The notes beneath the pieces are model-generated. The model ran no database searches. It was not told the DNA's origin and saw only the letters and a list, made by a program, of their open reading frames with translations. A stretch of DNA of 64,000 nt from Piromyces finnis finn (taxonomy: Eukaryota > Fungi > Neocallimastigomycota), in NCBI GenBank assembly GCA_002104945.1, contig MCFH01000026.1, positions 372,001 to 436,000 of the forward strand, in the 5' to 3' direction. The translations under genes were made by a program, and so were the position numbers. Positions 1 through 64,000 of the stretch are shown here, in pieces. How positions within the stretch are numbered: position 1 is the first letter of the stretch; the number at the start of each line of letters is the position of its first letter.

Positions 1-1929
1 TTAAATCCCAATAGGCTAATTTTATTAAAGATATTTAAAAATGTATATAAAAATATAAAAATAAAAATTTCATGTTTTTTTTTTTTTTTTTTTTTTTGTT
101 GTTGTTGTTGTTGTTTGAAATATATAAATTTATTGAAGATTATAGATATAGATATTTATTAGTTTATTATATATATTGGTGTAATATTTAATATTATTAA
201 TGAAAAAAGTATATATATATGTATAATGACAAATCAATGTAATAGTATAATGATACATTACAGACTAAACCATTGTAGGAACCACCAATTAAGATATGTG
301 GGTCCTTTGGGTTATATTTTAAAGTGACAAGAGGTGAGGAAGGTGTAATAGTTTGATCAATAACATTTGGATTTTCAATATCCCAAATATAGGAATCTAA
401 ACACATATTATATGGCATTTTTTGGAATTGAAGTATTGAATAGGCGACAGCAATTTTATGGTTATCATCTGGATACCATGAAACACATGATGCAGCTCTC
501 TTTATTGGATTTGGATCACTATTTTTTTATGTTATTGTGATATTATTTAGTATTATATGAATACGAATATATACATATATATTTTTTTGTTTTTTATAAT
601 AATTTATAAAAACATTCATCATGATAATGAATAAGGTTGTTGTTTTAAAATAACAAAATGAATAGGAATAATAATTATTTAAATATTATAAAAACAAAAT
701 TAATTAATTATATACAATATATATGTGTATATATTATGTTATAAATTAAGAAAGATGTATATTTAAAAGGTTTTTTTTTTATTATAATAGATATTGTTGT
801 GGTAATATATTTTCATTTTTATTTTCCTGTCTCCACCTTTTTTATTATTATTACTGATAATATATATAATAAATAATATTTACCGATAAACATTATAAGT
901 TTTAAGTGATGGTGGTTCAACCACTGGTGGTTCAGATTCAATTTCATCTTTAAAGTATTCTTCATAAATATCAATAGCATTATTTTGTTTAATACATTGT
1001 TCCATGGTCTATTCAATATTTCATTTTTTTTTTATTTTCATATTTTTAATTTAATGTGCGTCAAGGGGTGATAAAAAAAAAAATTATATAAATTATATAA
1101 AATAAAATAAAAAAGTTAAAAATGTTATTTTACAAAACTACTTTTATCAATTATTTTTTTTTTCTTTTTTTTTTGTATCAAATTTATTGAAAAAAACAAT
1201 TTTCCGAGAAAAATTAATAACGAATAAATGTTACTATTGTAGTATATTAATCATCATGAATGAAGGTGTCTTACATCACCAAGAGTTTTAACTGATTTAA
1301 TATATTCTTCATCTTTTTCAATTTTTTTCCTATAACGAATAGTATGTTCTACATCTGAAGGATCAACATCTTTAGGCCATCCACCTTGTAAATGTAATAT
1401 ACCTTGATTTGCAAAAGTTAAACTTTCAGTATTTACCTTTTTGATTATTATTATTATTTATAAAAAAAAAAAAAAAAAAGGTATACATATATATAATTTT
1501 TTAATAAATATCTATTATTTTTTTATGAATTAACTATTTCATTTCTTAAAAAAAAAAAAAAAAAAAAAGAAAACTATGTTGAATATTTTAAATATTTTAT
1601 TATATAATATTTTTAAAAGTTTTTATCCATTATAATTTTCTTTTTTATTATTATCCAAAAGGTTAAACTTCATCATTTAGAAAATATTATAGATAAAATA
1701 AAATAAATAATAAAAAAAAAACATCCGAATTAATTTATATTATTACTTCATGTTCAGATTGTTCAGGAACACATTGACATTCCACTGAACAAAACTTTTT
1801 TTCGGTAAAATTTTCCATATAGCTTGGATCTGGTTCTATATCCACAGATTGCCATGCTGGTTTATTTCTAAATAATGGTTGTTTTCCAAATTCATTTCTT
1901 TTCCTCTGATATACATAGACAATTTCCAT
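1..1929 (-). CDS. DNAI2: Axonemal dynein intermediate chain 2 (IC2/IC69-like, WD40), 5' part; gene continues beyond left edge
   Basis: Exon 1929-1747 [20 protein letters not shown]...EQSEHE; next exon [47 protein letters not shown]; exon near 1016-870 [17 protein letters not shown]; exon near 530-261 [13 protein letters not shown]...[10 protein letters not shown]...[30 protein letters not shown] start and GGWPKDV are typical of DNAI2. GT-AG introns are consistent. Confidence 0.88.
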
Positions 1930-2612
1930 TTTATAGCAAGCTTTTTTTTTTTTTTTTTTTTTTTATATCGAAATGGGTATTATAAAATGCTTTATATTAG
2001 TGAAAATTATTATTATTATTTTAAAAAAAAAATTAATTCTTATTTTTAAGATTTTTTTGTTTTTTATGTTAGTTTAGAAAACTTTATTGACTTTTTTTTT
2101 AATAATTAAAAATAAAATTAATAATTATTATTTTAATGAATAAAGTTTAGTTTATAAATGAATGGATAAATAAATATATAGATGAATAAATATATATATA
2201 TATAAATGAATGAATGAATAAAGAAATAAAATATATCTATTAAACATTTCATTACTGGCAGCTTTTTAATAGTTTAAATTTATAACCCAAAATTTAAAAA
2301 AAAAAAAAAAAGATTTAAAATTTCATTTTATTTTTAATTATGAATATTATTATTTATTTGCTTTATATATATAAATAAAATGCTTTCTTTTCTTCTTTTT
2401 TTTTTTTTTTTTATTTAAATTGGCTTTAATGTTATTAAACAATATTTTTTTAATTCCATTCTTAACATGTAAATAATAATTTTTAAATTTAAAATATTCT
2501 AAATGATACTATGCTTTTTCTTTTTTTTTTTTAAAAAAAACTATTAATAATGACTTTTAAATACAGCTTTATCCATTTACTGATTAACTTATTGGATATC
2601 TATCAAAAAAAA

Positions 2613-3275
2613 TCAAGAGTCTAATTTTTTAGCACATATACTAATATCTTTACAATCGAGAATTTGTTTATCATATCCATTAAGTACTAAAGATATCATA
2701 CATTTTCCAACTTCTTGAATTGTATTACTCATATTGAAAGGTTTAGTAAAAGTAGTCATGATAGAATAAAATTTTTGTGTTCTATTTATATTTTTCATTT
2801 CAGGATTAATTTTCATCATACAAAGTCGAGGACAAAAAGTGTTTCTAAATGGATTACCCTTCATATTAATAAAATGTTCTTCTGCTTCACCTTTAGCCTT
2901 AGCCCACATAAGTTTTCCATTTTTATCTGAACCATAAGCACTAACATAGATGAATGTCATATCTTTATTTTGACCAAGAGCTTTAGCAAAATGAAGTGGT
3001 GTATCAATAGTGATATCACGATATTCTGATTCTTCAACACCTACAGAAGTTTTACCAGCACAATAGAAACAAGCATCATAACCTTGAAGTCTTTCATCAT
3101 CTTCAGATAAATCTTTAAAACTTGGAATAATTAATTCTTTTAATTTTTCATGCGTTTTTCCTGTGGCTCTTCTTGAAACACTTAAAACCTTATCAACCTT
3201 GTCATTATCTAAACATTCCAAGAGAACACCTTCCCCAACAAAACCTGTTGTACCAGTAATAATAACTTTAACCAT
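2613..3275 (-). CDS. Intronless NAD(P)-binding epimerase/dehydratase-like protein (atypical SDR, CC3/TIP30-like), copy 1
   Basis: 220-aa ORF; N-terminal Rossmann motif TGTTGFVG; GYDACFYCAG, MTFIYVS and MWAKAKG (WxxxK in place of YxxxK) resemble the bacterial family. Confidence 0.85.
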   Translation of the reverse strand: MVKVIITGTTGFVGEGVLLECLDNDKVDKVLSVSRRATGKTHEKLKELIIPSFKDLSEDDERLQGYDACFYCAGKTSVGVEESEYRDITIDTPLHFAKALGQNKDMTFIYVSAYGSDKNGKLMWAKAKGEAEEHFINMKGNPFRNTFCPRLCMMKINPEMKNINRTQKFYSIMTTFTKPFNMSNTIQEVGKCMISLVLNGYDKQILDCKDISICAKKLDS

Positions 3276-4125
3276 TTTTATTTTTATTTTTTTTTTTTTT
3301 TGTCGTTAAAACAATATATATATATATTTTATAAAAGTCAATATTTATTATTATTAAATATAGTCAATACTTTCTTGCTTTCAATTTATCTTTAAAGTAA
3401 TATTTATAGAGTTTTTCTATTTTGAAAAATTAAATGTTTAAAATATTAAACCAAAAATAAAATAATTAGATTATTTGTGAAATGATTTTATTATTATTTT
3501 TTTTAGTAGTTGTAGTAAAATAAGTAGTGGTGGTAGTGGTGGTATTTTGTATTAATAGAAACAAACAAAAAAAAAAAAACAAATACATACATTGGAGCTT
3601 TTCCCGCATATATAAATATTGAAAGTCAAGATTTAGTAATAGGAACACCCTTTTTTATTAATTATTATTTTTACCTAAATTTTAATTATGGGAAATATTC
3701 TTTATAATTATTATAATGTATTGTTAACGTATCATTAATGTATTAAAATAACGTAGATAATAGAGCATTGGAAAAGTTGTTGTCAAAGCAAGATTTACCC
3801 TATTCCACAACACAAGATTTTTTTTTTTTTTTTTTTTTTAAAAAAAGAAAAAGAAATTTATACTTTTAAAATTTCATTTTATTTTATTTTTATTATTAGA
3901 CTATTCTTTTTTTTTTTTTTATTTTGAAACTTGAATTTAAAATTGATTGATTTTTACACGCATTTCGATTCTTAACAACATGTAAATAATAATTTTTAAA
4001 TTTAAAATATTCTAAATGATACTATGCTTTTTCTTTTTTTTTAAAAAAAAAAACTATTAATAATGACTTTTAAATACAGCTTTATCCATTTACTGATTAA
4101 CTTATTGGATATCTATCAAAAAAAA

Positions 4126-4788
4126 TCAAGAGTCTAATTTTTTAGCACATATACTAATATCTTTACAATCGAGAATTTGTTTATCATATCCATTAAGTAC
4201 TAAAGATATCATACATTTTCCAACTTCTTGAATTGTATTACTAATATTAAAAGGTTTAGTAAAAGTAGTCATGATAGAATAAAATTTTTGAGCTGTAGTT
4301 ACATTTTTCATTTCAGGATTAATTTTCATCATACAAAGTCGAGGACAAAAAGTGTTTTTAAATGGATTACCCTTCATATTAATAAAATGTTCTTCTGCTT
4401 CACCTTTAATTCTAGCCCACATATATTTTCCGTTTTTATCTGAGCCGTGACCACTGACAAATATAAATGTCATATCTTTATTTTGACCAAGAGCTTTAGC
4501 AAAATGAAGTGGTGTATCAATAGTAGTATCACGATATTCTTGTTCTTCTATTCCTACACCAGTTCTGCCAGCACAATAGAAACAAGCATCATAACCTTGA
4601 AGTCTTTCATCATCTTCAGATAAATCTTTAAAACTTGGAATAATTAATTCTTTTAATTTTTCATGCGTTTTTCCTGTGGCTCTTCTTGAAACACTTAAAA
4701 CCTTATCAACTTTGTCATTATCTAAACATTCCAAGAGAATACCTTCCCCAACAAAACCTGTTGTACCAGTAATAATAACTTTAACCAT
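4126..4788 (-). CDS. Intronless NAD(P)-binding epimerase/dehydratase-like protein, copy 2
   Basis: 220-aa ORF differing from copy 1 at 18 residues by manual alignment. Confidence 0.85.
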   Translation of the reverse strand: MVKVIITGTTGFVGEGILLECLDNDKVDKVLSVSRRATGKTHEKLKELIIPSFKDLSEDDERLQGYDACFYCAGRTGVGIEEQEYRDTTIDTPLHFAKALGQNKDMTFIFVSGHGSDKNGKYMWARIKGEAEEHFINMKGNPFKNTFCPRLCMMKINPEMKNVTTAQKFYSIMTTFTKPFNISNTIQEVGKCMISLVLNGYDKQILDCKDISICAKKLDS

Positions 4789-5460
4789 TTTTATTTTTAT
4801 TTTTATTTTTTTTTGTCGTTAAAATAATATATATATATATTTTATAAAAGTCGATATTTATTATTATTAAATATAATGCTTTTTTTTTTTTTTGTTATTG
4901 TTGTGTCCACTCTGCAGTTTTTTTTTTTTTTTTTTTTTTTTATTAATAATTCAAAGAAAATTCTTTTTGAATGATTAATTATATATAAAAATTTGGATTA
5001 TTAAAAAATATATTAAATATTAAATAACAATACTAACTTTGAATGAATACAGTTTAAAAGACTATTTTAATAATAAAATAAAAGGTTACCTTTTTACGTA
5101 CAAATTAATAAAAAGAAAATAAAGCATTGATTATTATTGATTTGAGATTAATGCATTGAAAAACAGTAAAATAAAATCGTTAACTTTGCATTTGTTTTTA
5201 AAAATAATAGTAAAAAAAAAAAAACCCTTCTTCCCTTCCTACTCTATTTTTGTTTAAATACATCAATAATTTAAACAAAAATAATAGTAAAAAAAAACAT
5301 TTTATAACAATTTTGATAAAATTATTATAAAATGTTTTTATTTAGTATACTTTTTATTTTTAAATAGCTTTATATTTTTATTTTTTATTTTTTATTATAA
5401 TAAATAAATGAATGAATGAATAAATAAATAAATAAATTAATAGGTAAATAGGTAAATAGA

Positions 5461-5507
<47 letters not shown>
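5461..5507. repeat. (AAT)n microsatellite
   Basis: Read directly. Confidence 0.9.
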
Positions 5508-5516
<9 letters not shown>

Positions 5517-5824
5517 TAGTATATATATATATAAAAGTGAATTGAAATAATAAAGATATAAAATAACTGTATAAAATTTCTTTATCTATATAAAATACAC
5601 GAGTAAAAAGTTTATATATAAATAAAATAAATAGTAAAATAGTATATTATTTGAAATTTTTTTTTAAAAAAAAAAAAAGAAATAAAAAAATAAAAAAACT
5701 AATTTGCTTAAATATCATTTTAATAAAAGATTTAATTTTCTATTAAATGAAAATATATCTTTTTTTTTTTTTTTTTTTTGTTAATGTTATCAACAATCTT
5801 GAGATAAAAAATGTTTCAAAAATT

Positions 5825-8175
5825 TTAATTTACTCCAGTGCTTGGTTGTTCTTCGGCGGTTAATGATGAATTTTTAATATCTTGTTGAATGTTTTCTGTA
5901 ATATTGGTTACCAGGCTTGTTAAGATACTTGATTCATCTTCTACATCGACTTCATTTTTGGTATCTTCTGTACTATTTGTTATTGCATTTGTTGAACTAT
6001 TAATAATATCTTCCATATTAACATCTTGTTTAATATCTTTGGTATCTGTTTTTTCATTTGAAGGGGTATTTTCGGAAAGGGATGAAGATGATTTTGATGT
6101 AGGTGATTCATTCGAATTTTCAAAAGAGTTATCTGAAACATTTTCTGAAGGGTTTGAAACTACTGATTCATTTTCTTTTATGAAAAAGTTATTGTTAACA
6201 ATATAACGGATACATTGGAAAATCTTATTCTTTTCATTTTTAATTTCCTTATCTAAAAGCTATTAAATGTATAATGATATATATATACATATATATATTA
6301 TTCAATTTATAAATATATATATATATATAAATTTGTTAATATGATAAATAATCCAAAGTAATAATACTATTTATAATCTTGCTATCATATTGTAAATATA
6401 ATATTTATTTATTTACCATTCTTAGTAAAGACTTTTTATTTCTATGGTTATCTTTTTGATTATTATTATTTTTGTTTTTATTATCAGATTTACGCTATTA
6501 TTATTATTATTATTATTAAAATAATAAATGCATTATTAATACATAGTTTATCAATTATTTTTTATTTTTATTTTTTTTTTTTTTGTATATAAAACTTTAT
6601 ATATATTGTAGGGTTATATATATCTATATAAACCTATATAATTATTAAATAAATAAGATATATTTGAATTTACCTCATGTTTAAATTGACATTTTTCACC
6701 TCGACTACAATGACCGTGTAAAAAGTATTTGCAAATAATTTCAGACTTATCTTTTTTCTTATTTTTTTGTTGAGCTTTTTCAGTGGTATTTTCAGAATTA
6801 TCATTGGCTGGAGTTCCGTTATCATTAGCTTCATTATCACTTTCAGAATTATAAGCTGATATTAATCCTAAACCATTTTCTTTATTACCACTATTAGTAT
6901 TTTCATTGGTATTGTTTCTTTTTTGTTTTTTTCTTCTTTGGTTATCATTTGGTCTTTCTATTCCTCTTTTACCATTTGGTATAACTTCACCTCTTTCAAT
7001 TTTTTCTTGTAATTCCTTTTTCTTTTTTTTTTTTTTTAAATATATTTGATAAATAATGTTAATAAATTACTCTAATTGATAATTATTAATTAATTCATTA
7101 ATGTAATTATATAGATAGATAGATAGGGCTATTGTATATATATATATTCGACAAAGATTAAAACATTTACTTTTCTTTGAATATTTGCATCTGTTGGATA
7201 ATTCTTTTTACGATCAGCAATCCATTTTTCAATTTCTTCTGGTGTATTTAATGATATAAAACTACTTTTACTTGAAAAAAAAAATGTATATATGTTTTAG
7301 ATATTATATATGTAGTGTTGAATTATATGTATTATGTAAATATTAGTCAATTTTTTTTTTTGCTCTTTTTTTTTTTTAAAAAAAAAAATATCTGCTATAT
7401 ATTTATAAAATAAATTACTTTATTGTTTTAGAGTGACATTCTTCTATGTGAAGATTTAAAACTTTTTTCGAGGCTTCAAAATCGCATTCAGGACATTTTT
7501 TATGTAAACTCATGTGGGTTTCATGTTGTCTTGGACCATTAAATGTTTTTTCACAAGTTAAACATTGATATACAACAGCTCTATAGTATAAGAAAATTTA
7601 ATAAATTTAGAATATATTTTATCTGTAATTATAGGTTAAATTGGAATGTCGGTTTTAAAATTATCACAGATAAAAATTCAAAAATATCTTTTTTTATATT
7701 TTTTAAAAAAAAAATTACAAAATCGTTTTCTACTGATAGGGTTATATATATTAAAAAAAGATTGTATTTATATAAAATAGAAATAAAAAATATTGACGAA
7801 TAAAGAATTTTTGACTTACGGTTTTTGAGCTTTCTTTGGTGGATTATAATTTAATGAAACTTTTTGATGTTTATTATTCGGATTTGGTTTAGAATTTTGC
7901 ATAGGTACTGAAACCGGTGGCATAGGATTATAAGAATATTGTGGATAAGGAACAGCTGATTGCCAATAATTTGGATATTGGGGTTGTTCAGTATACATAG
8001 GATAACCATAGTTTGTAGGCATTGGATAATTATTAGATGGTGGTGGAGGTGGATATGAAGGCATATACATATTTGCACCATTAGGATAATCTTGATTTGG
8101 TGCTTGTGGTTGTTGATTATTATTCATTCCTGGATAATTATTTCTATTATACACTGTATATGAATCTGAATTCAT
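5825..8175 (-). CDS. NUFIP1: NUFIP1/Rsa1 box C/D snoRNP assembly factor (multi-exon)
   Basis: Pro/Tyr/Gln-rich N-terminus; C2H2 fingers CLTCEKTFNGPRQHETHMSLH and CPECDFEASKKVLNLHIEECH (7440-7570); PEEIEKWIADRKKNYPT motif (7190-7250); CCCH finger CKYFLHGHCSRGEKCQFKH (6680-6735); LLDKEIKNEKNKIFQCIRYIVNNNFF (6180-6260); acidic tail to stop at 5825. Confidence 0.85.
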
Positions 8176-10512
8176 GATGCTGTTGTTATTACTGTATGTT
8201 ATATTAAGAAGAAGAAAAAAAAAAAAAAAAACTCGAATTTACTTTTTTTTTTCTATTTTATAATTATTTTTTTTCAAAAAAAAAAAAAAAAAAAGTGAAA
8301 AATGATACCGAATGAATTTAAAAAGTAGATAATAAAGTATAAATGTTTTTTGTGTAAACTTTTTATATATAAAACAAAATTATTTAATAATGGAAATGTC
8401 CTTTTTGTAATTTTATAGATTATGGTATCAAATTTAAGAATATAATAGATTTTAATAAATATTTTGAATATTTCGATATATTAATGAAAACTTGATGATA
8501 ATATTCAAGATTTTTTTTTTTTTTTTTTTTGTTGTTGTTGTTGGAATAAAGGATAGTTAATATTTGCTATTTTTTAACTTGTTTAAAAAGGCAGATTTTA
8601 ATTGATTTTTATTTTTTAAGAAAATAAATTATTATTATTTTTTTTAAATTTATATTTTATTTAATTATTTATGTTTTTACTAAAACTTGAAAAATATAGA
8701 GCACTTTATTAACATTATTTTATATAAAAGTTTCCTTTCTTTCTTTCTTTTAAAGAAAAAACTCTAGATTGATAATGTTACTTTTTTTTTTTTTTTTCCT
8801 TTTCCTTTTTTTTTTTATTAAATTTATTTTTTATAGGTAATTAATCTTTTACATATATTATAATTATACTTTAATATATGGTCTTATTTAATACAATTTA
8901 ATTAATCCAATAATATAAAAAACAAAAAAATGTATTAATTATAAAAAAGAAAAAGTTTAGGTTGATTTGAAAAAAAGGTTTATTCTTTAATTTTAAACCA
9001 TTTTTATATTATTATTAATATTATTATTAACATAACTTTTTTCTTTTTTCTTTTTTTTATTTAATAACCATTCATTAGTCCTTTCAAATATTATGTCTTT
9101 TATATAATAGTTTTTCTAAACTTTTTTTTTTTTAATTTTTATTAATAGTTAAAAATATAAAATAAACTATTTAAAGTTTTTGGTACAATAAAAACATATA
9201 TATATTACAATATATTATTTTAATATATAAAAATATTAAAAAAATTGGAAATTTTTTAACAAAAAAAAAAAAAAGTTGTAGAGTGAAAAGAGAGAAAAGA
9301 GAAATAAACGTTTTTTATTTTCATATATATATATTTAAATAGTTGAAAAAGAAGTTAATGACAAATTATCCTTTATTTATTAATAAGAACTAAATATAAA
9401 TATAAAAAATTAATAATATTCCAAGTGAACCCTTTTTATACAAGTAAGATTCAAAAGAATCAAATATTTAAAAAAGTTTTTCTTTTAATAATGAAGAGGT
9501 ATACGTGTGAAAGAAAAGAAAAAAAAAAAAAAACGAATTTTCAATAAAAATTATTATTATTATTATTATTAATTTGAATAGACGAGTATTTAAAGATTTT
9601 TTTTTTTACAATTTTATATTTGAAAATTTGGTTTAAGTATTTCGTATTTCATAATTGTTATAACTGTAAATCATTGATTGTTATAATAGTAGTAGTTATC
9701 ATTGTGCATGCTGCAATAATAAATTAGTTGGTATTAAACATGTTATAAACCATCTTTCATACTCTATACCATCCAATAGATCCAAAATCTTAAAGAAAAA
9801 AAAATAGGAAAGAAATGAATTGAATTCTTATTAACTTTTATTAAAACAACATAATTTGATGTAAAATATTATATCAAAGTATCCATTTTTTACTCTTTTT
9901 TTTTTTTTTTTGTTAATATAATATAATATTTATTTTCTTTTTTCTTTTTTTCTTTCTTAAAAATAATAAAAGCGTTGTTAAAACAACAAGAAAGAAAGAA
10001 AGAAAAAAGAAACTTTTTTTTTTTTATTTTATTCATGATTCATGGTTTAGTTTTTATTTAAATTTTTATTTAAAAAATTAAATCAACCACCAAACCTGAA
10101 AATTTTTTTATTTTTTAAAATTTATTATAAATTTTTTTAAAGTGCTCTTTTTTTCTTTTCTTTTCCCAAATAATTTGTTTTGTTTTTTATTATTTATTTC
10201 TATAAATAAAAGTATATATACTTATAATATTAACACTATTATTAATAATTTTGTATTATATCTTTAAATAATAACTCTTTTTTTTTTTTTTTTTTTTTCA
10301 TCTTTCAATATATTAACATGGCAATGAAATAACATATAAAAATGATAATCTCGAAAAAGAAATCTCAATATACAGGAAAATAAAAAAATAGAAAAAAAAA
10401 AAAAAAAAAATCAAGAGGAAGAAATATTACTTTTTTATATATTTAATATAGATTTTTATTAGTTATTTTTTCCATTTAATACAATTTAAACAATTAATAA
10501 TAAATAAATATC

Positions 10513-11611
10513 ATGGATATTGATGATGAAATTCTTGCCTTAGCTGGTGATTCACCAGTAAGGTCAAGAAAAAGTAGACGTGATGGGTATATATATATTA
10601 TTGTTATTATTATTTTATAATAAAATTTTGAAAAGTAAAAAACAATAAAATTAAATAATTTTATAATATTATACACATATACAATAATAATACAATTGGA
10701 ATTGAAATTTCTTTTTTTTTTTTTTCAATAATTATTCCAATGAAATTCAACCATCTTATCCTATAATTATGAAACAACAACAATTTAATATCAATTTATA
10801 TAAATATTTAAATATTTGAATTAAACCATAGAAAAAGAAGTAGAAGTGTTTCTTTAAGTGGTGATGAAGAAAGTAATTATAGTGATGCTTCTTTATCCGA
10901 TTCTGATGCTAGTTTAGCCGAAGAAGTTGAGTCATATGGTCCAGATCTTATCAAGGATGAAGAAGATAGAAAATAGTATGTGTTAAAAAGAAAATTTATT
11001 TTAACTTTTTTTTTTTGTTTGTTTATAAAAAACTTTTAAGAAATGTTTTTTTTTCTTTTTATTATTATTTTAAAGAAAATAATTATTATTATTACTTAAT
11101 AATGTAATATTATAAAATAAATTTCCAATTATCAATAATAGTTTAGATAATCTTCCAGAAAGAGAAAGAGAAATTATTATTGCAGAAAGAGCTGAAAAGG
11201 TATATAACAACAACAACAACAACAACAACAATAATAATAATAATAATAATAATAATAATTTAATTAAAATTTATTAAAATATCAAATTTCTAAAAAAATA
11301 ATGAAAAAATAAATAAATAAATATAACATTATAAAAAAATGTATAACCTTTATTATTACTGTATTTTATGATGATATATATAAATGTAAATTTTAAATAG
11401 AAACAAATTTTAATGGAAAGACTTGAAGTTAAAAGAAAGTTAAAGGAAGGAAAAAAGAATAAAAGTAATTGCATATTTTCAAAATTCTTTACATATATTT
11501 ATAATATATCAATTCATTTTGGAATATTCAAATAATTAAAAAATTATTATTTTTATAATTCTTATACATTTTTTCAATTTTTTTAAAAAAACAATCAAAC
11601 AATAATCAAAC

Positions 11612-11644
<33 letters not shown>

Positions 11645-13627
11645 TAACAACGATAACAACAACAATAATAATAAAAGTCGGTTCAAGTCGTCATTCCACA
11701 AGACATGATAAATTATCAGAAAAAGAAAAGAAATCAGAATCATTATCTGATCTTAAGAGAAAACGTGAAAAGAAACGTTCAAAAATGGCTTACGAAAGAG
11801 TATTTATTTTTTTACAATATGTATAATTATAATTATTGAATTTCAATAATAATAATAATAAAAAAAAAATTAATTAATATTATTATATGTATAATACCTT
11901 TTTGTTATTATTATTATTTTTTTTTATTATAAAAATTACAATAAAAAAAAAAAAAAAAAACAATCTTTTGGTAAATATAATTTATAATCATATAAAAGGA
12001 AAATGAAGAAAAAAGAAATAGAAGTACATACAGTGATTCTGAAAGCGAAGATTTTGATAATAAAGAACCAGAAGTAGGAATTTTTATTTAATATAATAAT
12101 ACTTTCATTATTTAATATACATATTAGAATACACAATAATACACAAATCTATCAATTAAATATTAATTTATTAAACAAAAAAACTCGCGTTTAAATTAAT
12201 TATTTATTTATTTCAAATCAATGTTTTATTTTACATTTCTACCAATCTTTTTAAAATAAATATAAACATCATTGGAATTTAATAGCAAGAAGTAATAACG
12301 TTGGAAGAATTTAATTCTGCTAGAATATCTCGTGATGAATTAGAACAATGGGCTTATACCCCATTCTTTAATAAAACCGTCATAGGTAAAATAAACCTTT
12401 TTAACAGCATTGCGAAAGAAAAATATTTTTTTTTTTCAGCAAAGTATTTTATTTTCAAAATGTACTATATTTTAATGAATGATTATATTGTTAATAGGTG
12501 GTTATGCTAGACTTGGTATTGGTTTTGATAGCAACAAAAATTATATTTATAGAATTACAAAGATTTTAGGTAAGCAAAGCAGTTATAAAATAAAATAAAA
12601 TAGATTTATATATATTAATATATCTATTTTTATATAAACTTTTATATCTGAAAATAAATAAATTTTATTATTCCTCTAATTATTAAGATGTTGTTGAATA
12701 TCATAGAATATATAAAGTTAATAAAACAAATGTTAAAAAAGCTTTAATCTTGGAACATGGTAAAGCTAAAAAAAAATTTGGTATGGATATTATATCCAAT
12801 GGTCCATTCACAGAGGTATGTTTATAATACTATTTTTGTATCTATAAATAAATTTGAATAGAATAAGCATTTTAAATTTTTTAAATGATTAATAATTCTT
12901 TTCCTTATTATTATTATTATTATTATTTATATATATAGCAAGAATATCATCGTTACTTGGCTGTCATGAAAAATGAACAACAACAACTTCCAAGTAAAGA
13001 TTTTATTAGAGAAAAAGAAAAACAAATTCAAGAAGCTCGTGATCATGAATTTACCCCTGTAAATACTGTTTTACTAATACAAAACATCTATATTCAATTA
13101 AAAAAAAAAAAAAAAAAATCTATTTGTTTATTGTTATATAATAATATTATTTAAATTTCATTCTTTTTTTTTTTTTTCATATATACATATATACATTTTA
13201 TTTTTATGATGGATACATCACCTTTAGGATGAAATTAGTGCTATGGTAGATGAAAAGAAACAATTATTAAAGGTACCATTAAACTTTGCCATGGAAAAGG
13301 CAGCTCTTCTTTTAAGAAAAGATAAAGCAGAACAATTAGGAGATGAAAAAGAAATAGAAAATATCAACAACAAATTAGAAGAATTAGATAATATGAAGGA
13401 TGAAAAATCCAGATTAGTTGAAGAAAAATTAGATAATTGGACTAAATTAAATGAAAGAAACCGTAAAATGAATATGATTGAAAACAGAAAAGCAGAAATT
13501 CAAGCTTTCCAAGAAAGAAAGAAATTAGGTAAATTAATAAAAAAAAAAAAAAGAAAAAAAAAACTAAAACCATATTATCTTGATTATTATTATTATTATT
13601 ATTATTAGTAGTAGTAGTGATAATATG

Positions 13628-13690
<63 letters not shown>

Positions 13691-14217
13691 ATTATGATTC
13701 TTATGATTATTTAGAGAGAAACATAAGAGAAAAATAATTACTCTTATATTTAAATTAAAAATATATATATATACATTATATTAAAAAATAAAATAGAATT
13801 TTTGATTTATATATTCTAATATTTTTATTATGAATAAAATTTTTATATTAATGCGATTTAAAAGGTAATAGAGATGATTTCGATCCATTTGCTCGTCGTA
13901 AATGTATGCCAACTCATGTTGTAGCTATGAAGTAAGTATCAAATTTAAAAAAAAAAAAAACAGTTAAATTTTGTAAAATCTAATGAAATGTATATATTCT
14001 AAAATAAATTAACAATCGTATGAATTATCCATAAAAAAAAAATAGGAATTCTTTGAGTATGGATTCTTTAGATGAAAAAGTCAATGCACCAGAAGTACCA
14101 GACAGTGCTGTATTAAAAGTAAATCAAGCACCAAATAAACAATTTTCTGTTGCTCTTATTGAAGGTGATGATTTTGATATTGATATTGATGCTTCTAAAG
14201 TGACTATAGTAATTTAA
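10513..14217 (+). CDS. RTF1: RTF1, Paf1 complex subunit (Plus-3 domain), multi-exon
   Basis: MDIDDEILALAGD start; ESYGPDLIKDEEDR; LPEREREIIIAERAEK; Plus-3 LEEFNSARISRDELEQWAYTPFFNKTVIG...ARLGIG...IISNGPFTE; DPFARRKCMPT; C-terminal DDFDIDID. Exons joined by GT-AG introns. Confidence 0.93.
13585..13695. repeat. (ATT)n microsatellite in an RTF1 intron
   Basis: Read directly. Confidence 0.9.
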
Positions 14218-14829
14218 AAAGTATTTTTTTTCTCCCCTACCTCATTTATTTATTTGAATAATATATATTTCAAACGAAATATACTTTAATTTATTCTTTA
14301 CAAAAAAATATATATATATATATATAACTTTGAAAATATTATTTAATTTATATAAAAATAAAATAAAAAAAAAAAAAAAATTAAAGATAAAAATTATATT
14401 CCTTTTGATTTTTAATGGTTTGGTTATGTTTTTTAGTATTAAAAAAAAAAAAAAATACTTGATATCTTTTTTTTTTTTTTTTTTTATTTTTTATTTGTTT
14501 GTTTTTATTTCTTGTTTAAAAATATATATAAAACTTTTGATATAACCTAGTAATTTATATATGAATAAATAAATATATATATATCAAATATCAATGATAT
14601 ATTTATATCAAGCTATTCTAAATGAAATATGATATTAAAGATAGTAAAATAAAAATGCATATGCATATAAAAATACTTATTGTAAAAAAAAGACCGTAAT
14701 ATGCCTTTTTATTTTACAAAGTATTTTTATTAATTATTAATTATACACAATAATTACTTTATGATTATGTATAGTTAATATTTATTTCATTAAACCCTGT
14801 CTGTCATAGTACAAAATACATTATAATGG

Positions 14830-14956
14830 ATTGTAATAAAGAAATGAAAAAAGGGATGTCAAAATATTCTTGATAAATTCTTTTAATTTTTACTATTATC
14901 CTTTTCTTTAATAGCTTCAATAGCATAGCAAACTACTTTTTCATCATTAGGAAAAC
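14830..14956 (-). mobile_element. Possible decayed HTH (psq/CENP-B-type) transposase fragment
   Basis: Reads FPNDEKVVCYAIEAIKEKDNSKN*KNLSRIF then, one base shifted, DIPF; resembles the AI.A(V/I)K...S.R.F.IP helix-turn-helix. No TIR or DDE domain seen. Confidence 0.25.
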
Positions 14957-15283
14957 TTTTTTTTTTTTTTTAATATTATTATTATTATTATTTTATTTTT
15001 ATTTGCTTTTATTTATTTATTTATTTTTTTAATTTTTTTACTTTTTTTTTTTTTTTTTTAAAAAAAATAATTCTAAACAATACATAAAAAGTTTTTCTCT
15101 CTCTCTCTTTTTTTTTTTTTTAATAATTAAAAAAAAAAAAAAAAACTCTAAACTTTTACTATGTATAAAGAATGAATTATACATTTTTTTTTATAGAATT
15201 TTACTACTATTATTATAATTTTAATTTTTTTCTCTTTCTTTCTTTCTTTTTTTTTTTTTTTTTTAAAGCTAATAATAATATAG

Positions 15284-15315
<32 letters not shown>

Positions 15316-15813
15316 AAAATTAACTATTATTACTTTTAATAAAAAATATTATATATATAAATGAAATTTTAATTTAACTGAATGGTTTTTTTTTTAAAAC
15401 TTTATCATTTTTTAAAAGTTATATAAAGAAAAGAATAAAGTTCGATTATAGTAATAATAATAATAATAATAATAATCAACCATTAACATATATTATCATT
15501 ATTAATTATTCTAACGTATAGCTTTATTCTTTTATAAAAAAATTATTTTTTTTATTATACTTTTATATCTTTAAATTCCAAAGTTTAGATATTGGTTTTC
15601 TCCTCTCTTTTAGACTTTTATTTAAATAGATATAGAGAGACTTGATAGATAAAATAATATATACAACATTACTATATATCGTTTATCTATTGAAATTTTA
15701 GCTTTTATAATATACAAAAAAATTTTTTTTATAAAAATAATATAAAATTAATACTCTTATCATAAATTATTATTAGATTATAGAATAAAAATTAATTTTT
15801 TTTTTTTTTATCT

Positions 15814-17973
15814 TTACTTTGGAGTTGTTTTTGGAGTAAAGAATTTACTAAAACCTTGTAAATATGAAATAGAAGTACTACGTGTATGCTTATTTCTTGG
15901 AGGAAGAGTGCTTCTAGCATATCTTGAATCTTCGACTTCTTCAAGATGTGGATCACTCATCATCTTTTGAATAACATTTCTTAAGAATAAAACTAAAGCC
16001 TTGTTTTGTTCTTTTTGGTCTATTTAAATTTTTTAAGCATAGATATAAAATAGTTAATGACACCCTTTTCAATTGATTTTATTTTATTTTTATTATAAAA
16101 ATTAAAGAATATTATATTAAAATATTAAATTTACTTTTAATTTCTTCTTCATATTTAGCAATCTTTGGATCCTTATCAAAAACACTCAAATTTTGAATTT
16201 CTGTTAATTCATCACATAAAGTGGCATCCTTGGATTGTTCACTAACTGATGATTCAGAAACTTCAGAATCAGTTACCTTGTCAAAAGTCTTGAAATTTTT
16301 AAAATTAAAAAAAGTTTTATTTAATTTGTTATAGATCATTTTTTTTTTTAATTAACCAATATTTTTTTTTTTTTTAAAAAAATTTTACTTGTTCAACAAT
16401 AAATCAAAAATAATGTGTATGTATATATATAAATATATATAAATATTATTAATAATAATTACTTGTAAAAATGGATGTTGCATAAGTTCACCAGAGAGTG
16501 TCTTTTCTTGTAAAAGAATTTGATAGGATTCATTTTCTTCAGTTAAATTAGTGTTTGATTCTTCCAATTCTCTAATAAGAGATTTTAAACTCATTATTTC
16601 GGATTCTAATTGTTTTTCTTTGCTACCTTTTTCTTCAATATAATTCTTAGCCTATTAACATATCATAATGAATAATAATTGATGATAAAAATAGTTAATC
16701 ATTTATCATTCCCTCTAAAAGCCTATATTCTATAATGAAATAATACTACTAATAATAATAATAATATTTTTTTTCCTTCTTTTTTCATTTTTTAATCTTA
16801 CAATTTCAAGTTCATCATTTAATTCATTAATAGTTTTTTCATGTTTATTAATTCTACTCTTTAAACCAGTAATATCTGATCTTTCTGGTAATTCAGAGAT
16901 AGCTTCTTGAAGTTGTTTGTCTAAGAAAATACTTTTTCTTTTAAGTTCTAATTTAATAATGAAAATAGTAGAATCGTTTTTTTTTTTTTTTTTAATTTTA
17001 ATATTTCAATATTCAATTTTTTTTTATTTTATTTTATTTTTTAAGACTAATTCAATAATTTATTATTGATTTATACCTCTGTTATTTGACTTTGATTCAC
17101 GAATATCAGATAATAAATTTCTTTCTTTATTTAACCATTCATTTTGTTGGTTTGTCATATTCTTGTTCTAATTATATGTATTATAGATTATTTATATAAT
17201 GAAATATTAATATATATATATATATTTTTGTTATTATAACAATAAAATCATATTATTTGTGTATTTCAAGTTAAAAAAAAAAAAAAATTATTATGGTTAT
17301 TGCTATTGTTGATAATTACGAGTTTATCGATTTTTTCTTCTAAATCTTCTTTTATTCTATTCAAATGATTATTTTCTTTAGTGAGTATATTGATATCATC
17401 TTTTTGATTTGAATACTTTAATTCTAATTTAGCATAATTATCCCTAAGCTTTACTATTTCTTCTTCAGAAGTATTGAATTTCTTTTTACAAAATTTAAAA
17501 ATAAATATTTTTAAATATAAGTTAATAAAATTTATTATTTCATTATTACTCTCAAAAATTGATATCAATGCTTACAGATTTGTATATTAAAATTTGGTCT
17601 CTTAAACTTTCAGCTTCATCTTCTAATTTTTCGATTTCATTGTTGGCTTCTAATTGAAATTCAACAAGCTTTATATTCACAATTGTTTAAATTGATTAAA
17701 ATATATATAAAAGTAGAGTTTGTTAATATTTTTATTATTACTACTAATAATGATGTTGTTATTATTGTTGTTTTTCGTTTTAATATTTTGTGTGTATTTA
17801 GATGATAGAGTAAAACATACTTCTTTGTTATCTTCTTGTAATTTCTGAAGATCTTCAAATAATTGTTTGTTATCCTCTTGAACTTTTTGAAGTTCCTCGA
17901 TTAAAGCTTTAACACCGATTTTAATTTCAGAAGTGTCTAAATTATCGAGATTATTTAATTCAATGGTAACCAT
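15814..17973 (-). CDS. Multi-exon coiled-coil protein of unknown function
   Basis: Heptad-rich E/K/L exons (KALIEELQKVQEDNKQLFEDLQKLQEDNKE; LIRELEESNTNLTEENESYQILLQEKTLSGE; DQKEQNKALVLFLRNVIQKMM). The stop at 15814 overlaps a possible GTAAAG donor, so a further exon ending near 15563 is possible. Confidence 0.7.
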
Positions 17974-18592
17974 GTTCTAAAATAGTTTTATTAAAGTTTT
18001 ATTAAATACAATTGTTAAAAAAAAAGTAACTTTATAAAAAATAATTATTTATTTTGTTTTATTTACTGATATTAAAGATAATTTACGTTTAATTTTTATT
18101 TTTTTTTTTTTTTTTGTATAGTTAACAATGGATTCTTTGATAAATTATTTATAGTTGTTTAATAGATTTTTAAATTGAATTATTTGATTATTCTTGTACT
18201 TTTAAAGTATATTTGTATTTATATATTCCAAAGAGTGACAAGTTGAAATATGAAAATAAAAGCAATGTATAGAATAAATAGAATAAAAATATTGAAGAAA
18301 AATTGACAAAGAAAAAAAAAATATATTTACATAAATTATCAAATATTTATTTTATTTATAAAACTATTGGCATTTACAAATAAAATAAATAGGTGATTGA
18401 GGAATGGTTTTTATTATTATTAATTATTATTTCTTTTTTTTTTTTTATTTATTAAAATTAGTTTACTATTTATAGATATAGAAAAAAAAGAAAAAAAAAA
18501 AAAAAAAAGAAAAAGAAAAAAGAAATGGTAACTTTTTTTATTTTCAAAATGGTTTAATTATAATATATATATATAATAATTTTATTTTTTTT

Positions 18593-18623
<31 letters not shown>

Positions 18624-19924
18624 TTAAAAAAAAAATTTTTTTAATAAATTTTTATAGGTTAAAAAAAAATTTTTTTTTTAAAAAAATAGTTTAAAATAGA
18701 AAAAAGAAAAAGAAAAAAAAAAAGAAAAAAAAACTTTAAAAGAGTTTATTGAATGATTGAAATATTTAAAAAGCAATGAAAACCGGCCCCGGCCTTTTTC
18801 TTTTTTTTTTTTTTTTTTTTATTTTTTTTATTTTCCTTTGCTCTTGATTAAAGTTTTTTTTTTATTTTTTATTTTGGTAAACTTTTTTTATTATTAAAAA
18901 ACAATATATTTTGTTTTATTATTTATATATTAATAATATATTAAATTAATTTAAAAATTAATCCTTAAAATATATTAAAAGTATAATCAAAATAAATTCA
19001 TTCATTTATTTTTTACCGCTCATTCAATTTAAATTAATTTGTATATTAAAATATATTGTAATATATATTAATAAATTAAAAAAATAAACCAGAAAATGCA
19101 ACCAGAAAAATAATAAAAAACTGGCCAAAAAAGCAATTATAAATTATATATTCTTTCATGCCATAATAAAATCATTTAGAAAAGGTAATTATGAATGTAA
19201 GAAATCATTATCGATGATTATATTGTTATAAATATTACATAATACTAATTAAATAATAATATTATAATTAAATCTTATTATTCAACATTTCCATTTTTAA
19301 TCATTTATTATTAATGTTTATCATTTGTATTGAAATGATACGCCATAAACAACAATATGATTACTATTAAAAAACGTTGATAGCTTTTTTTTTTTTTTGT
19401 TCACTAATTTTTACTTTCTCACTACTGAATGAATAGAATTAGATTTGCTTTATACCTTATTCTTTTTACTAATAATATATTAATAATAATAATAATAATT
19501 AATAATTATTAATTAGTATAAATTTTAACTAAGAAATATTAATTAGGTATCAAATAATTATTATTTCTTACTATTCTGTTTATTTGTTTGATACACCTTA
19601 TATTTCTATTATTTATAAAGGGTAAAAAGAAATACACCAATAACAGTCGCGTCGCAAAACTTTTTAATTGTTAAAAAATCAATTGTTGAACCTATAGTAA
19701 ATTATAAATCGAAACTTGACCATAATATTATTATTTTTATTAACAATTGATTTTAAATAACACTGTCCTGTTCAAGTTTCGATTTATTATTTACTATAGA
19801 CTCAATATAACCTTTTTTTTTATATATTGAAAGTACATTTTATTATAATTCTTTAGAGTAACCACATTAAAACTACCATGCTTTGATGAAAGTGAAAATT
19901 TGTTTTTTTTCCTTTATCGGTAAA

Positions 19925-20040
19925 GTTACACAAAATAAAATTTTCCATTTAAACTTTATTTATTAATAAAATAAAAAACAAAATAAAGTTACACAAATCC
20001 ATGGGAGTGTTTGTGTAACAACTGAAAAAGTTACATGAAA
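19925..20040. promoter_or_regulatory. Conserved GTTACACAAA repeat/inverted-repeat element upstream of esterase copy 1
   Basis: GTTACACAAA at 19925 and 19988, reverse complement TTTGTGTAAC at 20010, GTTACA at 20030; conserved at 26351-26465. Confidence 0.45.
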
Positions 20041-20246
20041 AGATTTTTTTTTTTTTTGAAAGTTATTACTATTATAAAAATAGTGTTATATGTCCATATA
20101 TCGTTATTAAGAGTTTATAATAAATCCATTATTATTTTATAAATAGTAATATTATGAATCATAAATATTTTATTAGTTATTATCAAGTATGAAATAGGTA
20201 AAAGTTAAAAAAACTAAATCATTAAGCCTTTTTTTATACTTTAAAC

Positions 20247-20397
20247 TTTCATTATTAAAATATTTAACATATTTATAATGTTTATTTCTATTTATAATTA
20301 CTTTTTTTCATTATTAAAATATTTAACATATTTATAATGTTTATTTCTATTTATAATTACTTTTTTTCATTATTAAAATATTTAACATATTTATAAT
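20247..20397. repeat. 59-bp tandem repeat, about 2.5 copies
   Basis: Unit tttcattattaaaatatttaacatatttataatgtttatttctatttataattacttttt repeated head to tail. Confidence 0.9.
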
Positions 20398-20756
20398 TAG
20401 TTTTTTTTTTTTTTTTATTGTTGTAAAGATCCATTTTATTAATTAGTATAGCTTTCAATCACACTTTTTTATACAATAGTTCACTTTTTTCTTCAAAAAT
20501 ATTCAATACAAATACATAAAATGATAGGTTGGTAGAACAATGAAATCGTAAATTATTTAATATAAATTTAATTTAATTCTTATGGTTGAAAAATAAATTA
20601 TTATTAAAATTAATTTAAAAATTCATACTAATATATTTTGTACAACATTAAAAAATAGGATAATCTTAATAATAAATTTTAAAAATTATTAAAAGTAAAA
20701 ATGGTATAAAATGAAGATAAAATTACTTTTGGAAATGTACATAAAAAAAAGAAAAG

Positions 20757-21995
20757 ATGAAGTCATCCTTATTAATTAAATTATTTAGTTTTATTGCTGT
20801 TGCTGTAAGCATTTATGCTAGCCCAATTTCAAAAAAGTATAACAAAGAAGAAAAAGTTACATTAACTGTTGAGTAAATATTTATTTTAAATTCTCTAAAT
20901 TAAAATAATATATAAATTTCAGTATAAAAAGTATTCTACAAAAGAAAAAAAAAATATAAAAATATAAATATAAAAAATATACTTATTTAATACTTTATTG
21001 TATAATGTTATTAATTTTATATTTAATACTTTATTTATTGTATAATATTATTAATTTTTTAATTGTTTATATTTAATATAAATAAATAGTAAAAATGTTA
21101 ATTATTACCATGACTTAGATCTTGATGTCTATTATCAAAAGAGTAGTTTAAAAAAAGTAGAAAAGAAACCAGTTGTTATCTACATTTATGGTGGTGCTTG
21201 GTGTTCAGGTATGTAATAAAATAAATAAAATAAAAAAAAAAAGAATTTCAGTAAGTATTAAAATTTATATAAATAAAAATGAATATAATAATAGGTAATA
21301 AGGAAAAGAACGCAAAGACTGGTGAATTCCTTAATGAAAATGGCTACATATCAGTTTTACCAAATTACCATGTTTTCCCAAATGCTACTAATGTTGAAAC
21401 TATGGTTGATGAAATTCATCATGCTATTCAATGGACTAACAAAAATATTCACAAGTATGGTGGTGATAAGAAAAGAATGACTATTGTTGGTCACTCTGCT
21501 GGTTCTCATTTAACTGCTTTAACTTTAGTTAAATCTACTCTTGGTATGAAGAATCTTGGAAAACCATTAAAGAAATTACCAACCTTTAAGGATGTTTTAT
21601 TATTAAATGGTCCATACGTTGTCGGAGATATTGAAGAATCTATTGAAATTTTCTCAAAAATTGGTATGATTGAATATGCTGAAGCTTTCAAGGGTTTATT
21701 CCTTAATAAGACAGGCTACAATCCACAAGATATTCTTGCTGAAAGAAAGAAGAAGTCCATTAAATCTCTTGGTACCGAACACATTACTTTCTTAGAATGT
21801 ACCGAAGACATGACTGTTCCACTTGGTTCAGCTGATCCAATGATTGAACAAGTTAAACGTACTGTTAAAAACATTTCCATAAAACATGTTGTCATTGAAG
21901 GTGAACACAATACCATTAATCATGGTATTAGAGATGGTGATGAAGAAGCAAAAAAGACTTTTATTAATTTAGTTAAAAAATACAATAAACTTTAA
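20757..21995 (+). CDS. Secreted alpha/beta-hydrolase carboxylesterase (HSL/BD-FAE-like), copy 1 (type A)
   Basis: Exons 20757-20872, 21090-21208, 21295-21995 splice in frame. Signal peptide MKSSLLIKLFSFIAVAVSIYA; oxyanion motif YGGAW; nucleophile GHSAG; candidate Asp (ECTED) and His (GEHN). The ORF-track Met at 21279 lies in intron 2. Confidence 0.88.
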
Positions 21996-22709
21996 TTCAA
22001 AAAAATGAAATGAGGAGGAGAATACAATATATATATATATATAAATTTTTAAAATTTAAAAAAAAAAAAATAAAAATAAATTATTAAATTTCATATGAAA
22101 AAACAATAAATAGAAACAAAAACAGTATTATGTAAAATAGATATAAAATAGAAATAGAAAAAGAAAATATATATAAATATTTAAAATAAAGTGAATAAAG
22201 AAAAAAAAAGCATTTAGTATATCATATAAACAGTGTTAATTAATTTTAATTTAATTGTGTCTTTGAAAATAGTGAATTATTTTTTTTAAAAAAAAAATAA
22301 TTATTAATATTAATTACATTCCTAATAAAAATAAAATCTGAAAGAGTTTATATATTTATAATTATAATTATTCTATGGATTATTGATAACTTTCACCATA
22401 AAAACTTTAATTTTTGTATATGAACAAATTTCGTTTATTTAAACATGTATGTTTTTAAAAGCCATTTAAGGATAATACCTCTCAGTACTAAACATATTAC
22501 TCAACAAGAGAAATTGTTTTTCTAAAATGGAAAAACATCAAATTATATTATTAAAAATTTTATTTGATACCTCGCTACTCTAAGAAATTGTAAATCAATT
22601 CACCCAATAATTTCATATATATATATATAACTATTCTGATTGTGTAAATTTTTATCAAATATAAAGTATTATTGTAAAAATTATAATAATAGCAATATTA
22701 TTCCTATTC

Positions 22710-22811
22710 TTCTTATTCTTATTCTTATTCTTATTCTTATTCTTATTCTTATTCTTATTCTTATTCTTATTCTTATTCTTATTCTTATTCTTATTCTTAT
22801 TCTTATTCTTA
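22710..22811. repeat. (TTCTTA)n hexanucleotide microsatellite, about 17 copies
   Basis: Perfect run read directly. Confidence 0.95.
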
Positions 22812-24312
22812 TTCTTTGACTAAAGAATCTTTTTCATTGAACATAAACTACATAAGAGATTAGAAAATATCATTAATTAGAAAAGCAAATAACTCCAAAA
22901 ATGAAAGAAAAACCCTCGGATATATACTAATAACAAACTTCTTAATTCAAATCAATTTTTTTACTCTTTAATCTCAACAATCACCTCTTAGATTTAGGAA
23001 ATATATGAATTCTCTGTATTCATTTAGTAGAACACTACCAGAACTACTATTGTTAAAGATTTTCAATGTTCATTATACCTAGTGAATACAATTAATCCAA
23101 GGATTGCGAAATGTATGCTTGATTACTTCTTGAGATTCAAACATCGAATTTTAGATAATAATGTATTTTTTAATTATAATATATAATTTGAACCTCTGAT
23201 ATTTGGCACTTCACAAAAAAACGTACCTCCTTCAATTTTCCTTTTATTAAATATTATTTATTTATCTATTATTTGTAAATTAGGCAAAGAATTATATATA
23301 TTAAATAAAACATATTTTTATAATTTTCGTAATTATATGCTATGTTTATAATTGCTTAATTACTGTTTTTATGTATATAAATTTGAAGTATAATAAAAAT
23401 ATTATAATAAAAATTAGTTTAAATAAATTTTTGTTTTCGTTTTATTTACTTTGTCTTTTGATTTTTCAAGCCTCATTGGTATTTGATCACGTTACTCTTA
23501 GATTATTTTAATTTATTCTATGTAATTATTATTAAATAAATTTTTATTTCATATTTATATCAAAATTTAAATTATTATCATAATTATAATATAGAATATT
23601 CCTTTTTTCTAAAAAACAATTACTCCTTCATATCGTTATTACTATTATAATGTATTATTGTTATCATTTTTGATATTAAATCCCTAAAATATTGTATGTA
23701 TTATATTTTTCATAATATAGATTATTCTTCTTTTCCAAATTATAATTTTAACTTTGAGAGATGGTTTCTTATTTCTTGTTATATTTAATAACATTATTAA
23801 CATTATTAATATATTTATAAAATTATTTCTCTTTTTAATGTATTTTTTTATATATATTTGAGAAGATCCATTTTACTAATTGAAATAACCTTCAATCTAA
23901 CTTTATATAAATAATAAAAAAGTTAAGTTATTCAATTTATAACTAATAAAATACTTTTAAAAATAATAGAACATTTTTCAAGAAAAAAAAATATATATAT
24001 ATAAAATTAGTTTATCAATAATGTATAATAATAATGTATTAATGTGCCACATCTAAATAATAGGAGATATGGGGTTTCTTTTAATATATAAAATAATATT
24101 CTTTTTTATATAGAAAAATGTGGGATAAAATTTTTAATAATTGAATTTAATTTATTTTCTTTTTAAATATATTTATATACATTGTACAACATTAAAATAT
24201 CTTTTAATAAATAAACTTTATTTATTAATATTTTAAATATTAAATAAAAAGATAGAGTATAAAAAGAAGAAAATATTTCTATCTTTTTTTGAATTAAAAA
24301 AAAAAAAAAAAG

Positions 24313-25557
24313 ATGAAGTCATCTATATTAATAAAATTATTTAGCTTTATTGCTGTTGCTGCTAGCATTTATGCTAGTCCAATTTCAAAAAAACATCATC
24401 ATAAAGAAAAGATTACTTTAGCTGTTGAGTAAATATTTATTTAAACTAAAACAAAAATATATATAATGTTATTTATTTTATTATAAAAAATAAATTTATA
24501 AAAAAGTTATTAAAATGTAAATTTATAAAAGAATATTTATATAGTTAATACTTTATTATATAATATCACTAATTATTCACATTATATTTAATATAAATAG
24601 TTCTGTTAACTTTTACCATGACTTAGATCTTGATGTCTATTATCAAAAGAGTAGTTTAAAGAAATTAAAAAAGAAACCAGTTGTTATCTACATTTATGGT
24701 GGTGGTTGGTGTTCAGGTAAATAACAAAATAAAAATTAAAAATATAAAGTATTATTATATTATTAAATTATTAAAAATAAAATAAAGTAAAAAAAAAAAA
24801 ATATTTAGAGATTATTAACAATTTATAAATAAAAATAAAAATGAATATGATTATAGGTAAAAAGGAAAATAACTATGAAATAGGTGAATTCCTTAGTGAA
24901 AGTGGATACATATCTGTTATACCAAATTACCATGTTCATCCAAATGCTACTAGTATTGATACTATGGTTGATGATATCCATCATGCTATTCATTGGACTT
25001 ACAAAAATATTCATAAATATGGTGGCGATAAAAAAAGAATGACTCTTTCTAGTCACTCTGCTGGTTCCCACTTATCTATTTTAACTTTAATCAAATCTTC
25101 TCTTGGTATGAAGAATCTTGGAAAACCATTAAAGAAATTACCAAACTTTAAGGATGTTTTATTATTAAATGGTTTATACGTTGTTGGTGATATCGAAAAA
25201 AGTATCGAACTTTTCAGTCAATATGGTATGATGAATTATGTTGAAACTTTCAAAGATTTATTCCTTAATAAAACTGATTATAATCCACAAGATATTCTTG
25301 CTGAAAGAAAAACCAAGTCTATTAAATCTCTTGGTACCGAACATATTACTTTCTTAGAATGTACCGAAGATACAAATGTTAAACCTGGTTCAGCTGATCC
25401 AATGATTAAACAAGTTAAACGTACTGTTAAGAAAATTTCTACAGGTTATTATCTTGCTGAAGGTGATCACGATACTATTAATCATGGTATTAGAGATGGC
25501 AAGGAAGAAGCCAAAAAGATCTTTATTAATTTAATTAAAAAGTACAATAAACTTTAA
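24313..25557 (+). CDS. Secreted alpha/beta-hydrolase carboxylesterase, copy 2 (type B)
   Basis: Same 3-exon structure; YGGGW, SHSAG, ECTED, GDHD motifs. Confidence 0.88.
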
Positions 25558-26350
25558 AAAAAAAGAATATAAAAAATAGTAATTAAAGTAAAACAATAGA
25601 TATTAAATTATTCCTATTACAAATTAAAAAAGAAAAAAATAATAATAAATAAATAAATAAAAAAATAAATAGAAGAAAAGTAATATATAAGTTAGTTACT
25701 TAAATTATATAATACAAAATAGAAAAAAATATAAATATTTATAAAAAAAATTTTATAATTATTAAAAAAAAACCTTTAGTATATACATTATTAATACTTT
25801 GATTTTTTATTTAAAAAATCAATTTCGGTAAATTTAATATATAAATTAATAAACTATTTATCAAAACTTTTTTAAAAAAAATAATCAATTTTTTATTTTT
25901 TTGTTCATCATCCTTATTTATTTTTTTTTCCTCCTCACTTATTCAATAAATGGAATAACAAAAATCTGAGGTTTGGTTATACCGTATATTAATAATATTT
26001 TCTATTCATTTTTTTCTACTTTATCTATTTGACACAACATACATTTTTGTTATTCATATAAAAATAAAATCCAATACAGTAACAATAGCCGTTGAGAAAT
26101 AATAAAATTTTAATTGTTAAAAAAATAAATAACTATTAAAATTTTAAATTATAGTACTATAATCAAGTTTATGTTTAGCTATTTAAAAATGCTTTTTATT
26201 TTTATAACTCAGAGTACCTTTTATTTATATTATTATTGTTGTTGTTGTTATTATTATTATAAAAAATAATAGTACACCTATTATCAAATTATCAAGTATT
26301 ATTATCAAGTATGGTTACTAAAATAATTTGCCTTTTTTCATTTCTACAAA

Positions 26351-26465
26351 GTTACACAAAATATAATTTTCCATTTAAACTTTATTTATTAATAAAATAA
26401 AAAAATCAACATTAAGTTACACAAATTCATGGAAGTGTTTGTGTAACAACTGAAAAAGTTACATA
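26351..26465. promoter_or_regulatory. Second copy of the GTTACACAAA element, upstream of esterase copy 3
   Basis: GTTACACAAA at 26351 and 26416, TTTGTGTAAC at 26438, GTTACA at 26458. Confidence 0.45.
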
Positions 26466-27731
26466 TAAAAGGATTTCTTCTTTTTTCTTTGATAAAGCTA
26501 GGAAGAATTATAAAAATTATATTATATCCTTTTGTAGATTTATTACTATTATTCAAAGTTTTATTACAATAGCATTATAAAAGTATTTATTATCACTAAT
26601 ACCAGTAATATCTGACAAAAGTTTTCCACAATGTTTAGCTTTAAAGGAATAATGATAATATTATCAATCATAAATTTGTTATTTATAATTATACCATATT
26701 ATTAAATAAAGGCAAAAGAATAGGAAACTATTATTCATCAAAAAGTAAATTTAATTCGTAAGTTATGTTAAATGAATTAGAAATAAAATAAAGGAAATAA
26801 AATGAATAATAGTTCAATGGACTATGAAATAATAATAAAAAAAATATGCTTTTCAGTAATATTATTATAATACTTCATTTCCTATTTATATTGGCATATT
26901 AATATTTATTTAAAAAAAATAGTAAAAAGTTCTTTAATTCAGTAACATCATTACTATTAATTAGTTGATTGTTTTTTATTAAACATTTTGAAAAATTATC
27001 AAGACTATAATTTTTAGTCATATAAATTATTTTTTATTATACTTTTTTAAAATAATAAATTTAAAAAAACTAATTTTTAATTGAAAAATAACTTTTTTTT
27101 ATTGTATAACTTTTAACCAAACCTTTAATGAAAAGCTTAAGGCATCATCCTTTTTTAAACTTGTAAATAAAAAAAAAATTATAATTCTAGATTAATTATA
27201 TTATAATTATGTATAATAAGATTAATGTATGAATGAACTACAACTACTTAATGTAATACATTTTTTTAGTCTAAAATTGGCAGAACTATTTTAATAATAT
27301 TTAAAGTTTTTAAGATAGGGGTATTCTTTAAACTAGTTTTAAATGTAATATATTGTGGCGTATTAAATAAAAAATTATAGAATATAAATTATAATATTAA
27401 ATATATTAGAAAAAATACATGATAAATTTCTTTTTATATTAATGTATGGCGTTATTCCATATTTATTAAATATTAATATATCCAATATAAGTTTGTAGAA
27501 TAATGTAGTAAATTATAAATTTTTTTTTTTTGGTTGGTAATAAAAGAAATTAATTTAAAATTTCATATTAATATAATATGTGTAACAATAAAATATATGG
27601 ATTATCTTATTAATGTCATAAACCTTATTTATTAATATTCTAATTATGAGAAGAAATAAAAAAATAAAAATATAAAAAAGAAGAAAAATATCTATAATTT
27701 ACAAAAATAAAAAAAAATTTAAAAAAAAAAG

Positions 27732-28857
27732 ATGAAGTCATCTTTATTAATTAAATTATTTAGCTTTATTGCTGTTGTTGCCAGCATTTATGCTAGCCCA
27801 ATTTCAAAAAAACATCATAAAGAAAACAAGATTACTTTAGCTGTTGAGTAAATATTAAATATACATGCAAAAAAAAAAATATATATAAATTTAATACTTC
27901 ATCATTGAATAATATTGCTTATTGTTCATATTATATATTTAATTTAAATAGTTCTAATGTAAATTACTACAAGGATGTAGATCTTGATGTTTATTATCAA
28001 AAGAGTAGTTTAAAAAAATTAGAAAAGAAACCAGTTGTTATCTACATTTACGGTGGTGCTTGGTGTTCAGGTATGTAATAAAATAAATAAAATAAAAAAA
28101 AAAGAATTCAAGTAGGTATTAAGAATTTATATAAATAAAAATGAATATAATAATAGGTAATAAGGAAAAGAACGCTTACATGGGTGAATTCCTTAATGAA
28201 AATGGATATGTTTCTGTTGTACCAAATTACCATGTTTTCCCAAATGCTACTAATATTGAAACTATGGTTGATGAAGTTTATCATGCTATTCAATGGACTA
28301 ACAAAAATATTCACAAGTATGGTGGTGATAAAAAAAGAATGACTATTGTTGGTCACTCTGCTGGTTCTCATTTAATTGCTTTAACTTTAGTCAAATCTTC
28401 TCTTGGTATGAAGAATCTTGGAAAACCATTAAAGAAATTACCAACCTTTAAGGATGTTTTATTATTAAATGGTCCATATGTCGTTGGAAATATTGAAGAA
28501 TCTATCGAAATCTACTCTAAATATGGTATGATTGAATATGCTGAAGCTTTCAAGGGTTTATTCCTTAATAAAACCGGCTACAATCCACAAGATATTCTTG
28601 CTGAAAGAAAGAAGAAGTCCATTAAATCTCTTGGTACCGAACACATTACTTTCTTAGAATGTACCGAAGACATGACTGTTCCACTTGGTTCAGCTGATCC
28701 AATGATTGAACAAGTTAAACGTACTGTTAAAAACATTTCCATAAAACATGTTGTTACTGAAGGTGAACATAGTGCTGTTAATCATGGTATTAGAGATGGT
28801 GATGAAGAAGCTAAAAAGATTTTCATTAATTTAGTTAAAAAATACAATAAACTTTAA
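27732..28857 (+). CDS. Secreted alpha/beta-hydrolase carboxylesterase, copy 3 (type A)
   Basis: Same 3-exon structure; exon 3 and intron 2 nearly identical to copy 1; YGGAW, GHSAG, GEHS. Confidence 0.88.
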
Positions 28858-30189
28858 TTCAAAAAATAAAGTGAGAAAACTATTAAAAAAAAAAATAGAA
28901 AAAATATAAAATTAAAAGTTAAAATAGAAATTAAATTATTTATATTACAAATTTAAAAAAAAAAAAAAAATAGAAACAAAAACAAAATAAAAAAAGTAAT
29001 ATATAAAATAGTTACTTTAAATAAGAATAGAAAAATGTATATAAATATTTATTATTTAAAAAAATAAAGTTAATAAAAAAAAAACTTTTAGTGTAAAATT
29101 TATTCTTTAGTATGTGTCAATAAATTTAAGTTTAGTTGAAAATAATGTTTTTTTTTTTTTTAAATTAAAAATAACTATTTATTTTAATTACTTTTAAACA
29201 ATATACTATTGATCATGGTATATTCTGAAAGGGTCTATTCAATAAATATTATACTGGGAAAGTAGAATAAAAATAAAGCCAAGCATTGGATCAATATGCT
29301 ATCTATGAATTTTAATTAATGAATGTAAAAAAATTCAAATAATTTCCTGGTATATCAATAATAACCTATTAAACTATTACAAATTTAAAAAAAAAAAAAA
29401 AAAAAACTTTTAATATTAAAGAAAGGGAAGATACTTTGTCCACCTTTTTCTTAAAGTTTTTAATTATTTGGTGTCTGTAATGTGTAATGTTGATCATATA
29501 TAAAGTTTTAATTAAAAAAGAAATTTGCAATAATTGACCATGTTTAATTATGAAAAAATGTTACCTATATATTTATATTTATATCATTGTAACCATATAA
29601 ATTTATATGGTAAATGGTATTAGATGTTATTATTAAAATAGTTAAAATTATTAACATGAAAAATATTGATTAATGACATAAATAATAAATATGTTATCAT
29701 CACTTAAACTGTTAGATTTAGGTTTGTAACTATACGTAACATTATTTATAATATAATTAAATCTAATGTCAATTACAAACAAATATAAACAAACAATTGT
29801 ATAGAATAATTATAGAATGATATTAAACTTTATATTTTATTTTATTATTCATGACATTATATTGTTTCTAATTATAGCTGAAAATTTCTTTTTTTTTTTT
29901 TATCACTAAAGACTTGTTTTGAATATTCAATCCATTCATTCAATCATTCATTTACTCATTTTTTCAAAAAAAAAAAAAAAAAAAAAAGGTTATAAATTAA
30001 AATTAAAAATAAAACATTTATAGTAAATTTTAAATATTAAGTTTATTTATTATTAAAGTAATACGTCCGTCATTATTTCCTTTTTCATTAAATAAATCTA
30101 ATATTCTTTATTTTTTAAAATTAATATTTTATTTATTATAAAAATTATCCGTCTTCAAATTTACCATTTTCTTTTTTAAAAATATTAAT

Positions 30190-31860
30190 GTTTAAAAATG
30201 GAATGTGGCTTTTTGCAATTATAAAAGACGTATCATTTCTGTTAAAGATCCAAAAGCTAATTTAAGAATTCTTGGCTTTAATATCCTTATGATCGACTCT
30301 AACAGAAATTATAAATGCAGACTGCTGGTAGGAATATCCCCTTGTAACTTTAAAAATTTACTTAATTTATTAAATATTATGTATATTAATAAAAAAATAA
30401 AAAATATCATTAACAATTTATTTTTATGAATAATTCATTATTTTAGAAAAAAGTATATAAAGCCGAATTGTTTCCTCTTTTCTTTTTTTTTTTTACTTTT
30501 CATCATCAACAACTGTTTTAATTATATTCTTTATAATAATTAATAAATAATTAAATTATTATAACTATTTAAATTGGCAAATAATATTTAAAATTCTCCT
30601 TAAATATTTTATTTCTTTATTAGTAACAAAAAAAAAAAACGGACTCCACAAATACTGCTCTTATTGTAAATGAATTAAGATTATTTTACAAATTCATTAA
30701 TTTATTAAATGAAGTCGAAATTAACTATTCTATAAAATGCTTCATAGATGTGAACTTGTTCAGAAACCATAAATCTCAATTAAAAAACAAAAATAAATTG
30801 ATGAAAATGGAAAAAAAGCTGCATCTGTCCAAAGGATATTCCTAACGAAAACAAATTCTTGAAATACATTCCTTTCAAAATGTATAATAAAACTGATGAA
30901 GTAAAATATTGTTGAACTTATTATTGAAGATCTTTTTAATGAAATATTAAATCATTTTAATCAATCAATCAAAAAAAAGTTTATCTATTAAAATGTAACT
31001 TTTCAACAAAAAGTGATAAAACATTATATGAAATTGCTCAAAAAGTAAAGAAAATGCTTGATGAAAAATTTAATAACTCTATTGAGATTATTGAATTAGA
31101 TCCATTTGAAAACAATACAGTAAAAGTAAGGATTCCTTTCTGTGACCAATCTAAAAGTAATTTCTATATATAAATTAATTATAAATATTAGTCATCCTTT
31201 TTCAGATATAAGCAAACGAAAGATAACCATTCAAGAATTGATAAATTTATATATTTACATAACGAAGGAAAAAGTAATGAAATCCTCTACTATTTGGATT
31301 CTTATTTTGAATACGATAATAGTCAAAATTTAATATCACATTCTACAATTTTCATATTAATAATTTTGCGTCATCAACACCATCTTCACCAAATTATGAT
31401 TTTCTTAATTTAAATTGTTCAATTGAAAACTCTTTTTTGAATTTTATAACATCTCCACTATCACCAAAAAATAATGTTAATTAAAATGATTTATTATTAT
31501 CACTATCATCATTATCATTATTACAACAGAATATTAATTTTTATTCAAATAAGATATCTCTACCAAATTATAATTTATCTCAAAATTATCTTCCACAATC
31601 AACATCAACAATATCATTAAATGATCCAAGTTTATTACCACAAAATTTTATAATTTAGTACAATCATCATTATATATATCAAATAATATATAGAATCATT
31701 TAATTAATCAAATGCCTTTACAAATTAATCGAAATAATATTCAATTTCTTCAAAATAATTATTCAGATAATTCAATTATATAAAATAATGAACATCAATT
31801 GAATAATAATATCGATAATCTACTTTCTACTAATATACCAATGCTTAATGTTCATAATAA
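30190..31860 (+). pseudogene. Degenerate coding-like relic between esterase copies 3 and 4, family unidentified
   Basis: Protein-like fragments (KVYKAELFPL; DSTNTALIVNELRLFYKF; IVELIIEDLFNEILNHF; YEIAQKVKKMLDEKFNNSIEIIELDPFENNTVKVRIPF) broken by stops/frameshifts, ending in an N/S/Q-rich low-complexity tail. Confidence 0.4.
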
Positions 31861-32733
31861 TACATCATGAAATTCAAAATTTTAAGGATTATTCAAAATT
31901 TTTTATTTATAAGGATAGTAAATATATAAGTCTATAAAGTAATAATTTTATTTAATTTAATTTTTGAATGTATAATGAATTTAAGTTTATATTTTCTTAT
32001 ATTAATAATATAAAAAATAAAAATATAACAATCTAATTTTCTAATATTAAAAGAAAATTGGTAAAGCATAAATTACAGTATTTACAAATATTACAATCAA
32101 CCCTAAACATTATGGAGAATAATATATTATAATTAGATGACTACATTAATTATTATAAAACGTAATTTATAATTTATTCAAATTTAAAATTAAAGTTTTA
32201 CTTTCATTAAAAGTAAAGTAATCAATTTTAATTAATAATAGAACTAATTACTATATTATTAAAAAATAATTAATAATGCAAAAAAACATCACTTTTTCTT
32301 TATATTATGACTAATAATTTTAATTATTTAAATTCATCTTTTATAATGTATCCAATATAAAATAATTTAAATAAATTAATATTTGAAAAAAATGAAAATA
32401 TTTATATCTAACATTTTGTGTTTCTTTATAAATATTTATATTTAAGTAAAACCTTTTATTTATTGATATAATTTTTTTATTTCTACCTAAATATTACTAA
32501 ATATTTTTAAAATAGGAAAAAATATTGACTTTAATATTTTTATGATTTAGGTTTATAGGTAAAACTATAAAATACATTTTAAAAAAAAATATTAAATAAT
32601 AAAAATACTTTAATTTAAAAAAAAAAAAAAAAAAAAACAAGTTAAAAGGAAAGTTGAAACTAATTGTTTTTAGAATACTTAAATATTAAAAGGAATTATA
32701 GACAACCAGTTAAATTTTATAAAATATTTTCAT

Positions 32734-32734
<1 letters not shown>

Positions 32735-32764
<30 letters not shown>

Positions 32765-32765
32765 G

Positions 32766-32798
<33 letters not shown>

Positions 32799-32799
32799 G

Positions 32800-32879
<80 letters not shown>
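32735..32879. repeat. (AAT)n microsatellite with two AGTATAT interruptions
   Basis: Read directly. Confidence 0.95.
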
Positions 32880-34292
32880 TTATTATTATTATATTATATC
32901 ATTAAATATTTCAAAATATTAATATCAAAGCATAAAACATAATTAAAAACTAAATATCTTCCTTATCACTAATTTTAATTATTAAAATAAAATTAAAAGC
33001 AAATATAATCATATATTCTATAAAAATCAAACAAATCTCTCTCTTCTGTTCCATAGATAGAGTGTTTTAAGTTTTATCTTACTAAACAATTATTATCTAG
33101 ATTTTATGAAGCTAATTTTCAATAGGTTTAATAAACATCTAAAGTAATAAAGAGGGTCGACATCATGCAGATATGGCAAAGGAAAATTTTTAATATTATA
33201 TACATATGGTCTAATATTAATTTTTTAAACTAAGTTTAAGTATCATTAAATTATTCATTTAATATTATTTGTATATAATTTACAAAGAGCATATAATTAT
33301 ATACATGTAATAAAAATAAATTTATATATCTTTTCCTTTTCGTAATTATAAACTACTTGTTTTTTTGTTTGTTTGTTATAAATTAAATATTTATAGTGAA
33401 ATTAATGTTTAAAATATAATTTAAAAACAATATAAAAAGAAATTATTTACATAATTCTATGTTCTAATGAAAGTTTATTATATCAACCGATCAAATTATT
33501 TACGCCTCATTTAATTTTAATCACGTTATTTCATGATTATTTTTTAATTTATTTTATGTATTTATTAGTTATAAATAAATTATATTTACAATAAATAAAG
33601 ATTATTTATTGATGCTATAGATTATTCTTTTCTTCTAAAAAAACGGATTGTTTTTTATTTAAAAAACTAGGAGTTATATATATTAATATAACAGATTATT
33701 CTTTTTTTCTAAATTTTAAGAAAATTTTTTTATTTATTAAAATATTTAATAATATATAATAATATATAATAATTATTATTTCTCTTTTTTATATTTGAAA
33801 AGATCTGTTTTATTATTCAATATAATTTTCAACTTTTTAAAAATGAAATATATTTAAATTTTTTTTTAGAAAAAAGTAATAATAATAATAATAATAATAA
33901 TACTACTAATAATAATAATATTGAATAATATTGAATTATGCTACATGTAATTGGTAGAGTTAATTTTTTAATCCTTATTTATAATGCAAAATGTTAAGTG
34001 GTTTCATTTAATATACAAAATAACCTTCTTTCTATATGTAATAAAATGTGGCTTAATGCATATAGTAGGATGAAATTATTGATAAATGAATTTAATTTAT
34101 TTTTTTATTTTAAACTAAAAAATTAATTTAAAATTTTATATTAAAATATATTGTTATATTGTACAATATTAAATATTGGGATTAACTTCTTAAACTTTAT
34201 TTATTAATATTTTAAATATTAAATAAAAAGATAGAATATAAAAAGAAGAAAATATTTCTATCTTTTTTTGAATTAAAAAAAAAAAAAAAAAG

Positions 34293-35539
34293 ATGAAGTC
34301 ATCTATATTAATAAAATTATTTAGCTTTATTGCAGTTGCTGCTAGCATTTATGCTAGTCCAATTTCAAAAAAACATCATCATAAAGAAAAGATTACTTTA
34401 GCTGTTGAGTAAATATTTATTTAAACTTATTAAACTAAAATAAAAAATAGATATAATATATCATTTACATAAAAAAAATAATTAATATTAAAATATACAC
34501 GCAAAATACATATATATTTAATATTTTATCGTTGTATTAAATTACTAATTATTCACATTATATTTAATATAAATAGTTCTAATGTTAACTTTTATCATGA
34601 CTTAGATCTTGATGTCTATTATCAAAAGAGTAATTTAAAAAAATTAGAAAAGAAACCAGTTGTTATCTACATTTATGGTGGTGGTTGGTGTACAGGTAAA
34701 TAATAAAATGAAAATTAAAAATATTATCAATTTATTATTGTATAATTAAATTGTTATAAATAAATATAAAATAAAATAAAAAAAAATATTCATAAATTAT
34801 TTATATAAATAAAAATGAAATATAATTATATAATTATAGGTAGTAAGGAAGGTAGCACCTATATGGGCGATTCCTTAGTGAAAATGGATATATTACTGTT
34901 ATACCAAATTACCATATTCATCCAAATGCTACTAATATTGATACTATGGTTGATGATGTTCACCATGCTATTCAATGGACTTACAAAAATATTCACAAGT
35001 ATGGTGGTGATAAAAAAAAAATGACTCTCTCTGGACACTCTGCTGGTTCTCACTTAGCTGCTTTAACTTTAGTTAAATCTTCTATTGGTATGAAGAATCT
35101 TGGAAAACCATTAAAGAAATTACCAACCTTTAAGGATGTTTTATTATTAAATGGTTTATACGTTGTTGGTGATATCGAAAAAGGTATCGAACTTTTCAGT
35201 TCAATTGGTATGATGAATTATGTTGAAGCTTTCAAAGATTTATTCCTTAATAAAACTAATTATAATCCACAAGATATTCTTGCTGAAAGAAAAAATAAGT
35301 CTATTAAGTCTTTCGGTACTATACACATTACTTTATTAGAATGTACTAAAGATACAGATGCTAAACCTGGTTCAGCTAAATTAATGATTGATCAAATTGA
35401 ACGTACTGTAAAGAAAATATCCACTAGTACTTATCTTTTTGACGGTAACCACAATGCTGTTAATCATGGTATTAGAGATGGTGATGAAGAAGCTAGAAAG
35501 GTTTATATGGAATTACTTACAAAGTATAATAAACCTTAA
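34293..35539 (+). pseudogene. Esterase copy 4 (type B) with a 1-nt deletion frameshift in exon 3 (pseudogene or sequencing error)
   Basis: Paralogs read ggt gaa ttc ctt (GEFL); this copy reads ggc ga ttc ctt at 34866-34876. The rest of the gene (signal peptide, GGGW, GHSAG, splice sites) is intact. Confidence 0.7.
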
Positions 35540-36063
35540 ATGAAATAAATAAAAAAATTTTTTTTAAAAAATAGAAACTAAAATAGAAAAAAATAATAGA
35601 AATTAAATTATTTTAATTGCATATTTAAAAAAAAAATAGAATAAAATAAATATATATCTATGTAATAGATACTTAAATTATATAATACATAATAGAAAAA
35701 TATTTAAAGAAAAATAAAATTAATAATTAAAAAAAATATCTTTGAAGGTATCACTTGCTTCCTAATATATTTATTAATTCCTTAATAAAAAATATAGTGT
35801 AAAAAATTTTTTTAATTCATTATTAATATCAAATGCTTGTAAATTAACAAAGACCTTTTTTTAATTTTATTAAGAAACCAAAATTCAAAATAGGATAAAT
35901 TCCTACTTTATTTTACTCTCATTATAATATTTCATTAATATATTATATTTCATTTTTTGAAGAAAAAAAAAAAAAAAAACCTTTTTTTTTTTCAATTATT
36001 TTCTAATTTCTTTCTTATTTTATTATATAAATATAATAAAATATTAAAATAGTATCAATTTAT

Positions 36064-39000
36064 TTATTCTTTTATAATTCCACCATGTTTTTTTATAAAC
36101 TGTATAATATCATCATTTTTAGATAATAAAGCAAAATAAAGTGGTGTTCCTGAATTAAACGGAGGTATTTTATTAATATCAGCACTATGATGAACTAAAT
36201 ATTTTATAATATAAACTTTTCTTAATAAAATAGCAAACTTTAATGGGGTGTAAAGAATTCTATTTTCTTCTCTACCAGGAAAGTTAATATCTGCACCAGA
36301 TTCAATTAGATAATTTATTATGGTAATTGACCCATTTTCAATAGAATTTAGCAAAAATGTATCATTCCTCTCTAAATGATGATTAACATCAATGCCTTGG
36401 TCTATAAAATATTTTACCATGTCAACATGTCCTTCTCTTATAGCATCTAAAAGCAATAAAGAATAATCCGTTGTTTGTTTATACTTTAATAGATCCTTAA
36501 TAATACTCAAATTTCCAACTTTCATGGCTACGTGAATAGGATCAACTTTATAAGGATATTTATAATAATTATTATTAGGATTTTGAAATTTTTTATTCAT
36601 CAAATCCTTTATCCTATCCATACGTTGATTTATAATATCAAAACTTAACTCAGTAATCGTAGGCTTTTTTTCATTATATTTATATTTTGCTTTATTCTCA
36701 ATTAGATAGGAAATGATATCACGATTCCCAAGTTGAATGGCTATCTTTAATGCTGTATCTCCATTCTTATTTTCACTATGAATATTAATGCCTGTTTCTT
36801 CAACCAGGTAACGAATAACATCCATTCGATTATGAATAACAGCAGTCATTAAATAAGTATAATATTTTTTATTTTTATAATTTATATCGGTGGCACCGTT
36901 TTCAACTATATATTTGATCATCACTAAATCATAACCATTTTCAATCATACGACCAATAAAGGTTTCTTCCCCATCAGAAATATCTACATTAGCCCCATGA
37001 TCAATAAAATATTTAATTAAATAATAATGACGATAACTATTCTTTTTAAATAATTTAAATAATAATGAAAATAGTAGAGGTTTGTCATTATAATGAACAT
37101 TAATATCAACTCCATTCTCCACTAAAAATTGTAAACATCCAATTTCATTATTCTTAAATAGTTGAAATGCATTATTCATAGCAATATATAAAAACATTCC
37201 ACTCTTGGAAGAATCTATATCAATGATATTTTTTGAGTAAAAATATTTTAACAAATCATAATGATTTCCAAATATGATATAGCGAATAATTTTTTCATCA
37301 TTTATCTTTTTTGTATCAATATGGCAATCAATTAAATATTGAATAATGGAAAGATTTGCATTTCTAATGGCATACACTAAAATGTCACCTTCCATTTGAT
37401 TTTCTAATTGTTCATTATACCGAATTTGTATTAAGAGTTTTAATACCTCAAGACGATTTTCATCAATAACTTTTTTAATAACATTTTCGTCTATTTCTTC
37501 TGTACTCACCCCATTATGAAATAAGTATTGTATAATTTTTAAATTTTCTTTTTCGATAGCGCACCTTAAAAGAATTCGTATATCTTTTTTATTTATATTT
37601 ACAACTTTATTGATATATATAGGCCATAGAATTTGAAAAACTTCAAAACTAGTCTCTTGTATCAATTCTTTAAATAAATAATTATCTATCCTTAGATTGA
37701 AATCATTGTTTATCAAATATTCAATAATTTTCGCACTATTAAACTTTATTGCATCAAAAAAAAGAAGATTGGCATCATGATAAAATGGAATGATATAACT
37801 TGGTAGTAGTAACTTTAATAGATCTATTCGATCACACTTTATAATTTCCCTAATGATATCTACAGAAAAAATATCTATATTGTCTTTGATAAATATCTTC
37901 ATAAAGGATGATTCACTTTTATTTTTGATAATATAGAATAAGGCTTCCTTCATATCTTGTAGAGCTTTATTCCTTTTGGGACAAGATAAAACTTGCTCAA
38001 TCATTGACTTGATCCATTGTTTTTTTTCTTCCATACTAAAATCTTTTCTTTCCATGATACTTCCATATATAGTCGTTGTGGGGTAGCCCTCACTTAAATC
38101 ATCATTATTCATTTGCTGAAATATCATTAAATATATTTCTTTATTTTTAAGGATCAAGGATATTTCCATTGGAGATTTAATATTTCTAATTCTACTTTTC
38201 CTTCCATAAATATCGGCACCATATTGTATTAAGGTTTTAATCATTCTCAGATCTTCTTTTAAAATTGCATAATGTAAAATGGAATAGCCATATTCATCCA
38301 ATTCATTAATATCGCAGTAAGGAATCAAATAAGTGGTGAGATTAGGGTAATTTAATAGATAAGATAGTATGATTAGGGTAAATCCATGGAAAGGATCATT
38401 ATGAATCAAATGTTGTGAAGTATTACTCATAAAACTTTTATCTTTAACTTCTTTAATTCTTAATTCTAATTTGTTAATATCGTTCGTACATACTGCATGA
38501 ACAAAGGATGAAATGGTAGAAAGATCATTTTGCTCAAATCCAAATTTCAGTGAAATGTTATTATTTTTCATTAACCTATTTAAAATTTGATAATTTTTAT
38601 ATTTTATTGGTAATTCCAATAGGAAATTATTATTTGGATGAGATAAACGGTAATTGTTTTTATCAATAGATAGGAAAAAATCTAATAATTCTAAATTTCT
38701 TTCCTCTCTAATATGCTTTTTACCGTCATCATTCGAAAAGGAAGTGGATAAAATTGTTTTTATGGGAAGATCCCCATTTCTATCCTTGGTATTAATCTTT
38801 ACCATTGATTTTAACTTTTTAGTCACCACAATGTATTTAACATATTCTAATTGATTAAGTTTAATAAGAACGTTAATAATCAAAGAAAGATATGAACTAT
38901 CCATATTATCTTTAATATAGCCTATTCCTAATTTAGTTCTTTGTCTTTTTTTATCCATTCCTTCCTTTCCTGTAATATTTATTAATGTAACATTTAATAC

Positions 39001-42000
39001 CTTTTCAACTATGTAGGCCATTAATTTCATATTATTCACTTTACTGGCGCACATTAATATTTTTTCATAATTTATTTTTTTAAGTTGATTCCTTTTCTTC
39101 GAATGATGATCCATAATAATTGATAAAATTTTCTGATGAATTTCTTTCACAATATAGGTATTATTATGCTTATTCGCATAAAGTAGGATATTTTCATAAT
39201 CGATAGATTTTAAATAAACTAACTTTGAATTTATATTTTGGGGATTCATGATATGATAGAATAGTGTATTAATTTGGGCAGTTTGATGAATTGAACAGGC
39301 CACAAATAAAATCGACTCTATATTTGTCGAGTTGTAAATAAATGATTTATGCTTAAACAGGCATTCTATATAAAATTGAAAATAATGCAAACATTGAATT
39401 TTTCTGGAATCTTCGATACACACCTTCAAAGAGATAAACCTATCGAAAATAAATGATTTAGAATTTATTAAATCTTTAATGATACCTTTTACAAATCCAA
39501 TATCTTCTAGATAACTTAATCCATTTATCACATCAGACATTCTAATATGTTGTACATTAAATTGAGGATGACCCAGTAGTTTATTAAATAAATAACGGAT
39601 GATATCGATTGAATCCCATTCATCTAATTGAGTTAGGATTTGTAAAACTTTTTTAATATTGATATGATTTACTTCAAATGTGTTATGGTTAAAAGATTGA
39701 TCTATTACTAACTTTACCAAATCATGACTTTCTTTATACAAATCATGGATTTCAACGTCAAATTGGCTGTAATAAAAGTCTAATTCATTATACCGAGTAC
39801 TATTCACGTGATCGGAAACAATAAATTGACATGCATAGGATAACAATTTTTCAAATTTTATAAATCTTAAATCCAATATTTCCAGGGAAAAAATGTGTTG
39901 TAGAACGAATGTCATTAAACTCGGGTTATTATAGTGGTATTGAACCATAGTACATAGTATACCATCCAAATGAACAGGATCAATGTTAAAATGAGGCGAA
40001 GAAAAGATCTTTTCAATAAAACATCGTGATATACGAAATCTGAATTTACCAGAAAATTCGTCAGATTGATGAAGATTATTTAAAATGGATGGAATATCTA
40101 TTTTTTGAAGATTAATGTTGGGAAGGGTAAACCAATGATGAATAAATAGTTCTATTAATCGATAATTTCCAGTAGCATTGAATTGTTTCAAAATAGTATT
40201 AAAATCAATTTTATCATATTCAAAGTATTTATTGGATAATACCTTTTTAAGAAGGTAGTGTATTCTCTCTAAATTCTTATCCAAAACATGATATTCATCG
40301 GATAAATACATTGGTGAAAAAAACTTTTCCAAAAAAAGGGTTAAATCAAAAGAAAAGGTATTATTGGGATGAAATAATTTTTCAATAAAACTATAATTAT
40401 TACTATCCAATGCTACACCGACCAATTCACAAAATTGGTTGAAAGTTAAAGATGAAACGAACGAATTTCCATCAAATCTTAATAACAAATCTAGAATTTC
40501 TTTATTATTAAAACCGACCGCTTTTACAAATAGTTCATGATCGATCGGTATTTCCTTTTTTACTTTATTTACAAGAAAACTTTTTAATTGTGAATGTGTT
40601 AAAGGTTGTTTATTTTTATAATGATGCGTGATCATGTTAATACAGAAATCTTCATTATAAACATAATAATTTAAAAAATTTTTCAAAAAAGAATTTTGAT
40701 GATGAATAATTAATTCCCCGATAAATTCCAAAGTTATTTGATAACCTCGTTCATATAAAAATAAAAAAACATTATCATTATTTTCTTGGATATTACCCTC
40801 CCTATCCCTATACAATTTATATAGTTTAGTGGCGATGTCTATTCCTTTGATTTTATAATTAATATCGGCTCCCACCTTTAAGAGTAATCTTGCTATATTA
40901 TATTTTTTATTCGCAATTGCGTTAAAAAGAGGAGATTGATAATTAGTATTTGTTGAATGAGGTTTCTTTATTCTCATCCAATCAACACTACAAGTATAGT
41001 TTAGAGAAGAATAATTTGAGATAATAAACTCCAATATTTTAATAATGGTATCCTTTTCAATGGCATAAATTAAAAAATCAAAGGAATTTTCATCATTAAA
41101 ATAAGATAAATTAATTTTATTTTCTTTTACATATTTAGAAAATCGTTCAATATCATTTTCATTTATATACTGCATCATTATTTGTTTCCTTTCTTTATTT
41201 TTTTCAAGATTTTTTAAATAAAAGTCATCCATGTCAAGATTAATATTTCCATTCCTTACTTTTTCAATAAATAAATCTTTTTTCCTTACCATTGAAGATT
41301 GTTGTTGCTGTCGTTGTTGTTCCCCCTCTTCTTCTTCCTTCTTTAAATTTTCATTATTAAAAAAATGGAAAATATCCTCTAAAATAAGATCCTGTCGCCG
41401 CTTATCATATTGAACTATTATATTTAATGCTTCAAAATTCTCAACTTCTAAAGCAGTTTCATACATGGCCTTATGAATGAAAAATTTTTCATTTGTTTCT
41501 TTATTTATTAAAAGGAAGAGTTGATGATTGGATAAGGTATTTTTTCTACGATAAAAATTTGTTAAAAGGTTCAGAATTACATGAGTATTAAAATAATAAT
41601 TATGAAATAGTAATTTTAATAACAAGTTCTTATGATCTCTTATTAAGGATATGATAAAATCAGATGGGATGGGGATATTCCTTTCCAATAAAAATAATAA
41701 TAATTTTTTGGAAAGATGATTATCAAGGTAAAGTCGAAGTAATAAATCATCACTTTTCATAACATGATCATAATTTTTAGAAATTAAATAATTCAAAAGA
41801 TTATAATTATTTTTATTACTTTCTACTACTAAAAGATTATAAAAAAAGGAGCTATCGTTGGATACTTCAGCCTGAAAATGTTGATCATCGATATGTTGAA
41901 ATAAAAAATGAATCAGGGTTTGAGAAACATTATTTTCTAACGCTCTACGATAGTAATTCCCAATATTTCCTTCAAGAATAAATTTTCTATTTATCTGATG

Positions 42001-42900
42001 ATCTTTGATATAACTTTTAAGTTCTAATACCTTATTATTTAAGACCATGCCAATTATATTCCCTTCTTCTTCCCTAGTAATAATTCTTTCATATCCAACT
42101 AAACATTGGGGAGGCATGGCAGGTAGAGTTAGTTTTTTATTTTTAATTGCATGTAATAACTCATTTTTTAGAGTGGGTGAAACTAATGTTTCAAAAATCT
42201 TATGGATTACTCCATTTTTATTCTCCGTTGTTCTCGGATCATAAAAATATAAATGATGAAAACCTTTATAATTTCTATGAATTAATGCAACCTTATACCA
42301 CTGATCATAAAAATACATTTTATTATTTCTATCAATAACGTTCTCCAATTGAAAGGTTAATAAAGGTGTTTTCTTTTTGTAATAGTTTTCAAGTATATTC
42401 AAAATAAATTCATTATTCAATACAAAACAGGTTAAACAATATTTTAATGCTACATTAATATGTCTTTTGATTATATCCTCAATAAAATGACTAGAAAGTT
42501 TATACCCATGATTTAATAAAAATAAATAATTTTTATCATCTACATTAATGTTGTAATAAACACTTGCACCATATTTAATTAATAAATTAGCAATTTTATA
42601 ATTTTCATGATATAATGCGTATAAAAGTGGGGAATATTGATGGGTCGTTGTTGTTAAACGTGTTATATAATCTAGAGTGGTATATTTCCCTTGTCGAATA
42701 ATATATTCAATAATTTCTACAGAACTATTAATTCCAATACATTCTAACAAAATATCAATTGTTTTACTGTAGTGATAGGTTAATTTCTTTAGTTCAAAAT
42801 TATTTTCATAAATAAATATTTTAAATTCAATTAAAGAACATGACTTTTTATTTTTTAATTTATCTATTAACTTTTGTAGAATAATCTCGTTTTTTATCAT
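36064..42900 (-). CDS. Single-exon 2278-aa ankyrin-repeat/helical-repeat protein
   Basis: Uninterrupted ORF; ankyrin motifs such as SPLLYALYHENYKIANLLIKYGA, YGYSILHYAILKEDLRMIKTLIQYGADI, GDTALKIAIQLGNRDIISYLIENKA, TPLKFAILLRKVYIIKYLVHHSADIN. Confidence 0.9.
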   Translation of the reverse strand: MIKNEIILQKLIDKLKNKKSCSLIEFKIFIYENNFELKKLTYHYSKTIDILLECIGINSSVEIIEYIIRQGKYTTLDYITRLTTTTHQYSPLLYALYHENYKIANLLIKYGASVYYNINVDDKNYLFLLNHGYKLSSHFIEDIIKRHINVALKYCLTCFVLNNEFILNILENYYKKKTPLLTFQLENVIDRNNKMYFYDQWYKVALIHRNYKGFHHLYFYDPRTTENKNGVIHKIFETLVSPTLKNELLHAIKNKKLTLPAMPPQCLVGYERIITREEEGNIIGMVLNNKVLELKSYIKDHQINRKFILEGNIGNYYRRALENNVSQTLIHFLFQHIDDQHFQAEVSNDSSFFYNLLVVESNKNNYNLLNYLISKNYDHVMKSDDLLLRLYLDNHLSKKLLLFLLERNIPIPSDFIISLIRDHKNLLLKLLFHNYYFNTHVILNLLTNFYRRKNTLSNHQLFLLINKETNEKFFIHKAMYETALEVENFEALNIIVQYDKRRQDLILEDIFHFFNNENLKKEEEEGEQQRQQQQSSMVRKKDLFIEKVRNGNINLDMDDFYLKNLEKNKERKQIMMQYINENDIERFSKYVKENKINLSYFNDENSFDFLIYAIEKDTIIKILEFIISNYSSLNYTCSVDWMRIKKPHSTNTNYQSPLFNAIANKKYNIARLLLKVGADINYKIKGIDIATKLYKLYRDREGNIQENNDNVFLFLYERGYQITLEFIGELIIHHQNSFLKNFLNYYVYNEDFCINMITHHYKNKQPLTHSQLKSFLVNKVKKEIPIDHELFVKAVGFNNKEILDLLLRFDGNSFVSSLTFNQFCELVGVALDSNNYSFIEKLFHPNNTFSFDLTLFLEKFFSPMYLSDEYHVLDKNLERIHYLLKKVLSNKYFEYDKIDFNTILKQFNATGNYRLIELFIHHWFTLPNINLQKIDIPSILNNLHQSDEFSGKFRFRISRCFIEKIFSSPHFNIDPVHLDGILCTMVQYHYNNPSLMTFVLQHIFSLEILDLRFIKFEKLLSYACQFIVSDHVNSTRYNELDFYYSQFDVEIHDLYKESHDLVKLVIDQSFNHNTFEVNHINIKKVLQILTQLDEWDSIDIIRYLFNKLLGHPQFNVQHIRMSDVINGLSYLEDIGFVKGIIKDLINSKSFIFDRFISLKVCIEDSRKIQCLHYFQFYIECLFKHKSFIYNSTNIESILFVACSIHQTAQINTLFYHIMNPQNINSKLVYLKSIDYENILLYANKHNNTYIVKEIHQKILSIIMDHHSKKRNQLKKINYEKILMCASKVNNMKLMAYIVEKVLNVTLINITGKEGMDKKRQRTKLGIGYIKDNMDSSYLSLIINVLIKLNQLEYVKYIVVTKKLKSMVKINTKDRNGDLPIKTILSTSFSNDDGKKHIREERNLELLDFFLSIDKNNYRLSHPNNNFLLELPIKYKNYQILNRLMKNNNISLKFGFEQNDLSTISSFVHAVCTNDINKLELRIKEVKDKSFMSNTSQHLIHNDPFHGFTLIILSYLLNYPNLTTYLIPYCDINELDEYGYSILHYAILKEDLRMIKTLIQYGADIYGRKSRIRNIKSPMEISLILKNKEIYLMIFQQMNNDDLSEGYPTTTIYGSIMERKDFSMEEKKQWIKSMIEQVLSCPKRNKALQDMKEALFYIIKNKSESSFMKIFIKDNIDIFSVDIIREIIKCDRIDLLKLLLPSYIIPFYHDANLLFFDAIKFNSAKIIEYLINNDFNLRIDNYLFKELIQETSFEVFQILWPIYINKVVNINKKDIRILLRCAIEKENLKIIQYLFHNGVSTEEIDENVIKKVIDENRLEVLKLLIQIRYNEQLENQMEGDILVYAIRNANLSIIQYLIDCHIDTKKINDEKIIRYIIFGNHYDLLKYFYSKNIIDIDSSKSGMFLYIAMNNAFQLFKNNEIGCLQFLVENGVDINVHYNDKPLLFSLLFKLFKKNSYRHYYLIKYFIDHGANVDISDGEETFIGRMIENGYDLVMIKYIVENGATDINYKNKKYYTYLMTAVIHNRMDVIRYLVEETGINIHSENKNGDTALKIAIQLGNRDIISYLIENKAKYKYNEKKPTITELSFDIINQRMDRIKDLMNKKFQNPNNNYYKYPYKVDPIHVAMKVGNLSIIKDLLKYKQTTDYSLLLLDAIREGHVDMVKYFIDQGIDVNHHLERNDTFLLNSIENGSITIINYLIESGADINFPGREENRILYTPLKFAILLRKVYIIKYLVHHSADINKIPPFNSGTPLYFALLSKNDDIIQFIKKHGGIIKE

Positions 42901-45900
42901 ATTACGTCTTTGTTAAAATAATACAGGTGAATAAAATATATAAAAAGAATTAACATAATAAATTTTGAAACCCAACCAAAGAAAAATTTTTATATTTATT
43001 GAAAAAAAAAAATGAAATCATGAAATTACTACACTTTAATTTTCCAAAAAAAATCTTTATTGAGTCATCCATAAAAGTTTAAAGTGCTTTATTTAACATT
43101 TATTTATTTATTTATTTATTTATTTATATATATATATAAAGTCTTTCTAAAAGTTATTTATTAAAATATAAAATAATAATAATTTTAATAAATATTATTT
43201 AACAAATATCTATAAAACGATCAACAATAACAATTTTTTTGATGCAACAACAATAATATATAAAAAAAAAAAAAAACCTTTTCAAAATCTTTATCTTAAT
43301 AAACCCTATAAAATAAGAAATAGTTCCAATTATATTTTTTTTTTTTGAGAAACATTTTTTAAATTAATTTTACAAAATATTATGATTCTCTATAATAAAA
43401 CTTTTTTTATTTTTAATACGATATTTAAACCATCTGAATCAGAAAAAATAAGAAATAATCATTATTTTTCATATAAATGGTTTATAAAAAATGTGTATAA
43501 ACATCAATAATCGTATAACAAAGAAAATAAAGGATTATCTATTTCTCTTTTTCTTATTTTCTAATTATTTATAAAGATGGAGTACTCTATAATCAGAATT
43601 TTTATGATTATGGTATGATTACTCTTTAATATATAATATATATTGAACAATATAATTATTAAATGTGTTGAATACAATAAATAAATAAAAACACACACAC
43701 ACACACGATTATTAATATAAAAAATAGGATAAACAAAATCATATGTATATTATATATATTATAGTTTTTAATATATAATTATTCTCTTTTTTTTTTTTTT
43801 TTATTTTGTGATTAGAGCTAAAATTTTAAATAATTATTAGTGATTAGGTTTTATTTAAGATTTTTAAAAATAATATAAATAAATGTTAATCAATAATAAA
43901 TTCGTATAGAGTAAAATTAAATCTTTTTTATGTTAATATTAAAAATATTATTTTTATATAATTATTTATCATTTATAAAAACTCTCATTAATAATTATTA
44001 GTATTATCAATTCTTTTATAATTTCTTTTTCTTTTTACTACTTTGTGTTTTAATTTACTACCTTTTTAAATTTTTTTTTTTAAATGATTTTAAAATTTAA
44101 TTTTATACAAAAAAGGTAAATTAAAAAGTTTAATTAAATTTATTAATAAAAAATTAAAAATTAATTAAAAAGTTTTTTTTTTTTTTTTGTTTTTAGTTTT
44201 TAGTTTTTTGTCTTTGTTTTAACTGTTAACTATTTTACTTTTTTTTTAACTATTATTATTATAATTACTATTTACTTAATTACTCTTAATTTGATAGTTT
44301 AAAAAGAGTTAAATTCTATTAATGATGATGATCATTTAAAATAATATAATTTATAAAAAAAAATTAATTTATATTTAATTATTTCTTTATAAAAAAAAAA
44401 TTAAAAGACTTTATTTTATTAAAAAAAAGTAAGGCCTTTTTTTTTTTTTTCTAAATTCAAGTTTGATTCCTAAATACACGTTTTTTTTTATTTTTATTTT
44501 TATTTTTAATCATTTCCTACTTTAAATATAATTTAAAATTTTACTGCATCTAATTAGTATATATTAAAAAAAAAAATAATTAAAATAAATAAATTAATGT
44601 ATAATTTTTAATTTGTTTTTTTTTTATTTTTTATTTTTTAGTTTTCTTATATGTATATAAAGAGTAATAGTCATTTTTTTTAAAAAAAAAATTAAACTAA
44701 AAAAAAAAATTAAAAATAAAATAAAAAAATAATAAAAAAAAAAGAAAAGTTTTTTTATTTTTTCTTTTAAATAAGAAAAAATAAAAGAATTTTTTTCTAA
44801 AAGATAAAAAGGTTAATGATCCATTAAATATCTATTTTACAATTATTATTTATTATTTTTATATTATATTATATACAAAATAAAAAATTATAATAAAAGA
44901 TGTATATAAATATGAAATAAATCAAATAATTATAACTGAAAACGTTCATTTATTATAATAAAAGGATATATATAAGATAAAGATTAATAAAACGATAAAC
45001 TATATAATTTTTATAAATAAATTCAGTTTTTTAAAACATTAAAATATTATCACAATCTTGTATAAATATTTTACTAGGATTAAAAAATTAATTAAAATAA
45101 CAGAAGAAAATATTTAATGTTTATTAGAAGGTGTATCCTTTTTATAGAAATATATATGCATAGTTATAAAATTCTTTAAAATCGACTATTTTTGAATATA
45201 TATACATATATAAAAAGAAAGAAATATATAAAAAATAATATCAATTCTCTATATACAAAATTTTTAAATATATAAAAAAATAATGGGAATAAAAAAAATA
45301 AATATATATAAATATAATAATAATAATAACTTTATATTAACTTCTTTTTTTCTCTTTATGTATATATAATTAAACATAAACTTTATTAATACCTTATATT
45401 AGATTGAAATAAAGTTGTTTTTTTTTTTAATGGATGAATATAATATTTTATAAAAAAAAATACTTTATTTAATTAAAGAACAGTAATTTTTGGATATATT
45501 TAAAAAAAAATGAAAGTTCTTTAACTCAAAAAGAAAGGTAAATTTAAAAAAATAACAAAAGTTTAATTATTTAATGATTAAAATAAAAATAAAAAAAACT
45601 AGTAATAATAATATTAATGACTGCTTTTTTATTATTATATTTTACATATCTATAAATTAAATAACATCCTATAGAAAAAATTTTTGATTGTTTTTATTTA
45701 GGAAGAGAAATAAAAAGGGGAAAAAAAAAGTTATTTAAAAAAAATAACTCTTTTTTTTTTTTATTATTATTATTAAATAAAAACTACTAATTAAATATCA
45801 TTCAAAAATTTTATGTAATATTTTTGGAAACAAAAATAAAAAACAATATCAAAAACTGAAGAAAAAAACCATTATATAAAAGTTAAGATTATCATTAAAA

Positions 45901-46874
45901 AAAAAAAGAAGAAGCAAGAAATATATTTTATTTTTTCTTTTATATAATTATACCTCTTTAAAAAAAATATCAAATAATTGTAATTAAAAAAAAAAGTATA
46001 AATAATTATCGACATCACAACACTTTTAACGATATAATATTAATAAATTATTAAAATTATCTAGTTATTATTGTAAATATTAAAAGTATAGAAAATAAAA
46101 ACTCTCTACTATATAATTTATATATAATAATTTTATTTTTTTTTATTTAATATTAACAAACCTTTTTTATATATATATATATATATATTATATACATATA
46201 ACACATATAATCAATGCTTATGATAGTTATTTACAATTAAACAAAAAAAGTTTTCATATTATCATTAATAATAATAATTAATTAAACAACTTATCCTTAT
46301 TTTTTTAATACCTTTAAAAAAATATTATTATTAAAATAATTAAATATTGAAAACGAAAATAAAAAAATATTTTTTTTAAAAAAATAATACAAAGGCAATA
46401 TAAAAAATATAAAAAAAAATAATTATTTTCAAAAAAAGGGGAAATATAAAAAACGAATAATAAAAAAAAGTCAACTTTATAAACAAAAAATACGTGATTA
46501 TATAATATTATTTATTATTATTATTGAAAAAGAAAGAAAAAAAAGTATATAGCATAATACAATTCAATATCTGAGAAGTCAGCAATATTAATAATAATAT
46601 ATTATTGAATAATAAAATAACTCGTTTTAGTTAAAAAAAAAAAAACTTTTTTTCTTTCTTTCTCTAAAGCATTTCAATTAAGCAAGCAAGCCTTAATTCA
46701 AATATAATTAATTAATATACCTTTACACAATTCAACACTTTTTTTATTTATTTATTTTAACAGTTTTTAAAAAATCATTTTGTAAATAATAACATCACAT
46801 TTAATAACAATAAAAACACACACATACACACTTACCCACACATCTAAAACAACAATAATAATAATTATATCAAA

Positions 46875-47786
46875 ATGGATAGTGCCCAATTGGATAAACG
46901 TCTTAGTACAGCCAATATAGATGATGTAATTAATATAATATTTCTTTTCCATTCATTAAGATATAAAATAAAAAAAAAATTTTTTAAATAATTGATATCA
47001 TCATCATCATCAAACTCCTCCATGCTAACTTTTTTTATATTTATTAAAGAATCTTGCAAATAGATTATTATCCGAAAGAAAAAAAGAACACTATATAATG
47101 GTAGTTTTTCTTTATAAAAAAATAGTTTAGTTTATTTAATATATATATACCAATATAAAGAAAAAACTAATTATATAATAAAATGAATTAAAAATCGTAA
47201 AAATAGATGAAACAGAAAACAGAAGATGAAATTGAAATAAATGATATAGAACCAGAAAGAAGATTTATAAGAAGGTTTTCGTCTGACCGTGTAAGTTTTA
47301 TTTTTTAAAAAAAAATTATTTTTCAATATTTATATAATACTATGATATGATAATTATATAATTTTAAATTATTATAAATAAATATTATATTTTTTCCTAT
47401 TGCTAATTTATATAAATATGTTTCATATTATATACATTAAAATATAATAATAAAAATGTTTCTTTAAAAAAAAGTCAATATATCAAAATAATGAAATAGA
47501 TATGTGGAAAAATGTTAAAGTAATAAGGCAAATAGGAAAGGGAACTACTGGTAAAATATATAGATGTATTGATTTAAACTATAATATTCCAGTAGCTATT
47601 AAAGTTGAAAATATAGTACAAAATAAATCTCATCTCTATGAAGAATATAAAATGTTAAAATATCTAAATAGTGTTGGTACGTGATCCGAATAAAATAAAA
47701 TAAAATAAACATAATATATCACACATAGAATGAAAGTTATATACAATTGATAAAATAATAAATATAACTAATAATAATAATAATAA

Positions 47787-47837
<51 letters not shown>

Positions 47838-47898
47838 GTTTATTATTATGTTTATTATTATGTTTATTATTATGTTTATTATTATGTTTATTATTATG

Positions 47899-47930
<32 letters not shown>

Positions 47931-49533
47931 GTTTAATGTTTATTAATAATTATAAAAAAATAATTTTTTTTACATATTTGATATCTAGATGGTATACCAG
48001 CTGTTTATGATTTTAAAACTTCAGATACCAATCAAATCATGGTAATGGAATTGTTAGGTCCATCTGTCGATTCTATGTTTAGATATTGTGGTAAATCTTT
48101 TTCTATGAAAACGATATGTATGTTAGCCAAACGTATGATTTCCTTATTAGAAAGTGTCCATAAAAAAGGAGTCGTCTACAGAGATATTAAGCCAGAAAAC
48201 TTTGTTGTAGGAAATGGTAATTAAAATTATAAAAAAAAAAGAATTAGATAAAATAGATAGAATTGATAGAACAAATAAGAATAGATAGGATTTTTATATT
48301 ATTATAATTTTAAAAAAAAAAGGATAATCATAATTAATAATTAATAATCAATATTAAATAACTAATGTCAAATAATCAATAATATCGTATTTTTATAATA
48401 ACACTCATCTTTTTTTTTATTTAATATAAATTTATCTATAATCGTTTTTAATTCTATTGACAAAAAAAAAAGTGATCACATTAAAAGATGAAGATTTAGA
48501 AAATTCAAGTGATGATTCTATTTCAACAGAAACCAACTCTATACCAATAAAAAATCATATTGCCTATCAACGTGATATTAAAAAAAGAAAAGGAAAAATA
48601 TATAATAGTCTTTCACCCAATTTTATAGATTCCTATTTAGATTTTGATGACATGAGCCCACAAGAACATCCTCTTAATCAAATCTATCTTTTAGATTTTG
48701 GTTTATCTGAATTTTATATTGATAGAAATACATGTGTTCATGTTCAAAATCGTCTAAGACCTCCATGTGGTACACCAAGATATATGAGTATAAGAACTCA
48801 TCAATTTAGACGTAATATTTTAATATATAAATAAATTATAATATTATAATAAAAATATTAGTATAACAATAAAAACAATAATAATAATAATAATAATACA
48901 TTATATAATATATATTTGTTTATATATCATATTATCATTAATAAATATTTAGAACAAAGCAGAAGAGATGATTTGGAATCTTTAGGATATCTCTTGTTAT
49001 ACTTTTTAAAGAAAGGAAATTTACCATGGCAAGGAATTACAGCAACAGATGTTAAATCCATGATCTATCGTATATGGGATAAAAAAGAAACCATTCCTTT
49101 AGAAAAATTATTTAAAGATTGTCCCGAACAATTTGTAACCTATATGAGTTATACAAGAAATTTAAATTTCACTGAAAAACCTGATTATAACTATTTGAGA
49201 AGTCTTTTTGATGAAATATTGAAATCTATAAATGAAGAAGATGATGGTATATTTGATTGGTATATTCAAATACAAAAAGAACAAGAAAAAAAAGACAACT
49301 TTTGTCGTCGTCTTATATATCGTATATTCCATTCCTCATCTTCATCTACAAAATGTACCTCACCAAGTCTTCTACTTGACATTCAAGTCAATAAAAATTC
49401 AATTGAGAAAGTTACAAAAAGTAATAGGGATCAATTTACTATTATTGGTTTTTTCAAAAGAAAATTCAAAAAAGTAATAAAAAGTTATTGGAAATGGCTT
49501 AAAAGATATATTGTTTTCATTAGAACGATGTAA
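46875..49533 (+). CDS. Casein kinase 1 family Ser/Thr kinase, multi-exon, atypical
   Basis: IGKGTTG, VAIKVE, HLYEEYKMLKYL, GIPAVY, MVMELLGPSV, FSMKTICMLAKRMI, YRDIKPENF, LLDFGLS, GTPRYMS, QSRRDDLESLGY, LPWQG, LNFTEKPDYNYLR. 5' exons (46875-46925 MDSAQLDKRLSTANIDD; 47207-47288) are tentative; core 47500-49533 is solid. Confidence 0.88.
47773..47935. repeat. Compound intronic microsatellite (AAT)n/(ATT)n/(TTATTATGT)n in the CK1 gene
   Basis: Read directly; source of the spurious poly-Leu/Cys ORF. Confidence 0.95.
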
Positions 49534-50065
49534 ATATAAAGTATAAAAGTATAAAGTTTTTAAAGAGAAGAAGGAAAAAGAAGAAAAAAGGATTTGTTTT
49601 ATAAAAATAATAAATAAATAAATAATATTAAAATCATTTATAGTCTACTTTTATTTTTCTTTTTTTTTTAATTTCTTTTTTTTTTTTTTATTTTTTTTTT
49701 AAATCTATTTCATATTATTTACTTTAGCAAAATAAGATAAAAAAATCTACCTAAAAAGTTTATGATATTCAAATAATAAATAAATAAATAAATAATATAG
49801 TAAATAAAATAAAAAATGAAAAAAAAAAAAGTAATTATGATAAGTAACAGAAAAACAAAAATAAAAAAAAAATGAATAATAAATTATTTTATTTATATTT
49901 AAATGGGGGAAGAAAGATTTTAAAAAAAAAATGAAAAGTAAATTATCATTATTAATGGAAGTAATTAAAATATATATATATAATAAATAATGTTAATAAT
50001 AAAAAGTGAGAGAATGAAAATATTATAAAAATTTCTAAATAAATAAAATAAAAGTAAAAGATAAT

Positions 50066-50099
<34 letters not shown>

Positions 50100-50589
50100 T
50101 AGAAAGTAGTTGTAGTCTTTGATGATATTTTCTTAATATATAAAAACATAATAATTGAAAAATGAATTATAATTATAAAATACTGTAAAAGTATTAAATT
50201 ATTATTATTTTTCCACAAAAAAACTAAAAGTTTCTATTTATAATTTTATAAATAATAATATTTAATAAATTAATAAGAATATCCGATAGCAGTTCCTTTA
50301 GGATAAAAAGAAATGAGTTTTAATTCAAATTAATTTGATCTTATACACTATTAAACTTTTTTCCCTACTCTTTATAGTATTATGATCCTTTTTTAAAGAT
50401 GGAATGATCCTCTTTTTTTTTTTTGGTTTTTTAATATTTATTTAGGTATAAAACAATTCCAAAATTATTCTATATTTTATCATAAAAGTAGCAAGCAAGC
50501 ATTAATATTTATTAATAGATAATAAAAAAAGAAGAAAAGAAACTTAATTTTATTGTTTTAACGATTTCAACTAACAATTGTACTTGTTT

Positions 50590-50662
50590 TTTATTTATTA
50601 TATTTATTATATTTATTATATTTATTATATTTATTATATTTATTATATTTATTATATTTATT
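50590..50662. repeat. (TATTTATTA)n 9-mer tandem repeat
   Basis: About 8 copies, read directly. Confidence 0.9.
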
Positions 50663-51028
50663 TAAAAAAAAATAATAATATTTATATTTATATATTTATA
50701 CTTTATAAATAATAATTATTGACTAACGATAAATCAATAATTTAATGAAAAAAGTACTTTGATAATAAGAATGTTATTGATAATCTTATATATATTTATA
50801 ATATGCTAAAAATTTAACACATAAATAATTATTATAATACTAATAATAATATGAATTTAAAGTAGTTTTTCATTTTCTCTCTTTCTTTTATTTAAAAAAA
50901 AGTAAAATAAAAAAGAAAAAGTAAAAATGTACTTTATTTTTAATGTACAAATATACATTTTTTTTAATCATGTTAATATATATTGTTTATTTTTTTTTAA
51001 ATATTATTACTATTTCTAACAATGTAAA

Positions 51029-51790
51029 TTAAATACATTGATGATAGTAATCACTTATTTTACGACAAGTAGATCCAGCTTGGCAACAAGTAGGTCCATT
51101 ATAATTTTTTCCTCCACATTGAACCTATTTACCAGCACAATTTTGAGGGGTTTCTGCATTAGTACTTGGTAACTGTTACGGTTTCCTTTACAGTAATTGT
51201 TTCTTTTTCAGTAATAATTTCTAAAACTGTTTTTGGAGTGCATGCATTATTTCCGGTAGAACTTGTGGAAGTAATTGTACTACTGGTGGTGTTTGTAACT
51301 ACCTTTGAGGTAATGATACTACTGGTGGTGTTTGGAACTACTTTTGAGGTAATGGTTCTTCTGGTAGTATCATTTGGTATTGATTTTGTTTTTCTACATT
51401 TCTGGGTCACATAATTACATGAACCAGTCATATAATCATTAGAGACGTAAGTAGTGTAGGTATAGTTCACATTAGCTTCATTTGATTTACATTTTGGAAT
51501 AGGTAATTCATTTGCGAATGTACATTTTGGTAATATTTTTGTTGTAGTAATTGTACGTCTAGTACTAGTACTTGTAGTAGGTACTTCTTTTAGTGGAGTT
51601 GTTTTTTCCTGACAAATTATTATCGCATCACAACATGTAGTAGTACTCATAGAAGTCCAAGGGCCGCATTTCGTACTACAATATTTCCTTTTATATTCAC
51701 TGGAAGTACTATTAGGTAAACTTTTGGCTAGATGGCTAACAATCTGGCTGATTACCAAAACAATAGTAAAAAATATTTAATTTACCTCAT
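51029..51790 (-). pseudogene. Disrupted secreted Thr-rich protein with C-terminal CBM1 cellulose-binding module
   Basis: Past the 199-aa ORF stop, a shifted frame reads [37 protein letters not shown], a CBM1 (QCGG...TCC...C...YY.QC) with TAG at 51125-51127 and a frameshift near 51168. The signal-peptide-like 5' end (IFFTIVLVISQIVS) is out of frame with the ATG at 51790. Confidence 0.8.
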
Positions 51791-52968
51791 TTTAGTATTA
51801 TTCAAAAAATTAATATATTTTGGAGATAGTAGTATTATGGCTTATAATTTTTTACAATACATTTTTGTCATTATTTTATTTTTTTCATTTAATTTTTTGT
51901 ATTGTATTTATGGCTTATATAATTAATTAAATACATTTCCATGACTCTACAAAAACGAAAATTCCAAACTTTATTAATAAAATAAATTTATCTGTAACAT
52001 TACATTATGTATACATAATATATACATTATATGAATGGTTTTATAATAAACTTTAATTCATAATAATTTTGAATTCCTTTATATTTAGTTTTAGAGTATA
52101 ATACTAAAAAAAAATTCAAGATATAATGTATAATATAAACAATGGGATGATGTAATAAATCTTAATGACTATTAAATATTCATCATGTGATTTTATGTAT
52201 CATATGATTTATGATATTAATAAAATGTATTTTTCTTATAAAAGAAATCATAAAAAAATTTGAAAAATTTTATTTCAATTATTTTTTTTCTATTTCATCT
52301 AAATAGTGATAGTGATAATGGTACTATATATATTATCACTACTATCACTACTATCACTATTAACACTACTATAAATACTATCACTACTATCACTATTAGC
52401 ATTATCACTATACACTACTTTTACTACACTATCATTCCATTATTTTATATTTTTAAAAATAGAATAATAGAATAATATTAAAATTTCATTTAAAATTGAA
52501 ATAAACTATCAATGATTAATTTCCTTATATGTAAAATTGTTTACCTTTTCTATTTAAATAAAAATTAAAATAGAATATAAAAAATATGCTTTTTAATGTA
52601 TTTCTCTTAAATAAAGTATTTTATTTTTATTGATTCTCTATAACTACCTCCAAATTTCTTTTTTTTTTCATTTTTAAATATATATAATTATTATTTTTTC
52701 AAAATAAAAAAAAAAGGTTATATTCTCTCTTTTCATTTACATCATCCACTTTTACCAATCCACTTTATGAAAATTAAAATTATAATTAACAAAAACTTAA
52801 TCTGAAACGTTTCACAAAAATAAATTTGTAAATATTTTTACCAATAAAAATTGACGTATGACAAATTAAATTAAAAATATAACTTTATTTCTTTATAGAA
52901 TTTAACTTTTATTAATTTAATTTATTTTTATATTAAAAACTGTATCAATATCCTAATTCATCACCCAA

Positions 52969-53056
52969 AAAATTAAATAAATAAATATTATAAAATTAAA
53001 TAAATAAATATTATAAAATTAAATAAATAGATATTATAAAATTAAATAAATAAATA
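52969..53056. repeat. 24-bp tandem repeat (AAAATTAAATAAATAAATATTATA), about 3.5 copies
   Basis: Read directly. Confidence 0.85.
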
Positions 53057-54730
53057 GACATTATTTTTTCTATTTTCAATTTAATATTTAGCAGATATAA
53101 AATGAATATGAACCAATGTGAATTAAATAATTAAGAAAATAATAAAATAATATATTCCTTCAATCATAACAACCATAACCATTTTCCTTTTTTTTTTTAA
53201 AAAAATTGTTATTCCATATTTTTTTATTATTAATGACATTAGCTAAAAAGGAAATGTCTGGCTACAATGTACCTGTTGAATTTGTTTTAGTTCTGGTTTA
53301 TGGCCAATAAAACTTTAAATATTATAATTTCTATTTTTTAAATGAAAGCATTGTTCCTATACTTAAAACATAAATTAATTTAAATCATAAATTAGAATAT
53401 AATCTAATATATATAAAATTATAATATTTAAAGTTGATGATTGAAAATGATATAATTCTTAAAACACAAATCAATTAGGAATTTTATTTTTAAAGGTTAC
53501 ACAAAATGTTGTACAAAAATAAAAAAAAAAGGAAATTTTGTAGGTGGATGTTGAAAAAAAAGTGGTAAAAAATTAGGCAAAAAAAAATTTAAAAAAAAAA
53601 AAAAGTGGTAGAATAAAATATAAAAAGACAAACTTTCTTTATTTCAAAGACAAACTTACTCTTTTGAAAGCATTCTTTTGTAATACTTTTTTTTAGTAAT
53701 ATTCTCTTAAAACCATACTACAATACTCTTTTTTTTTTTTTTTTAAAAAATTCCATCCATAAATTTAAAATAATAATAAAACCAAAAATTTTTAAATTAA
53801 ATTAAATAATAAATTTTAATTATTAAAAAAAAAAAATATTTTTCTTTTTTTAAAAAAAAAAAGCAAAAAAAGCAAAAAACTTTTTATATCATAAATTGTA
53901 GATGTAAGTTGTTGTTGTTGTTTTTTCAGGAACAAGAAGAAGAAGAAGAAGAACAAGAACAACCTTTTAAATAAAGTTAAATTTACATAAATACTCACAT
54001 TGAAAAAAAAAAAGGTTTTTTTAATAATTGTTAAAAAGGAAAAGAAAAAAAAAAAATAAATAGAAATTTATATCTCTCTCATGATTATTATATAAATTGG
54101 GCTTATATTTATATATATTTATATGAAGTACTAATTAAAAATAAAAACATTATTTCTTTTATGTAATTTTTAAAAGTCACAATATATACTAGATAAAAAG
54201 AAAAGAAAAAAAAATAGTATTATTGTATATACTACCACCTATTTATAATTCAAAAATAACTCTATATACTATTAGTTATTTGAAAAACAAAGATATCTAT
54301 ATTGGCTATTTTTTTTTTTTTTTTTTACCATCTCTATGGATATTTTATATTTAATATATCATACTAAAGTATAGTTTTATGTAAATATATATTATAATTC
54401 AACATACCCCGCTCTATTTAATACAATAGATATAGTCAACTATTAAAATTTATAAAACTGAAATAGATTAAAAATTTCATGATATTAGTAATAAATTAAA
54501 TCTATCTCTCATCAATATTACCATTTATAGTCTTTTTTAGTTTTTTTTTTTTTTTTCTTTTTTACAAATAGAAATAATAAAAGAAAAAATAAATAAAAAA
54601 AAATATTGAAAATTTATTATATCTATATATCCATAAAATCATTTAAAATAAAATTGAAAAAAAATACACTCAATATCTACAAAACCTTTATCCATTTTAA
54701 TATTTATTTAGTTTTCAAAAGAAGAAAAAA

Positions 54731-56486
54731 ATGGATCCAGAAATAATCAAAGTTGATGTTTACGAACAAAATAATGACCCAAACTATTCTGAAAATTTAA
54801 TATGGCTAAAAGCAGAATTTATAATGTTGGTTATTTCAAATACCTTTTACTTTGTTATGGTTATTAAATCTATATCGCGCTTTTACAAAACAAAAGATTG
54901 GCATTTTTTATTCTTATTTGTAGCCGCTTCATTTGCGCTATTAAATAACTCAAATGATATTTACTATCGAATCACTACAACAATAACACCAAATATAAAT
55001 TGTCATAAAAATTTTTTAAGATTTTTTATTATTTCAGCGACGTTAAATTGGGTACCAATATCTTATTATCAAGTCACAAGATTATACCGTATTTGTATTA
55101 ATTATTATAGAAAAAGTTATTATATAAGTATTATTGTTATGAGTTTAGTATTTAGTATCCTTTATTCCTATTACTATTTCAAAAATCTTGGAGAATTTGA
55201 AGCAGTAAGAAGTAAATTTGGAGGTTGTGTCGTTACCAATTCAGATATCTATGGTTCTAGAGTGGAAGTTTTTGATATATTGGATACTGGATTTTCTGCT
55301 ATTGTAATCATTTTTACCCTTTTTGTTTCCCTGAAAAATCTTAAAAGATATAAACTTCGTCATCTCAAAATAAAATCAATGCTCGACGAAAATGTGGTTT
55401 TATTCTTTATATTAACCATATCAAAAATTACCCTCTATGCTATTATTAAACAAAATGCTTCAAAACCTGGTGGTGATATTTGGTGGGATTCCTTATCCGT
55501 CATTGTTCTTTCCTGTGCTTATCGATTAATGAATTTAAAACCAAAATTAAATGTAAGTTGTCTTTTTTTTTTTTTTTATCTACTTAATAAAAAAAAATAG
55601 GGAATCATCATCTTTAATTTATGATACCTTTATTATTATTAAAATATATAGATGAATTCTAATAATAAGATTAAGAATTCATATATATATATTTTATACA
55701 TTTTAGATATCTTTTTTTTTTTTTACTATCCTTTTCATTAAAATTATACTCTTTTATTATTACTATCCATTTCATTTAAATTTATTATACTTTTTTTTAT
55801 TATTATTATTATTTTTATTAAAATTTAAATAAATTTTTTTTATATATGTCTTTTTATATTTTATCAATATATTCTTTTAGCAAAAATTAGAAGAGCCATT
55901 ATATCAAAGAAATAGGAATTTATTAAAGGATTTAGCAATAAATAATCGTCAAAATCAAATTAGAAAAGATAAATTATTATATAATAGAAATTCAAAAGGA
56001 GAGTTGAATTTCCCAAGTTTAATGAAAAAAAATAATATTATGGATATCAATGAAAATCATTTTATTTTTAGTAGTAATCAAAATAAATACAATGATTTTG
56101 GTCATATAAATTTAAATAATAATTATATGAATAGATTTAATAATAATAATAACAACAATAATAATAATAATAATAATCCATATCCTATCAATCCATATAC
56201 ATCCCCAAAAATACAAAGTCCTACCAGTTCACACTCTAATATTAATATAAGTAATTCAAATATATTTGATAATACCTCGCCAATAAATGCAAATCAACGG
56301 AAAAAGAGTAATAAAATGGCAAATATCAATCTAAGTCATGATTATGATTTTGAGGATTCAAATCTAAGTAGTAGTAGTTACCCTGCAACAAATAATAATA
56401 TTAATAATGGTTTAATAAATAATTCAAGTTATGCCATTAGTAGTCATCACTCTTTTAATTTTAATATGTATAAAAATCAATATTAA
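54731..56486 (+). CDS. Seven-transmembrane GPCR-like membrane protein with Asn-rich cytoplasmic tail
   Basis: Exon 1 54731-55552 has about seven hydrophobic segments, a Cys at the top of TM3 (NCHK) and a Cys in ECL2 (GGCVV); phase-0 intron to exon 2 55881-56486 (QKLEEPLYQRNR...poly-N...NQY*), which joins the ORF-track 56004 ORF. Confidence 0.7.
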
Positions 56487-56631
56487 TATTAAAAGAATTT
56501 ACCAATTGTTTTTGTAGTATACTATTTTTTTTATATTATATAATATCTATATACCACCTCCAAAAAAAGAAAAAACAATATAAACATTTTTATATATAAT
56601 AAGGGAAGAAAAAAAAAAAAAAAAGCTTTTT

Positions 56632-56662
<31 letters not shown>

Positions 56663-56670
56663 CAAATAGC

Positions 56671-56708
<38 letters not shown>

Positions 56709-56939
56709 TTATTGCATGATATTATAATTATCATAATGTTACAATAATTAATTAGATAAAATCAAAAAAAAAATATATATATATATATATATAATAAATC
56801 AAAAAAAAAAAAAAAAAAAAAAGATTTTATAATAGAAATTATTAGATTTAAAATAGAATACACGAAATTATTATTAATGTATACTATTATAGATTGTTAA
56901 AAAAATAAATAAATAAAAAATAAAATATATATCTTTTTT

Positions 56940-58790
56940 AAAAGTCAATGAAACGTCTTCTTCCTTGAATTTAAAAGATGGATCATACTATTTAATATTA
57001 TCCCCTAAAATAAAAATAAATTTGTGTTTTTGTTTTTAAATGTTGGCTTTATTTCCCATATTATTAGAGATTACCAATTTATTTTCATTTAATAAAAATT
57101 CAATTTTATTAGGCGATCATGTCCTCATTAGGCTTTTTTTTTAAAATATATATATGTATGGGTATGTATATATGTGAGTGTGTGGGTGTGTGAAAAAGCT
57201 ATTAAAAAAAAATAATAAAAAATGTATATTTTTAAAGCTAAATTATCATGAATATTATGATCTCTTTGTATGTATAAGGATTTAAAAAGTTATAAAAAGT
57301 CTTATAAATAGTATTTTCAATATCTTTCTTCTTTAGTGTATATTTCTGTAATTAATTTAAAATATATAAAGAAAGGGAGGGTTAAATTATCTTTGATATC
57401 ATAAAATACCTCCTTTGAATTACACTATAGGAATCTTTAAAAGATACTCGGAATATTATGAAAGAATAATCACCATTTTTCGTTCCATAACAAGACATTA
57501 GTATGTTGCTGTATTTATCACGATCACGACCCATAAAATGAGTTAAACTATTTATATATTTGATGACACTATGAAAAAAAAAAAATAAAAAAATATATAT
57601 ATATATATAAATAAAAAAAACCATTTTTAACTGCATTAAAATATTTTGTTTATGTAATTCAGAATCAATAGACATTGAATTAATATATCATATACATCTC
57701 AAGATCGATTATTTATCCATATATTCCTTATTAAATAGCTCATCTAAACCTAAACCTGTAAAGTTTTATTAAAAAAAAAAAAAAAAAAAAACATTGGTTG
57801 AAACAAAGTTAATCTTAACAATATCTTTCACTCCCGATAATACAACATTTATCTAATATTTTTTGTTTTGTCCTCTTTATTTAAATGAACCATTTAAATT
57901 AGATAAATATCTGTCATTCAAATTCCAAGTTTTGTTTATTAAAAATAATCTATAATAAAATTATTTTCTATTTTATACTATAAATCAATATGACCTTTTC
58001 TATTCTAATATTTATTATTATTAATAGTCATAGTTGTTGTTGTAGTTGCAGTAGTATTGTTAAATATATAATGAAATGTTTAAAAAACTTTTTTAAAGAA
58101 AATAAGAGTTACCACCTCATATTAAAAAAAAAAAAAATTAAAAGAAATTGATCGTGATAAAGTTTGTTAAACCAAGTATTGATATTTTAATAGCTTACTA
58201 GTTTTACATCAAAAATTACTTTTACAAAATTTAACTGATAGGTAAATAATCATAGTAATAGTAATGAATTAAAGTTAAAGAAATTATATGAAATAACCCA
58301 TAATAAGATAGATTATGATTATGATATAATTAAGGATTAATTCTTTGTAATAAAGTAAAGAATTAACCCCCCGGCTTTAACAATAATTATTTAAAAATAA
58401 TTATAATAAAAAACAAACAAACAAATAAAAAAAAAAAAGGTAATATTTAATACAAAATATATAATAAATATAAATTTAAAAACTTTTATCTTATTCCACC
58501 TATTATAACTACTTTTTACAATAAAAAAGTTATAAGAAGGTTGAATTTTTTTAAAAGATAAATAGAAGATTCTAAATTCTAATGAAGTTTTTTATTAATA
58601 AATAAAGTTTATTAATATCAACATTTTCCATCAAGAATTAAAGAGGATTACTTTATCTTTTTTTTTATCAACACTTTTTTTTTCATTGCTTTCATCTATT
58701 ATACTCTAATAAATAGCCATGCTTTTAATGATTTTACATAAAAATGAAAATAATAGTAGGATATTGTAAAAAAGAAATCCGTTATGACAT
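56940..58790 (-). pseudogene. Decayed multi-exon gene, possibly a GT34-like (DxD) glycosyltransferase
   Basis: Stop- and frameshift-ridden fragments in order: hydrophobic RFLFYNILLLFSFLCKII; KDKVILFNS; NTWFNKLY; EFE*QIFI; LCFNQ/GLGLDELFN; THFMGRDRDK, separated by GT-AG-like introns. Family call by motif order only. Confidence 0.35.
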
Positions 58791-59619
58791 TTTATTATTA
58801 GTTTTTGAATATTTATCAATATATATATAATTTTTTTTGGGACCTTTTAAATTAAAATTATGTTTAAAAATAGTTTTTTTTTTTTTTTTTTTTATTTTTT
58901 ATCTAAAAAGTGATATACTATCCTTATTATTCTTGTTATTCTTGTTATATTTAATAGTATATTGACCTTTGGTTAGATTATTACAGTTAGTAATGTTAAT
59001 TCCTTCAAAAAAAAAAAAAAACATTTATTATTAATTAAATGAATGGGCAATGTTTAAACAGTTATTTCATTAATATTAATTCAATATTTATAGATAGATA
59101 GATAGATAGATTTTTTTTTTTTTGAAAATAAATAATTTTAATATATAACTTTCTCTCTATAATTTCTATTGATAATATAATTATAATTATTCATAATTAT
59201 TACATAAATACATTTGAAATAAAACAATGTTACCTGTTATTTATACACTATCATCGATAATACTTTTTAAAAGTGTAAAATTAGTGTATTACCCTTTATT
59301 TTAAAATATTTATAATATAATAAATTAATTATTTTTTTTTTTTCATTTCTTTAAATGGTATAAATTGATTATCAAGCATTGTAGGAAGAAATTATTTTAT
59401 TTTCTTCATTTACATGGCATAATATTTAATTTTATTACTTTAGTTAATTTTATATATTAAGTAAATTATAAAAAAAAAAAAAGTTTTAAATAATAAAATG
59501 ATATTCATTATTCTTTTATTATTAATTTATATATTATATTTTAATACTTTTTATGTATGATGATTTATAACTTATCCTAGATTTTGTAAGGATTTATTAT
59601 TATATATACAACCATAATA

Positions 59620-60350
59620 TCCATAACATAAAGGTTAATAACATACCATGTATTGAACTATCACTATCACTCTATCTAAACGATGTAATATAACATTTTT
59701 CTTTTAAACAATACAAGGAAAACCATTCTTCATTAGTGGTACAAGTATCACTATCTAATTTACCAACAATGTGTATATATAATGTATTAATATCACAAAA
59801 AATATTATATAAAAGTGTTTCTTGACAATGAACTATTTGTATATTATTATTAAATCCATAATAATTATTAATACATTTATTAAACATTGTGAACCATCAC
59901 CACATTGTACCCTACTATTATAATTTATTAATTCATCAAACCATGTATTCTTTTATATTTCCATTTTCATCTTTAAAATTTATCAAAGTATCATTTTTTG
60001 AAAAATCTACATATATTATTTATACAATAAAATAATCAACACAATGCGGATTAGTATAAAGAATTAAATAGTTCATCCATCCCTATTTATATAATTATAT
60101 TATTAATATTATTGATATCCGATGCAATACTACTTTTAAATTTAAATACTAATAAATATTCATATTCGTTGTTATGGTTGCTATGGTGATGGTAGTTGTT
60201 ATGGTAGTTGTTATGGTTGTAGTGGTTGCTGTGGTGGTGGTGCTTTTTTTAATATTTGTTTTTAAATATTTTTAATCTTTCCCTAAAAACCAATCAAGAC
60301 ATTTTTATTTCAGCCAAAGAAAATGCTATAAAAAATTTATTTATATAAAT
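59620..60350 (-). pseudogene. Decayed secreted Thr-rich/Cys-rich protein of a type I recall as expanded in anaerobic fungi
   Basis: Fragments: KFFIAFSLAEIK; STTTTATTTTITTT linker; YFYCINNIC/DFSKNDTLINFKDENGNIKEY; VQCGDGSQC/NKCINNYYGFNNNIQIVHC...GKLDSDTCTTNEE...C...C...SDSD, with several stops and frameshifts. Confidence 0.5.
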
Positions 60351-61790
60351 GAATTTTTTTTTATTTCTATTTTATTAATGTTTGTGGTTTTTTTTTTTTT
60401 TTTTTTTTTGGTTTTTTATTATTCTACATTACAATACATTATAATACGTTATTAATAACTATTTATTAGAAACGTAAGTAAACCATACATACAATTATAT
60501 TATTACAATACATTATTTCTTATTACATTATTTCAATACATTACTTTATTACATTATTTTCTATTATTAATAAAAGATGATCCCATATTGAAAATAAAAA
60601 ATAATTAACCCCTATAATATCTATAATAATATTTAATTAAATTAATTAATTAATTAATAAAAAACTATCCATTCATAGAATAAAATTAAATGTATGAAAA
60701 ATAATAATATAAATAAATCTAAAGAATTAAATAAATAACTAAATAAATTATTTCAAAAGAAATTGAAGATCACATCAACAGAAGATATATATAAATAAAA
60801 GTTACTTTTAATGACGTTGAAAATCCATAATTTAATTTATTTATTTGAATGTAAAAAGAGTATGTTGATAAAATAAAACAATAATAAACTATAGTCCTAT
60901 ATATTTATTTAATAAACTATTTAAAAAATAAACAAACAAATTTTAAAATCATGGTTGATCTAATGAAAGACGTCGTTTTAAGTGTAGTTTAGAATTTATA
61001 AAAAACAATTTAAATGGTATATATATATATATATATCATTATTATTATTGTTATATTGACACGTTTTTCTATTTTGAAAATAAAATATAAATATGTTGAT
61101 AAAGCAATAATAATAGTAATGATAAAATGAAAAATTATAATACAAATGTTTTTTTTTTTTCAACACTTTGTAAAATTAAATCATTGATAAAAACGTTTTG
61201 TTATAAATATATATTAAATAACCAAAAACAAAATGATAATTTATAAATAATAATGATATTAATAAACATAACAACAACAACAACAATAATAATAATAATA
61301 TTATTAATATTAATACTAATAATTTTACTTTTATCATTAACCCAATGCTTATTTTTAAAATTAAATATAATAATAAACTAATTTTTTTTTTTTTTTTTTT
61401 TTCTTTCTTTTCTATAAAATGAATACATTATCATAATTTTCTAGTTATAAAAAGAAAAGTATACCTATGAAAAAATAATCAATAAGGAAAAGAAAAAGAC
61501 TATCTTTATTAAAAAATATATACATAGTAATATCAAAAAAAAAAAAAAAAAAAAAAAAAGAGCATTTAGTAAATTGTGAAAAGAGAAACTACAAATTTTT
61601 CATTAAAATTTGAATATATATATTTTTTTTTTTTAAAAAAAAAAGAGAAAGACATTAGTAATAACGTAAACTACCAACACAAAATATTTTCAATTATCAT
61701 AATATTATAAAAATATAAACCATTGTTTTTTATTTTTTGATATTATCACTTTAAGACATATTTTAATAATTGGTCATTATAATTATAGAA

Positions 61791-64000
61791 ATGGATACCA
61801 ATACTTCTGAATTAAAAGAAATTTGGAAAAAATCAATACCTCAAGATCATTGGGCTTCTATACAGAGAGTTTCTCAACTCATTGATGGTAACTCATTAGA
61901 CTATTGTATAAAGCGTTGGGTAGACGAAGCAAACATTCTTTATGGAACAATAAACATTAATAGTCAAACCACTCTTGAAACCACTGTAATGTCAAATTCT
62001 GAAAATGGTTTAATTATAGATAATTCAACAGAAGAAAATTTATTAGATTATCTTATTGGTCCTTACCGAAAATGTGAATTAATGTTGGCTCTTTTATGTA
62101 TAAAAAAAAGGAACTTGATAGAATTTAGAGAAAAAATAGAAAAAGTAAGTTGTTAATGATAAGGATACTTTTGCATTAATTATATTTGAATAAATATTAA
62201 TTTGACTTTTTTTTTTTTCAAATAAATACTATACAATGTATATAAATATTATATATATTATGTTTTTTTTTTATAATATTATTACCTTATTTGTTCAATT
62301 CTATAAATTATTATGATTATTATTATGATATATATATTCCTATTCATGTATATTAACTATTGTTATTTTATATCTAATCTTACCATCATATAATTATAAT
62401 AATACCTTTGATATTTTTTTCCCAATATGATATTATTTAAATATTCAAACTTTTCAAAATAAAAAAAAATTCCACCTTTTTTAATTTTCCTTATTCGGTA
62501 AAAATTAAACTTATAATGTCATTAAAAAAAAATAGATACTACAATTAGCAAGACAAGATGCTGAAAATGATAAATTAAATAAGAATTTTATTGGTAGTGT
62601 TGCCAGTGCAATTAGAAATTATATTACCACTCCAGGAGGACAATATAATTGTGAAATAGAAAAAGATGATAAATGTTTTGAAAGAGGGGTCAAAAATGTG
62701 ATAGCATCATGTAAGAATAAGCTTTTTTTTTATTCATTTATTAAATAATAAAAATTTTATATAGTTTACCCTTTTTTTTTTTCTAATGATGAATAATATT
62801 AGAAAGAATTTTACTAATTAATTTAAAAAAAAAAAATTGAATGAGAGATATTATTTAAATTGGTTAATTTTATTATTATTATTATTTATTTATTTAATAA
62901 GATTGTTCTTTCAATGAACTAATTTTTTTTTTAATATTTTAATACATACTCTTTTTTTTTTTTTTTATTTTATGATTCCCCTTCTCTATTCCCTCATTTT
63001 ATCATTTAGTATCAGAATACCCAAAATGTCATCCTCCAACCCTCATGTATATAAGACATCAACCAAAAGAAGAATACTTACAAAAAAGTGGAATACAATG
63101 GAAACCTAATTGTGCAATAATATCAGATGATAAAAAAAGAATTGAACTATTAGAAAAAAAAATACCAGGAATAACTGGTATATATATATATTTATTTATT
63201 TATTTATTTATTTATTAAAAAAATATAAATATATATATTTACATAGATAGAAAGATAGATAGATTATTAAAATTTACATGTAATCTAATTATATAATTTA
63301 TATATAAATATGTTTAATTCATATAATCTATTTTATTTTCGGGTTTGCTTCAATTGGTAATTATATAGTCACCTCACCAACATCAATTAAACCACCAGTG
63401 AAAAAAGATGAAAAACCCTCCTTCCTCAGAAGAAAACAACCATCCTACTCATTCTTAAGAAATTCATCCAATAGACCAACCATGAGACAAAGTAAATAAA
63501 GAATTAAGCGAATTGTTTGAAGAATAAGAAAAAAAAAGAAACCTTTTTTTTTTAAAAAAATTTCACAAAAATTAATTTTTATTTTTATTATTGAAATAAA
63601 TTAATATAAAATAGATGATATAAATATATCCTCTGGAGGTGTATCTCTGTTAGCAAGAAAGAATAATGGACCAAGAAGAAATATGTTATTAGATTTAGAA
63701 GAAGTTAATCGTTTGAATCAAATACAAGAAGAAGAGAAACGGTTAGCACAAAAAAGAGAAGAAGAAGAAAAAGCAGCAGCTGAAAGAGAAAAAGAGAGAA
63801 AGAAAAAAGAAGAATTAGCCAGAAAGCAAAAAGAAAAAGAAGAAAGAGAAAGGGAACGTATGGAAAAACGTAAAAAGAAACAAAAAGAAGCAGAAGAAGA
63901 AAAGAAAAGAAAAGAAGCCCTTAAAGAAGCCAAAGAAAAGGAAGCACGAGAAAAAGAAAAAAAGAAACAGGAAGCCTTAGCTGCAGCACGTGAAGCTAAA
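61791..64000 (+). CDS. NELFA: NELF-A (negative elongation factor A/WHSC2)-like protein; runs off right edge
   Basis: Exons 61791-62144, 62536-62710, 63010-63177, 63369-63491, 63615->64000 splice in frame (phases 0,1,1,1). The product aligns by eye with human NELF-A as I recall it: DHWASIQRVSQLID~ELWAPPSIASLLT; RKCELMLALLCIKKRNLIEFREKIEKILQLARQD~VKLKLLLGTLHLPRRTVDEMKGALMEIIQLASLD; PPTLMYI~PLECQYL; RIELLEK~RAELLQK; MLLDLEEV~KLLDISEL. A possible extra 5' exon lies at 60951-60981. Confidence 0.68.

Follow-up and report, generated by a model that had tools for sequence, protein, structure and literature searches.

NELF, the negative elongation factor, is a complex that pauses RNA polymerase II (Pol II) in animals. 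In teaching, it is usually presented as an invention of animals that is missing from fungi. An HDAg-like region of its A subunit (PROSITE PS51838) is implicated in Pol II binding. Human NELF-A, also called WHSC2, is represented by chain U of PDB entries 6GML and 8UHA, and its N-terminal domain was solved together with NELF-C (Vos et al. 2016, eLife, PMC4940160). Homologs outside animals have been described in Dictyostelium discoideum and Chlorella, where conservation is limited to the NELF-A/C core (Vos et al. 2016, PMC4940160; Chang et al. 2012, PMC3371697). For fungi, the supplement of a survey by Chivu et al. (bioRxiv 10.1101/2023.02.19.529146) lists NELF-A-like proteins of Rhizophagus irregularis (XP_025172955.1), Lobosporangium transversale (XP_021882417.1) and Basidiobolus meristosporus (ORY06555.1). 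The supplementary alignments of the same survey contain NELF-B candidates from the gut fungi Anaeromyces, Neocallimastix and Piromyces, as well as NELF-C/D candidates from Anaeromyces and Neocallimastix. An earlier note on the locus presented here had started from the classical description of NELF as absent from budding and fission yeast; given these published candidates for all three subunits, the premise that fungi have no NELF holds for yeasts only. The gut-fungal protein that we describe is missing from the NELF-A-like list, though the survey's database did include the proteome of Anaeromyces. It also lies outside the candidate set of the survey, which reports HDAg from no organisms other than animals and Capsaspora (Chivu et al., bioRxiv 10.1101/2023.02.19.529146). 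Since gut-fungal NELF-B and NELF-C/D as well as other fungal NELF-A-like proteins are already published, the gene is a new, very diverged member of a family already known outside animals.

A spliced gene at the end of the window

The window is the whole 64-kb stretch of Piromyces finnis DNA that was analysed, and the gene lies on the forward strand at its very end. In the splice model, five exons join in frame to encode 402 amino acids without a stop, and the reading frame is then cut by the end of the window. The GC content of the coding sequence is 31%, compared to 19% for the window. Exon 1 (61791..62144, aa 1-118) opens with an ATG at 61791 and encodes N-terminal helices. Following intron 1 (62145..62535; 391 nt, GTAAGT...AG), exon 2 (62536..62710, aa 119-176) encodes the stretch of the N-terminal domain with the strongest conservation (ILQLARQDAENDKLNKNFIGS...). 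Intron 2 (62711..63009, 299 nt) separates it from exon 3 (63010..63177, aa 177-232), with which the domain ends (YPKCHPPTLMYI ... RIELLEKKIPG). A basic, Pro/Ser-rich linker (EKPSFLRRK.PSYSFLRNSSNRPTMRQ) is encoded by exon 4 (63369..63491, aa 233-273), which is flanked by intron 3 (63178..63368, 191 nt) and intron 4 (63492..63614, 123 nt). The truncated exon 5 (63615..64000, aa 274-402) contributes the remaining linker, the motif M.LD[LI]EEVNRL and a tract rich in E, K and R. All four introns are of the GT..AG type, and introns 2 to 4 are in phase 1.

The spliced product was compared with independent gene models or transcripts of other gut fungi. It aligns end to end and across every junction with one ortholog (P0007) at 84.6% identity; the Anaeromyces robustus ortholog (P0005) likewise spans all junctions, at 76% identity. 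Thus, the five-exon, in-frame splicing claimed in the earlier note is borne out by GT..AG introns and by junction-spanning alignments. Direct orthologs in these other genera, A. robustus ORX84701.1 (UniRef100_A0A1Y1XG22) and Neocallimastix lanati KAG4107165.1, are 73-76% identical over the 402 residues and have the same exon junctions. In GenBank both are labelled 'hypothetical protein'. The earlier note missed that the window contains just part of the gene: full-length orthologs in Anaeromyces and Neocallimastix have 7 exons and 653-682 aa (~660 aa). By analogy with them, two more exons would follow beyond the window, encoding a Q/N/P-rich, low-complexity region and a conserved C-terminal domain. 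Exon-1 peptides are 67-81% identical in other gut fungi, including Orpinomyces/Pecoramyces, and the orthologs share the start Met of exon 1. Exon-1 residues ~52-83 are variable between gut fungi and rich in indels. A Dictyostelium origin, suggested by the AT richness, was rejected, since the matches are to Orpinomyces, Anaeromyces and Neocallimastix.

In such AT-rich sequence the model might describe a non-functional locus, either a pseudogene or a mis-splicing artefact. We regard this as extremely improbable, as the frame stays open across five exons with canonical splice sites, the overall dN/dS is 0.12, and full-length orthologs are present in at least five gut-fungal lineages. A metagenome contig (L001) carries a 7-exon, 660-aa gene model of the ortholog; its exons are 81-90% identical to those of the window locus and its introns 41-58%. 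This is well illustrated by exon 2, with 90% nucleotide identity, next to intron 2, with only 49% identical columns. Another contig from a gut-fungal relative (L007) contains a 675-aa, intron-free ORF that resembles cDNA. Furthermore, the share of sampled words in runs guessed to be RNA (0.49-0.52) is the same as the fraction of the stretch that exons make up. The gene is real, spliced and under purifying selection.

The N-terminal domain, the linker and the charged helix

The N-terminal 232 residues are predicted, with low confidence, to be all-helical. The only Pfam family matched by all six orthologs, and the top one for each, was NELF-A_N (PF23553), with sub-threshold E-values of 0.009-0.03 (best 0.0093) and scores of 15-16 bits against a curated gathering cutoff of 27. 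The match spans residues 84-170 of the A. robustus protein and profile positions 46-120 of 146; by ortholog correspondence, this region is encoded by exon 1 from about aa 90 (nt 62058) onwards and by exon 2. When residues 1-235 were used for a feature search of the ESM Atlas, three NELF-A_N clusters came out on top (0.90, 0.89 and 0.87). The Atlas's own model of these residues had an arthropod NELF-A cluster as its best structural match, with a TM score of 0.48 over 144 aligned residues; models on both sides are predicted, and the score is below 0.5. The arthropod clusters are named 'HDAg domain-containing protein' and carry PF23553 in 100% of their members. An AF2 model of the N-terminal domain was unusable (pLDDT 40), and a Foldseek search run with it gave meaningless output.

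Other searches with this part of the protein returned gut fungi or nothing of relevance. A profile of the N-terminal domain did not retrieve human NELF-A from the PDB with HMMER even at an E-value of 10, single exon peptides of the window matched nothing relevant in Pfam or the PDB, and exon 1 alone had no match in the ESM Atlas. Searched with HMMER against 1.84 billion representatives, the exon-1 profile found gut fungi only, apart from one spurious Cys-rich protein, and a word-index search with region 1-240 of the A. robustus protein also found gut fungi only. Consequently, no sequences bridging to other lineages were obtained.

Downstream of the helices, aa 226-297 form a linker rich in Pro, Ser, Lys and Arg, of which the exon-4 portion is strongly conserved between gut fungi. 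LLDLEEV occupies aa 298-304 (nt 63686-63706), inside the motif that ends in EEVNRL and is invariant in the orthologs. From nt 63707 to the end of the window extends a helix-type tract in which E, K and R make up 70% of residues; in every full-length ortholog its length is 120-124 aa. Thus, the linker, the LLDLEEV motif, the charged tract and the helical N-terminus, all claimed in the earlier note, are present, the helicity being a low-confidence prediction. The conserved linker and motif sit at the position expected for the NELF-A tentacle. A profile of this region did not retrieve human NELF-A from the PDB with HMMER, even at an E-value of 10. The five collinear motif matches to human NELF-A proposed in the earlier note, among them LLDI.EL for LLDLEEV, and its insertion of ~50 aa are thus putative, as the N-terminal and tentacle motifs gave no significant HMMER match to the human protein. 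The Pfam family of the HDV antigen did not match the gut-fungal orthologs. The HDAg name has a single source, UniRef, in which the Anaeromyces ortholog is automatically named 'HDAg domain-containing protein'. This name implies that an automatic PROSITE profile match was made over a region resembling the one that binds Pol II.

The C-terminal domain and the identity of the gene

Homology to NELF-A is supported mostly by evidence that comes from outside the window, namely from the sequence and predicted structure of the C-terminal domain. As the domain is seen in orthologs that are 76-87% identical, the window gene probably carries it too. A phmmer search of the PDB with the A. robustus protein gave NELF-A as the top match. 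With a profile built from five gut-fungal C-termini, human NELF-A was again on top (E 0.0046), aligned over its residues 438-522 of 528, so that the ends of both proteins align. The C-terminal 93 residues were modelled by AF2 with a pLDDT of 81.5. Compared with the Atlas, this model matched an arthropod NELF-A cluster best (TM 0.70, 81 of 93 residues, rmsd 2.9 Å), the next Atlas matches reaching TM scores of 0.43-0.53. Against the PDB, neither Foldseek nor VIA-align found a convincing solved fold (best E 0.045, Z 3.5); just partial NTF2/SnoaL-like sheets were matched. Judged by sequence and predicted fold, the C-terminus is a compact α/β domain of ~85 aa that is homologous to the C-terminus of animal NELF-A. 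We know of no function assigned to this domain.

The last exon of L001 alone had just weak, MlaC-type matches in the PDB; a wider piece of 94 aa recovers NELF-A. The C-terminus was also used to look for intermediate lineages. A word-index search with region 561-653 of the A. robustus protein found gut fungi only. When metagenomes were scanned with the alignment of C-termini, two contigs came up, both from gut fungi, and none from an intermediate lineage.

Each of the sequence matches is weak (E 0.005-0.03), the Pfam match lies under its cutoff, and neither the exon-1 profile among 1.84 billion representatives nor the word searches revealed a relative outside gut fungi. The protein could accordingly be a lineage-specific nuclear protein, in which short helical and low-complexity segments resemble NELF-A by chance or convergence. 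This explanation is improbable in our view, since NELF-A is the top match, in the respective database, for each of two independent domains, which keep their order and their terminal positions in proteins of comparable length. Moreover, the confidently folded C-terminus reaches TM 0.70 with a predicted arthropod NELF-A, well ahead of the next match, and resembles no solved fold (best Z 3.5); the language-model search independently returned NELF-A_N clusters. The gene is therefore very probably the ortholog of NELF-A in Neocallimastigomycota. The architecture is like that of animal NELF-A: a helical N-terminus of ~230 aa that weakly matches NELF-A_N, a long and mostly non-globular middle, and a C-terminal domain. 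The earlier note proposed that an early-diverging fungus encodes a homolog of NELF-A, and this is supported along several independent lines: the C-terminal match in the PDB, the fold similarity, the sub-threshold NELF-A_N match in six of six orthologs, the Atlas search and the UniRef name.

Possible pausing and comparison with known NELF-A proteins

If the protein acts as NELF-A does in animals, its N-terminal domain would dock on fungal NELF-C/D, which would form the core of the complex together with NELF-B; candidates for both have been published in gut fungi. The middle part, comprising the basic Ser/Pro linker, the motif LD(L/I)EEVNRL and the ER/K-type helix of 120-124 aa, would be the 'tentacle' reaching over Pol II and DSIF, and the assembled gut-fungal complex would restrain early Pol II elongation. 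Complex formation and animal-like pausing in gut fungi are what we infer from these parts. The most far-reaching version is that gut fungi keep a working NELF (at least A, B and C/D) with NELF-dependent promoter-proximal pausing, that NELF-A already had two domains before fungi and animals diverged, and that the C-terminal domain and the ER/K helix are functional parts of the tentacle. We advance it tentatively and think it rather unlikely in full. If the gut-fungal NELF-A does share the two terminal domains with its animal counterpart, the two-domain form would predate the fungi-animal split and would not be a late acquisition of holozoans.

It is a serious possibility, albeit short of probable, that the protein is a true NELF-A homolog in organisms without focal pausing of the animal type. 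Together with NELF-B and NELF-C/D but lacking a bona fide NELF-E, it might then support at most a weak, dispersed 'proto-pause', or serve another nuclear role linked to NELF. The region that takes the place of the human Pol II-binding tentacle has no detectable sequence similarity to human NELF-A, and the middle part contains lineage-specific tracts (the ER/K helix, 124 aa in length, and the Q/N/P-rich region), both of which favor this explanation. Against it, selection on the linker (dN/dS 0.09), the motif and the charged helix (dN/dS 0.04) is very strongly purifying (0.04-0.09 overall for these parts), which argues that the tentacle-like part is functional, and the HDAg name in UniRef would place a profile match over the region resembling the Pol II-binding one.

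Taking the gene as a NELF-A ortholog, an early-diverging phylum of fungi has kept NELF-A together with its two conserved ends, and the view of fungi as organisms without NELF stems from yeasts. The gene complements the published gut-fungal NELF-B and NELF-C/D candidates and the NELF-A-like proteins of three other non-Dikarya fungi. It argues for a NELF-A that is older than the 'recently derived' reading of the recent survey, and suggests that sequence searches overlook diverged members of the family. It also points to an ancient NELF-A C-terminal domain of ~85 residues for which no solved structure was found. The practical gain is modest. Both the family and its broad spread were known before, and an automatic HDAg label is in place for the Anaeromyces ortholog.

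Among known NELF-A and NELF-A-like proteins, those of Rhizophagus, Lobosporangium and Basidiobolus come from non-Dikarya fungi, as does the gut-fungal protein, and are detectable by BLAST or HMM searches from human NELF-A. The Dictyostelium and Chlorella homologs are precedents outside animals, but non-fungal ones. Arthropod NELF-A clusters are the best structural match of both the C-terminal and the N-terminal gut-fungal models. To our knowledge, human NELF-A contains neither an ER/K helix nor a Q/N/P-rich tract. In the gut-fungal protein both are found in the middle part, and they look like additions to the tentacle that are particular to this lineage. At the sensitivity of HMMER, human NELF-A has no detectable sequence similarity to the gut-fungal N-terminal domain or tentacle. 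The human protein is close in length (528 aa against ~660 aa) and has its parts in the same order, with a helical N-terminus, a long non-globular middle and conserved last ~85 residues, over which FEMNF..GTWRKLKK aligns with FEMNY..GQWTRFKK and the alignment reaches the ends of both proteins.

A gene with five exons in the window, running past its end

An in-frame splice model places five exons on the forward strand, at 61791-62144, 62536-62710, 63010-63177, 63369-63491 and 63615-64000, the last being open at the window end. The four introns (391, 299, 191 and 123 nt) are all of the GT...AG type, and the spliced exons (1206 nt) form a single stop-free frame of 402 residues, which has not closed where the window ends. 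GC content is 31% in the coding sequence versus 19% in the window. Residues 1-402 align with two orthologs from gut fungi, P0007 (84.6% identity) and the 653 aa Anaeromyces robustus protein P0005 (76%; ORX84701.1, UniRef100_A0A1Y1XG22, EukProt EP00839 P009968), straight through all four junctions, which validates the splice model and bears out the five in-frame exons of an earlier note. The N-terminal ~230 residues are all-helical in a low-confidence AF2 model, followed by a linker of 72 residues rich in P, S, K and R and by LLDLEEV (residues 298-304, nt 63686-63706); from this motif to the window end 70% of residues are E, K or R. The helical N-terminus, Pro/Ser/basic linker, LLDLEEV motif and E/K/R tract that had been described from the sequence are all present, the helices at low AF2 confidence.

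The exon 1 peptide has 67-78% identical matches in JGI and ENA metagenomes and in 'Orpsp1_1' (Orpinomyces/Pecoramyces), and a profile built from these peptides retrieved gut-fungal proteins only, P0005 among them, from 1.84 billion representative proteins. Further orthologs include Neocallimastix lanati KAG4107165.1. These matches place the window in a Neocallimastigomycota genome. The complete gene could be modelled on the metagenome contig L001, giving 660 aa from seven GT-AG exons. On a second contig, L007 (Ga0307465_103001, 336-2363), a Neocallimastix-type ortholog with an AT-rich leader is encoded by a 675-aa ORF; since this ORF is free of introns the contig is cDNA-like, and is evidently a transcript-derived sequence inside a 'metagenome' collection. 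Between the window and L001, identity is 81-90% in exons versus 41-58% in introns, and dN/dS is 0.12 overall (N-terminal domain 0.18, linker 0.09, charged tract 0.04). One DNA run contained a fraction of 0.88 of the words sampled from 61700-64000, and four runs guessed to be RNA held 0.49-0.52, equal to the exon share of 0.52. The gene is real, constrained and, on indirect evidence, expressed-looking, and it extends past the window end.

Several other loci were seen in the window. One uninterrupted ORF of 2278 aa (36064-42900, reverse strand), whose length and lack of introns are unusual in this genome, has numerous ankyrin repeats across the C-terminal third (Pfam Ank_2, E 1.7e-56). Esterase-like ORFs form a tandem array on the forward strand at 21279-21995, 24841-25557, 28141-28857 and 34946-35539; three are exactly 238 aa and one is 197 aa. 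Their Pfam matches are BD-FAE, COesterase and Abhydrolase_3 (E 1e-11 to 1e-8), and they probably represent exon fragments from duplicated genes for plant-cell-wall esterases. Two reverse-strand ORFs of 220 aa each (2613-3275 and 4126-4788) seem to be a tandem pair, the former matching NAD-dependent epimerase/dehydratase (E 1.5e-5). At 48457-49533 (forward strand) two adjoining ORFs, separated by a short intron, look by eye like the halves of a casein-kinase-I-type kinase (DFGLS, GTPRYMS); in Pfam the second gave only a weak, spurious CIS_TMP match under that family's cutoff.

Likeness of both terminal domains to NELF-A

The strongest evidence for NELF-A is the C-terminal domain, as read from the orthologs, the corresponding part of this gene lying beyond the window. 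When P0005 was searched with phmmer against all PDB chain sequences, 'Negative elongation factor A' was the first match, and residues 560-653 alone matched NELF-A at E 0.03. A profile built from five gut-fungal C-termini matched human NELF-A at residues 438-522 of 528 (E 0.0046), so that the ends of both proteins align; gut-fungal FEMNF.SGTWRKLKK is aligned with human FEMNYATGQWTRFKK. On L001 this domain is encoded at about 5150-5276 plus 5411-5580 (alignment A4, of the ortholog C-termini). The C-terminal 93 residues of an ortholog gave a confident AF2 model (pLDDT 81.5, pTM 0.66), with two helices and, after them, an antiparallel sheet of three strands. Its best shape match in the ESM Atlas was an arthropod cluster (TM 0.70, 81 residues, 2.9 A) of 576-aa proteins, all with Pfam NELF-A_N and named 'HDAg domain-containing protein'; the remaining rows had TM 0.43-0.53. 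Among solved structures the domain had no convincing match (Foldseek best E 0.045; VIA-align best Z 3.5 over 48,161 chains), and therefore this part of NELF-A seems never to have been resolved. It thus appears to be a conserved domain of NELF-A without a solved structure.

The N-terminal evidence is consistent with NELF-A, but less strong. For P0005 residues 84-170 the top Pfam family was NELF-A_N (PF23553, profile positions 46-120 of 146), at E 0.011 and 16 bits, under the cutoff of 27; it was the sole family to match the N-terminus of each of the six orthologs (best E 0.0093). In the window the counterpart of the matched stretch is the last part of exon 1 together with exon 2, where the 'KLKLLL...IIQLA..D' helices had been placed by the earlier note. 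Residues ~52-83 are variable and indel-rich among gut fungi. In an ESM Atlas feature search with residues 1-235 the top named matches were three NELF-A_N clusters (0.90, 0.89 and 0.87), and the whole protein likewise pointed towards NELF-A; for the Atlas's own model of residues 1-235 the best structural row was an arthropod NELF-A cluster (TM 0.48, 144 residues aligned). The Anaeromyces protein is named 'HDAg domain-containing protein' in UniRef, which indicates an automatic profile match to the NELF-A-type HDAg region. On the other side, NELF-A was not retrieved from the PDB, even at E 10, by profiles built on the N-terminal domain or on the linker/motif region, single window exons as queries gave no matches, and the AF2 model of the N-terminal domain (pLDDT 40) was unusable. 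The individual motif matches of the earlier note (the W-helix, PLECQYL, RAELLQK and LLDI.EL) and its ~50-aa insertion are accordingly putative.

The gut-fungal gene is very probably homologous to NELF-A, because two independent domains find their best match there, in the same order, at the same ends and in proteins of similar size, and because the fold of one of them is matched confidently and stands well clear of the background. A chance resemblance is improbable, as both terminal matches, the language-model matches and the UniRef profile call would have to coincide. The core of the original proposal, a NELF-A homolog in an early-diverging fungus, is accordingly supported by the C-terminal profile and fold, the sub-threshold NELF-A_N match, the Atlas and the UniRef name, and the Anaeromyces ortholog already carries an automatic HDAg label.

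A putative tentacle

On the model of the human complex (Vos et al. 2016, PMC4940160; Chivu et al.), the helical domain at the N-terminus would dock on NELF-C/D, which with NELF-B would form the core, and the rest of the protein would be a flexible tentacle extending across Pol II and DSIF. The gut-fungal tentacle may include the basic Ser/Pro linker, which is strongly conserved, and its invariant M.LD(L/I)EEVNRL motif. The E/K/R tract (63707-64000 in the window) spans residues ~296-420 in the orthologs P0005 and P0007-P0010, from five gut-fungal lineages, with almost constant lengths of 124, 124, 124, 120 and 124 aa and 71-74% E+K+R. Such a composition fits an ER/K single alpha-helix, possibly a fixed-length spacer. 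Behind it, the orthologs have a variable Q/N/P-rich region and then the conserved C-terminal domain.

NELF in other lineages

NELF homologs were described in Dictyostelium, and none were found in the two yeasts (Chang et al. 2012, PMC3371697). Loa loa, Chlorella and Dictyostelium were noted by Vos et al. (2016, PMC4940160) to have homologs of NELF-A and NELF-C, and these authors suggested an origin early in eukaryotes followed by losses. In the survey of Chivu et al. (bioRxiv 10.1101/2023.02.19.529146), NELF-B and NELF-C/D have a wide distribution, 'apparent homologs in some unicellular eukaryotes' are reported for NELF-A, and the HDAg-like domain is restricted to animals and Capsaspora; their final NELF-A candidates are holozoan. 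The three fungi in their NELF-A-like tree are Rhizophagus irregularis, Lobosporangium transversale and Basidiobolus meristosporus. Gut fungi are absent from their NELF-A files, although Anaeromyces is in their database, and Anaeromyces, Neocallimastix and Piromyces sequences do appear in their NELF-B and NELF-C/D alignments. Our literature search found no paper joining NELF with Neocallimastigomycota. Already on record, then, are the NELF-A family, its presence outside animals and in some early-diverging fungi, and the NELF core subunits of gut fungi. What the present analysis adds is a very diverged NELF-A lineage overlooked by a dedicated survey and, in the last ~85 residues of NELF-A, for which no solved structure was found, an ancient foldable domain common to fungi and animals.
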